From Eledone cirrhosa (Eukaryota): a DNA stretch of 64,000 nt. Under the pieces are notes generated by a model, which saw only the letters and a list, made by a program, of their open reading frames with translations, was not told the origin of the DNA and ran no database searches. The position numbers were made by a program, and so were the translations under genes. Of the stretch, positions 1 to 64,000 are shown in pieces. The first letter of the stretch is position 1. Each line of letters starts with the position of its first letter. Where the stretch lies: contig OZ024740.1 of NCBI GenBank assembly GCA_964016885.1, forward strand, positions 66,464,001 to 66,528,000. Direction: 5' to 3'.

Positions 1-11
1 ATATATATATG

Positions 12-68
<57 letters not shown>

Positions 69-81
69 CAAAGACTATATG

Positions 82-167
<86 letters not shown>

Positions 168-233
168 TATGTCCAAAGGCTCTGATACCATCAACACTAT
201 ACACACAGAGCTGGCATATCTAAGAACTGACTA

Positions 234-289
234 ACTGCCTGATGAGGTCATAGCCATTCAATGGCTATCATCGAAATATATATAGCAGT
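234..289 (+). ncRNA. Type I hammerhead ribozyme in a PLE pLTR-like 3' fragment
   Basis: Stem I ACTGC/GCAGT; core CTGATGA at 239; stem II TAGCCAT/ATGGCTA; GAA; palindromic stem III ATATATAT; A17; AATAAA at 291; (TA)n from about 331. Confidence 0.88.
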
Positions 290-326
290 AAATAAAGGAT
301 TATGTGTTCATTGACTTATGTTGCGT

Positions 327-436
<110 letters not shown>

Positions 437-446
437 ATATATATAT

Positions 447-641
447 GAAAAGTGTCAGGACACCGTCAGCTGAGCTCCGGCCGTTACGCCAGTGTTGTTC
501 CGAACTAGGATCTAGCTGTCGAAACGGCCGGAGCTCAGCCATCGGTGTCCTGACTCTTTTCCTATTACCCACTCTACTACCCGTTGTATCGAATTCTCTG
601 GTGCGTTATAGTCCACCTTTTATCGTACCACACTCTATTTG

Positions 642-644
<3 letters not shown>
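447..644. repeat. Fold-back (palindromic) element family P1, asymmetric copy
   Basis: Hairpin arms AAAAGTGTCAGGACACCG..GCTGAGCTCCGGCCGTT / AACGGCCGGAGCTCAGC..CGGTGTCCTGACTCTTTT; homologous to 26504-26775, 42621-42815 and 47830-48035. Confidence 0.85.
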
Positions 645-680
<36 letters not shown>

Positions 681-849
681 TCCTGGTTTCAATCGGGTGT
701 AACTATAGTAAGTTAGGTACTCAAACCATTAATCGTGTATAAAAATCATGTTTGATACAGAAATGGCTTGTACATTACTCGAACTGTTTCATTCAAAATA
801 AATCATCGGGGCTCTCCAGACAAATTCTTTTGAATGAAAAAACCTATTT

Positions 850-926
<77 letters not shown>

Positions 927-930
927 TATT

Positions 931-961
<31 letters not shown>

Positions 962-1007
962 ATATATATATTTGTATATATATATATATATATACGTATA
1001 TATATAT

Positions 1008-1099
<92 letters not shown>

Positions 1100-1153
1100 G
1101 TATATATATATATATATACTTATATATATATATACGTATATATATATATATAT

Positions 1154-1862
1154 CTAAAACGGGTAAAATTCCCGAGATCCATGGACGAGTTCTCTCCAGC
1201 GGTCTCTGTCCCTCATTATTGCTGCCATGTCCTGCATTTCCAACAGACCAGTGTCTATCCTTAGGTCATCAACATACGTTAACCTCAGTCTCCTCTGTGT
1301 CACTTTTGATCTGACTCTTGGGATGCTCCCATACAGCTCTGAGTTTGTCATCCTCAGTGTATACTGATTAATGTTCAGAGCCATCCTCAGCATTCTCGTG
1401 TAGCACCCATCCACCATCTGAGTGAGTTTCTTGTTCAGTGTCCAAATCTCAGACCCATACAGCAGCACAGACACCAATACAGCAATGAAGAGGCGGATTT
1501 TCAGGTCTCTACGAAGGTCCGACTTCCACACCGATCTCAAGCTGTGGCACGCCGCCCAGGCCTTGCTCTTCCTCTCAACCACATCATCTTCCGTATTTCC
1601 AATCTTTGCTCCCAAATACAGGAAGTCCTCAACCAATTCCAGCGGCTTCCCGCCTACATTAGTGATCCCCTCTGGCTTCTCAACATTCTCTACCAGATAT
1701 TTTGTTTTTGTCTCATTCATTCTCAGCCCCACACTCATCGACATAGTCTCAACCTCCCGCATCAAATCCTCTGCCTCCTTCACTGTATTTGTCAGCAAAA
1801 TTATGTCGTCGTAAATTCAGCATCCGATACCTTTTTCGCCCTAACTCTCCTGCTCTGAGCCG
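1154..1862 (-). mobile_element. 5'-truncated RTE-type non-LTR retrotransposon (RT C-terminus), decayed
   Basis: ORF 1154-1798 with GLRMNETKTK, FLYLG, SVLLYGSEIWTL, R..WR; frameshifted F(A)DD motif near 1805-1815; both ends abut (TA)n. Confidence 0.9.
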
Positions 1863-1915
1863 TATATCTATATATATATACGTATATATCTATATGTATA
1901 TATATATATATATAA

Positions 1916-2255
1916 ATAGTATAAAGAAAACGAAAAATCAGTGATGCATCTAGACTTAATTTATTGCGTGTTACAATTGTTTCGCCGACAGGTAGCTCGA
2001 GAAATGGTCCTTGTATGGATATGGCAGATTCTACTTCTGCAGGTTCTTTCAGACACGGGTATTTCGTTTGGAGCAAAATGTATCGTGATAAAATTTGCTC
2101 CAAACGAAATACCCTTGTCTGGAAGGGCCTGCAGAGGTAGAATCAGCTAGATCCATACAAGGAGCATGTCTCGAGCTACCTGCCGGCGAAACAATTGTAA
2201 CACGCAATAAATTAAGTCCAGATGCATCACTAAATTTTTCGTTTCTTTATACTAT
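1916..2255. repeat. 340-bp palindrome (family P2) with a hammerhead 3' half on each arm
   Basis: Arms of about 165 bp centred near 2085; right arm has C-GAA-ACAATTGT-A (2187-2199) then AATAAA (2206). Confidence 0.9.
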
Positions 2256-2377
2256 CTACACTCTACTCTGCTGCATATCGAGTGCTAATTTTGGCATACC
2301 GCCTATGGAAGCACCATAGCTACCATTATACACAGCTATATATATATATATATATATAATGTTTAATATGGAAATAC

Positions 2378-2507
<130 letters not shown>

Positions 2508-2609
2508 GTACATTTACATATATATACGTACAGATACATATATATATATACTTATATATATATGCATATATATATATATACATATATATATATACACATA
2601 TATATATAT

Positions 2610-2690
<81 letters not shown>

Positions 2691-2693
2691 AAC

Positions 2694-2744
<51 letters not shown>

Positions 2745-2746
2745 AC

Positions 2747-2799
<53 letters not shown>

Positions 2800-2808
2800 T
2801 ATATACAT

Positions 2809-3015
2809 ATCATCATCATCATCATCATCATCAGGTTTAGCGTCCGTGTTCCACGCTTGCATGGGTTTGGACGGGGGTTTTCCCACTTGAGGCAAGAGTG
2901 GTTGTCTTGCTCGCATAGGACTGTCTGGCGGGTTTTCTACAGTTGGATGCCCTTCCTAACACCAACCACATTTACAGTGTGGGGCTGGGAGGTTTTTATC
3001 GTGTTGCCTACACGG
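2809..3015 (-). mobile_element. RTE LINE 3' UTR/tail fragment
   Basis: (CAT)n on + = (GAT)n tail; GGATGCCCTTCCTAACACCAACC core shared with the end of the LINE at 24590-24759 and with 32032-32308. Confidence 0.8.
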
Positions 3016-3057
<42 letters not shown>

Positions 3058-3076
3058 TACATATATATATATAGAC

Positions 3077-3172
<96 letters not shown>

Positions 3173-3196
3173 TTATTTATTAAAATAACAGATTTA

Positions 3197-3247
3197 AGTT
3201 TAAGCAGAGAATCGCTGCTTTCACCCTTAACGGGATCTTCTGAAACT
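3197..3247 (-). ncRNA. Variant hammerhead (CAGAAGA core) in the Naiad pLTR; copies at 6455-6504 and 29016-29066
   Basis: Minus strand AGTTT-CAGAAGA-TCCC gttaa GGGT-GAA-AGCAG cgattct CTGCT-T-AAACT, then AATAAA and (TA)n. Confidence 0.75.
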
Positions 3248-4171
3248 AACAAAGTCAATCTGTAAACGCAGAAGTGGATATTACTAAAAACGTTGCAACC
3301 GGAGGAAGACAGGAAGACGTTACTCTGATTCGTGGAAACGTTCGCTGGCAAAGAACGGGAAAAAAACGAATATATACGTCATTAATAGGAGCGGTGAAAA
3401 ACAATTTCGCGCAAAGACAGAACCAAGTTTATGGTATAAAACAGGTCGTAGACTAATGTTCTATTAAGTGGTTCATAGAGACGTTCTCTGGCAATGAACG
3501 AAAAAAACCAAGATAATACGTCATATGTGGAGCGTGGAGAACAATAGCACGCAAAGACTAAACCACGTAAATGGTATAGCAGAAGTCGTAGACTAAAATT
3601 CTAACTAGGAGACCGAATGAATCTCCGCTACAGAGTTAAGAACAAAGTAAATAAATACAATACAGAAGTAATAATTACATACACGCAAACAAATACGTAC
3701 ATACACAAGCATATGCAAAACACTTACCATAGGTATACAAAACCACGCACATATAAATATGGGTGTGTGTATGCGTGTATACAAATGAATAAATAATTAT
3801 ATAAACATATATAAATAAAATATACGTATATAACAAGCGCACACACATACCTACATGTTAATACACGAATGTTCGGAGACGTAAGTCAACCAAAACATGA
3901 AGTACACATATACACACACCCTACCTTCTTACGAACCAGCATACTCACACAGACGCAAAACTCCCGTATACACAAAGCCAAACCATATGTACCAGAATAT
4001 ATAAAATTATACGCCATAAGATAAACGCACAAATATACGTACGAGAAGGTATACGTACCTTAACAAAACATACAGGTAATATATACTTAGCTAAGAAAAT
4101 AAGTAATGGTATAAGCAAAACATATACTTAGCTCCCACATCAAGACGTAAAATATCCACGTATAGATTGTA

Positions 4172-6300
4172 CTATCCGTTAGGGTATAACGTGGGGCTAT
4201 AATACAGGAAAGTTTTGTGCAATTTATGTTTACAAGCCGAAATTGCCTCAGATTTTTTGTTTAAGATGTGGTCTGTGGTGTAGAGTATTTCTAGGGCCTC
4301 AGCGGCGCAGAGGTCAAATGGTCTTTTATTTCCGTTATACGATCTAGCCCTAGCCAGGATCTCCCAGTGTAACCCATATTGGGTGTGGTTGTCTTTTAGA
4401 CTCCAGATATAAGCTGAAAGTGACGTCATATTCCTTCTTAGAGGGTAACGAACAGAATGGGTATGCATGTAAAGACGCTGCTTGAAACTATTGGCGGTTA
4501 ACCCTATGTAGGCCCTACGGGACGTGGGTGTTACAACCTTACATTTGTAGACAATGTTACTAGAGAGGCATTTCCCGGATAGGGGGCAATCAACCCGATT
4601 CCTACAATTACAGTTAGTACTAACTACTGGGTTGCACGTGTTCCTACGGATAAGTAGTTTAGCTAAATTTGAAGTTCTGTTGTTATGTGCAAGGTTAGGA
4701 GTCGTAGATAAGAAATTTTAATAGTATTTCTATTAAAAATGTTACTATATTTATGTGTAGGGGGAAAATACTTCGTAATAAGGGAAAGAAAGATCTTAGC
4801 TAAAGGTGTGGCCACCTCCATATTATATGGTGGGTTATACCAACAAATGCGACGGGATCTATTTCTTCTAGGTCTATTTTCGTACTCTGTATATGCTACC
4901 TTATCGACAAATCCACTTCGATCAAGAGTTTCCTTGTAATAAGTAGAATGGTCGTTGAAAATACGCTCGTTGGTGGAAAGACGGGAAAGCCTCAACGAAA
5001 CGTTTCTTACCAGGTTCTTAGTTATGCTGGCAGGATGGTTGGAATGCTTACTTATGTAATTAAGCGTATCATTCGGCTTTCTATACGGGTAATACAACCC
5101 ATTCAATAAATTGAGGGTAACGTCGAGGTAATTAACGACCGATAGATTGGCCTCAACCTGTATAGAGAGGTTGAAGCCTTTAAATAAGGCTGTGAGTTCT
5201 TTTCTGAACCTGTCGCAAGCACGAGGTCCGCACTTAGTCATGGTCAAAAGACCATCGTCACGGTACAAACCACCGCCCGCGTTGGGGAATTCATCCTTGA
5301 TAGAGAAAAGGAGGAAAAGGCCGATAAGATCAGTAACCTCCGCAGAATCACTGGCGCACATACTCACGTCGAATGGGGTACTATTGGATTATTCAATCCA
5401 AATAGAGTCGTCGAAATTAATCACCGACTTTCGGGCATTGAGGATGACATCAACTTCGAAATCCTTAACCACTGTGAGTGTTTTAGCGAAATTGATAGCT
5501 CTAAGGAGAAGTGGTAAAGTGGTGGAGGAGTAGTAATTGTTGATGTCGAATTGGATAAAACGGCAATGTTCCTTGTTACATATGCCGTTGAACCAATCAA
5601 TCACCGCGAAAGAATTGTTCCACAGTGCAAGAGGGGCCAAACTTCTAATGTCATGTATAATTCTATCAAGAATCGTTTTACTAAGTCTGCCTAAATCGTA
5701 CTTCGTAGGGTTAATAAGCCGAATAGAGGGGTTGTTTGGAAAATTGGTTTTGTGATCCTTCAGGGTAAAGTGGGGAGAAATAGGGTCTAGAGGTTCGGTC
5801 CGGTCCAGGATGTTGAGATCAGATGTGATTTTAAACCCAGCATCGTTGATTTCTTTGATGACGCACCGATCAGTTTTACGGTAATCCTTAGTTACAGCAT
5901 TATGTAGTAGTTGATGGTAAGTACTGCGCTCCACTTGATATAGGTTGCCAGTTTTGTCGGAATGGACGTGCACGGCATTAGAATCCTTAATAGAACGAAT
6001 TCTATTCTTCAGGTCTTGCTGGAAGGAATTGCTCCTATTCCGAAATTTGATACTCCGAATGAGTTCCAAGACATCGTTTTCGAAGGGTAGCAATGCTGGG
6101 TTACACGGGGGGTTATTATAGGTTTTAAATACAAATTTATCCTGTTTGTTGTCTGCTTTTCGCGGATTATCGAAATAAAAGGCACACCAACGCAACCTTT
6201 TAATGAACGCGTCTATTTTCTGTATCAGAAGTTTTAGGTATGTTTTCCTGCTTGGTACGGGTATGTTCTTTGTAGAAATATTCAGATGTTGTTTCTGCAT
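4172..6300 (-). pseudogene. Naiad RT-GIY-YIG ORF disrupted by one in-frame TAA (5389-5391) and a 1-bp deletion near 4708
   Basis: ORFs 5389-6300 and 4663-5367 are in the same frame; comparison with 29996-30586 locates the frameshift at SY|STTPN. Confidence 0.88.
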
Positions 6301-7152
6301 GATGAATATAAGTCAGTAGAGTGCTCAACCGAGTGAGCCAAATAGTAATAATAATAAATTTGAAGACTGAAATCCAAAGAGGGCTCGATATGGATAAATA
6401 TATATCAAATATATAAGAACCGTAGAGCAAATATTTATTAAAATAACAGATTCAAGTTTAAGCAAAGAATCGCTGCTTTCACCCTTAACGGGATTTCTGA
6501 AACTAACAAAGTCAATCTGTAAACGCATAAGTGGATATTTCAAAAAACGTTGCAACCGGAGGAAGACAGGAAGCCGATACTCCGGTTCGTGGTAACGTTC
6601 GCTGGCAAAGAACGGGAAAAAACGAATATAATACGTCATTAATAGGAGCGGTGAAAAACAATTACGTGCAAAGACAGAACCACGTTTATGGTATAAAACA
6701 GGTCGTAGACTAATGTTCTATTAAGTGGTTCATAGAGACGTTCTCTGGCAATGAACGAAAAAAACGAAGATAATACGTCATATGTGGATCGTGGAGAACA
6801 AAGACAAAACCACGTAAATGGTATAGCAGAAGTCGTAGACTAAAGTTCTAACTAGGAGACCGAATGAATCTCCGCTACAGAGTTAAGAACAAAGTAAATA
6901 GATACAATACAGAAGTAATAGAAATAAATAAATGTATGTACAGGCAAACAAATACGTACATACACAACATACGCAAAACACTTACCATAGGTATACAAAA
7001 CCACGCACGTATAAATGTGTGTGTGTGCATGCGTGTATACAAATAAATAAATAAATATATAAACGTATATATGTGTATATATATATATACATATATATAC
7101 ATATATATATACATATATATACATATATACATATATACATATATATATACAC

Positions 7153-7185
<33 letters not shown>

Positions 7186-7202
7186 TATCTATATATATAT
7201 AC

Positions 7203-7311
<109 letters not shown>

Positions 7312-7356
7312 TATATAAATATATATTATATACATATATATATATATATTATATAC

Positions 7357-7468
<112 letters not shown>

Positions 7469-7715
7469 GTATATACATATATATATATATATATATACAT
7501 ACATATATATATATATTTCCTTTCAGAATTTGTTTAGCAAGATTCCTTATCTGAAAGCGTGTTACAACCGATATTGTTATTCTTTGGGAGGGTCATGTTG
7601 CCAATAAGTAAGAAACACACGCACCAGGTGCTTTCACTCCAATGTATTATATATTACATTTATAAATTTAAGAATTTATAAATTTCTTATTGGCAACATG
7701 ACCCTCCCAAAGCAT

Positions 7716-7759
<44 letters not shown>

Positions 7760-7952
7760 CTGATTTAAACAGCAACATTTTTATCTGATATATTCCTTCG
7801 TTATACTTTAAATTACCAGATGATGTCACCGGATTCATACTGAACCCGGTCATTAAAATGAACATAATAAAATAAACCCTTCAAGGATTTACACCAGAAG
7901 ATGCTTCCTATTATTTTGTGATATATATACACACACACACAAACACACATTT

Positions 7953-8051
<99 letters not shown>

Positions 8052-8360
8052 GACATATATATATATACATATATATATATATACATACATACATATAAGT
8101 AGTTATGGAATAGTTATTGAAACGGTCTGTACATTTTACTCTTTATCCTGTATTTTCCGTGTGCTTCAAGTTAAATCTTTCAAACCAACGTACTATATCA
8201 ACCCTCGTAATTTTAAATACACAAGTTACTGCGTTTATTATTACATATATTATTACATAATGCTCAGTATTTATACTTAATTACAGGGTATTATAATGAG
8301 TTACTAGCTCTACCTTTTACATGTATATATATTTAAATATATATATATATATATATATAT

Positions 8361-8478
8361 ATGAAAAACCGCAAACCCTACATCTTAATTCTACTTTTGA
8401 AAAGCACAAGAACTGCGAAACCGGTAAAGGAACCAAATAAATATATTTTCTGTTACAAAAGACTCATCATTTTTCCTT
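8361..8478 (+). mobile_element. Neptune-type pLTR 3' end with HHR 3' half
   Basis: Homologous to 51345-51490; C-GAA-ACCGGT-A (palindromic stem III) then AATAAA; flanked by (TA)n. Confidence 0.65.
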
Positions 8479-8487
8479 ATATATATA

Positions 8488-8666
<179 letters not shown>

Positions 8667-9124
8667 ATATATATGCAGAACTTATATTTAATTTGTTTGG
8701 ATTCAACAAGCTTAAACATATTTATAACTGCTAAATGGAGTAAATATTCAATATATTAATAAATGGAAACTATATTTATAAAACATAATTATTTTATTAT
8801 ATATATTTCAAGGGCAACCAAGGCAAATTTTGGTGCGTTTTCATCAGATAAAATACAAATTTGTATCATAAATATTGACATACCCTCCAAAAGACAACCT
8901 TAACGGTTCAGGTTCGCTGGATAGTGGAACAAATATTTTATTGAGGGTTATTCAATGTTATATGTGAGTATGCAAATGAGTGTCAGAAAAATTGAAAAAA
9001 CAACGGTTTATTTAAATTAAACTGTTAGAAGAAAGTAGTGAAAGGAAGAGAGAAAAGGGAGAGAACATTTTTTTTTATATATATATATAGAGAGAGAGAG
9101 ATTTATATATGCACCCTTAATATT

Positions 9125-9307
9125 GCTCGCTGAGTGACGCATTATTCAACAAGTCTGAACCTTTGAGTTAGTGGCAGAATTTATTCTTGCAGGATAAATT
9201 GACTGAATTTACACGAAATAAAGTGTGTTAGTTAAGGAGACAACGCGCCGCACGATACGGGAATTGAACTTACAACATTAGGTTCGTGACCACCGTACAC
9301 TTACCTC
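9125..9307 (-). mobile_element. Decayed tRNA-derived SINE
   Basis: Minus strand has a B-box-like AGTTCAATTCCC followed by GCGTTGTCTCCTT..ACACTTTATTTC. Confidence 0.45.
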
Positions 9308-9730
9308 CTCTTCATCATGCACATTAATCTACGCCTAAGTTATTAAGGGTTAAACTGTGTATTTCGTACATTTGCTGGATCTTGCCATGGTCACTGAGAT
9401 ACACGATCGGTTCACATTGACTACAAACATTAGATTAATCGACCACGTGTAAATGCGATTTATCTGTCTACACAATAATATATTTTTTAGTGCAATATAT
9501 ATATCTTCATATCGAGTAGGGGTGCCTCGAGTATTTCTGTCAATCATCTGTCCCATTCCTTCCATTGACCGAGGGAATGTCTTGAGGTATAAAGATGTTC
9601 GTTACATATAATATATGATATAGTCGAAAACCGAGATTGTGAATATTAATGATTTCATGCCACACCGACTAAAACCAGCCTTGATTCTAGGATAGAGAGT
9701 TGTATATTTCAGTATATATTCATATATATA

Positions 9731-9800
<70 letters not shown>

Positions 9801-9810
9801 CGTGCGTGTA

Positions 9811-9844
9811 TCTATGAAGGACTAGCGCCCGAAACGTTAAGACT
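9811..9844 (+). ncRNA. Decayed minimal hammerhead remnant
   Basis: TATGAAGGAC tagc GCCC GAAACGTTAAGAC; 5' core incomplete next to (GT)n. Confidence 0.5.
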
Positions 9845-9918
9845 TTCCCATCTGTATTTAGCATGAAACTAAGATATATCGTCATTGAACGTCGTCATCT
9901 GTTGTTTTCACACGCGCG

Positions 9919-9965
<47 letters not shown>

Positions 9966-9975
9966 CCACACGCAC

Positions 9976-10025
<50 letters not shown>

Positions 10026-12724
10026 ATGTGTGTGTATAATGTAAGTGTTTAGGTAAAGAGTGAGTAACTGAAGCTCTCCGACTCGGTATTATTTATAAAG
10101 ATATAAATTTATCTTACACTTCGGTTGCTTGAAAACTATAATTTAATATAAAACACATCTTTAAAATTATGCTGAAATCTCCTGCGCCAAACTATATCAT
10201 TAAGTTCCTCTAAATTCTAAGTACCTCCAAATCCTTGATTATGTGCTGAATATCTTATTAGAATATAGTAAGTTTCATTATTTATTTCTTGTTTATATCA
10301 GTGCCTTTTGGGAAATAGTAACACATTTCTTAACCGTAATTTACATGACTCCATCAGTATTTGAACCACCCTTTCTGCTACTGTCTGTCGGAACCTTGCT
10401 ACCACTGATTACACATACATCGTGATAATTAATTATCTGCTTGTCAGTTAAGAGACTGATATCTGTTTTCAACTAGGTGGCTTCAGCCATGTGGTTACTT
10501 CGTGTTTTTCCAGTGGCGCAGCTTAATCTATCAAACATTACAGCAAATATGGTTATTTTTATTTAAGCTCAGCTCAACTTGTATCAAAGAATCATATGTT
10601 CTAAAATATACCATTTGTAACATTTCCGTATTTTTGCCGAGATTTTTTACGCGTCAGAAAGTTTTTCTCTAAGTTTTATTTGATTTCTATCAGTTAGAGT
10701 AATTTCCAATATGCCCACTGGTTTCTTATTGAGACAGAATGAAAGCAGGTGTGAGTTAAATGTAAGAATTTGGAAAATACATTGCTTCGATTTCATTGCC
10801 TGGCATCTTTTGCAAGTATCTTTACTTTAGCCTCAGATTATCTCAAGCGTTATCAGTGAAATTAGATAGAGAGAACTTATTTGCTTGAAGAGAACATATG
10901 GTTATAAAAAATACCAGGATACATTCCTCGATACAATGTACGTGGTTGTCATAATGAAAGCTCGTATCATTTTAGTTATTTGAAGGACGAAATTAATGAC
11001 ATGAATATTATATGTAAAGTACATCTTTATACCTCATGATATTCCCTCGATCAACAAGTAAATAGACGATATTAGGATGTTCTACCTTCTGAAAATATCG
11101 TTTCTTCCCACAATTCTGAGCAACGTCGACTTTACAAGAATATGTCCAGTTTCTTATGTCCCCAAGCCATACACATTTTCTTGCCCGAATCTATACGGTT
11201 ACCTCATCAAGAACAGAAGCATAGATATCGATTTCACTCAGCTGAAAATTATTTTCGTTATCTACATGCTGAGGATTTCTCCTTTGTTCTTACTTTTCGT
11301 GCATTATAAAATCAGCATTTGGTTGTTTATTTTTATAATCCCGTCTTTTTGTTCAAATGAAAGATAAATATAGATTCATAAATCTTGTATAAGTTTTAAC
11401 AAAATTGATGTGGCTGTTCTTCTTTTTTTTAAACGGCATGAGTAATTGTATCGTATTGTAAGTGTCTGAGTATACACATATACTTCCAATAAGTTAATCG
11501 TTATACAGGTTAATCGTGACACGACGTGTGAAAAGGCCGGACCGTTCAATTACATGACTAGTCAATCCCTACCTCTTGACAGGCGTTCACCTTAATTTGG
11601 AGAACTCAATTTTACTCCCGAAACATCGGTGAACAATAACATAAGGTAGAAGACTCTTGATCATCATCCCGCATAATGGAATCAAATCGTGATCTATGCC
11701 TCTAATCAATATATATGCAGACATGGGCACAAATATAACCCTAGAGAGCACATCTATACACAATAACTTCATATGAGAATTCGCGAATTATTTTCGATTT
11801 ACTAAGAAACCTGTTAAAATCAATTGTCAAATATCTCTCACACCATGTCCATTCGTGTTAAATAAAAATGAACATTGTATAATACTATCGTAAATTGTTG
11901 TTTTCATGGATTCTGAAACAATAGGATCTTTCTACAATGTATTTGATTACTGAGGAGAAAGAAGCATGTGTTCTGTCTTCAAATCCTTTTCATTCATGGC
12001 AGGATTAAGAGAAATGTGGGAGTTAAACGAGCTGCCAGTGATGTAGTCATTTGACTTTAGTTTTGAAACCTCACAATCTGTGCGATGACAGGTCCATTGG
12101 TTTCGATACACTAAAAATGGGAATTAACATGCCTGGGAAGCAGTACTAATAGCTATACCTAATGATGTGACTACACAATAACGATATTTATGAATAAGAC
12201 GTGGGATTTAGTGATTAGGTCCACTTCTGTCGACGCTTCGTGTAGTTAACGAAAACATTTTATTTCTAAAATCTCTTGTTCACTCAGCCGTAACAAAAAT
12301 GAATTATACCTGTGATTGAAATGGTCAGTCTGGACAAACACTTTTTAAGCTCAAACTCCTTGAGAAGCACATTAAATGTTCAGCCACTTGCACATTAATT
12401 TCATGAACAAGTTGTTACTTCGATCAAACAACTCAAATACTTATCCTCGGAATGAGAAGGCGTCCAACACACACATTATAAATCATTCTTCCATCGCTTT
12501 AATGATTCTGATATAATGATTCGTTTTATAATAAAAAATCCTTTTGGGGGATTCGAAGCATCAATGGAATGATTGACAACCCTCATCCAATACTCCAGTT
12601 TGTCTTTAAATTTCATCTTTCCAATTGTTCATAAAACATAATATTATTGGTCCTGGGCCAATGTTAGAAATCAATATTAGTAATTAAATCTTAGACAAAA
12701 AATATATTATTATGTTTTATTTCT

Positions 12725-12935
12725 ATCATTGGAACAAAGACAACACATTTTTGCGGTCGAAGAGCTGCCTATTAAATCGACCCTGTATCTGACTAGTAAT
12801 TTATATCGTCGCAGTCAGAATGATGAAAGACAAATTTGACCTCCGTGTTATTTGTATTTGGCATGTAAACATTCGAAAGTAAATAGTTTAATTTCTGTTG
12901 TTCGATGTTCTAACGATTCTGCCAGTTCAGAGCCC
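12725..12935 (-). mobile_element. Decayed copy of the tRNA-derived SINE seen at 21641
   Basis: GATGAAAGACAAATTTGACCTC and TCTAACGATTCTGCCAG match the reverse complement of the SINE. Confidence 0.55.
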
Positions 12936-14979
12936 TTTGGAAATTGCTTTTATTAAAAATCAATATCATTAAAGAATCAATTATTACAAAATTACGATAT
13001 TGCGTAATTAATTACTGAATATATTTTCACACCACCAAAGGATTGTGACGTGGGTTTTACTTTTTCAACATTCACGGCAAAATGATCTTAGTGCAAGCAT
13101 ACTTACGTTAAGTTGTTCTCTTCAGAACCACTTTGGTCCATGTTTGGCGCAATGTGAACTGTTTCGGTCAAGTAACTTGCTTCATTGCACATATAAGTGC
13201 ATTTTGGTGCATACAATGCAGTCGTATATGTGTACGTATGCATATATATACGTATATATACAAGTATATCTGTATGAGTGAGTGTTTGAGTAGAGATGCA
13301 TGAATATAACCTTGATCTTTACATATCAGTAACGAATGCAAAAGAGTCAAGAAGACAAAAGTATGGAGATTCCATTGTATATTTCTTGTAATATTCATAA
13401 TGCACTGATTTACATACTTTATCGCTCTTATCGTTAGAAAGCAGTGAACCATTGCTTGAGGCACTATACATCTATAACCAAAGACGATAATATTTACACA
13501 TAGTTATATAAAATATGTAAATAAGAAGATATATAATTGAAATATATATGAAATAGATCCGTAGTTTGTTTTTTGGTACTGGATATCATTACTCATAACA
13601 TAATCTCCTAGCATCGTCATAACAATGGGAGTGCAGTGGTCATTTTAAACTTATTGGGGCTCAGCCCCATCTGATTTGAACCACACGATTCCTTTCCAGA
13701 GAGAGAAAGAGTGGGGAGAGAAAACACGAGTATGGTTAAGAATCAATGTCATGATTACATTGGCGCCAATAGGATCAAATGCAAAATCGTCTTCGACCAG
13801 ATTTGAACTGAAGAAATACACCGACGCCCCCGTCAATGTTAGATTGAGTTGAGAACCGACTCAAATTGCGGCAGATGAGTGCTTTACGATTTTTCATTTT
13901 TTTATTCTTTCCTTTTCTAATCATATTCAAGATAGTAACATAACCAACACATAACACGTAAGTGAAGTCCGTAACTGTACAAACAATAATCACAATCCCT
14001 TTCAGAATTAAAATGTCTTTATTCAAAGTCGATTTGCTTTACATTTAAATATATATAAATTATTTCTGCATATTTTCGGTAATGAATATGGAGGTTAGAG
14101 TTACACCTATGTAGATACCTGTAGTTCCCTTTTACGCACACACAGATAGAGACGCATAGGTACAAACAGAAACGAGCACCGCACCATCACCACCACACAC
14201 ACGCACACGTGTGTGTGTATGTGTGAAAATGTATGTTTACGTATGTATATGGAATACAGATAACGGTGGATATGAAAAAGGAGAAAGGAAAACAGTGCTA
14301 AATCTGATGGGAGACATGATATACTGTATTATTTATTCACGTTCATACACGGAACAAAATTACTAATTAAAGTTTCAAGACTCAATATTGACCATATCTC
14401 CTGAATGTCAGGGAGATCAACATTGTAACCTATTCTTAAGGTGCTTATACGTTTAAGCGCCTGAAGATTAGGTCACAATTTTAATCTGTCTGTAGTTTCT
14501 AAGACGGCTATGTGGACAACATGTCTTCCAGAATAAAGTAATAGGAAATGTAGAAATAAAGAAAACCGAATTAGTGTTGATTATTTCAACATTTTATTCT
14601 AAGTAAATTGAGGATCTATGTTGGATATCATTTCCGCTGGTGTTGCTCTATTGATCTCAAAACCTGACTTTTAACGACCTTTCCACCTAACTGCCATACG
14701 ATACCATAGCTACTACAGATACCAGATGTGATAGAATATGTTGTCCAGACTATAATTGTTCATCATACCTTCATTGTTATGGCAGCAATCATCAGTAAAT
14801 ATGCAAAACGAACAAGTACTTCAAAGGCATCGATCAGCAGAATACATTTTACACTGTGAGGAAGTAGATCATTTTCAGGTTCCCAACAGAACTCTCAACT
14901 GGAAACGATAAACGTTTGTCTAAGGGATTCATCCCACTATTTGAATTCTTTGTAGTATTGTTTAACAACTCAATGCTCG

Positions 14980-15195
14980 TAGATTGGCAAACTCGTTAAC
15001 AAATTGCGGCATTTTTTCCAGTCCATTATATTGTGATTCAACATTCTGACACAGTAAATTCTACACTACCTCAATATTGGATCGATAAATAAAAGATCGG
15101 TCAAGTACAAGATATATTTAATCAACTTCTCCCCTCCCCCCCACATAGAATTAGTGGCAGTGTGTAACGGCTGGCCTTGTGTTAAATATCAACAA
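14980..15195 (+). mobile_element. Decayed copy of the same tRNA-derived SINE
   Basis: GATTGGCA head, GATTCAACATTCTG B-box remnant, GATCGATAAATAAA core. Confidence 0.45.
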
Positions 15196-16267
15196 CCTAA
15201 AATAATGAGAAAGCATTACAAACGAGTGGGGATATTCTACATAGCAACTAAATAGCATTCACATTTCCCTCAGAGCACACGCAAATGACGTGAATCAGAA
15301 AAAGTTAATTTAGCTACAACATAACTTTATGCTTTAGAGATATATGAAATGGTCATAGCTGAAATTCCTTTGAAGAAAAGTCAATTCAATAAAAATCGAC
15401 CTGTTGTTAAACCACAACAAAAATAAAAAATATATACATATACTAAATTTTATAAGATAAAGACTTTTGTCATATATGCATAAGCTACTCGCCTCAGACT
15501 ATTAGATTTGAAACTAAAACGAAAATTCCTTTTACTGTGTTAGAATTAATGAGAGCCGGAAACAGAACATAGGAGCATAACTAATTATAACTTAATATTT
15601 CATTGAAGGCTATATTGATTTTTACCCCGTAGAGAACAAGTCTGATAAAAAATATTTTGTCAACACAGCAATGAAAGTATAGAAATTTATTGTTAGCACT
15701 TCAGTAATATTTCAGTCCCACATGAATTGTGAATAGAGTGAAAAGCAAACAGCTATTCCTCCCGCATTAGTGTTCAAGAAAAATGTTAATGTTTTAATAG
15801 GCAAATGATTATGTATTCCAATTTATACGCAAGGCAAATAATTTTGAGGTAGCAGGGTAAAGTTGATTAAATCAGAGGCACTCCACCGATCGTTACTACC
15901 GGTGATTTTTGTATATATATTGACAAATAAGTCCCCTATTTTCTAAGACAGTAAGGTGTAATATGAGCGTGATTTGGCAGCGTTGTGTTGCAGTCCATCA
16001 TGTAACTAAATTATCCTACACTCTTTCTGTAGGAATTATAGAAGCGATGTTTATGCATATTACATGTCTTTCGTCTCCTATATTTATGTGTGACGGGGGA
16101 CCATTGACAATAGCACCAATGCTGTCCACTGACGTTTCTGCCTTGGCACGGCCATGCACTCAACTAGCATCCATCCCGTCCAATCCCTGATGTCATCACT
16201 GCAGTGTCGCTCTGACCTTGTATATTTTTTCCATCGATGCGCCCCTCCATGATCTGGGTGTGATTCT

Positions 16268-16466
16268 AGGAAGGAAAACAAGAACATACTGTTGCCTTGC
16301 AAAATATTTCCAAGGGAGGGAAAAATAAAGTACTAGTTCTCTAGTGCTTAGTTTAATTGCGGTTTCTGTTGGTGTTACTTTCTCATTTTTAATACTGTTT
16401 TATTTCTGTAGAAAAGATTGTCTGTGTAGAGACGAAGAAAGCGGTGGACACACGCACATATTCACA
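16268..16466 (+). repeat. Dispersed ~200-bp direct repeat (second copy about 20786-20989)
   Basis: Near-identical by eye: GGAAGGAAAACAAGAA...GGTGGACACACGCACA. Confidence 0.85.
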
Positions 16467-19400
16467 TGGACAGAATCTATCTGATAATTTGCAAAGGACA
16501 TAAGGTTGTGCTTTTATCAATTACCTTTATTTTATACTTTGTCATATTTACTATCGTGCACATGTAGTATGTAGCATATTTTGTTAATGAATCACAGTAT
16601 ATTGCAGTGATACTACTAGACATAGTTATAACAGTGACATTTATAAAACGTTTCCCAATTACCAGAGATATATATAGCAATATAGTGTATACATTTTTCT
16701 CTAATGCCAGATTTAATTATTCGTATGATCTATTATAGCTTTCAATAAAAACACGTAACATTTGCACCGGGAAGCTTATGTAGGTACTCGTAAAATGGAC
16801 TACAATCGAACGGAAAAGTATTTTCATACAAAGTGGCCGTTTTGTTTTAAATATGGGATATTGTGATAGACAATGGATAGAGGTACAGTTAATCCCAAAT
16901 CTGGAATACGAATTGTTAAAACCGACAGAGTAACAATTTACTTATATTAGTTTCTGAAATAAATAGCATAGATAGTTCTAAAACTTCAATTAACTGATAT
17001 TATCCATACAAGCAATAGACAAAATATCCTTTAACGATGTTTAATATCTAAATATAACAATCAAGAGAGAAAACTGCAGTACTATGAAATAGTTTTCTGA
17101 GCTTCACTGCTTCATCTCCCAAACACATGTAGATCTGTCTTGGTGTAGTGCAATATATGTTTTATTATTGCAGCATGATTTGCCTCAACGATAAAGGGGA
17201 GTTTAGTTGAGCCCTCTTCAAACCATTGTTTTCCTGATTTGTTCTCTAAGGCTTTGTGTACAATACTGTGGGTGGCGTCTCAAAAGAATTCTGGGTATTT
17301 TATTATCTTTATTCGTTGGATCTGCAAGGTGAGAGCTGTATAGTGCATAGGTGTGCAGGTTTAGTTCTACTACTACTGTTTGATGCTTGCATGGTACTTA
17401 GAGTGACTTCATCTTCTTTGGTCGTAGCCTGATTTTGCAGCAAAGCAAATATATATGTATCAATACACACATACCTACACAAACAAACACACATATACAC
17501 ACAAATATACCAATTATGATTATAATAGAACTGATTATAATAGAACTAATTGGAAAAAGGACAGGGAAGTGTAAATGATGAAATTCAAACAAAAATAGAA
17601 AGTATGGAGGTGAAAATTAAGGATAAGTGAAAACAATGAAATAATTTAACGCTTGAGAAGTCATCACTGTTCCATATATGTTCTACTGGATTGCCTATTC
17701 AAGTAGATGTCATTAATACCAAGTCTGTATTATATCAAATATTTATTATAACAATTTGTTACTTATTTCAGGTGGAATCTAGTTTGAATGAATATATTGT
17801 ATAATAATATCACCATGTTATTAATTAAAATTTTGCATTAATAATTGTTTGTATTTATGTCATTCACATGAATTTCCAATTTAGTGCATCATATACAACA
17901 CTGGGATGACTCCAGACTTTGTAAAATGTTCTTTCCATTCACCTTATCACACCTTTACTTTCCATCTCTAAACATATTTCTATATATATATATGTTTCTT
18001 CATGGCGGGTATGATGTTCCAAATAGGTAGGTATCCATTAACTGGGTATGGTTTATGAGGGGGCTAAAACTACTGAGGGTCTCCAATCGTAAATCAATGT
18101 ATCAAATAGAAACGAATTACGAGAATGAAAACTGTCTTGGCATCTGTCGTACAAACACTTATTTCAGCCGACAAAATATTTGTGTTACTTATCATACTTA
18201 TTTGGTTCCCGTGATTTATATATGTGCGTAGACACAGTATATGTAGGTGTATTCATAAACATTTTTTGCGGATGGATAAGTATATATATATTTGTAAGTT
18301 ACTTGTACGGTAACTATAAATATATTTGTATGGTTTGTGTGTATATATTTCAATAGATGTATGTGTAATTAGTATACGAATTTTTTTCTTAAAAAAAAAA
18401 ACTTTGGACACTTTGAAGTGACATATTATATAAATTGGTTTCGTGGCACTAGCCAAACCAATAAAAATATCACTACGCTGATTGTAAATATTTTCAAAAC
18501 CTAAATTTTGTGTTGATTTGTCCCAGCCTACAGGGACAACTTTCTCCCCTTCATCCCCTCTTTATGTTTAGTTTTACCATTTTTTTTCTAATCAGTAGTT
18601 TACTAACGTATATAAATGAAATTTCCTCTAATGAAACAAAGATTTAAGAAGACGTATTTAAAGGCACTGCCACCATTAACATATGTATATTGCTTTGCCC
18701 CTAAAATAAGTATTGATCCTTTATTTGCGATACAATTTTAATGTATTTATGTACATAAAAAGAAGAGATAATATATACTTGTTTAATTGCCGTTATTTAT
18801 ATATGTGCATAGACATAGGATAAGAGTTTCTCAAGTGTATGTAGATGTATTCATAAACATTTTTGCGGATGTATAAGCACGTGGGGCCCCATTTGCTCAT
18901 AATACAGTGAGATGGGGAGAGCGAGAGAGATGGAGGCGATGACTGTGGCATTCCGGCACTTCTGTGTTCGGACCTGGTGTGCAGCGTCAGTTGTGTGTAT
19001 GGAGGTAGTGATTTATACTTAGCGAAAGGTTTTAGAACCTTGTGTTTGCGATTCCTGTATGTATTATTTTATATAGGCAGATATGTGTTAGTGTGTTTCG
19101 GTAGGTGATGCATGAAAATTAGCTGACCAGAGATCTCCCTCGAGAAAATGAGACATTGTACAGCGCTGTTTCTTTATTTATTTCTATCGATGTTAAATAT
19201 AACGCCGCGCAAAAGAAAAACAATCATTTCTGTTATTGCATGCATGTGTTTGTTTGATTGACTCTGTGGGTCTACGGGTGACCGTTGTTTTAAAGTAATT
19301 TCATGTTTGCTACATATTCGTATATATAAGTATATGTGTATCTGTGTGTGTCTGTGTTCATGTATTCTTATATATACGAATTGGTAGAAAGATTACATCA

Positions 19401-19643
19401 CTATAAAACAACGGTCACTCGTGCGCAAACACACACACACACACACACAAACACATACATGCAGGCACAGCCAGATGATGATATTTGTTGTTGATATATG
19501 CATCATACAGGTACCTGCTGGAATAGACACATCATCTCATTCTGCCGTCCCTTGTATCAGGAAAGGGAAACCAGTTTTCGAGGTAGTTTTAGAATACTTT
19601 TGAGGAACATTTTTAATAATCTTAAGTGTTTTTAGGACTTTTA

Positions 19644-19727
19644 TTCCGTCTGACGAGGTGAGGATACCAGAATTAGTAGGATAAAACCCATCTAGCCGTA
19701 TTCCTCGGCGAAATATATATAATTGAA
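19644..19727 (+). ncRNA. Type I hammerhead with long stem II and weakened stem I
   Basis: CTGACGA at 19650; stem II GAGGATAC/GTATTCCTC; GAA-ATATATAT-A; AATAAA; (TA)n about 35 nt later. Confidence 0.72.
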
Positions 19728-19760
19728 AATAAAAATAAACCTAAACCAACAGCATATGAT

Positions 19761-19802
<42 letters not shown>

Positions 19803-20006
19803 GTTTTTGAATTTGTTCGCAGCATGGCCGTCTCAAAATATAACAATATATAAATATATATATATATTTTTTAAATATATATATATATATATACATACAC
19901 ACATACATATATATATATGTGTGCGTGTGTGCGTGCGTATATGTATATATATATATATTATATATTATGTATTATATATACATGTGCGTCTGTCTGAGAG
20001 AGATAT

Positions 20007-20104
<98 letters not shown>

Positions 20105-21035
20105 TGTGTGTGTGTGTGTGTGTGCGTGTGTGTTTGTGTTTGTATGTGTGTGTATGTTTAACGTGAGCAGCAAGATAATTCTCACAATACATACATGTAA
20201 ATTAACTCCTGAATTTCTTCTACTGAAGCAAACATTACTTATTACTGTTCTTCTATTGTGTCCTATATACATATATTTTTTTCTATATTTACACATAGCT
20301 GCTTCACACTTCATCGATCTTTTTTATATTTATTGTGCGGATTCTAGCCAACTATGCGATTACTTACAATGAAATATCACAATGAAATTCCAGCTTTCAC
20401 ACACAGATTTGGTGACTGTTAAACAGCTGACATCATGTCTAAGAATTATTATGATTAGAATTTTTTTTCTGAATATTCTTGTAGACATTTTTCACTATTA
20501 TAGGGAAAATAGTAGGTTGTCTGTGTGTTTGCATTTAATTATTTATTCATTTATACATATTTTTTCGTAGTTTAACATATTCACTTGATTATATTTTACT
20601 GCTGAATATATGATCGTTTAAAACTACTTTACAATACTTTATATCACGTCAAACATTTCGAAATTATATATGCTATACAAGATACCGATTATAAAAAAAA
20701 CATTGTGGTGTATGGAATGCGTATGTAAACATTAAGGTAACAACAATCGAGGTGGGAATAAGAGAAATGATGTTGAGCGGCGAATAGGAAGGAAAACAAG
20801 AATGAAACATACTGTTGTCTCGCACAATATTTCCAAGGGAAGGAAAAATAAAGTACTATTTCTTTAGTGCTTAGTTTAATTGCGGTTTCTGTTGCTGTTA
20901 CTTTCTCCTTTTTAATACTGTTTTATTTCTGTAGAAAAAATTGTCTGCGTAGAGACGAAGAAAACGGTGGACACACGCACACATTCACACACACCCTCAT
21001 GCACACACGTACATATATATTATATATATATATAT

Positions 21036-21111
<76 letters not shown>

Positions 21112-21137
21112 AAAGATTGTCTGCAGCGGTGAGACTA

Positions 21138-21340
21138 AAGAGACTCCAAATCATCAGAGTGCTCGATGCAAGGGGAGAAGTAGAGTGTGTGTAGATCGAC
21201 GTAATATACTAAGCGCTGCGGCAATAAAGCCGTAACCTCATGGCACCGTGGTCATGGTTCTATCTCTCTCACTCTCTTCCTCTCTCTTTAAACATAAATA
21301 TATGTATATGAATACATATATATATATGTATATATATGTA

Positions 21341-21435
<95 letters not shown>

Positions 21436-21484
21436 TAGAATTTGTCAACGCTTATTAATGGTCAGACCCCATCGTTCCCTGCGA
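21138..21484 (+). repeat. Composite repeat with an inverted copy at about 27952-28350
   Basis: AAAGAGACTCC..CTAAGCGCTGCGG..GGCACCGTGG and TTAGAATTTGTCAACGCTTATTAATGGTCAGACCCCATCG both recur as reverse complements. Confidence 0.8.
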
Positions 21485-21640
21485 AGTATAATGTAAATGC
21501 CATTTTTCTTATCTCTCTCCAGCCTATCGGTCCATTCATTCATATATCCGTATCTTTTGCTCTCTCTCAATGCTATTCTATAATTCTGTCTGGTTTTTTC
21601 TAAATAATCTTCTTGTATTTTAAAACCCCATTATTCGCTC

Positions 21641-21815
21641 GGTGGATTGGCAGTATCGGTAGAGGGTCGGACGCCATGCTTTCCAGCATAGTTACGTCCC
21701 TTTATGATCTGAGTTCAAATCCCGCCGAGTTTGACTTTGCCTTTCAAACTTACGGGGTCGATAAAATAAAGTACCAGTAATTGCTGGCATTGTGCCTAAA
21801 GTAGAAACAAATATT
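21641..21815 (+). mobile_element. tRNA-derived SINE with Meta-like central domain
   Basis: A box TGGCAGTATCGG, B box GAGTTCAAATCCC, core TTTGCCTTTCA..GGGGTCGATAAAATAAAGTACCAG. Confidence 0.8.
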
Positions 21816-22219
21816 ACTGTTATATGCTTCTCCAATTATGCCCAAACTTCGAAGATTTCATTTAAACCCTCTCGCTAACTACCCCATACACCTCCCACCC
21901 ACCCCACTCTCCACCATTATTATTAGGACCAATCATATGTCAGCGGACTATGCTATCACTTTTGGTTCCTTGCCGATATGATGGATGGACTATGGAATTC
22001 TGGAGAGTCTGAAAAATCTGGACACTCAGTGACAATGCTAAAGATAAAGACAAATTCACCACATGCTGCCGGACGAAAAGACAATGACTCCTCTTTGTTT
22101 CGGCCGCGGATGGCCAACATAATACCAAACCCCTCAGGAGTAAAAAATGGAAGCTAAAGAACTTAAAACCAGTAATAAATTTAAAAGCATATTTCTTATG
22201 CTTTCGACAGTAAGGAAGA

Positions 22220-24754
22220 GCAAATAGAGTCGTACGATATAGAGGAACAGTGGGAATTCCTGAAAGCTAACCTGCTGAAGGCGGCAGATTAAGTTTGTGG
22301 CTCGAGCAGGCCTATAGGCAGGAGGAGAGTAACGTGGTGGTGGAATAGTAAGGTGGAGGAGTCAATTAAGGCCAAAAAAGCAGGCTTGGAAAGTATGGCG
22401 GGGTGGGGGAAGTAGAGAAGACTATCAAGTGGTCAGGAGGGAAGCTAGGAGACAAGTGTACTTCGCAAGAAGGGAAGCAGGGGAAAGAAAGTTCAAGCAT
22501 GTTCTACAACGCGAGGATCAAAAACGTGAGGTATTCATGAAATTGCTAGGCAATGTGTCAAGGAAAACCGTGATATTGTCGGGGAGAAGTGTGTCCTTAA
22601 TGATAATGGTGTACTTGCCATCACTGACGCTGATAAGAAGGTAGCTTGGAAGTGTCACTACGAAAGGCTACTAAATGAGGAGAATAAATGGGAGAAAGAC
22701 AGTCTCCCCCACATCTATCCAATAGAGGGACCAGCAGTGCGAGTTGAAGGTATTATAATAAGTAAGGCAATCAAAGATATGAAGACGGGTAAGGCGGCCG
22801 GGCCTTCGGAAATAGTTGCTGAAATGCTGAAAGCATCTGGAACGGTGGGAAACACTATGGTCACCCGGATAGTAAACCAAGTCATACAGAATGGGGCCGT
22901 TCCGAAGGACTGGCGTAGCAGCATCATCATTAACTGCTACAAAAGTAAAGGAGATGCTATAGCTAGGGGTAACTATAGAGGCATTAAATTAATCGACCAG
23001 GTCATGAAGGTCACAGAAAAAGTATTAGCGCAACTAATCAGAGAACGAATTGATCTAGATGAAATGCAGTTCGGGTTTCTTTCAGGTAAAAGTACCACAG
23101 ACGCTCTTTTCATTGTACGGCAACTACAAGAGAAGTACCTAGCTAAGAGGAAACCCTTATGCTTAGCTTTTGTTGACTTGGAGAAAGCCTTTGACAGAGA
23201 CCCCGCTTCATTATCTGGTGGGCGCTTAGAAAACAAGCTGTTTATGAATGGCTTGTGAGAGCTATACAAGCCATGTATAAAGAAACAGTCAGCAAGGTTA
23301 GAATTAACAACGCATATAGTGAAGAGTTTAGCGTAAAATTTCTTAGCCCCCTACTATTTATTATTGCCCTTCAGGCTATAACAGATGAGTTCAAGACCGG
23401 CTGCCTATGATAACTCCTATATGCAGATGATCTATTGCTCATAGCTGAATCAATGGCTGAACTAGAGAAGAAATTCTAAACATGGAAGCATGGCCTAGAA
23501 TCAAAAGGCCTTAAAGTTAACTTCTCTAAGACTAAAGTTCTAGTTTGTAGGAAGGAAAATAGGGCAGCTGTCCCATCTAGGAAATGGCCATGCTCTGTGT
23601 GTAGGAAAGGAGTAGGCAGAAACTCCATTTTATACCCCAAATGCAAAGTATGGGTGCATAAAAGATGTAGTGGGATCACATGTAAGCTAACTAAGAATAT
23701 AGATTTTATATGTGGCCGGTGCTCTGGTGCAATATGTAGCAGCTGGTGCCCACAGAATACTAGCTCATTCCATTGCACAGATGGTACTATACAAATAGTG
23801 GACACCTTCCGTTACCTGGGTGACAAAATCAGCAGTAGGGGAGGTTGCTCTGAAAGTACAGTAGCTAGAGTCAGAACGGGATGGAAAAAGTTCAGTGAGC
23901 TTATATGACTATTGGCCGCTAAAGGGTTCTCTCTAAAAATGAAAGGCAGGCTGTATGATTCCTGCATACGAACAGCAATGTTACATGGCAGTGAGACCTG
24001 GGCATTGTGTGCAGAGGATATACGCAGACTGGAGAGAAACGAAGCTTACATGCTCCGCTGGATGTGTAATAGTAATATACGTGAACGGCAACGCATATCC
24101 GAACTAAGAGAGAAATTAGGAATAAGAGGGATCAGATGTTGTTTACTCGAGAGAAGACTACGTTGGTACGGTCACGTGATGCGCATGAAAGACGACAGCT
24201 GTATAAAAAGTGCAGGGCGATAAAAATAGACGGTAGCCACGGAGTAGGCAAACCCAGAAAAACCTGGGACGACTTGATCAATTCCGACCTCACACACTTA
24301 CACCTCTCCAAGACAATATCACTGGACAGAGATCTTTGGCGCTACACAGTCATACAGAAAACCCGCCTTGCCTAAGTACAAAGCGAAACCTACAGTCAGT
24401 AGGCACCTCTAACAAAATACCCCCCCCCCCCCCACTAACCCCACCCCATCCACACCACCTCCTTAAATGTGAAGTTATGTTGGTACCACAACATCCAGTC
24501 CGAAACAAATGAGGTCGTGTAGGTGTCACGACAAAAAAACACACAGTCCACGCTGTAATGTGGCTGTGTAGGTAACATCGTAAAAACCTCCCAGTCCACA
24601 CTGTAAACGTGGTTGGTGTTAGGAAGGGCATCCATCCGTAGAAAATCCGCCAGACAGTCCTATACGAGCAGGACAACAAATCTTGCCTCAAGTCGGAAAC
24701 CTCCCGTCCAAACCCATGCAAGCATGGACGATCGACGTTAAACGATGATGATGA

Positions 24755-24759
<5 letters not shown>
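22220..24759 (+). mobile_element. 5'-truncated RTE-clade LINE, frameshifted, with a Cys/His finger inserted in the RT region
   Basis: GKAAGP, NYRGIKL, QFGF, FVDLEKAFD, LLYADD (about 23415-23430), C..CRKGVGRNSI..WVHKRCSG, MLHGSETW, LRWYGHV; (GAT)n tail. Confidence 0.93.
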
Positions 24760-24821
<62 letters not shown>

Positions 24822-24887
24822 GCAGATTGGGGATACGCAAGAAGACCTGGGATGAGGCGATAAAAGCCGACCTTACCCAATTGTACC

Positions 24888-25497
24888 CAATTGGGCTGAT
24901 TGAAGGAACGTTTCCTGAACCAGCAGTCTACCTTCAGATACCCGGACACTCGTTCATCCACGAAACTCGCGAGCCACGTATGGTCTCTCAAGTACTCAAG
25001 TATAGACTACTCCATTCAATCGAAAGTCCAAGCCATACGCAAAGGGAAATCCGACGTGTGGCTAATGTATTGACGAATGAATAACTATTCTAAAGAGATT
25101 AAGCAATATTGATTGCCTAAACACGAGATTTTAATTTTTCACACGTTGTCCACACGTCGCCAAACACCTATTGCATAATTACAAGGCTCCGGACTGATTC
25201 TTTGTAATTTTATTTTCAACCTAAACCCTTTTCGGACTTTCGCAGTTATCTCCCTTACACCTCTCGCACGCAGACTAGTATTGCCTGTGTGAAGTGACCG
25301 GGTTTCTGCGCATGCGCGTTCGCACGGTTGTCCTTCCTGTTCCTGTAACCATGCCCATTCCGAGCTGAAGATCCGCTAAGGTGAAACAATTGTTCTCGGT
25401 ATGGTGAACTAACTGTTGTGTAACCACTTCTACCTAACTCGTCCCTTTGACTGAGTGCTCTACCACTACGGATATTATCTTCCAGTGTTCCACCACT
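24888..25497 (+). mobile_element. Decayed 3' end of a second Naiad family (GIY-YIG C-terminus plus 3' UTR)
   Basis: Manual translation across stops and frameshifts: IGLIEGTF..STKLASHVWSLK..KPY..CG*CIDE..LNTR..CPHVAKHLL; HHR downstream. Confidence 0.75.
25355..25404 (+). ncRNA. Intact type I hammerhead
   Basis: CCATTCCGAG-CTGAAGA-TCC gctaa GGT-GAA-ACAATTGT-T-CTCGGTATGG. Confidence 0.9.
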
Positions 25498-25521
25498 ATA
25501 TATATATATATATACATATAC

Positions 25522-25550
<29 letters not shown>

Positions 25551-25554
<4 letters not shown>

Positions 25555-26418
25555 GTAGAATAATCGAGTATCGAAAAATCGGCGCACTAGTTCACGATAA
25601 ACAAAATTCGATATGAGCGGCAGAGTGCTCTATAATTTAGATAAATCAGAGCTATAACTATCGTTAAAATACCGTCACACACAGAACAAGTCTATAATCA
25701 ACCGCACGATCGAAAATTTGCGATCCGGAAGATTCGGGACACTCAGATAAAAAATCTCAATAAATCAATAAATTAAATGAATGTAAAAAGCATACCCGGA
25801 CCCGCTAGGAAGATGTTAAATCTAGCTTCTTGGGTTTCTGTAAATCCTTAAACTGTTCTCTATCAGCTCACATAAAAATATATAAGACTTCTAGAATTCA
25901 GCGGACAGGAAATTTACTTCTTCAACGAGCTTTGTCCAAACGGATGAAAGGGCATAACCCAAGCTAAATACGCACATGGAATTCGGCAAGGGAGATAACC
26001 TCTACATCCGCGAAAACTATTCGGGAAAATGTGGAAATACACATATCGAATAAAAGTGCTCAATAGACATGTTAAAATAAACAGGAGCTATTCATCACTC
26101 AATAGAATCGACAAAAAATGAACAATAAAATGAACTGGTCAATAGCTATGCCTAGAGCTAAATATAGTAGAATAATCGAGTATCGAAAAATCGGCGCACG
26201 AGTTCACGATAAACAAAATTCGATATGAGCGGCAGAGTGCTCTATAATTTAGATAAATCAGAGCTATAACTATCGTTAAAATACCGTCACACACAGAACA
26301 AGTCTATAATCAACCGCACGATCGAAAATTTGCTATCCGGAAGATTCGGGACACTCAGATAAAAAATCTCAATAAATCAATAAATTAAATGAATGTAAAA
26401 AACATACCCGGACCCGCT

Positions 26419-26420
<2 letters not shown>
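25551..26420 (+). mobile_element. Short PLE-like derivative with 258-bp direct terminal repeats (25551-25808, 26163-26420)
   Basis: Direct repeat with 612-bp period ending AATAAA..(TA)n; internal decayed GIY-YIG-like text RALSKRMKGH..NVEI..ELFI..MNNK. Confidence 0.6.
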
Positions 26421-26503
<83 letters not shown>

Positions 26504-26506
<3 letters not shown>

Positions 26507-26775
26507 CGAAGGAGGTGTGGTAAGGAACCAGATGGACCATAACGCACTAGAGTACTCAACACTTAGTGTAGTAGAGTGGGTAATAGGAAAAAATTTGACC
26601 CCGACGGCAGAGCTCAAGCCGTTTGGATGGCTATAGTCCAGAAATAGCCGTCGAAACGACGTGAGCTTTGCCGTCGGGGTCAAACTTTTTCCTATAACTC
26701 TCTCTACTAACCTAAGTGTTGAGTACTCTAGTGCGTTATGGTCCATCTGGTTCCTTACCATAAACTCCTTCGTTA
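26504..26775. repeat. Fully symmetric copy of palindromic family P1 in (TA)n
   Basis: Inverted arms of about 130 bp, TAACGAAGGAG...CTCCTTCGTTA. Confidence 0.92.
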
Positions 26776-26789
26776 TATATATATATAGT

Positions 26790-27576
26790 GCACATTTAGA
26801 CGGGAACAAAACAGAGAGGCAGACAAATAAAGGTTTATTAGGTTCATGCTCTTGAAAGTGTGGGGAGGGGGACGTTTCGGGCATAAACCCTTCAGGATAA
26901 ATAGGTTGGGAAGAGAGTTCCGAGGGTGTGTGGAATTACATTTAGAATAAAGGGAAAGGAGAACAAATAAAAATAAAAATAAACGTAAAAATAAACATAA
27001 GAATTAACAATAAGATAAGCAAGTGTTGAAAGGCTGTGAGGCGTGTAAAGGGTGGTGTCGGGTGGCGTTCGGCGAGGGAGGCGGGGGTAGAAGCGGGGAA
27101 GGCTGAAGGTGGTTTTTGTGTGTGTCTGTATATTTGTGAGAAAAAGGACGAGGTTCCATGTTCAGGAAAAGGTGTGTGCGTGCGTGTGCTAAAAGGGGCG
27201 TCAGAGGGTGGGGGATGGGGTGTGTGGATTCCGGAGGTTCAGTGTGTATATGTGGGGGTACGCAAGTGTGTGCTGCTATATATATGTGGTGTCGATGTGG
27301 GTGGCGTGGTGCGAAAAAATTGTCAGTGTATGTTCGTGGGTAAGTTCCTGATGTAGTTCCACCGAGTGTGAGAAGAGAGCTGGATATTTTCCATGTTATA
27401 GAGTAGATGGCTGGAGAAGTGCCCGGTGATGTAGAATCCAGTGTTGGTGGTGGTCGGAAGTGGGGTGCGCGCGCAACAGGAAGTGGTCAGAGAATCAAGG
27501 CAAGGTGAAAGGAGCAGTAGACGAGGATGAAGAGATAGCAGCAGAGCTGAATGACAGGTGGAGTAATGTCACTGTG

Positions 27577-27578
<2 letters not shown>
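26790..27578 (-). mobile_element. Probable PLE 3' end with decayed HHR (26871-26896)
   Basis: Minus strand CCTGAAGGGtttatGCCCGAAACGTC then AATAAA then (TA)n. Confidence 0.5.
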
Positions 27579-27625
<47 letters not shown>

Positions 27626-27630
27626 ATGTG

Positions 27631-27715
<85 letters not shown>

Positions 27716-27727
27716 ATGTGTATGTGC

Positions 27728-27768
<41 letters not shown>

Positions 27769-28373
27769 TATATGTGTATGTGTTTATAGGTGTGTGTCTG
27801 CCTCTGTGTGTATGTGGGTAAGTCGGCGCGTGTATGAATGTGCTTTTTGACAGCTGGAAAATACATTAAGAGAAACTTCACAATAAGAGTACCACCCGTC
27901 CGTTCTTCCACACTAGCATGGGTTAGATGGGACTTCTTGGGTCTCCCCACTCTCGCAGGGAACGATGGGGTCTGACCATTAATAAGCGTTGACAAATTCT
28001 AATATATATATATACATATATATGAAAAATGTTTGTCCTTCATCAGTCATCTTCCAACCATCATAGGCATTTCATCGCTTTAAAGACCATATACCTCTGG
28101 TTGGTCCGAGCAACGGCTATATATATATATATATATATATACATATATACATATATATACATATATATATATGTATTCATATATATATATTTATGTTTAG
28201 AGTGACAGAAAGAGAGTGAGAGAGATAGAACCGTGGCCACGGTGCCAAGTGGTTTCGGCTTTATTACCGCAGCGCTTAGTATATTTCCTCGCTCTACACA
28301 CACTCTAATTCTCCCCATGCATCGAGCAGTCTGATGATTAGGAGTCTCTTTGTATATATATATATGTCTCTAT

Positions 28374-28502
<129 letters not shown>

Positions 28503-28616
28503 AGTTGAAATAAAATGAAAACGAAATTTCATTTCTCACTCTTAGTACGGCACTTACTTAAATGTAAGTATGTGTGTATACGTACATACATATATGTATA
28601 CAGACGTACAGTAGCA

Positions 28617-28678
<62 letters not shown>

Positions 28679-28738
28679 CAGGTAAACATACATATATGCA
28701 CGTATCAGTTTACGTTCAACTATCTGGCAGAAGGGTAT

Positions 28739-28781
28739 ACGGTGCTGATGATAGCTAACAAGCTTGAAACTAGTGCATCGT
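28739..28781 (+). ncRNA. Minimal hammerhead with G17 (probably inactive), in a dispersed repeat also at 42155-42330 and 42922-43030 (reverse)
   Basis: ACGGTG-CTGATGA-TAGCT aaca AGCTT-GAA-ACTAGT-G-CATCGT. Confidence 0.8.
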
Positions 28782-28932
28782 TCCTGTGTCAGTGTTGAAC
28801 AAAAAGGTGACGTGGTTGCCTTAACACCGTACGGCATAACATTCAAGCTGTTCAGTTTGTTTACAAACGAACCAAGCGGCGTTATAATAAGCGTCCGCTA
28901 ATCTAATACGTGAATATATGTATGTGTACCTG

Positions 28933-29006
<74 letters not shown>

Positions 29007-29012
<6 letters not shown>

Positions 29013-30583
29013 TAAAGTTTAAGCAAAGAATCGCTGCTTTCACCCTTAACGGGATCTTCTGAAACTAACAAAGTCAATCTTTAAACGCAGAACTGGATAT
29101 TTCAAAAAACGTTGCAACCGAAGGAAGACAGGAAGACGATACTTTGGTTCGTGGTAACGTTCGCTGGGAAAGAACGGGAAAAAACGAATAAAACGTCATT
29201 AATAGGAGCGGTGAAAAACAATTACGCGCAAAGACAAAATCATGTTTATGGTATAAAAGAGGTCGTAGACTAATGTTCCCTTAGGTGGTGCATAGAGACG
29301 TTCTCTGGCAATGAACGAAAAAACGAAGATAATAAGTCATATGTGGTGCTGGAGAACAAAAGCACGCAAAGACAAAACCACGTAAATGGTATAGCAGAGT
29401 CGATAGACTAAAATTCTAACTAGGAGACCAAATGAATCTCCGCTACAGAGTTAAGAACAAAGTAAATAAATACAATACAGAAGTAATAGAAACAAATAAA
29501 TACATACATGCAAACAGATACGTACAATCACAAGCATACGCAAAACCTTACCATAGGTATACAAAACCACGCACATATAAATATGTGTGTGTGTGTGTAT
29601 GCTTGTGTACAAATAAATAAATAATTATATAAACGTATATAAGTAAATAAATACGTATATAACAAGCGCACACACATACCTACAAATAAATACACGAATG
29701 TTCGGAGACGTAAGTCAACTAAAACAAAAAATACACATATACACACACCCACCATACGTTCGAACCTGCATACTCACTCGGACGCAAAACTCCCGTATAC
29801 ACATAGCCAAACCCTAAATACCAGAATATGTAAACATGATACGCCATAACAGTCAAATATACGTACGAGAAGGTATACGTACCTTCACAAAACATATGGG
29901 TAATATATACTTACCTATGCAAATAAGTAAAGGAATAAACAAAACATATACTTAGCTCCCACATCAAGACGTAAAATATCCACGTATAGATCGTGCTATC
30001 CGTTAGGGTATAACGTGGGGCTGTAATACAGGAACAGTTTTTGCAATTTATGGTTACAAGCCGAAATTGCCTCAGATTTTTTGTTTAAGATGTGGTCTGT
30101 GGCGTATAGTATTTCCAGGGCCTCAGCGGCGCAGAGGTCACATGGTCTTTCATTTCCGTTATACGATCTAGCCCTAGCTAGGATCTCCCAGTGTAACTTA
30201 TATTGGGTGTGGTTGTCTTTTAGACTCCAGATATAAGCTGAAAGTGACGTCATATTCCTTCTTAGAGGGTAACGAAAAGAATGGGTATGCATGTAAAGAC
30301 GCTGCTTGAAACTATTGGCGGTTAACCCTATGTAGGCCCTACGGGACGTGGGTGTTACAACCTTACATTTGTAGACAATGTTACTGGAGAGGCATTTCCC
30401 GGATAGGGGGCAATCAGCCCGATTCCTACAATTACCGTTAGTACTAACTACAGGGTTGCACGTGTTCCTACGGCTAGGTAGTTTAGCTAAATTTGAAGCT
30501 GTGATGTAATGTGCAAGGTTAGGAGTCGTAGAGTAAGACATTTTAATAGTATTTCTATTAAACATTTTACTATATTTATGTGT
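29007..30583 (-). mobile_element. 5'-truncated copy of the Naiad family at 3173-7070
   Basis: Open GIY-YIG ORF 29996-30586 plus the same 3' UTR/pLTR; bounded by TA-rich sequence. Confidence 0.93.
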
Positions 30584-30646
30584 CACTTATATGTCTGAAT
30601 TACTGTCGGCTTCTTGCTTACATTAATTTTTCTATTTTCATTTATA

Positions 30647-30767
<121 letters not shown>

Positions 30768-30775
30768 ATATCTTC

Positions 30776-30848
<73 letters not shown>

Positions 30849-30890
30849 ATATACATATATATATATATATATATATATTTACAGTAATAT

Positions 30891-30937
<47 letters not shown>

Positions 30938-31006
30938 CATACATATATACATATATATACATACATACATATATATACATATATATACATACATGCATAT
31001 ATATAC

Positions 31007-31111
<105 letters not shown>

Positions 31112-31121
31112 TATGTATATA

Positions 31122-31192
<71 letters not shown>

Positions 31193-31735
31193 TAAAAGCA
31201 TGTGTATGTAGTAAGAGATATATATCCACAGGCAGATCACAAATCACAGTTTATTAGGCTGCAATTGTACGACAATGTAATTTCTTTTTATTTTATTTTG
31301 CTATCAAATTAGATATATATTCATATTTCTATGTGATAAAATGCGTACCATACACACCCATATTACATTTTTATTCATAGATATTTTCTCATTTGACATT
31401 TAAAGTCTCATAAGAGATTCGAACGATCAAACCTTGATGTTATTCTGTAATTCCACCCTTCGTCTTTGTGTTGGTGTTTCTCCATGTAAACGTAAGAGGT
31501 TGGATATATATTGATTGATGTATCTTTATTTTTTAAAACTTACTGTTTCTACAATTTATGTTTGCTTTGGCATAAAATGTTGTAGGTGCACAGACATATG
31601 TTTGATGTATATTATCTGCATTTGGAACTATATGAGATAGAGATAAACATGCAAATACTTAGATAATAATGTGGTTTCGTCTGTATGTAAGTTTGTGACT
31701 GTCAATGTATATATACATATTTAAACTTGCTATAT

Positions 31736-31821
<86 letters not shown>

Positions 31822-32031
31822 TGGAAGTTTAAAATATAATTCTATCTGTATGTAGAAAGCCATATTTTACAGTTTATGATTGCCAAATGGTTTTATACAA
31901 AGCTCAATGCATTTATTGAGATATGGGTGGAAGATATGAAACATAGTTTTAAAGGGTAAATACATAAAATTTGGCGTAACTTTTAAAGGCATTTAATGAG
32001 ATAATAAATGTTTGTATCACTTTTCCTGGTT

Positions 32032-32306
32032 TCATCATCATCATCATCATCAACGTTTAACGTCCGTGTTCCACGCTTGCATGGGCTTGGACGGGGGGTT
32101 TTCCCACTTGAGGCAAGAGTGATTGTCTTGCTCGCATAGGACTGTCTGGCAGGTTTTCTACAGTTGGATGCCCTTCCTAACACCAACCACATTTACAGTG
32201 TGGGTCTGGGAGGTCTTTACCGTGTTGCCTACACGGCCACATTACAGCGTGGGCTGTGTGTTTTTTTGTCGTGACACCTACACGATCTCATTTGTTTCGG
32301 CCTGGA

Positions 32307-32308
<2 letters not shown>
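32032..32308 (-). mobile_element. RTE LINE 3' UTR/tail fragment
   Basis: Reverse complement of about 24490-24759, including the (GAT)n tail. Confidence 0.85.
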
Positions 32309-32369
<61 letters not shown>

Positions 32370-32379
32370 TGCATGTGCG

Positions 32380-32413
<34 letters not shown>

Positions 32414-32424
32414 CCCTCATAAAT

Positions 32425-34293
32425 GACATGAACCCTAGCATGCAATTCACTATGTATTTCAGAAAGTATAACTTTCTTTCTTAGCCATACTAATAACAAA
32501 TCAAAACATAATGCTAGATAGAGTCATATTTCAAAACTACCGATTCCCGACAAAATACACATCGAATGCACACCCGCCTTCCACTTAACTTAGATAAGCA
32601 AATATATGCAATAGTCTCAAAACCAACAATAAGTGAGAACAGGCTAGAAGAGATAAACAATAATTGTTTCTACTTTTGACACAAGGCCACACAATCACCC
32701 AGTGCATTACTGGTACTTTATTTTCTCGACCCTGTAACGATGAAAGGCAAAGTTAACCTCGGCGGGATTTGAACTCAGAATGGCAAGGGCCGTAACTCTA
32801 TGCGTCAAAGCATAGCGTCAGACCCTCTACCGACACGGCCAATCCACCATAGATAAAAATAATTGTTTCTACTTTAGGCACAAGACCAGCAAATAACCAG
32901 TGCATTACTGGTACTTTATTTTATCGACCCCGTAAGGATGAAAGGCAAAGTCAACCTCGGCGGGATTTGAACTCAGATCGTTAAGGGACGTAACTATGCT
33001 GGAAAGCATGGCGTCAGACTCTCTACCGATACTGCCAATCCACAAAAATAATTGTTTCTACTATTGGCACAAGGCCAGCAAATACCCTGTACATTACTGG
33101 TACTTTATTTTATCGACCCCGTAAGGATGAAAGGCAAAGTTAACCTTGGCGGGATTTGAACTCAGAATGCCAAGGGCCGTAACTCTATGCGTCAAAGAAT
33201 GGCGTCCGATCCTCTGCCGATACTGCCAATTCCCCAGAGATAAAAATAATTGTTTCTACGTTAGGTACAAGGCCAGCAATTAACCAGTGTATTACTGGTA
33301 CTTTATTTTATCGACCCCGTAAGGATGTGAAGATAAAATACCCTCAGATTATAATCAAAAATAGTATTCAAAGAGCAAGACAAAGTACTATCCATCTAAT
33401 CCGAAACAATGATAAGAAAAAAAGAATCACATATATTTCAAAATTTAACCCGAAGAATACAGAGTTGTACACACACATACAACTAAACCTACCCATCCCA
33501 CTTTGGGAAAAAAGAAATGAAAACTTCATTACAAAAATGTCCAATTATAAAACGTAAGCGGCAGCCTTAGTCACTACAAAAGATACTAACAAAGGCAAAG
33601 CTACAAAATATTATTAAATGGCCTGAAGTGAAAATATACAAACAGACTAAGTAGGGGCTTTGCAACTATGTTTTAAAAGGGTCCTAATCCTACTTCAAAT
33701 AAGGTCCCATTCTCAAAATTATAAATGCCTTCTCGTGCAAAATAGAAAATGTACTATATATATAATAACATGCAATGGTTGCCATGATAAATACATTAGA
33801 TAAACTTGATTAACACTCCCCCAACAAAGAATAATAGTTCACCGCTAGCAAATTAGGGATTCATACACAAAAAAGATCCATCTTTACCAACATATAGAGG
33901 AATGCGGAGTAAAAATGTATCAAATTGCAAGGTCTTTCCATGCTAACAATGTTGTCAGTCAAAATCAGAGGAAACTTGCTTTGGCATAGAAATTTGTTTT
34001 TATAGAAAAATTTAGGCAAATTCGGAAATCTTTGCATGCGTAGTTTTTAATACCTCTTCAGACAAGAATTATGTCTCTTGTCAATAATTGTGTTTCCCCC
34101 TCATTTTAACGAAAACATATGTGGCAATAACATTACAAATGGAAACTTTGAAAATTAGACATGGACACATTTTTGAAAATCTGTTTCAGCGAAGCCGGTT
34201 AAGTAAAAGAGCTATACTTGTTGATGATATTGTTTTTCGTTGAGTAATAAACACATAACGAAATGTATGTGTAATAAATAAAAATCCATTATG

Positions 34294-34298
<5 letters not shown>
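32425..34298 (+). mobile_element. Old decayed Neptune-type PLE 3' half, interrupted by a SINE array
   Basis: [25 protein letters not shown] | YPQIIIKNSIQRA..FSC..NVLY..CNGC..YI; decayed HHR TTGATGA..GAAA plus AATAAA at 34221-34282. Confidence 0.7.
32659..33327 (-). repeat. Tandem array of about 3.4 tRNA-derived SINE units (starts at 32659, 32858, 33047, 33245)
   Basis: ~190-200-bp units, each the reverse complement of the 21641 SINE. Confidence 0.92.
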
Positions 34299-34339
<41 letters not shown>

Positions 34340-34414
34340 CTCATAATGGATTTTTATTTATTACATAAACATTTCGTTATGTGTTTATTACTCAACGAAA
34401 AACAATCTCTCTCA

Positions 34415-34453
<39 letters not shown>

Positions 34454-34919
34454 ATGTTCTTTATATGGGTGGTCATATTGCTAATATTGGCAAGAAAAAC
34501 ACAATCACAACAGGATTTTCACTTCAGCTTTATAATCAGTTATTAGTTAGTTCATTAAAATATTTCCTCACACATTCTGTGACTTTGTAAATGATACTTT
34601 GTTTTCCTATGTGCATCTTCTCTTCTCTCGGTTCTTATTTTGTATAATTCATCATGTCTTTTTGTGGTACATTTCCCTGAATACACACTGTGCTTGCGCC
34701 AGCGCCTCTGGGTGTGACCTGTTTATGCGTGATAAATTTCCAGCCAGAGTTCTGTGTCTGACACATATATTCTACATTTGGGGTGCTCATGTGGGTAGTC
34801 GCTTGTGAGCCTAATACTCTGATGGCTTGAATTTGCTCTTTGCGGGATGATCTCTATGCTGTTAACTTCTAGATCAGGTTCATAGTTATTCAATGGTGGG
34901 GGTCCGTTTACCACTATAT

Positions 34920-35890
34920 CTTCTATATAGAGAGAGTATAGGTTTATGAGTATAAGCTATGGAGCTCCTCCCTCTACCATTAGCAGGATGACCACATCAC
35001 CAGTGAGACTGACGCCGATTGCAAAGCTCTTCCTGCGCGTATGTTTGGTTATTGAATATTGAATAAACATGTGATCATCTGAATATTTTTGCTACTTATT
35101 ACCACCGCATGTGCTAACATTATTTTTACCTGATCAAATTGTTGGTGTCAGTAGGGCTCTGCTTCAACCGAACTATATTTCTATGGTGTTCGTTGGAGGA
35201 AGATTTTGCCATCAATGTGATGGTATAACGTATATATGCCTCGCTTGTCTACTGGAGCAGTGATATCATTTTCGTGCAGGTACACTTTGTCACAGGTAAG
35301 TCAAAGAAGGAGACGCACTTCAAGAATGTCAAGTCTTCGTAACACTACATCAATCTCACTGATCATCTCCATACATATCGCCAAAGAGAAATCAACTCTG
35401 ACTGGAAACTAAGAATGACAAATCCCAAATCTTCCATTTGAATTGTACAAAATCCATGGGCTCCAATTACCTGATCCACGAATTTTCAGCTATCCCAGTT
35501 AGTACACTGTTTAATATCTTAATTGCGGACCTAGTAAATGCGAGGAAAAATGTGTCCCGAATTTGCTATCCAACAGACTTTCAATAACACAATTTACATC
35601 AATATATGCAACACATGTTCTCTTGATACAGCCAAAGTGAAAGACTCAGGATGTACCATATAGATATAAATAAATGCAAAAGCATCATAGGGAATAATCC
35701 ATTGGGATTTGCCAACTATACATGAGCAAAGAATGATATATTATAGAAAAGATTAAGAGTAAAATAGGGAAGGCCAACTCATGGAATGAGAGCAAAAAAT
35801 ACCAGAGTTTCAAGTTTGTTGACGCTACTCCTAGAGCCAAAATAACTTATCATTTTATGAAAGCTTTAGATAGTCTGGACCTGAAAATTT
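34920..35890 (+). mobile_element. Old decayed relative of the Nematis-like PLE at 57-63 kb
   Basis: Manual translation TKSMGSNYLI, FNILIADLV, KIGKANSW..KYQSFKFVDATP aligns with the 530-aa ORF. Confidence 0.8.
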
Positions 35891-36791
35891 AGATGGAAGA
35901 AAATCCATGAAATCCCGTATTATCTCTGATCATTAGATCATTGTATTTTTTCTTTTTTTCTTTTTGTCCAACGCCCGTTGTATTTTTTTGTTTTCTACTG
36001 TACACCACTGGTGGTGTACAATCCTGTCTAATATAGAATCCGAAATCATAATGATCCCTGGAAGATAGCCGATGAGAAGTAGATGTCAATATTCTTATCT
36101 CTTGCGCGTTTTCCGTTTCTCACCTTTCTTCCCTGGATTTGTAATGATATTATCATTGTAACCACACATCCTAATTTTATAAATCCAACATTTGTTTACT
36201 AATTCTGTGACACTCTATCTCACTATATCTTTCTCTTTCCCTCCTTTTCTCCGTCTATCTATCTCTTTTTCTATCTATACATCTTTCTTCTCCCCATCTT
36301 TCTGTTCTGTATAACCTTGATTGAAGACTTCATCTTCGCCTTTTGCAATTTCACCACTGACCTATTGAGTTAATTTTCGCTATGTCTCATTTCTATTAAT
36401 AATAGAGCTAGGGTTATTATTCGAACCAGCTTTTATTAATATATTTCATTCATACCTGCGGTTACCACTCGCGTATGAATTGCTTTCGATTGTAACAATT
36501 TTCCAGTACCATATTTTTATGCAAATATATATATATATATATATTTTTATCGAAGGCCCGTTGCGATTTTGTCTGGAAAGCTATCTGTGTACAGCTATTA
36601 ATGCATTGGTGGTGAATAGTCCTGTACTATTATAATGATTCTCAAGAGAGAGCCGATGTGTTTATCTATTCCTAGTTTTCTGTTTCTTAAATTGTTTACA
36701 AGTTTTTTTTAATAATATTATCATTGTAGCCGAGCAGCTAAATTTCTGTACATATTCACACACTTACATATATGTATATAATATGCATATA

Positions 36792-36983
<192 letters not shown>

Positions 36984-37019
36984 AAGTATATTTTCGAAAC
37001 AGCGAGCGAGTTTGAAATT

Positions 37020-37221
37020 ATAAATGGAAGCTATCGCGTATTTTGTCCAAAGAAATTAAAGAAAATGATTTAGCCTGATTGTGGGGTTAAGAACCTTCGG
37101 AGAAATGGAAAGAGTTGAGTACGTCAATACTCATCTTTTTCCATTTCTCCAAGGGTTCTTAACCCCACTATCAGGCTAATTAATTTTCTTTAGTCAAAAT
37201 ACGGCGATAGCTTACATTTAT
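37020..37221. repeat. ~200-bp palindrome (family P3) between (TA)n tracts
   Basis: Arms TAGCCTGATTGTGGGGTTAAGAACC..GGAGAAATGGAAA / TTTCCATTTCTCC..GGTTCTTAACCCCACTATCAGGCTA; centre near 37123. Confidence 0.9.
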
Positions 37222-37282
<61 letters not shown>

Positions 37283-37295
37283 TTATATATATGTA

Positions 37296-41294
<3,999 letters not shown>

Positions 41295-41353
41295 GTTATT
41301 CCGGGTTGAATCGGAGGTATATATATATATATATGTATGTATATATATATTTG

Positions 41354-41412
<59 letters not shown>

Positions 41413-41413
41413 A

Positions 41414-41452
<39 letters not shown>

Positions 41453-41685
41453 AGAACAAAAGATGGTTAAAAGAGTTCCATGTATTTTATTATGCGCATT
41501 TCAAAAACAAACATCATCATGCAATAATATTTGTGTTTTCATCAGATAAAACAGGAAGACAAGATTTGAAGGTTAAAAAACACTTGTGGATAGTGCAGTT
41601 TTAAATCAACATATATATATATACATACATACATATATATAGATATATACATACATATATATATATACATAAATATATTATATAT

Positions 41686-41720
<35 letters not shown>

Positions 41721-41917
41721 CATACATACATACATACATACATACATACATACATACATACAGACAGACAGACATACAGTCAACGCGATCAGTCGCATAT
41801 TTTGGCGTGGGAGACTATTTATTAATTTAAGATAAATACTATCTCCGACACTAATGCCACAACTACAGTCATGTTGAATAACTGGTTATTCTTCTTACTA
41901 TATCTTCTATATATATA

Positions 41918-41993
<76 letters not shown>

Positions 41994-42090
41994 TATATGT
42001 ATGCATATACATAATACTGTACGCCTGTATACATACTTTTATTTACGCATCAGCCGTTCTAAGAGGGAGAAATGAAATTTCCTTTTTTCC

Positions 42091-42150
<60 letters not shown>

Positions 42151-42268
42151 GTATGGGTTTACCGAACATTTATCATAATGTTAGGTTTGTTTGTAATCAA
42201 ACAACCCGTATTAAGCCGTACAGTGTTCGGCAACCATCGTTGCCCTTCTGTTCAACACTGACATGGGA

Positions 42269-42311
42269 ACGATGAACCTGTTTCTAGCTTATTAGCTGTC
42301 ATCAGCACCGT
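42269..42311 (-). ncRNA. Minimal hammerhead, same family as 28739
   Basis: Minus strand ACGGTG-CTGATGA-CAGCT aata AGCTA-GAA-ACAGGT-T-CATCGT. Confidence 0.8.
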
Positions 42312-42557
42312 ATACCTTCCTGTCGATTAACGTTTGAAAGTATATACTTTCATTATGCATATTAACGGCTGAGCAGCCTAATTTGCATAACGAGTGAGTT
42401 AGTCGGCCGGGCGTACCGAAAACGATAAATGGAAAATATGAAACTTCATGTCTCACTCTTAGTACGGCTAATACTTAAATATAAGTATGTATACGTACAT
42501 ACATATATGTATACAGACGTACAGTAGTATGTATATACATACATACATGCACACACA

Positions 42558-42620
<63 letters not shown>

Positions 42621-42625
<5 letters not shown>

Positions 42626-42812
42626 AACCAGTAAGACCCCGACAGCTGAGCTCAAGCCGTTTCGACGGCTAATTTTGTCCAGAATTAGCCGTCGAAACGG
42701 CTTGAGCTCAGCTGTCGGGGTCTTACTGGTTCCTATTACCCACTCTACTACCTCAAGTATTGAGTACTTTGGTGCGTTATGGTCCACCTGGTTCCTTACC
42801 ACATTTCCTTCG

Positions 42813-42815
<3 letters not shown>
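42621..42815. repeat. Palindromic family P1, asymmetric copy
   Basis: Perfect ~55-bp hairpin arms plus single-copy right extension ending CTTCGTTA. Confidence 0.92.
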
Positions 42816-42903
<88 letters not shown>

Positions 42904-43029
42904 AATATATATATATATGTCTGGGTTTACCGAACATTTATTATAATGTTCGGTTTGTTTGTAAAGAAACAGCCCGAATTACGCCGTACAGTTTTCGGCA
43001 ACCATCGTTGCCCTTTTGTTCAACACTGA

Positions 43030-43420
43030 ACGAATGATGGAGTGAATTATATCTGGTCTTAAAGCTATTCGATGTTGAGCCTATATATAATATCGAGATG
43101 TGATTAGTCTTTACAGTACCGGAGTAGACATTGTCTTTAATTAGGCCGTTCCTATTTAATGGGCATGTGATGTTGGGCCCATAATTACAATTGTTTTCGC
43201 AACTAGTATACTGGTTAAGGGGGTATGCATTTGAGTGGTTGTTCCTGTTTCTACTTCTAGTATTATGATTATGGTGAGTACTACTATTCTTTGAATTATT
43301 AGTGTGACTTGCTGTATGGTCTTGTACTGTGTTATTGTTGAGGGTATTTCCATGCTGGACATTATTACTTTGGTGTAATTTGAAGTAGTTTGTCATCTTT
43401 CCTATTATAAAAAGCTTCAA
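43030..43420 (-). mobile_element. Naiad linker plus GIY-YIG fragment
   Basis: ORF 42941-43420: CN..CPLN..NVYSG..YIGSTSNSFKTRYN. Confidence 0.75.
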
Positions 43421-43450
43421 CTATCTCTACACAATCTACCCCCCTCTCTC

Positions 43451-43546
<96 letters not shown>

Positions 43547-43608
43547 GATTTGTTATAGCATAATAAACTTTCAGGGATTTACACAAGTTCAGCCTTCTGT
43601 TATTTCAT

Positions 43609-43646
<38 letters not shown>

Positions 43647-43759
43647 CAGATATATATATGTGTGTGTATGTATGTACATACATGTGTGTTTGTATATGTG
43701 TATATATATATATACATTCTCACACATATGTATATACCTTATATTATATATACATACAC

Positions 43760-46700
43760 TATCTATGTTAAAACTATCTAGTTATAATAAACTATTTAAA
43801 ATAAAGTTTTTAACCCCCTCCACCTAAGTTTGAAAGATAACAATTATATAACCAATATAATAACCAATAATATTTTATATTTTATATACTCTATAAAGAT
43901 CATTTTATAACACTACAACAATATTAAAAGAACCCTTAATTTATCAACACCCTTAACTACCCCCCTTTGTTATTAACCCTCTTTACAACTTCCTGTGTAA
44001 ACTTATAAAATTAAACAACCCAACGGTTTACCAACAGCTTAATAAGGGTTAATACAAACATAAAAAAAGATAATTTGTAGTTAAAAAATGCATAAAATAA
44101 TATACCCTAAATAACAACATGACCAGTAATTCGGCGGAATTTACATTTAACAAACAAACATCTATTGACTATAAACGATTTAAAATAATCCCATGGTTAA
44201 TAGCTGTGAGTAAAAAAACAACATACACACATACATACGAACTACAACACAAAAACACTTAAATGAAAATCACATACCCAACTCTATCATGTGCTTTGCA
44301 TAACAACTACCTACATTATCACCACATGCCTAACAAAATACGTTTATTTCAACTACATTATAACTCTTTCCTCAAACATGCCTTATTGACTGTATTGACT
44401 CCTGCCTTGTGCACCAATTTTCCTTGGTTATAGTTTTTTGCCTGTTTTTTTAGCTTGTGGTTTTTTTGGCTTGTGATTTTGTTTTCATTGTGCTTTTTAC
44501 TTATACCTATTACACTTCCAACCTGTGCTGCCTGTAATTGTGTTCTTTCAAGCAGAACATCATTTTAACTCCTGACTCTCCACATGATGCCTTTGACACT
44601 AATAACAATTATGTACCCAAAATGTTCTAAATGACTGGGTTTTTAGTTACATGTTTCGATATTCCTTATGCTCCGATGAATCCAGACTTCCCTCTGGAAG
44701 AAACAATTGACAGCTAATAAATGTTCTAAACTAAAATTTGATCGTTTTAACACTTTGTATCTCAGCTCTGTAAAACACTTGAAAATTTTCATTGAACCTT
44801 TTGTCATACCGGTAACCGGCTAGTACTTAGTACTACCCTAGATATTTATAGCTATAGCAAACATTCTAGGGCGGGTAAAATTCCCGAGATCCATGGACGA
44901 GTTCTCTCCAGCGGTCTCAGTCCTTCATTATCGCTGCCATGTCCTGCCTCTCCAACAGACCAATGTCTGTTCTTAGGGCATCAACATACGTTAACGTTGG
45001 TCTCCCTTGTCCAGTGTGTCCATGTAGGGGATCCCACAGGAGCACTGAGTGCAATGTCAACTCTGGATGTCGGTGAGCATGTCCAGCTAACCTCAGTCGC
45101 TTCTGTGTCAATTTTATAACATATATAAATATAAATATTACTACTTCTGCTCCTTCTAGTAGAGCTGACATACATAGAATTACCGGTATGTTGATCAAAG
45201 ACTATCTTCCTTTTGCCTCTAAAGAACATAACTATCCCATCTAGGGATACATACGAAAAACTACTGATTAATAATGTCAACTCTTTTATTAAAAGAGTTA
45301 GATGGAAGGCCTTCCACTAGGATAGGAACCGCGCTGTGAAAAAACAAGATGCATCTTCGTTTGAAACATACGGCTTCAAAACATATAAAAGCCCTGCACA
45401 CAATATTACTGGACTAATTTCAAAACGACCTTGCGTCACTTGTTAAAAGGATTTAAGTACAAGAAATACTACAATAAGAAGAACGACTTCATAAATAACC
45501 TAAATTCCACAAAGAAAAACTTTAATAAGAATAGGAATATTTTAGTAATAGCTGAAAAAACTAAAAACATATATAGCCTAGATTACGATACAGATGGGGA
45601 ATTTATATATAAAGAACTTTATAGGAACTACAAAAAACATCTCATAAAAACCTGGATGACATAAATATTGAAGCCCGTAGTTTAATATGTATATTAAGAC
45701 TAGAGAGATATGCTCAACCGTACACCCTAATCACCCACGATTCTCTCTTAAAGACCATAATGATGACTTCGATACTAACCCCTCAATTAGAATTATTTGC
45801 CCATCCAGATCCGACATTGGTATTATTAGTAAAATAATTTTATATAAAATAATCCCCCAAATTAAACAAAAAATTCATTTTAACCTCTAGGAAAACACTA
45901 GTGAAGTAATCGAATGATTTAATGGTATTAATGAAAATAATAATAAGAAATTCATCCAATTTGATTAACACTCCTACTACACCCCTATTTCGCCTATCCT
46001 CTTAAATAAAGCATTAATAATGGCCATTAACAATAGTGAACTCACTAAATCCCAGGTAGATATAATCCTTGCGGCCAGGAAAACATTAATTAAATTTGAA
46101 GACCAACTATGGACCCGCAAGAATACACCAAACAACTTCGATATCACCATGGGATCTAGTGACTCGGCACAGGTAACGGACTTAGTCGGTCTATTTCTCT
46201 TAAACGAAATACACAAGAACCTACCTTACCTCAACTGTGGCCTCTACCGAGACGAGGCGCTTTCCCTCTTAGACTTTAAACAGTTCAATATTGAAAGAAA
46301 TAGAAAACAATTACATAAAATATTTTAAAACTATAACTAGGTATCACTTTAGATAAAAACACCAAAAATGTTAATTTCCTTGACATCACTCTCTACTTAG
46401 AATCTAAAAAATACACACCTTATCATAAACCTAATGAAATTCTTGTCTATGTTAATACCAACTCTAGCCACCCTAAATCTGTACTGACCTGAATCATTAA
46501 TGGGCTATCTAATAGAATACCTCGCCTTTCTTACAACAAAAATACATTTAATCGTAACTCCCAATACGATAATGAAGCCTTAGCCCGTTCCGGCCATAGA
46601 GATAAAATTAAATTTAAACCTAAATCGTCAAGTACCCATAGACAACCTAATATAATTTTACACAGCATGGCCATGAATAAAAGTAAATATGATCATAGTA

Positions 46701-47053
46701 TTGAAAATCCTGACTCCTATACAAAGGGCACAATACAAAAAAGTCAAATCACACCACAGCAATAGTCCTAAGAAGAACAACAGAAAAAATATAGTTAAGA
46801 AGGAACCTAACACCACACTGAACAGTAGTATGAATAACAACCATAAGAAGAATAGAAGAAGTAGCCCACCTTTTAAACCTCCGATCAAATTAAATGTATC
46901 AACAAACATACCCAAAGCTTTCTTCTCTACTCTAGACGAGAACTTTCCAACTAGCCATAAAATCCACAACCTGTTTAACAAAAGCACAATTAAAATATCC
47001 AACTCCTCCACACCTAACATAGAAGACCATATAGCCAAAACCAACAAGAGAAA

Positions 47054-47056
<3 letters not shown>
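43760..47056 (+). mobile_element. Decayed Naiad element of another family: upstream pLTR-like region with HHR remnant (44670-44714), ORF about 45200-47056, 3' end lost at (TA)n
   Basis: LKNITIPS..NSFIKRVRWKA; SLKDH..NPSIRIICP; FDITMGSSDSAQVTDLVG; GLYRD; HKIHNLFNKSTIKIS; HHR GCT-CCGATGA-ATCCAGA/TCTGGAA-GAAACAATTG plus AATAAA. Confidence 0.85.
44867..45113 (-). mobile_element. 3' fragment of the RTE family at 1154, nested in the Naiad
   Basis: Matches 1154-1310; RLRLAGH..GRP..YVD. Confidence 0.88.
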
Positions 47057-47104
<48 letters not shown>

Positions 47105-47778
47105 GACAGGGGAGAAGAAAAAATGGCTTCACTTGTGCTTTCAACAAATTTATTTCCTTCACAAAATCCAAAAAGAATTTTTTTCCGATTAGAAAAACAT
47201 TTTTTTTTTTTTCTTAAAAAAAACTTTTATTTTATAAATTAAGTTGTTGGTTGTTGGTTAGGTCTTAGGAGTTCTTGGTTAACGTAGGAGGTATTGTTTC
47301 GTTTTTAGAACGACCTTTCACGCTGAGGTGCGCTTGTCAAACTGATGTGTATGTGGTGTGTTGTTCTATATATAGGGATTTAACATGTCTGTGGTGTGGT
47401 GGGGGTTTCTTTTCTCCCCCTTTAATAAGTGTATGGGTGTAGGTGTGTTGAAAAAGTGTTAATAGCAGTGATGAGTTGAGACGGTGAGTAGGGTTGGGTG
47501 GGAAGAAATGTAGCAAGTGCGGCCTGCCCCGGTTATTCTCGAAAAATTCCTTTATTCAGGGGATAAAGCTTTTAGTATTCCTTTTGTGTTGTGAATGGTC
47601 ACAGGCAAATCGCACCTGTCAAATTTGTAAATAATTATTTTTTTATTTTTTTCTGAAGAATTTTTCTACGTCCCTCCCAAAATTAGTCCTTTGTTCAACA
47701 CACACATATGTGCGTATATACGTACATACACACACGGGCATATGTAGGAATATATAGGCACACACCATCAATCACACA

Positions 47779-47829
<51 letters not shown>

Positions 47830-47831
<2 letters not shown>

Positions 47832-48035
47832 GAACGAGTAGGACCCCGACGGCTGACCTCAAGCCGTTTCGACGGCTAATTCTGACTATTTTTTTAGTCC
47901 AGAATTAGCCGTTGAAACGGCTTGAGCTCAGCCGTCGGGGTCCTATTCGTTCCTATTACCTACTCTACTACCCTAAGTATTGAGTACTTTGGTGCGTTAT
48001 GGTCCACCTGGTTCCTTACCATATTTCCTTCGTTA
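47830..48035. repeat. Palindromic family P1, asymmetric copy
   Basis: Same hairpin and right extension as 42621. Confidence 0.9.
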
Positions 48036-48048
48036 AATATATATATAT

Positions 48049-51000
48049 CGAAGGGAATGGGAGATTATCCATGAACTAAAAATCAATACGGACATTATAA
48101 TTAAGGAAGCGGACAAAGGAAGTACTGTTGTATGATGGAGGCTGAAAAATATAAAAATTCCAAGTTCTCTCTCTTACAAAATTCTAATTACTATGAAAGA
48201 GTAAAAAACTACACGCAATCAAAAACAATGACCAGAGTAAACACACTAATTTATCGATACCAGGAAGACATAACTAAAAAGGAACGCGATTATTTAACAC
48301 ATTTTGAATACAAAACCAGCAACCTTTACGGACTTTCGAAGATCCACAAGTGTAAAATAATTAACGATGCCTGTAAAGAATCCACCTCAGCCTGCGTGAA
48401 CACGCAATACCCCACAAACCTTAAATTAAGACCAATTGTAGCGAGCCCACAATGTGAAACACACAGACTGAGCAACTTTATAGACATACTACTAAAACCA
48501 ATTCTCAAACAGATACCAAGCCTTGTAAGAGACGATCTGGACCTCTTAAACCACCTCCCCAAACATGTCAACAACGACACTATTATTGTGTCTTTCGATG
48601 TAGTGAATCTCTACAAAACGATCTCACACCAATACGGACTAGAAGCAATAGGATTCTGGTTAGTGAAATATCCCAATGAGATACCTGGCAGAATAGAAAA
48701 AAGCTTCATCACCGAGGGATTAAAATTCCTCATACAGAACAACTTTTTTGATTTCGATGGCAGTACTTACAATCAAATGTCGGGGACTGCGATGGGTACA
48801 AAAGCCGCTCCAACTTATGCCAACTTAGTCATGGCATACTTAGAAGTCTAGATATATGAACAGTCCAAATCAAAATACGGATTGAACTTCCACAAATATT
48901 TAACAGTGAATTTGAAACGCTACTTGGATGATTGTCTCATTATTTGGTCCCACACACTCGACCAACTGAATGATTTCAAAAACTTAATAAACGGCATCAA
49001 TAACCACATCCAATTCACAATGGAATACAGTCAAGATAAACTGCCATTTCTGGATATCTTAATCTTAAAAAAAGACACAAATACACTACAAACCAACAGA
49101 TTCCAAACAATACCTGCTATTCACCTCCAACTATCGAAAGCACACGAAGACGAACATTCCTTTTAACCTAGCAAGAAGAATTTGCACAATTGTCTCCAAT
49201 TCTGAAACGCGAAATAAAAGACTTCAAGAATTAAAGGAAATTCTACTTGAAAGACAGTTCCCACAATTACTAATAAATAATGGAAAAGAAAGGGCTAAAG
49301 CAATAGCAATTGAAGAATTACGAAAACAGAAACAAATTGAAGGTACGTCCAATATTCTATCATATATCTCAACCCAAGAAATGCGGAAGCTTACAACACT
49401 ATTCACAAGAACATCCCACTTGTAAAACAAGACCCAAGAATGAAAAAAGCCCTTGAAACACACAAAGTAATCAAAAGCAAAAGACAACCGAAATCACTGA
49501 AAACATTACTCACCAATGCCAAATTACCTACCACAAACCCACAACCAACTGTCAAAAAATGTGGTCGCACTAATTGTGGAACATGCACTCACCTCATTGA
49601 AGGCAACACGTATACATTTAAATCAGGACAAAATTTTGCTGTAAAAAGTCACTTCACTTGCTCATCAAAAAATCTATTTTATGCCATTAAATGTAAAGGA
49701 TGCAATGAAGATTATATAGGACAAACTAAACTCACACTCAGAAACAGAATGACAGTTCATCGCGAACAATTACGAGAGCCAACCACGAGACAGATAACGC
49801 TAAGCGCACATCTAGACATATGCGCAAGTAATAAGACACCCAAATTCCAAGTCTTCCCATTTTACCTTTGCGCTAACAATACAACAGAACAAATACGAAT
49901 AAATAAGGAAAATATGTTTATTCAAAAATATAGATCAGCATTAAATATGGTTTAATATACATTATGTAAACACCATAACATGCTAACCATCCAAACAGAC
50001 ACATACACACACACATAACACCTGCTACTTTAGAAAATAAAAACCCGAACTAAACCTTAACATACGTTTGCGCTGACAATACAACAGAACAAATACGAAT
50101 AAGTAAGGAAAATATGTTCATTCAAAAATATTCCTACTAAAGGAATCATTTTCCTACACACAGACACACACACACACAATATATATATATATTCTCTTCA
50201 TCTTAACATGATAACCATACTCCCACACACATAACAACCCCTAACCCCCACAAACAGAGAACTCCCTCCCTCATTTCTACTAATAGAATCCCTTTCCTAC
50301 ACACATATATACACACACACAACATATATATATTCTCTCCATCTTAACATACTCCCCCACACACATAACACCCATATACCCACACACACAACTCCCTCCT
50401 CTATTTCTACTAATAGAATAATCTTCCAATACACACACACACACACACACATCCACACACACATACACACACACAAGCACACAAATAAACATACATATCT
50501 TTACATTCTTTATTCAATAGAAAATCTGAATTCTGACACCCGAGCGAACTAACCATATTCACTGAACCAGAACAAATCTCCCATCCCATTTCTCTTGACC
50601 ATTATCTTTTGCTTGTCATACAATTCTCTAAAAAGGCTGCAGAATAGATTTCCAAATAAGGGCGCGAAAATTTAAGGAAAACTTGTTCACGTGACAGCCA
50701 TAATTTCATTTATAAGCAATCAAATTACGTTTATTAAAAAAAAAGCTTTGGTGAGACCCTTTTTTAAAGTAAAAATATATTCAAACACACACAGACACAC
50801 ACACAGACACACACACACATACACACACACACATACACACACAAGCACACACATAAACATACATATCTTTACCTTCTTTATCCAATAAAAAAAAATTGAA
50901 TTCTGACACCCCAACGAACTAACCATATTCACTGAACCAGAACAATTCTCCAATCCCATTTCTCTTGACCATTATCTTTTGCTTGTCATAAAATTCTCTA

Positions 51001-51532
51001 AAAAGGCTACAGAATAGATTTCCAAATAAGGGCGCGAAAATTTAATGAAAACTTGTTCACGTGACAGGAATAATTTCATTCATAACCAATCAAATTATGT
51101 TAAGTAAAAAAAGGCTTCGCGAGCCCCTTTTTTTAAGTAAAAAGAAATTCAAACACTCATATATGAAAAAAACAACCAGTGCCCCCCCCCCCCCCCCCCT
51201 TGTTTAAAGAACTTTGTAACGCGAACTAGCGCGAAATTTATTATAATTATTGACCAACGAATCAATTTACTTCTCTAAGAACTGGCATTTCGAGCCACTT
51301 TTTTCCATATTAAACAAGTAACATTCAGAGACCAACCAGATGTGAGAAAAACCACAGAACCGCCATCTCAAAAGTACTTTTGAAAAGTAGAAAAACTGCG
51401 AAACAGGGAAAGGGACCAAATATATATATATATTTTTAAAAAAAATCAGACTCTAGTTGCATTTTCGAGTTCATCTTTTTTTCATTATACTTTCACACGT
51501 GTAGGACACCTCCGTTGTAAAAAAAACCTCAC

Positions 51533-51538
<6 letters not shown>
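48049..51538 (+). mobile_element. 5'-truncated Neptune-type PLE (coding about 48049-49955, disrupted) with long, internally duplicated 3' UTR
   Basis: KEADKGS, KIHK, LRPIV, SFDVVNLY, GTAMG, RYLDD, LPFLD, CGRTNCGTC, FTCSSKNLFYAIKCKGC..YIGQT; duplications 50430-50790 / 50800-51155. Confidence 0.92.
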
Positions 51539-51615
<77 letters not shown>

Positions 51616-51747
51616 TACATACATATATGTGTATACATACATATATATACATATATACATATATATATATATATACATATATACATATATATATATAATT
51701 ATACATATATATATATATATACATATATATATATTTATATATATACA

Positions 51748-51779
<32 letters not shown>

Positions 51780-51836
51780 CATATACATATATATATATAT
51801 ACATATATATATACATATATATACATATATATATTC

Positions 51837-51881
<45 letters not shown>

Positions 51882-51912
51882 TATACATACATATATATAT
51901 ATATACATATAT

Positions 51913-51953
<41 letters not shown>

Positions 51954-51956
51954 TAC

Positions 51957-51989
<33 letters not shown>

Positions 51990-51990
51990 C

Positions 51991-52386
<396 letters not shown>

Positions 52387-52387
52387 G

Positions 52388-52520
<133 letters not shown>

Positions 52521-52534
52521 TTATATATATACAC

Positions 52535-52582
<48 letters not shown>

Positions 52583-52619
52583 TTATATATATATATATAT
52601 ACACATATATGTATATATG

Positions 52620-52700
<81 letters not shown>

Positions 52701-52739
52701 ATATATACACACATATATATATATATATGTATATATATT

Positions 52740-52842
<103 letters not shown>

Positions 52843-52864
52843 ATATATATATACATATATACAC

Positions 52865-52945
<81 letters not shown>

Positions 52946-52956
52946 CATATATATAC

Positions 52957-53222
<266 letters not shown>

Positions 53223-53413
53223 ATGAACTTTTTTTGTTTAATATAAGGAATTGTTTTATTCATTATTTGTTTAATATTTTATCTTGACTCTGTATACCGT
53301 TTATCTTTCACCGAAAGTGGTTTATCATTACATCTCTTCTTTCCATGATATCCGGAATACATTGAGTTCTTCATACGGATAGGACACTACCGTAAACTCT
53401 TGGTAGATTTATC

Positions 53414-53482
<69 letters not shown>

Positions 53483-53496
53483 TTATATATATACAC

Positions 53497-53542
<46 letters not shown>

Positions 53543-53579
53543 TTATATATATATATATATACACATATATGTATATATG

Positions 53580-53662
<83 letters not shown>

Positions 53663-53701
53663 ATATATACACACATATATATATATATATGTATATATAT
53701 T

Positions 53702-53806
<105 letters not shown>

Positions 53807-53830
53807 ATATATATATATACATATATACAC

Positions 53831-53927
<97 letters not shown>

Positions 53928-53946
53928 CATATATATACATATATAT

Positions 53947-54025
<79 letters not shown>

Positions 54026-54133
54026 CATATATATACATATATACATACATATATATGTATACATACATATATATGTATACATATATACATATATATATAT
54101 ATATAATTATACATATATATATATACATATATA

Positions 54134-55418
54134 TATTCTCTTTTACTCTTTTACTATTTTACCTGTTTCAGCCATCTGGCTGAGGCCATACTGGGGCACC
54201 GCCCTTGTTGCTACATATTTTATCTCCAGCCTGTATAGGTTGGCCACTGGTGTAGGAGAGAGTTTGTTGATGCTGCCCTTAGGTTTCCCTCGTGTCTTGC
54301 TGTGGGTTCATCCGGGAGCCTGGATAACAAGGTGTCGAGATGTTTCTTAAAGACATCCACCTCCACGTCATGCAAGTCTCTCAGATGCCTCGGCAGCCTG
54401 TTGAAGAGTTGAGGGCCCTTGAATCCCAGGCTATTGCAATACCTCCTCCTTATTCTAGATGTGGAAGACGGGACCTTTGGCACCACACAGTGACGTCCTG
54501 TTCGACGGTTGGTCCAGCTCCCAATGCCAAAGTTTGGTGCTAGTCCCTCCAGGATTTTCCATATATAGATTACTGCGTATCTCTCCCGTCTTCTCTCCAA
54601 GGAGTAGAGGTTCAGTTCCTTTAGCCTCTACCAGTAGCTTTTCTCCCTCATCTTGGCAATCCTCTTGGTGTAGCTTCGCTGGTTTGCCTCAAGCTCCGTG
54701 GTTAGTTTGACACTATGGGGTGACCACAACTGGGAGCAGTAGTCCAGGCGCCTGAGGACAAAAGTCCTCCACAGTGTCAACATGGTGTCTCGATCTCTTG
54801 TCCGGAAAGTCCTCAAGATCCAGCCAGCGATTCGTCTGCATGTTGTCGCCACTTTCATGATGTGTGAAGAAAAAGATGCTTCATCCCTCATGTCTATGCC
54901 CAGGTCTCGTATCGATTTTGACACGGGGATATCGGTCCCTCCTGGTCCTGTGTAGCTGTGTTCCACTAAATTTGTGTTTGCAGGTATGTATTGTAGGGCT
55001 TGGAATTTGCCAGCATTAAACTGCATGTTGTTTTCTTCCGCCCATCTGTATATGGCATCCAGATCCTGCTGTAAAAGGGCAGCATCAGCCGTGTTTTTGA
55101 TTGCTAGTAAGGGATGTTGTTGCATGCACCACAGAGGGCATGTCCGAGAGAGCCACCAAAAACAGTAGTGGTCCCACGACTCTCCCCTGGATCACCCAAC
55201 TTGTTATCGGTGTTTCCCTCGAGAGGGCCCTATTTGCTGCGACTGCCTGGCTTCTGTCCCCTAGGAAGCCATGCAGCCACTCACCTGCTTTTCCAGTTAT
55301 GCCGAGTCCGTGTAGTTTGTGACATATCATTCCGCGGTCGACCTTGTCAAAGGCCTTCGCAAAGTCAAGATATATCACGTCCACATGTGAGCTGTCTAGT
55401 AGTTGTCTCAGTACCCAG
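54134..55418 (-). mobile_element. 5'-truncated CR1-type LINE, decayed
   Basis: [45 protein letters not shown]; tandem TAAAAGAG-like tail. Confidence 0.92.
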
Positions 55419-55422
55419 TATA

Positions 55423-55458
<36 letters not shown>

Positions 55459-55581
55459 CATATATACATATATATATATACATATATATACATATATATA
55501 TACATATATATACATATACATATATATATATACATATATATACATATATATACATATATACATATATATATATATACATAC

Positions 55582-55628
<47 letters not shown>

Positions 55629-55713
55629 CATATATATATATACATATATATATATACATATATATATATACATATATATATACATATATATATATATACA
55701 TATATATATATAC

Positions 55714-55814
<101 letters not shown>

Positions 55815-55836
55815 CATATATATAAATATATATATA

Positions 55837-55886
<50 letters not shown>

Positions 55887-55889
55887 TAC

Positions 55890-55926
<37 letters not shown>

Positions 55927-55931
55927 CATAC

Positions 55932-56188
<257 letters not shown>

Positions 56189-56190
56189 CA

Positions 56191-56265
<75 letters not shown>

Positions 56266-56275
56266 TTATATATAT

Positions 56276-56317
<42 letters not shown>

Positions 56318-56381
56318 TTATATATATACATATATATATATATATGTATATATAAATATATGTATATATATTTATATATAT

Positions 56382-57323
<942 letters not shown>

Positions 57324-57891
57324 GTTTTGCGAGGTTTTTTATATGAAATCGTGTGTCGAAACAGATATTGTTATATTTGGGGAGGGTCATATTTGCGTAA
57401 TATTGCCAGAATTAATAACAGAACACACTCACTGTTTGGTTGGTTTTCGCTTCTCGCTGTCTTTTATATATATATATCTGCGATCTAACTTACTCGGTCC
57501 TCAATGTTGCCATTGACTGACCGGCGGTCAAAAATAATACAGATACAATATAGACACAAACACATATATATAGTTTACATAATTTACATAAATCTTTCGT
57601 TGCACATCTGCAACATCGTCAGTGGTGTTATATTCATTGTTCCTCCTGTTGTGTTGTATGTCTACGCCATTTTTTTTTGTTCAGTCTGTCTATATATTTA
57701 TTTATTTATTTGCTTGTTTGTTTATCTTATTTTATTTTGTCTTCTTTGCGCATGCGTTTGCGTGTGTGTATAGTGTTATGTGTGATGTGTGACTAGTGTG
57801 TATAGTGTTGTGTCTGCTGGGTGACTAGTGTGTGTTTATGTGCTTGTGTATGTATTTATTTATCTTATTTTATTTAATTTTATTTACTTAT

Positions 57892-59484
57892 TTATACTTC
57901 TCTTAGGTCAGTGTTGTTTGTTTGGGTGTTGTTGTTGTTCCACTCATTCTTTCTGTTTAGCTTTGGTCTTCTAATTTCTATTTCACTGGCCTCTCTGATG
58001 TGCCTATCTGCTGGGTCATTCCTATGTTTAGATATTATTCTAATTTCTATGTTGTCTATGTTACCGTCGTGTTGTTGTCTAGCATGTTCGTATAGTACTG
58101 ATCCGTTTTTTCGTCCTTTTAGTTCCCCCCAGTGTTGGTCTATCCTTTCACCTATGCTACGAGCTGTCTCACCTATGTATGTTGTTGTCATGTTTCTGCA
58201 AGTACCCTCTGTACATCTTATGCTATAGACTACGTTTCTGGTTTTACAGTTTATCCGGGGGTTCACCTTACATATGATACATTTCCTATTAGTACAGTGG
58301 GTTTTCTTAAAAGGGTAGGTTTTGCTGATCAGGGATTTTATGGTGGTTCCTGGCTTTTGTACCACCTTTATTTTTAAGTGGGTCTTTCTCAGGGCCTTTC
58401 TACACTGGTTAGCTAATTTCCCTCCAGGGGTGGCATCCACAAACATGACACTCTGATATCTCTGGTTGTCGTACCATGATGTGGCCTTCCCTATCTTATG
58501 TCTAGCCCTATCTAAGCTATTCCATGATTTGCTCCTGTATAGTGGGAAAATTCCTTTCATGTCCAGTTCTATGAGGGTCTTATATTTTTCCATGGCTCCT
58601 TCGTATACTCTGACTCTGTCTCTTTGGTTGTAGCCAGAGAACTGCATGCGGTTGATGAAGTGTTGGATGTGTCCTTCCATTTCTGCTGGGTCGCACATGC
58701 TGGACACATTCTTCATCACTCGTACCAAATCTGCGATCAGAATATTAAACTTAGCACTACTGGACATTGCTGAGTTTTTGAGTATCAGGTATTTGGAGGC
58801 CATGGGTTTAGCATAGTGTGAGTGGAGAATTTGGGCTCTCTCGTCTATAGTGTTAATCCAGAGTTCTGTGTCTAATACAGGTAGTCTATTGTTAGGGTGT
58901 TTGGAAGGGAAGTCTATAGTTACAGTTATACTCTGGTGTATGGAATTAGCTATCTGCTGGATGCTTTCCATCGTGCTACGTTCTAAATTAAACTTGTTAG
59001 TGCTCTCTAGTGGGGGTGTTCTTATAACTATATTGATATCGTCTACATAACGAGAGTACATGATGAGGTCTATGGAGCTTTCATTAAGGAGATCTTTAAG
59101 TCTCCTTTCCCACCATACCATGAAAAGGTTGGCAACATCACCAGCTATGCTGACGCCGATGGCTGCTCCCTCATTTTGGGTGTAGATTTTCTCATTGAAC
59201 TTAAATATGTGGCCCTTTAGGGTAGTTTTCATACTAGCCCCTATTGCATGTGCGACCATTTTTCTTACCTGATCAGTGTTTTGGGGGGTCCGTATAGCTT
59301 TGGTCCACCCAATCCACCTTCCTATGGGAGTCTTTTTAGCCATTGAGGTTATGGTGGGGGGTCTACCTCTTATAGGTCTACTAGGGCAGAAACATCTAAG
59401 GTCATGGCTGTCTAGGTAGTCAGTGTCGTAGGTAAGTCTAAGTAGGAGGCCCAGTTCGTCTGTGTCGACGTCGCAGAACTCCAC
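57892..59484 (-). CDS. Open but N-terminally truncated PLE RT C-half plus Zn-linker plus GIY-YIG (530 aa)
   Basis: GAAIG..ANLFM, RYVDD, LPVLD, YAKPM, SGY, C..C..C..C, VVY..YIGET..ER..H; N-terminal RT motifs absent; clade assignment is tentative. Confidence 0.8.
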   Translation of the reverse strand: MEFCDVDTDELGLLLRLTYDTDYLDSHDLRCFCPSRPIRGRPPTITSMAKKTPIGRWIGWTKAIRTPQNTDQVRKMVAHAIGASMKTTLKGHIFKFNEKIYTQNEGAAIGVSIAGDVANLFMVWWERRLKDLLNESSIDLIMYSRYVDDINIVIRTPPLESTNKFNLERSTMESIQQIANSIHQSITVTIDFPSKHPNNRLPVLDTELWINTIDERAQILHSHYAKPMASKYLILKNSAMSSSAKFNILIADLVRVMKNVSSMCDPAEMEGHIQHFINRMQFSGYNQRDRVRVYEGAMEKYKTLIELDMKGIFPLYRSKSWNSLDRARHKIGKATSWYDNQRYQSVMFVDATPGGKLANQCRKALRKTHLKIKVVQKPGTTIKSLISKTYPFKKTHCTNRKCIICKVNPRINCKTRNVVYSIRCTEGTCRNMTTTYIGETARSIGERIDQHWGELKGRKNGSVLYEHARQQHDGNIDNIEIRIISKHRNDPADRHIREASEIEIRRPKLNRKNEWNNNNTQTNNTDLREV

Positions 59485-60297
59485 CTCACTCTCAAGGTGG
59501 TAGAAAACCAGGAACCACCATAAAATCCCTGATCAGCAAAACCTACCCTTTTAAGAAAACCCACTGTACTAATAGGAAATGTATCATATGTAAGGTGAAC
59601 CCCCGGATAAACTGTAAAACCAGAAACGTAGTCTATAGCATAAGATGTACAGAGGGTACTTGCAGAAACATGACAACAACATACATAGGTGAGACAGCTC
59701 GTAGCATAGGTGAAAGGATAGACCAACACTGGGGGGAACTAAAAGGACGAAAAAACGGATCAGTACTATACGAACATGCTAGACAACAACACGACGGTAA
59801 CATAGACAACATAGAAATTAGAATAATATCTAAACATAGGAATGACCCAGCAGATAGGCAAATCAGAGAGGCCAGTGAAATAGAAATTAGAAGACCAAAG
59901 CTAAACAGAAAGAATGAGTGGAACAACAACAACACCCAAACAAACAACACTGACCTAAGAGAAGTATAAATAAGTAAATAAAATTAAATAAAATAAGATA
60001 AATAAATTCATACACAAGCACATAAACACACACTAGTCACCCAGCAGACACAACACTATACACACTAGTCACACATCACACATAACACTATACACACACG
60101 CAAACGCATGCGCAAAGAAGACAAAATAAAATAAGATAAACAAACAAGCAAATAAATAAATAAATATATAGACAGACTGAACAAAAAAAAAATGGCGTAG
60201 ACATACAACACAACAGGAGGAACAATGAATATAACACCACTGACGATGTTGCAGATGTGTCTTTCAATAACCTTTCAGCTTGGCACAAGCAAATGCA

Positions 60298-60365
60298 ATA
60301 GCGGCGATGAATTAGTTTTGCGAGGTTTTTTATATGAAATCGTGTGTCGAATCAGATATTGTTAT
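60298..60365 (+). ncRNA. Decayed hammerhead of a separate pLTR, antisense to the adjacent PLE segment
   Basis: ATAGCGG-CGATGA..C-GAA(T/A)CAGAT-A-TTGTTAT; the copy at 57358 retains GAAA. Confidence 0.5.
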
Positions 60366-61372
60366 ATTTGGGGAGGGTCATATTTGCGTAATATTGCCAG
60401 AATTAATAACAGAACACACTCACTGTTTGGTTGGTTTTCGCTTCTCGCTGTCTTTTATATATATATATACATCTGCGATCTAACTTACTCGGTCCTCAAT
60501 GTTGCCATTGACTGACCGGCGGTCAAAAATAATACAGATACAATATAGACACAAACACATATATATAGTTTACATAATTTACATAAATCTTTCGTTGCAC
60601 ATCTGCAACATCGTCAGTGGTGTTATATTCATTGTTCCTCCTGTTGTGTTGTATGTCTACGCCATTTTTTTTTTGTTCAGTCTGTCTATATATTTATTTA
60701 TTTATTTGCTTGTTTGTTTATCTTATTTTATTTTGTCTTCTTTGCGCATGCGTTTGCGTGTGTGTATAGTGTTATTTGTGATGTGTGACTAGTGTGTATA
60801 GTGTTGTGTCTGCTGGGTGACTAGTGTGTGTTTATGTGCTTGTGTATGTATTTATTTATCTTATTTTATTTAATTTTATTTACTTATTTATACTTCTCTT
60901 AGGTCAGTGTTGTTTGTTTGGGTGTTGTTGTTGTTCCACTCATTCTTTCTGTTTAGCTTGGGTCTTCTAATTTCTATTTCACTGGCCTCTCTGATTTGCC
61001 TATCTGCTGGGTCATTCCTATGTTTAGATATTATTCTAATTTCTATGTTGTCTATGTTACCGTCGTGTTGTTGTCTAGCATGTTCGTATAGTACTGATCC
61101 GTTTTTTCGTCCTTTTAGTTCCCCCCAGTGTTGGTCTATCCTTTCACCTATGCTACGAGCTGTCTCACCTATGTATGTTGTTGTCATGTTTCTGCAAGTA
61201 CCCTCTGTACATCTTATGCTATAGACTACGTTTCTGGTTTTACAGTTTATCCGGGGGTTCACCTTACATATGATACATTTCCTATTAGTACAGTGGGTTT
61301 TCTTAAAAGGGTAGGTTTTGCTGATCAGGGATTTTATGGTGGTTCCTGGTTTTCTACCACCTTGAGAGTGAG

Positions 61373-62965
61373 GTGGAGTTCTGCGACGTCGACACAGACG
61401 AACTGGGCCTCCTACTTAGACTTACCTACGACACTGACTACCTAGACAGCCATGACCTTAGATGTTTCTGCCCTAGTAGACCTATAAGAGGTAGATCCCC
61501 CACCATAACCTCAATGGCTAAAAAGACTCCCATAGGAAGGTGGATTGGGTGGACCAAAGCTATACGGACCCCCCAAAACACTGATCAGGTAAGAAAAATG
61601 GTCGCACATGCAATAGGGGCTAGTATCAAAACTACCCTAAAGGGCCACATATTTAAGTTCAATGAGAAAATCTACACCCAAAATAAGGGAGCAGCCATCG
61701 GCGTCAGCATAGCTGGTGATGTTGCCAACCTTTTCATGGTATGGTGGGAAAGGAGACTTAAAGATCTCCTTAATGAAAGCTCCATAGACCTCATCATGTA
61801 CTCTCGTTATGTAGACGATATCAATATAGTTATAAGAACACCCCCACTAGAGAGCACTAACAAGTTTAATTTAGAACGTAGCACGATGGAAAGCATCCAG
61901 CAGATAGCTAATTCCATACACCAGAGTATAACTGTAACTATAGACTTCCCTTCCAAACACCCTAACAATAGACTACCTGTATTAGACACAGAACTCTGGA
62001 TTAACACTATAGACGAGAGAGCCCAAATTCTCCACTCACACTATGCTAAACCCATGGCCTCCAAATACCTGATACTCAAAAACTCAGCAATGTCCAGTAG
62101 TGCTAAGTTTAATATTCTGATCGCAGATTTGGTACGAGTGATGAAGAATGTGTCCAGCATGTGCGACCCAGCAGAAATGGAAGGACACATCCAACACTTC
62201 ATCAACCGCATGCAGTTCTCTGGCTACAACCAAAGAGACAGAGTCAGAGTATACGAAGGAGCCATGGAAAAATATAAGACCCTCATAGAACTGGACATGA
62301 AAGGAATTTTCCCACTATACAGGAGCAAATCATGGAATAGCTTAGATAGGGCTAGACATAAGATAGGGAAGGCCACATCATGGTACGACAACCAGAGATA
62401 TCAGAGTGTCATGTTTGTGGATGCCACCCCTGGAGGGAAATTAGCTAACCAGTGTAGAAAGGCCCTGAGAAAGACCCACTTAAAAATAAAGGTGGTACAA
62501 AAGCCAGGAACCACCATAAAATCCCTGATCAGCAAAACCTACCCTTTTAAGAAAACCCACTGTACTAATAGGAAATGTATCATATGTAAGGTGAACCCCC
62601 GGATAAACTGTAAAACCAGAAACGTAGTCTATAGCATAAGATGTACAGAGGGTACTTGCAGAAACATGACAACAACATACATAGGTGAGACAGCTCGTAG
62701 CATAGGTGAAAGGATAGACCAACACTGGGGGGAACTAAAAGGACGAAAAAACGGATCAGTACTATACGAACATGCTAGACAACAACACGACGGTAACATA
62801 GACAACATAGAAATTAGAATAATATCTAAACATAGGAATGACCCAGCAGATAGGCAAATCAGAGAGGCCAGTGAAATAGAAATTAGAAGACCAAAGCTAA
62901 ACAGAAAGAATGAGTGGAACAACAACAACACCCAAACAAACAACACTGACCTAAGAGAAGTATAA
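61373..62965 (+). CDS. Second copy of the truncated PLE RT-GIY-YIG ORF
   Basis: Differs from 57892-59484 at 4 residues visible in the ORF track (P/S, M/I, E/K, H/Q). Confidence 0.8.
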   Translation: MEFCDVDTDELGLLLRLTYDTDYLDSHDLRCFCPSRPIRGRSPTITSMAKKTPIGRWIGWTKAIRTPQNTDQVRKMVAHAIGASIKTTLKGHIFKFNEKIYTQNKGAAIGVSIAGDVANLFMVWWERRLKDLLNESSIDLIMYSRYVDDINIVIRTPPLESTNKFNLERSTMESIQQIANSIHQSITVTIDFPSKHPNNRLPVLDTELWINTIDERAQILHSHYAKPMASKYLILKNSAMSSSAKFNILIADLVRVMKNVSSMCDPAEMEGHIQHFINRMQFSGYNQRDRVRVYEGAMEKYKTLIELDMKGIFPLYRSKSWNSLDRARHKIGKATSWYDNQRYQSVMFVDATPGGKLANQCRKALRKTHLKIKVVQKPGTTIKSLISKTYPFKKTHCTNRKCIICKVNPRINCKTRNVVYSIRCTEGTCRNMTTTYIGETARSIGERIDQHWGELKGRKNGSVLYEHARQQHDGNIDNIEIRIISKHRNDPADRQIREASEIEIRRPKLNRKNEWNNNNTQTNNTDLREV

Positions 62966-63226
62966 ATAAGTAAATAAAATTAAATAAAATAAGATAAATA
63001 AATACATACACAAGCACATAAACACACACTAGTCACCCAGCAGACACAACACTATACACACTAGTCACACATCACACATAACACTATACACACACGCAAA
63101 CGCATGCGCAAAGAAGACAAAATAAAATAAGATAAACAAACAAGCAAATAAATAAATAAATATATAGACAGACTGAACAAAAAAAAAATGGCGTAGACAT
63201 ACAACACAACAGGAGGAACAATGAAT

Positions 63227-63279
63227 ATAACACCACTGACGATGTTGCAGATGTGCAACGAAAGATTTATGTAAATTAT
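63227..63279 (+). ncRNA. Hammerhead in the 3' UTR of the Nematis-like PLE (minus copies 57579-57631, 60574-60626)
   Basis: CTGACGA-T-GTTGCA gatg TGCAAC-GAA-AGATTT-A; short interrupted stem I (ATAA..CA / TG..TTAT). Confidence 0.72.
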
Positions 63280-63506
63280 GTAAACTATATATATGAGTTT
63301 GTGTCTATATTGTATCTGTATTATTTTTGACCGCCGGTCAGTCAATGGCAACATTGAGGACCGAGTAAGTTAGATCGCAGATATATATATATAAAAGACA
63401 GCGAGAAGCGAAAACCAACCAAACAGTGAGTGTGTTCTGTTATTAATTCTGGCAATATTACGCAAATATGACCCTCCCCAAATATAACAATATATGTATA
63501 TATATT

Positions 63507-63590
<84 letters not shown>

Positions 63591-63593
63591 CAC

Positions 63594-63624
<31 letters not shown>

Positions 63625-63707
63625 TTTATATATATACACATATATATATATATGTATATATATTTATATATATACACACATATATATATATATATATGTA
63701 TATACAC

Positions 63708-63786
<79 letters not shown>

Positions 63787-63794
63787 TATATATA

Positions 63795-63890
<96 letters not shown>

Positions 63891-63915
63891 CACACATACA
63901 CATATATATATATAT

Positions 63916-63954
<39 letters not shown>

Positions 63955-63962
63955 TATATATA

Positions 63963-64000
<38 letters not shown>

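What the first reader, a model, noticed from the sequence alone, without database searches (positions are those of the whole stretch)
1916..2255. MITE-like palindrome that looks like a hammerhead 3' half folded back on stem II
Seen: a 340-bp palindrome whose outward-facing arms each end C-GAA-ACAATTGT-A, a few nt, AATAAA and a ~45-nt tail, next to TA-rich sequence. This is the 3' half of the HHR-polyA-(TA)n module found intact elsewhere in the window (the same ACAATTGT stem III occurs at 25386). The 5' core (CTGANGA) is absent, and the mirror copy sits in its place. Established: PLE pLTRs carry HHRs and PLEs often make inverted 5' segments. Inference: cDNA stalled in a long stem II, self-primed on the hairpin and copied back. 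That would give a class of TA-targeted, retro-derived false MITEs, and it is my best candidate for an undescribed system here.
Basis: partly seen in the sequence, partly recalled or inferred. Interest (0 to 1): 0.85.

Follow-up and report, generated by a model that had tools for sequence, protein, structure and literature searches.

The report
Penelope retroelement palindrome mimicking a MITE
This 340-base palindrome is two head-to-head copies of the end of a Penelope-like retrotransposon, with an extra 83-base tail on one copy only, and it likely forms when both ends of the cut chromosome are extended at once on the element's RNA, so it imitates a small DNA transposon without being one.

Summary
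The palindrome is real (arms 89% alike), but the element runs on to about 2338 through an 83-nt tail on the right arm only. It is the pseudo-LTR (pLTR) of a (TA)n-targeted Penelope-like element with Hydra-clade motifs; long copies carry RT and GIY-YIG. It is not a DNA MITE.

A hammerhead-like 5' half (stem I, CUGAAAGA, long stem II) lies inside each arm, and the centre lies about 30 nt upstream of it.

Across 300 loci: 3' ends fall at two sites 83 nt apart; 70 of 72 abutting pairs carry the tail on exactly one arm; partner arms share subfamily marks; 5' ends pile up at one AGT start. A sister family (10,629 exact 30-mer hits) repeats this in 40 of 42 pairs, and its centre sits 29 nt behind a TATA box, inside hammerhead loop II.

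Best model (inferred, about 60%): two cDNAs primed from the two target ends at the two start sites run off the RNA's 5' end and join head to head. Inverted pLTRs with a one-sided tail are in print; I did not find this mechanism. No RNA evidence was obtained.

The parts
1863..1915 (.). (TA)n target, left flank
   Evidence: Tandem Repeats Finder row 1863-1923; sequence
1916..2084 (-). Inverted pLTR arm without tail (family positions about -168 to 0); outer end flush with (TA)n
   Evidence: matches the 3' end of long PLE copies L031 and L032
2085..2255 (+). Direct pLTR arm (positions -170 to 0); 15 differences in 167 compared bases from the left arm
2256..2338 (+). 83-nt tail, on one arm only; in full-length copies it is the stretch between the pLTR end and the ORF
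   Evidence: 27 pLTR-tail-ORF junctions
2076..2095 (.). Head-to-head junction (2084/2085) at the family's 5'-end hotspot, parent CCCC-AGTGATAAAA; predicted transcription start at A(-171)
   Evidence: 35 of 144 pattern-selected terminal arms start at -174 to -163; junction lists
2045..2057 (-). Hammerhead-like 5' half in the left arm: stem I strand CGTGT plus core CTGAAAGA (one base longer than CUGANGA)
   Evidence: 131 of 182 arms read CTGAAAGAA; the five stem I pairs are kept in 162-171 of 175-176 arms; coordinates
2119..2126 (+). Same core in the right arm, decayed to CTGGAAGG
2187..2204 (+). Hammerhead-like 3' half: C-GAAA, CAATTG stem III, predicted GUA cleavage after 2199, stem I strand ACACG
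   Evidence: Sequence; pair counts; activity untested
1967..1984 (-). Hammerhead-like 3' half in the left arm
2206..2211 (+). AATAAA (mirror copy at 1960-1965 on the - strand); possible polyadenylation signal
   Evidence: function inferred
2337..2810 (.). (TA)n target, right flank

Best explanation
The element is an ORF-less insertion of a (TA)n-targeted Penelope-like retrotransposon, made of two head-to-head pLTR copies with an 83-nt tail on one, and it likely arises when both ends of the cut target prime reverse transcription at two fixed sites on the element's RNA and both cDNAs run off at the predicted transcription start and are joined. Shown: the parent, the two 3' sites (0 and +83), the one-tail rule, the shared 5' hotspot, and the repeated occurrence of such palindromes in several subfamilies. 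Inferred: (1) the RT-endonuclease cuts both strands of (TA)n; (2) one end primes at site 0 and the other at +83, probably on one RNA held by a protein dimer, the trailing RT displacing the leading cDNA; (3) on a linear RNA that starts at A(-171) both cDNAs end there, giving arms of about 170 and 250 nt; (4) repair joins their 3' ends with a few bases lost, added or shared; (5) long and partial-tandem copies come from a template without that 5' end (circular or tandem RNA). The palindromes are by-products made afresh each time, not a family that moves as a unit.
For: Parent: long copies read pLTR-tail-ORF-3'UTR-pLTR, with RT motifs (QLDIDSYY, GSSDS, YRDD) and a C-terminal nuclease. ESM Atlas leads are RVT_1 (on 20% of one cluster) and GIY-YIG (34% of one cluster). 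3' ends: 147 tail-less, 144 tailed and 3 other among 294 terminal segments; 271 of 291 are followed by (TA)n. One-tail rule: 70 of 72 abutting pairs (2 with both tails, 0 with none); 48 of 50 in the earlier subset, binomial p 1e-12 against one half; 40 of 42 in the sister family. Not copies of each other: the tail-less arm is longer in 21 and the tailed arm in 15 of 36 asymmetric pairs. Same source: partners differ at 5.4% of 16 diagnostic sites (54 pairs) against 38% for non-partners (6041 pairs). 5' hotspot: 35 of 144 pattern-selected arms start within 12 nt; 32 hotspot arms are solo or paired with a non-hotspot arm. Not a plain RT stall: 0 of 17 ORF-linked pLTRs that reached the zone stopped in it, against 35 of 94 terminal arms (Fisher p 0.0012). 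Sister family: 69 of 104 arms start at -62 to -53; the parent has TTAGTC with its A at -60 and TATTTAAA 29 nt upstream. Literature: a Poseidon PLE cuts and extends both strands, starts RT at two sites that bound the tail, is predicted to be a dimer and uses uncleaved RNA (PMC11167929, parts 1-2 of 4 read).
Against: No RNA data: the transcription start is inferred from DNA ends alone. Family 1 has no TATA box 29 nt upstream of its hotspot, and it has a 7-bp hairpin (GGGTGTT/AACACCC) just upstream that could stop RT (sequence). The hotspot window was chosen after seeing the data, and one ORF-linked start lies at -160, just outside it. In the sister family one ORF-linked pLTR does start at the hotspot (L345). 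Partner concordance is also predicted by copy-back, by gene conversion, or by one source being active at a time. One palindrome (L125) has arms nearer to other copies (4 and 6 differences) than to each other (12), which points to two templates. Later deletions at the centre could create the asymmetries. PMC11167929 saw no strand difference in start site and did not test coupling. An extra G before A(-171), expected from a cap, is seen in 7 of 42 listed junctions, only about 3 of them clearly untemplated.
Confidence: 0.6

Rival explanations
1. One cDNA runs to the RNA 5' end, folds back or switches onto itself and copies back; the hairpin is then trimmed by staggered cuts at sites 0 and +83 and inserted.
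For: Explains partner concordance and, if the trimming is staggered, the one-tail rule. Self-priming was proposed for head-to-head PLE junctions (PMC3846280, passages), and nuclease resolution was proposed for the tail (PMC8557442, passages).
Against: It needs either strand to be cut at either site, since the tail-less arm is the longer in 21 of 36 pairs. Many junctions show 0-2 shared bases or added bases, with no priming stem. L125 has arms of two subfamilies. The tail was shown in vitro to mark two RT start sites.
Confidence: 0.2
2. Same twin priming, but the centre is fixed by RT stalling at a local RNA hairpin, not by the RNA's 5' end.
For: A GGGTGTT/AACACCC hairpin ends 2-3 nt upstream of the family 1 hotspot; family 1 has no TATA box at the expected place.
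Against: 0 of 17 ORF-linked pLTRs stop there. The hairpin's 5' strand lies in a variable T-run. The sister family's hotspot lies in a loop behind a TATA box.
Confidence: 0.08
3. The palindrome is a non-autonomous element that is itself transcribed and moved in trans as one unit.
For: High copy number. The palindrome label is more clustered than shuffled on a tree (28 changes against a mean of 41), and the commonest centre spelling recurs in 3 of 28.
Against: At least ten different centre joins among 28 symmetric palindromes. Palindromes share haplotypes with long copies in several subfamilies, and starred branches force at least 3 changes. Arm lengths vary continuously. Partner arms inflate the clustering.
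Confidence: 0.07
4. One reading: cDNA stalls in hammerhead stem II, self-primes on that hairpin and copies back, so the mirror replaces the 5' core.
For: Parents have a CTGATGA at about -293 whose midpoint with GAAA falls near -177. In the sister family the centre lies in loop II and the 5' core is missing from the palindromes.
Against: That CTGATGA has no stem I partner and varies among 12 parents; the consensus fold has an unfavourable covariation term, with 1 of 58 pairs changed on both sides. A core with a perfect 5-bp stem I lies inside each arm. Sister-family palindromes lack the 5' part of loop II.
Confidence: 0.04
5. MITE of a DNA transposon with long terminal inverted repeats.
For: Inverted arms with a variable interior of 0 to over 4 kb, in TA sites.
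Against: The interiors examined are 5'-truncated PLE bodies with RT and nuclease motifs (L031, L032 and the visible part; that output was cut for about two of 20 loci). The ends are asymmetric (tail), and direct and solo copies are common.
Confidence: 0.01

Closest known systems
Hydra clade of C-terminal EN+ Penelope-like elements (PMC8557442; passages read)
   Same: RW[K/R] and DKT motifs, CxCx5C linker, CxxC and CxH around the nuclease end, (TA)n insertion, pLTRs, an inverted 5'-truncated copy, a tail often at one end only
   Different: The tail is 83 nt (80 in the sister family) against the 30-40 bp given for PLEs. The unit is about 5 kb against generally under 3 kb. The hammerhead is non-canonical. 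ORF-less palindromes with a near-fixed centre are not described in the passages read.
Poseidon PLE PAc of the green anole (PMC11167929; parts 1-2 of 4 and a term search)
   Same: Two fixed 3' ends bounding a tail at the pLTR-ORF junction; AT-rich target; hammerhead cut site not seen as a copy boundary
   Different: Different clade. The text read does not discuss inverted insertions or coupling of the two start sites, and here the hammerhead-like motif lies upstream of the ORF.
Adineta vaga Penelope elements with inverted pLTRs (PMC3846280; passages)
   Same: Head-to-head pLTRs, a tail on one of them, TATA and Inr-like motifs in the pLTR
   Different: Those were explained by self-priming, possibly on an antisense template, and are low-copy with target-site duplications.
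Minimal type I hammerheads of PLE pLTRs (PMC4209133; passages and Discussion)
   Same: Short palindromic stem III, 5-bp stem I, enlarged stem II. Pairs of motifs 100-700 bp apart on opposite strands were noted in Schistosoma. The U3-A8 core variant matches the sister family. Circular templates were proposed for tandems.
   Different: The family 1 core has one extra base, A-C in place of G10.1-C11.1, and an interrupted stem II of about 60 nt.
L1 twin priming (recalled, not read)
   Same: The second target end primes a second cDNA on the RNA, giving an inversion
   Different: In L1 the two cDNAs cover different parts of the RNA; here they cover the same part from two fixed sites 83 nt apart.
Non-LTR retrozymes (bioRxiv 10.64898/2026.07.22.740005; part 1 of 5 read)
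   Same: Non-coding, derived from PLE pLTRs, hammerhead-bearing
   Different: Retrozymes are head-to-tail tandems; these are head-to-head pairs.

Membership tests
Penelope-like element (EN+) | Single ORF with RT followed by a GIY-YIG nuclease | tested here: met
   Motifs in broken frames of parents; Atlas leads RVT_1 and GIY-YIG. Pfam gave no hit on 7 parent fragments and sub-threshold GIY-YIG hits on 2 of 10 homologues. No unbroken ORF was seen.
Penelope-like element (EN+) | pLTRs from partial tandems, inverted 5' copy, optional tail | tested here: met
Penelope-like element (EN+) | RT groups with PLE RTs on a tree with named references | not tested
   No named reference PLE proteins were available; 3928 unnamed homologues at E<=0.001
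Hydra clade | RWK-type motif, and DKT in place of DKG | tested here: met
   MRWR and SDKT in the four aligned parent fragments, one reading MRWH; DK[T/S] in 28 of 31 long homologues
Hydra clade | [quoted passage not shown] | tested here: met
   CNCRAGTRC, CRLCLHE and TCRH read; the single C in IYKC is not a two-cysteine motif (by eye)
Hydra clade | Insertion into (TA)n | tested here: met
   271 of 291 terminal ends
Hydra clade | Canonical hammerhead in the pLTR | tested here: not met
   The family core is CUGAAAGA with A-C at 10.1/11.1; no Rfam hammerhead hit. Hammerhead-like only. The clade assignment therefore rests on protein motifs and target.
Type I hammerhead ribozyme | Three stems round the core, with NUH at the cut | tested here: inconclusive
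   Stems I, II and III can pair in most arms; 7 of 8 common variants avoid the 51 constrained positions of 91 (p 0.012; structure drawn by eye). No compensatory changes in the pair counts, and folding z-scores are near 0.
Type I hammerhead ribozyme | Self-cleavage | not testable with these tools
   Needs an assay; 0 of 66 arms start at -59 to -52
MITE (DNA transposon derivative) | Symmetric ends and a transposase-coding partner with the same ends | tested here: not met
   One-sided tail in 70 of 72 pairs; the partner is an RT element
MITE (DNA transposon derivative) | Fixed target-site duplication | tested here: inconclusive
   Cannot be read inside (TA)n
Non-LTR retrozyme | Head-to-tail tandem of hammerhead units | tested here: not met
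   The unit here is a head-to-head pair

The most novel reading that the evidence does not exclude
Penelope-like elements insert by coupled twin priming: a dimer takes one RNA, primes one target end at each of two fixed sites, and so builds the inverted pLTR and the one-sided tail in one step. On capped linear RNA this yields only short MITE-like palindromes that mark the transcription start to the base, while productive long copies come from circular or tandem RNA. In the sister family the promoter sits inside hammerhead loop II, so the ribozyme is complete only at the transcript's 3' end. Thousands of apparent MITEs in such genomes would be these retro-products.
Probability: 0.4. Interest if true: 0.75.

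Novelty: new variant of a known kind. Interest (0 to 1): 0.5.

Why it matters
How PLEs make inverted repeats and a one-sided tail is named as an open question in PMC8557442 (passage). The counts here turn it into specific predictions for an existing in vitro system: the two start sites are used once each per insertion, normally on one template, and the palindrome centre is the RNA's 5' end.

For annotation, short TA-flanked palindromes with an extra 80 nt on one side should be filed as PLE products, not MITEs. One such family has 10,629 exact hits of a 30-mer in this genome. Their centres would map PLE promoters without RNA data.

Tried and rejected
Rfam scans: no hammerhead among the rows shown for the window, nor for parent pLTRs of either family.

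Protein searches: Pfam blank on parent fragments; two word-based protein searches blank; PDB sequence search gave nothing significant.

Expression: no RNA holder listed. Contigs of three runs of one sample laid on the element show only that related copies are abundant there.

Single-sequence folds: z-scores of -1.2 to +0.5, no support by themselves.

Hammerhead cut site as the 5' boundary: the first pattern sample could not show it because the pattern spans the site. A second sample downstream gave 0 of 66.

Upstream CTGATGA (-293) as the true core: no stem I partner and no supported long stem.

Splice acceptor at CCCCAG|T: many junctions keep the AG.

A first de-duplication merged different loci and was redone; only searches are used for arm counts.

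A DNA search for the sister family returned nothing because common words are skipped; a pattern search was used instead.

Earlier findings of the scan: three look-ups, all empty.

No structure or complex prediction was run.

Full report
Observation. The window lies at G000:C1:66464001-66528000 in a 3.0-Gb assembly. It is probably a cephalopod, but that is a recalled resemblance and was not tested. Bases 1916-2255 match their own reverse complement at 89.5%, with GAAACAATTGTA and AATAAA in both arms and (TA)n on both sides. A search with the right arm had 2256 first-look candidates, of which 40 were scored. Two exact patterns have 177 and 264 matches, with 0 for the reversed controls. The element is larger than reported: copies end either at ...TATACTAT (position 0 = base 2255) or 83 nt further on.

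Parent. Arm pairs about 4 kb apart (L031, L032) enclose a 5'-truncated coding stretch and a long 3' region that ends in the arm. Twenty 10-kb loci round the best ORF matches (20 of the 40 listed) showed full units of pLTR, tail, ORF, 3' UTR and pLTR (output partly cut). The protein fragments carry MRWR, SDKT, QLDIDSYY, GSSDS, YRDD, CNCx5C, YIG, CxxC and CxH. These match the features given for the Hydra clade in PMC8557442 (passages). Pfam was blank on the fragments; the Atlas gave RVT_1 and GIY-YIG leads; 3928 unnamed homologues exist. Every ORF seen is broken. So the arm is a pLTR, the tail is the stretch before the ORF, and no transposase was seen.

Hammerhead. Inside each arm is CGTGT-CTGAAAGA at -141 to -129, an interrupted stem II, GAAA, CAATTG and GTA-ACACG. 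131 of 182 arms read CTGAAAGAA, and the commonest variants (CTGAAGGA 15, CTGAATGA 6) change only the spare position. The five stem I pairs hold in 162-171 of about 176 arms. Seven of 8 common variants avoid the 51 constrained positions of 91 (p 0.012, structure drawn by eye). Against this reading: one extra core base, A-C for G10.1-C11.1, no compensatory changes, weak folding scores and no Rfam hit. It is hammerhead-like and may be impaired. Its cut site is not a copy boundary (0 of 66). The centre of the palindrome lies 30 nt upstream of stem I. A CTGATGA at about -293 has no stem I partner and no supported long stem.

3' ends. Among 321 distinct segments in 300 loci, 147 end at 0, 144 at the tail end, 27 run on into the ORF and 3 end elsewhere. 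Both sites share ACTAT(A)CTAC-RCTC in the parent. Of 72 abutting head-to-head pairs, 70 have the tail on exactly one arm, 2 on both and 0 on neither; independent choice would give about half. The loci came partly from similarity searches that favour symmetric palindromes. The subset with an exact pattern, which is blind to the tail, gave 30 of 32.

5' ends. Among 144 pattern-selected terminal arms, 35 start at -174 to -163, 59 run past it and 50 are shorter. The selection came from the first 100 listed places of each pattern, all on contigs C1-C4, and not all of those were fetched. The hotspot also appears in solo copies and opposite arms of other lengths (32 arms). The furthest base that needs no help from the partner is A(-171) of CCCC-AGTG, an initiator-like site (consensus recalled). 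An extra G before it occurs in 7 of 42 junctions, about 3 clearly untemplated; this is a weak hint of a cap. Of 27 pLTRs in front of the ORF, 17 ran past the zone and none stopped in it (Fisher p 0.0012 against 35 of 94); one stopped at -160. The window was set after seeing the data. This favours a separate RNA that begins at -171 over a stall, though a 7-bp hairpin lies just upstream.

Relation of the arms. Partners differ by 3.6% (59 pairs) against 7.9% for non-partners, and by 5.4% against 38% at 16 diagnostic sites, also when 2-4.6 kb apart. In 36 asymmetric pairs the tail-less arm is the longer in 21; such arms cannot be plain copies of each other unless trimmed or deleted later. L125 seems to join two subfamilies. 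The 28 symmetric centres examined show at least ten different joins. On a 127-row tree of 166 columns with weak support, palindromic arms need 28 label changes (shuffled mean 41; at least 3 forced by starred branches), so they are clustered but not one clade.

Replication. A second family in the window (42621-42816, 47830-48035, 26503-26776, 513-645) has 10,629 exact 30-mer hits. In 70 loci from the first 42 Mb of C1, 40 of 42 pairs have the 80-nt tail on one arm; 1 has none and 1 is cut by the locus edge. Its parent also has RWR, DKT and CxCx5C. Of 104 arms, 69 start at -62 to -53 and 22 further up, several of those by alignment spill into the partner. The parent has TATTTAAA at -89 and TTAGTC with A at -60. 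The parent folds unprompted into a three-way junction, ACCCC-UUGAGAA-stem II-GAAA-stem III-GUC/GGGGU, whose U3-A8 core matches a variant in PMC4209133 (passage). TATA and start lie in loop II, so here the palindromes do lack the 5' core, but they also lack the 5' part of the loop. One ORF-linked pLTR in this family starts at the hotspot (L345), which cuts against a strict two-template split.

Mechanism. PMC11167929 (parts 1-2 of 4 read) shows a PLE protein cutting and extending both target strands, starting RT at two internal sites that bound the tail, predicted as a dimer, and using uncleaved RNA. Combined with the counts above, the simplest account is coupled twin priming at the two sites, run-off at the RNA's 5' end and head-to-head joining (inferred, 0.6). 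Copy-back with staggered trimming is the main rival (0.2). Long tandems from circular RNA were proposed in PMC4209133 (Discussion).

Novelty. Inverted pLTRs with a tail at one end are in print (PMC8557442, PMC3846280; passages), as are opposite-strand hammerhead pairs 100-700 bp apart and a promoter in the pLTR (PMC2377424; passages). I did not find the strict one-tail rule, a fixed centre at the start site, a promoter inside loop II, or PLE-made MITE mimics in nine searches (listings only, except the papers named). A 2026 octopus repeat paper does not use the words palindrome or hammerhead in its main text (PMC13282606; term search). The library lacks most subscription papers, and I read no supplements; those of PMC8557442 and PMC11167929 may bear on these points. 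Verdict: a new variant of a known kind, useful mainly because it makes the open PLE insertion mechanism testable.

Noticed in passing
window 42621-42816, 47830-48035, 26503-26776, 513-645: Second, far more abundant PLE-derived palindrome family: arms of about 60 nt and an 80-nt tail on one side (both sides at 26503-26776). Its parent has a U3-A8 hammerhead with a TATA box and initiator-like site inside loop II.
   Followed up: yes
window 234-290 and 19645-19720: Hammerhead-like motifs with a canonical CTGANGA core, long stem II and TATATA stem III, followed by AATAAA and (TA)n; other PLE families.
   Followed up: no
window 25360-25400; 28745 (+); 42305 (-): Further short hammerhead-like motifs next to (TA)n ends.
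   Followed up: no
L345 (G000:C1:25028650-25030250): Sister-family copy in which a hotspot-starting arm is joined to the middle of the ORF of another hotspot-starting unit, as if RT jumped templates after run-off.
   Followed up: partly
L125 (G000:C1:25996580-25999771): Palindrome whose two arms resemble different subfamilies, a candidate two-template insertion.
   Followed up: partly
window 57698-63487: Nested, near-identical (92-100%) inverted and direct repeats over about 6 kb.
   Followed up: no
window 37020-37221: Another palindrome of about 200 bp between TA runs, 79% self-complementary.
   Followed up: no
L064 6410-8377 (+): A different PLE with a CxxxxCxxC linker (Neptune-like by motif) next to a copy of this family.
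   Followed up: no
window 1280-1862: Fragment of a repeated LINE-like RT region just left of the palindrome; it matches L005 at 93% over 584 bases.
   Followed up: no
L063, L064, L069 (ORF, after the RT thumb): This family's ORF has a long G/T/R/N/P-rich insert between RT and nuclease that is much shorter in homologue P0002, recalling the linker inserts of rotifer PLEs.
   Followed up: no

Follow-up and report, generated by a model that had tools for sequence, protein, structure and literature searches.

Penelope-like elements (PLEs) offer the closest described parallel to the repeat family reported here. In the accessible text of PMC8557442, a PLE unit consists of a copy and an adjacent inverted, 5'-truncated copy. 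It carries a 30-40 bp tail, often at one end only, and in several clades it shows a bias for (TA)n. The available part of PMC3846280 reads palindromes at inverted PLE junctions as self-priming and places a tail on one inverted pLTR. In vitro, the anole PLE enzyme both cleaves and extends the two strands of AT-rich DNA; the tail is bracketed by two RT start sites (PMC11167929, in the text available). How PLEs build inverted ends together with a one-sided tail is still open, according to the accessible portions of PMC8557442 and PMC11167929. A type I hammerhead is usual in the PLE pLTR and is absent in Naiad.

The family studied here is a set of short palindromes, four copies of which lie in the window, the 64-kb stretch of Eledone cirrhosa DNA that was analyzed. 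Like EN+ PLE units, as far as the accessible text of three papers describes them (PMC3846280; PMC8557442; PMC11167929), the copies have head-to-head arms, a palindromic junction, a one- or two-ended extension, AT-rich or (TA)n targets and two discrete end points. Unlike those units, they lack coding sequence, measure only 190-270 nt, carry an 80-nt tail instead of one of 30-40, and have an almost fixed junction and no complete hammerhead; a parent was not found in the window. Non-LTR retrozymes, the non-autonomous PLE derivatives of PMC7229834 and bioRxiv 10.64898/2026.07.22.740005 (both in part), are similarly short, protein-less and high in copy number. They are thought to be moved by PLEs, and the palindromes have a possible hammerhead remnant. 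Retrozymes, however, form direct tandem arrays in which every unit has a complete type I hammerhead, whereas the palindromes occur as single inverted units and have no CTGANGA. Palindromic MITEs of TA-targeting DNA transposons (PMC8969392; MuTAnT, PMC4486113; available text) are also small and non-coding, with inverted repeats and flanking TA. In contrast to these, most copies of the family have unlike ends, the precise short end is common to all subfamilies, and no transposase partner was seen in the window. The architecture is already published. A protein-less, MITE-like family at such abundance, with an 80-nt tail and a near-fixed junction, was not found in the literature searched. The same search, with Repbase, Dfam and paper supplements outside its scope, returned no published account of a miniature palindromic family made by PLEs or of this repeat in cephalopods.

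A sequence-only reading of the window had listed copies near 447, 26504, 42621 and 47830. All are present, at 447-642, 26506-26773, 42624-42813 and 47831-48033, and an nhmmer profile made from the four detected no fifth copy in the 64-kb window. All four are bounded by (TA)n, with a (GA)n run separating the element from the TA run at the 47830 copy. Three copies are one-sided and join a hairpin of 110-123 nt, from GGAA to TTCC, to an unpaired tail of 80-81 nt. These are the diverged 447 copy (+; hairpin 447-561, 79%; tail 562-642), the 42621 copy (+; hairpin 42624-42733, 96%; tail 42734-42813), which served as reference in the read test, and the 47830 copy (+; hairpin 47831-47953, 89%; tail 47954-48033), whose centre is the longest of the family's in the window and near-symmetric. 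Against shuffles, the 42621 hairpin has a folding z of -18.9. The tail lies on the right of the + strand in all three, an arrangement with a two-sided chance of 0.25 taken alone.

Only the 26504 copy (268 nt, arm identity ~87%) bears a tail on both sides, and it is the sole full palindrome among the window's copies. Its outer arm (26506-26585, -) is a mirror copy of the 80-nt tail, its inner hairpin (26586-26692) again runs from GGAA to TTCC, and its tail (26693-26773, +) folds no better than shuffles (z -0.1). The (TA)n target occupies 26421-26505 on the left, and a shorter run lies at 26774-26787 on the other side. A structure-based tool would label this copy a MITE. The three short copies begin at the point homologous to its position 26586 (TA|GGAA), one of nine TA dinucleotides in the outer arm. 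The 447 copy begins GAAAAG after TAT and ends TGT-TA, not with the CGT-TA described earlier as kept. The quoted centre, stem GACGGCTAATT/AATTAGCCGTC followed by GAAACGGCTT, is likewise exact only in the 42621 copy, with one change in the 47830 copy and more in the 26504 and 447 copies. A short direct repeat, GGTC...CTGGTTCC...TTACC, is common to the arm end (42719-42740) and the distal tail (42781-42800); the 447 copy has CTTTT at both repeats, unlike the 26504 copy.

Arms match within a copy better than between copies, as had been noted from the letters alone. Across the 41-42 nt between the base of the central stem and TTCC, within-copy identity is 88, 88, 100 and 93% in the four copies, against 66-90% between copies. 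Quartets drawn from the arms of the four copies give 34 informative sites, 33 grouping arms by copy, none by side and one crossed; these sites are not independent, because the six copy pairs share columns. Left arms clustering with left arms, which would speak against templating, was not seen. In the 26504 copy the two outer arms also have four bases in common that are absent from the other three tails. The copy-wise quartets and these private bases therefore show that, once the lineages had separated, arms were copied either from one another or from a single template. The proposal that one arm is templated from the other is supported by these quartets and by mirrored variant frequencies in reads.

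For the read evidence, reads and contigs of four runs were aligned to 42610-42828 at 80% likeness. Three contig runs of one organism share 0.22-0.23 of the window's words, three RAD runs are tied to them only by a common species label, and the material may derive from a relative. Matches to the family numbered 24,462 of 12,467,656 reads in X6 and 25,283 of 12,785,554 in X7, the two RAD runs (~0.2%), and 19,517 of 16,517,967 contigs in X1; the 47 of 8,254,286 contigs in X4, a run from a second organism, are too few to interpret. The short end is sharply defined throughout the family, appearing in thousands of reads that pass into TA at the same GGAA point as in the window; TA-flank depth reaches 95% (X6) and 96% (X7) of that in the short arm. 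The loose ends listed include no peak inside the short arm, although with 671 further rows minor intermediate ends are possible. Seven pairs of mirrored variants had short-arm/long-arm frequencies of 0.48/0.48, 0.33/0.33, 0.33/0.33, 0.30/0.33, 0.81/0.82, 0.24/0.19 and 0.33/0.40, with ~5% of aligned reads fitting two places. Given the precise, family-wide short end and the mirrored variants, the recurrent loss of the left arm at (A)GGAA stands as an observation, in three of the four copies and in reads, and is better read as a second, discrete end of the element than as a truncation.

Short arms make up about one third of arm-starting molecules (0.35 in X6, 0.32 in X7; rough values that sum two kinds of table row). 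The share differs by class, from 0.26-0.32 in one to 0.54-0.61 in another, again drawn from both kinds of row. In reads, long arms exceed short arms ~2:1, and full palindromes could be rare, common or in between. The 447-type arm is abundant, with 2386 and 2745 loose ends before 42730. Many molecules end at two AATT sites near the centre, which we interpret as restriction cleavage. In an X4 contig and in the loose ends behind 42671 (691 and 903 reads), the left half is CTGGACTA, the mirror image of the right half, TAGTCCAG, with AATT at the centre. From these we infer an abundant symmetric-centre class, of which the window's uneven loops would be shortened forms (deletions). The centres in reads fall into abundant recurring classes, not free scatter. 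Because the symmetric class is abundant and the window's asymmetric loops look like its deletions, loop direction is weakened as a mark of polarity; the polarity once proposed for the element survives as tail versus no tail.

These short palindromic (TA)n insertions, mostly with a one-sided 80-nt tail, were probably made in trans by the RT and GIY-YIG endonuclease of a PLE, and the family is likely a miniature PLE-made one of known architecture and unusual scale. The enzyme would nick a TA array and copy an RNA bearing one arm and the tail. Two usable end points, the outer CGT|TA and the inner TTCC|TA, would lie 80 nt apart in the element, the outer end giving rise to one side of the insertion and the inner end, as a rule, to the other. 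The second side could come from a second priming event on the opposite target strand, or from self-copying of the first cDNA after it folds back at the central palindrome. The arms would then join in that palindrome, through fold-back or because two cDNAs anneal there. With both arms taken from one template arm per round, copy-specific arm identity would result, and use of the outer end twice would give the full palindrome at 26504. Either the hairpin itself or an autonomous element's end may serve as template. Fold-back reverse transcription had been preferred to cut-and-paste MITE spread in the sequence-only reading. The RT route does fit better, with the layout of a PLE unit, but fold-back is one of two fitting routes, and two-site priming also fits.

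Several features correspond to those of PLEs. The family has a head-to-head inverted copy with a junction palindrome (the symmetric centre class being drawn from reads) and an optional tail between two discrete ends, usually one-sided (three of four window copies, and reads). All four copies have a (TA)n target, a weak test because TA runs are very common in the window (105). Against a PLE origin, the tail exceeds the published length, a complete type I hammerhead is absent from the family, which has the 3' half only, and the centres recur in classes where ordinary 5' truncation would scatter freely. The ~2:1 excess of long arms also allows common full palindromes, as a MITE master would give. 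A TSD is unreadable inside (TA)n, with TA present on both sides of the copies. The coding elements of the 64-kb window show no homology to the family (best local score 31, shuffle mean 31).

RT and GIY-YIG-type ORFs crowd the window, which also contains other hairpin-plus-tail elements. A large inverted RT / GIY-YIG-type element at 57322-63497, not homologous to the palindrome family, has ~40 extra bases on one outer end only. Its 546-aa ORF best matches an Octopus vulgaris RT-domain protein (65% identity), consistent with a cephalopod host, and the element's assignment to PLEs comes from a weak Pfam RT match (E 3e-4), a BLASTP match (E 4e-5) to a Pfam GIY-YIG ORF of the window, and its layout. 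Its inverted halves are near-identical (99.7% over 2.9 kb) and have the same internal junction sequence, and the + strand segment that ends at 60259 breaks off within the stem, past its CTGACGA motif; the element was either duplicated on its own template during insertion or misassembled. A mini element at 7517-7719 (-; 203 nt), from a family other than the palindromes, combines 37-bp inverted arms with a 58-nt one-sided tail. It aligns to the end of the large element with a score of 78 (best of 2000 shuffles, 36), and its short arm and the tailless end of the large element stop at one and the same site, ATAACA|ATAT, while its long arm bears the tail. This homology and the common stop site show that miniature products of hairpin and tail are left in this genome by an element of the 57322-63497 type. 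Two further elements have this layout. The one at 1916-2336 is a hairpin (1916-2255) with an 81-nt one-sided tail in a TA run, with TTTCG...CGAAA at the base of the central stem and no stem III; the one at 36980-37226 lies between TA runs and joins a hairpin (37020-37221) to a one-sided tail of 40 nt.

The same copies could be ascribed to a palindromic MITE of a TA-targeting DNA transposon. Its mobile form would be the 268-nt palindrome, with arms kept alike by hairpin repair or conversion, and the one-sided copies would be deletions at an internal TAATA site. The 26504 copy, with complete terminal inverted repeats and TA on both sides, suits such an origin, as does the ~2:1 surplus of long arms over short. 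DNA transposons that target TA microsatellites are known (PMC4486113, available text), and MITEs can lose their whole interior (PMC8969392, available text). We nevertheless consider it distinctly unlikely. Three of the four window copies, in subfamilies 73-90% alike, end short of one terminus at the same TA site out of nine, and thousands of reads with the same short end span the full range of subfamily alleles; dead deletion products would require the identical deletion repeatedly, in every subfamily. Matching terminal inverted repeats, as in Tc1/mariner MITEs, occur in one of the four window copies, and about one third of read arms stop at the inner end. GGAACC directly borders the inner end, whereas at the outer end it lies ~18 nt in, so one transposase would probably not cut both in register. 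No DDE transposase ORF was seen among the 124 window ORFs listed (by eye; 11 Pfam-scanned). The shared short end and the recurring centre classes would also follow if the hairpin-plus-tail were a fixed master copied whole, whether by a PLE, by a (TA)n-targeting LINE (R4/Dong-like) or by a rolling-circle HUH enzyme, with the arms homogenized only occasionally. The window does hold an ORF pair at 37631-39729 that we take, from its motifs, to be R4/Dong-like. A fixed master should show side-specific differences, and none is seen (0 of 34 informative sites; mirrored read frequencies). It also leaves unexplained the full palindrome at 26504, with two tails sharing private bases, and the family has no homology to LINE ends in the window; we regard it as very unlikely.

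A further alternative concerns the centre, which the sequence-only reading had likened to hammerhead stem II plus GAAA. The centre could be a hammerhead stem II at which fold-back overwrote the CTGANGA half of a type I hammerhead, a tentative and somewhat doubtful idea. The central stem is followed by GAAA, a 4-bp stem (stem III) with a palindromic loop, and a GTC (GUC) triplet. This 3' half, with a 9-nt loop and then TC, is present at 47914-47936 (+), with no CTGANGA partner, and with one G-T pair at 42694-42716. It arose in 153 of 20,000 dinucleotide shuffles of the half element and in 223 of 20,000 with GAAA fixed (~1%; a post hoc test), and the pairing base at 42713 is favoured in reads (81-82%). 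Complete type I motifs lie elsewhere in the window (three by a strict descriptor, at 239, 8847 and 41545), and the 1916-2255 hairpin shares the TTTCG...CGAAA stem base. However, CTGANGA is absent from all four copies of the family, leaving no complete hammerhead, and the half motif is intact in four of eight arms, two of those only via a G-T pair. GCCGTC occurs twice per arm, before GAAA and after the stem, and the first copy is predicted to fold over GAAA; the half motif may thus come from an internal repeat, with the hammerhead-like stem as its by-product. The other three hairpin-plus-tail elements of the window are without the half motif. A CTGANGA-bearing relative was not found: the loose ends listed (with 671 further rows, and centre-cut reads too short for the test) show none, and 0 of 32 metagenome matches to the hypothetical parent pattern run on into the stem, these being chance matches. 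Earlier pattern scans gave three matches in viral_contigs, alike only around the pattern, and then 0, and 0 in metagenome_contigs before the 32. Rfam returned no match for the whole window at gathering score and no hammerhead in local scans of 165-330 and 47828-48037, though it also misses the clear motif at 239; microsatellite miRNA models dominate the 150 of 379 rows listed for its E-value scan. A permuted or type II hammerhead using the CTGATGA-like word of the tail was rejected, since the required stems do not pair (by eye). What stands of the resemblance is the GAAA-stem III-GUC half. That the family is a self-propagating, protein-less hairpin "pseudo-MITE" from a hammerhead-bearing PLE end, its ribozyme core overwritten by fold-back, spread by a PLE to very high copy number and with both arms rebuilt from the tail-side arm at each jump, is unlikely.

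Because the family is so short and abundant, one or two reads suffice to cover its junction together with the ends on either side. In an assembly, arm templating and the use of the ends (long-long, long-short, short-short) can therefore be tallied, and such counts separate fold-back from two-site priming. The family also cautions that what a structure-based tool calls a MITE in a TA-rich genome may have been produced by a retroelement. If the pseudo-MITE reading is true, many TA-flanked "MITE" palindromes of cephalopods and other invertebrates would be retrotransposons.

Other repeats and candidates were recorded in the same window. Minimal type I hammerhead motifs lie in short elements at 165-329 (motif at 239), 8847 (-) and 41545 (-), and looser ones at 19650, 28745, 42305 (-), 56517 and 57072. 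A two-copy non-palindromic family, 21137-21346 (-) and 28142-28351 (+), ends soon after CTGATGA and has a weak, non-significant likeness to the arm and tail of the palindromes. A motif, CACTCTACT...GAGYRCT, in the tails of the palindrome, 1916-2336 and 21137/28142 families was rejected as non-significant (nhmmer E 6.2 and 0.14; shuffle p 0.015-0.29). A tRNA-like tail, suggested by D-arm and B-box look-alikes, was dismissed for wrong spacing by eye and no fold above shuffles. Directly left of the 26504 copy, at 25555-26420, 254-bp direct repeats (98.8%) flank a 358-bp non-coding core in (TA)n, a pLTR- or LTR-like non-autonomous element. A palindrome at 34226-34409 (96%) has a (TA)n run as its centre, the reverse of the usual layout. 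Finally, an element with 640-bp direct repeats and an ORF with RW, DKT and LYRDDG motifs, at 3174-7071 and 29009-30583, resembles the Hydra PLE clade described in the accessible text of PMC8557442.
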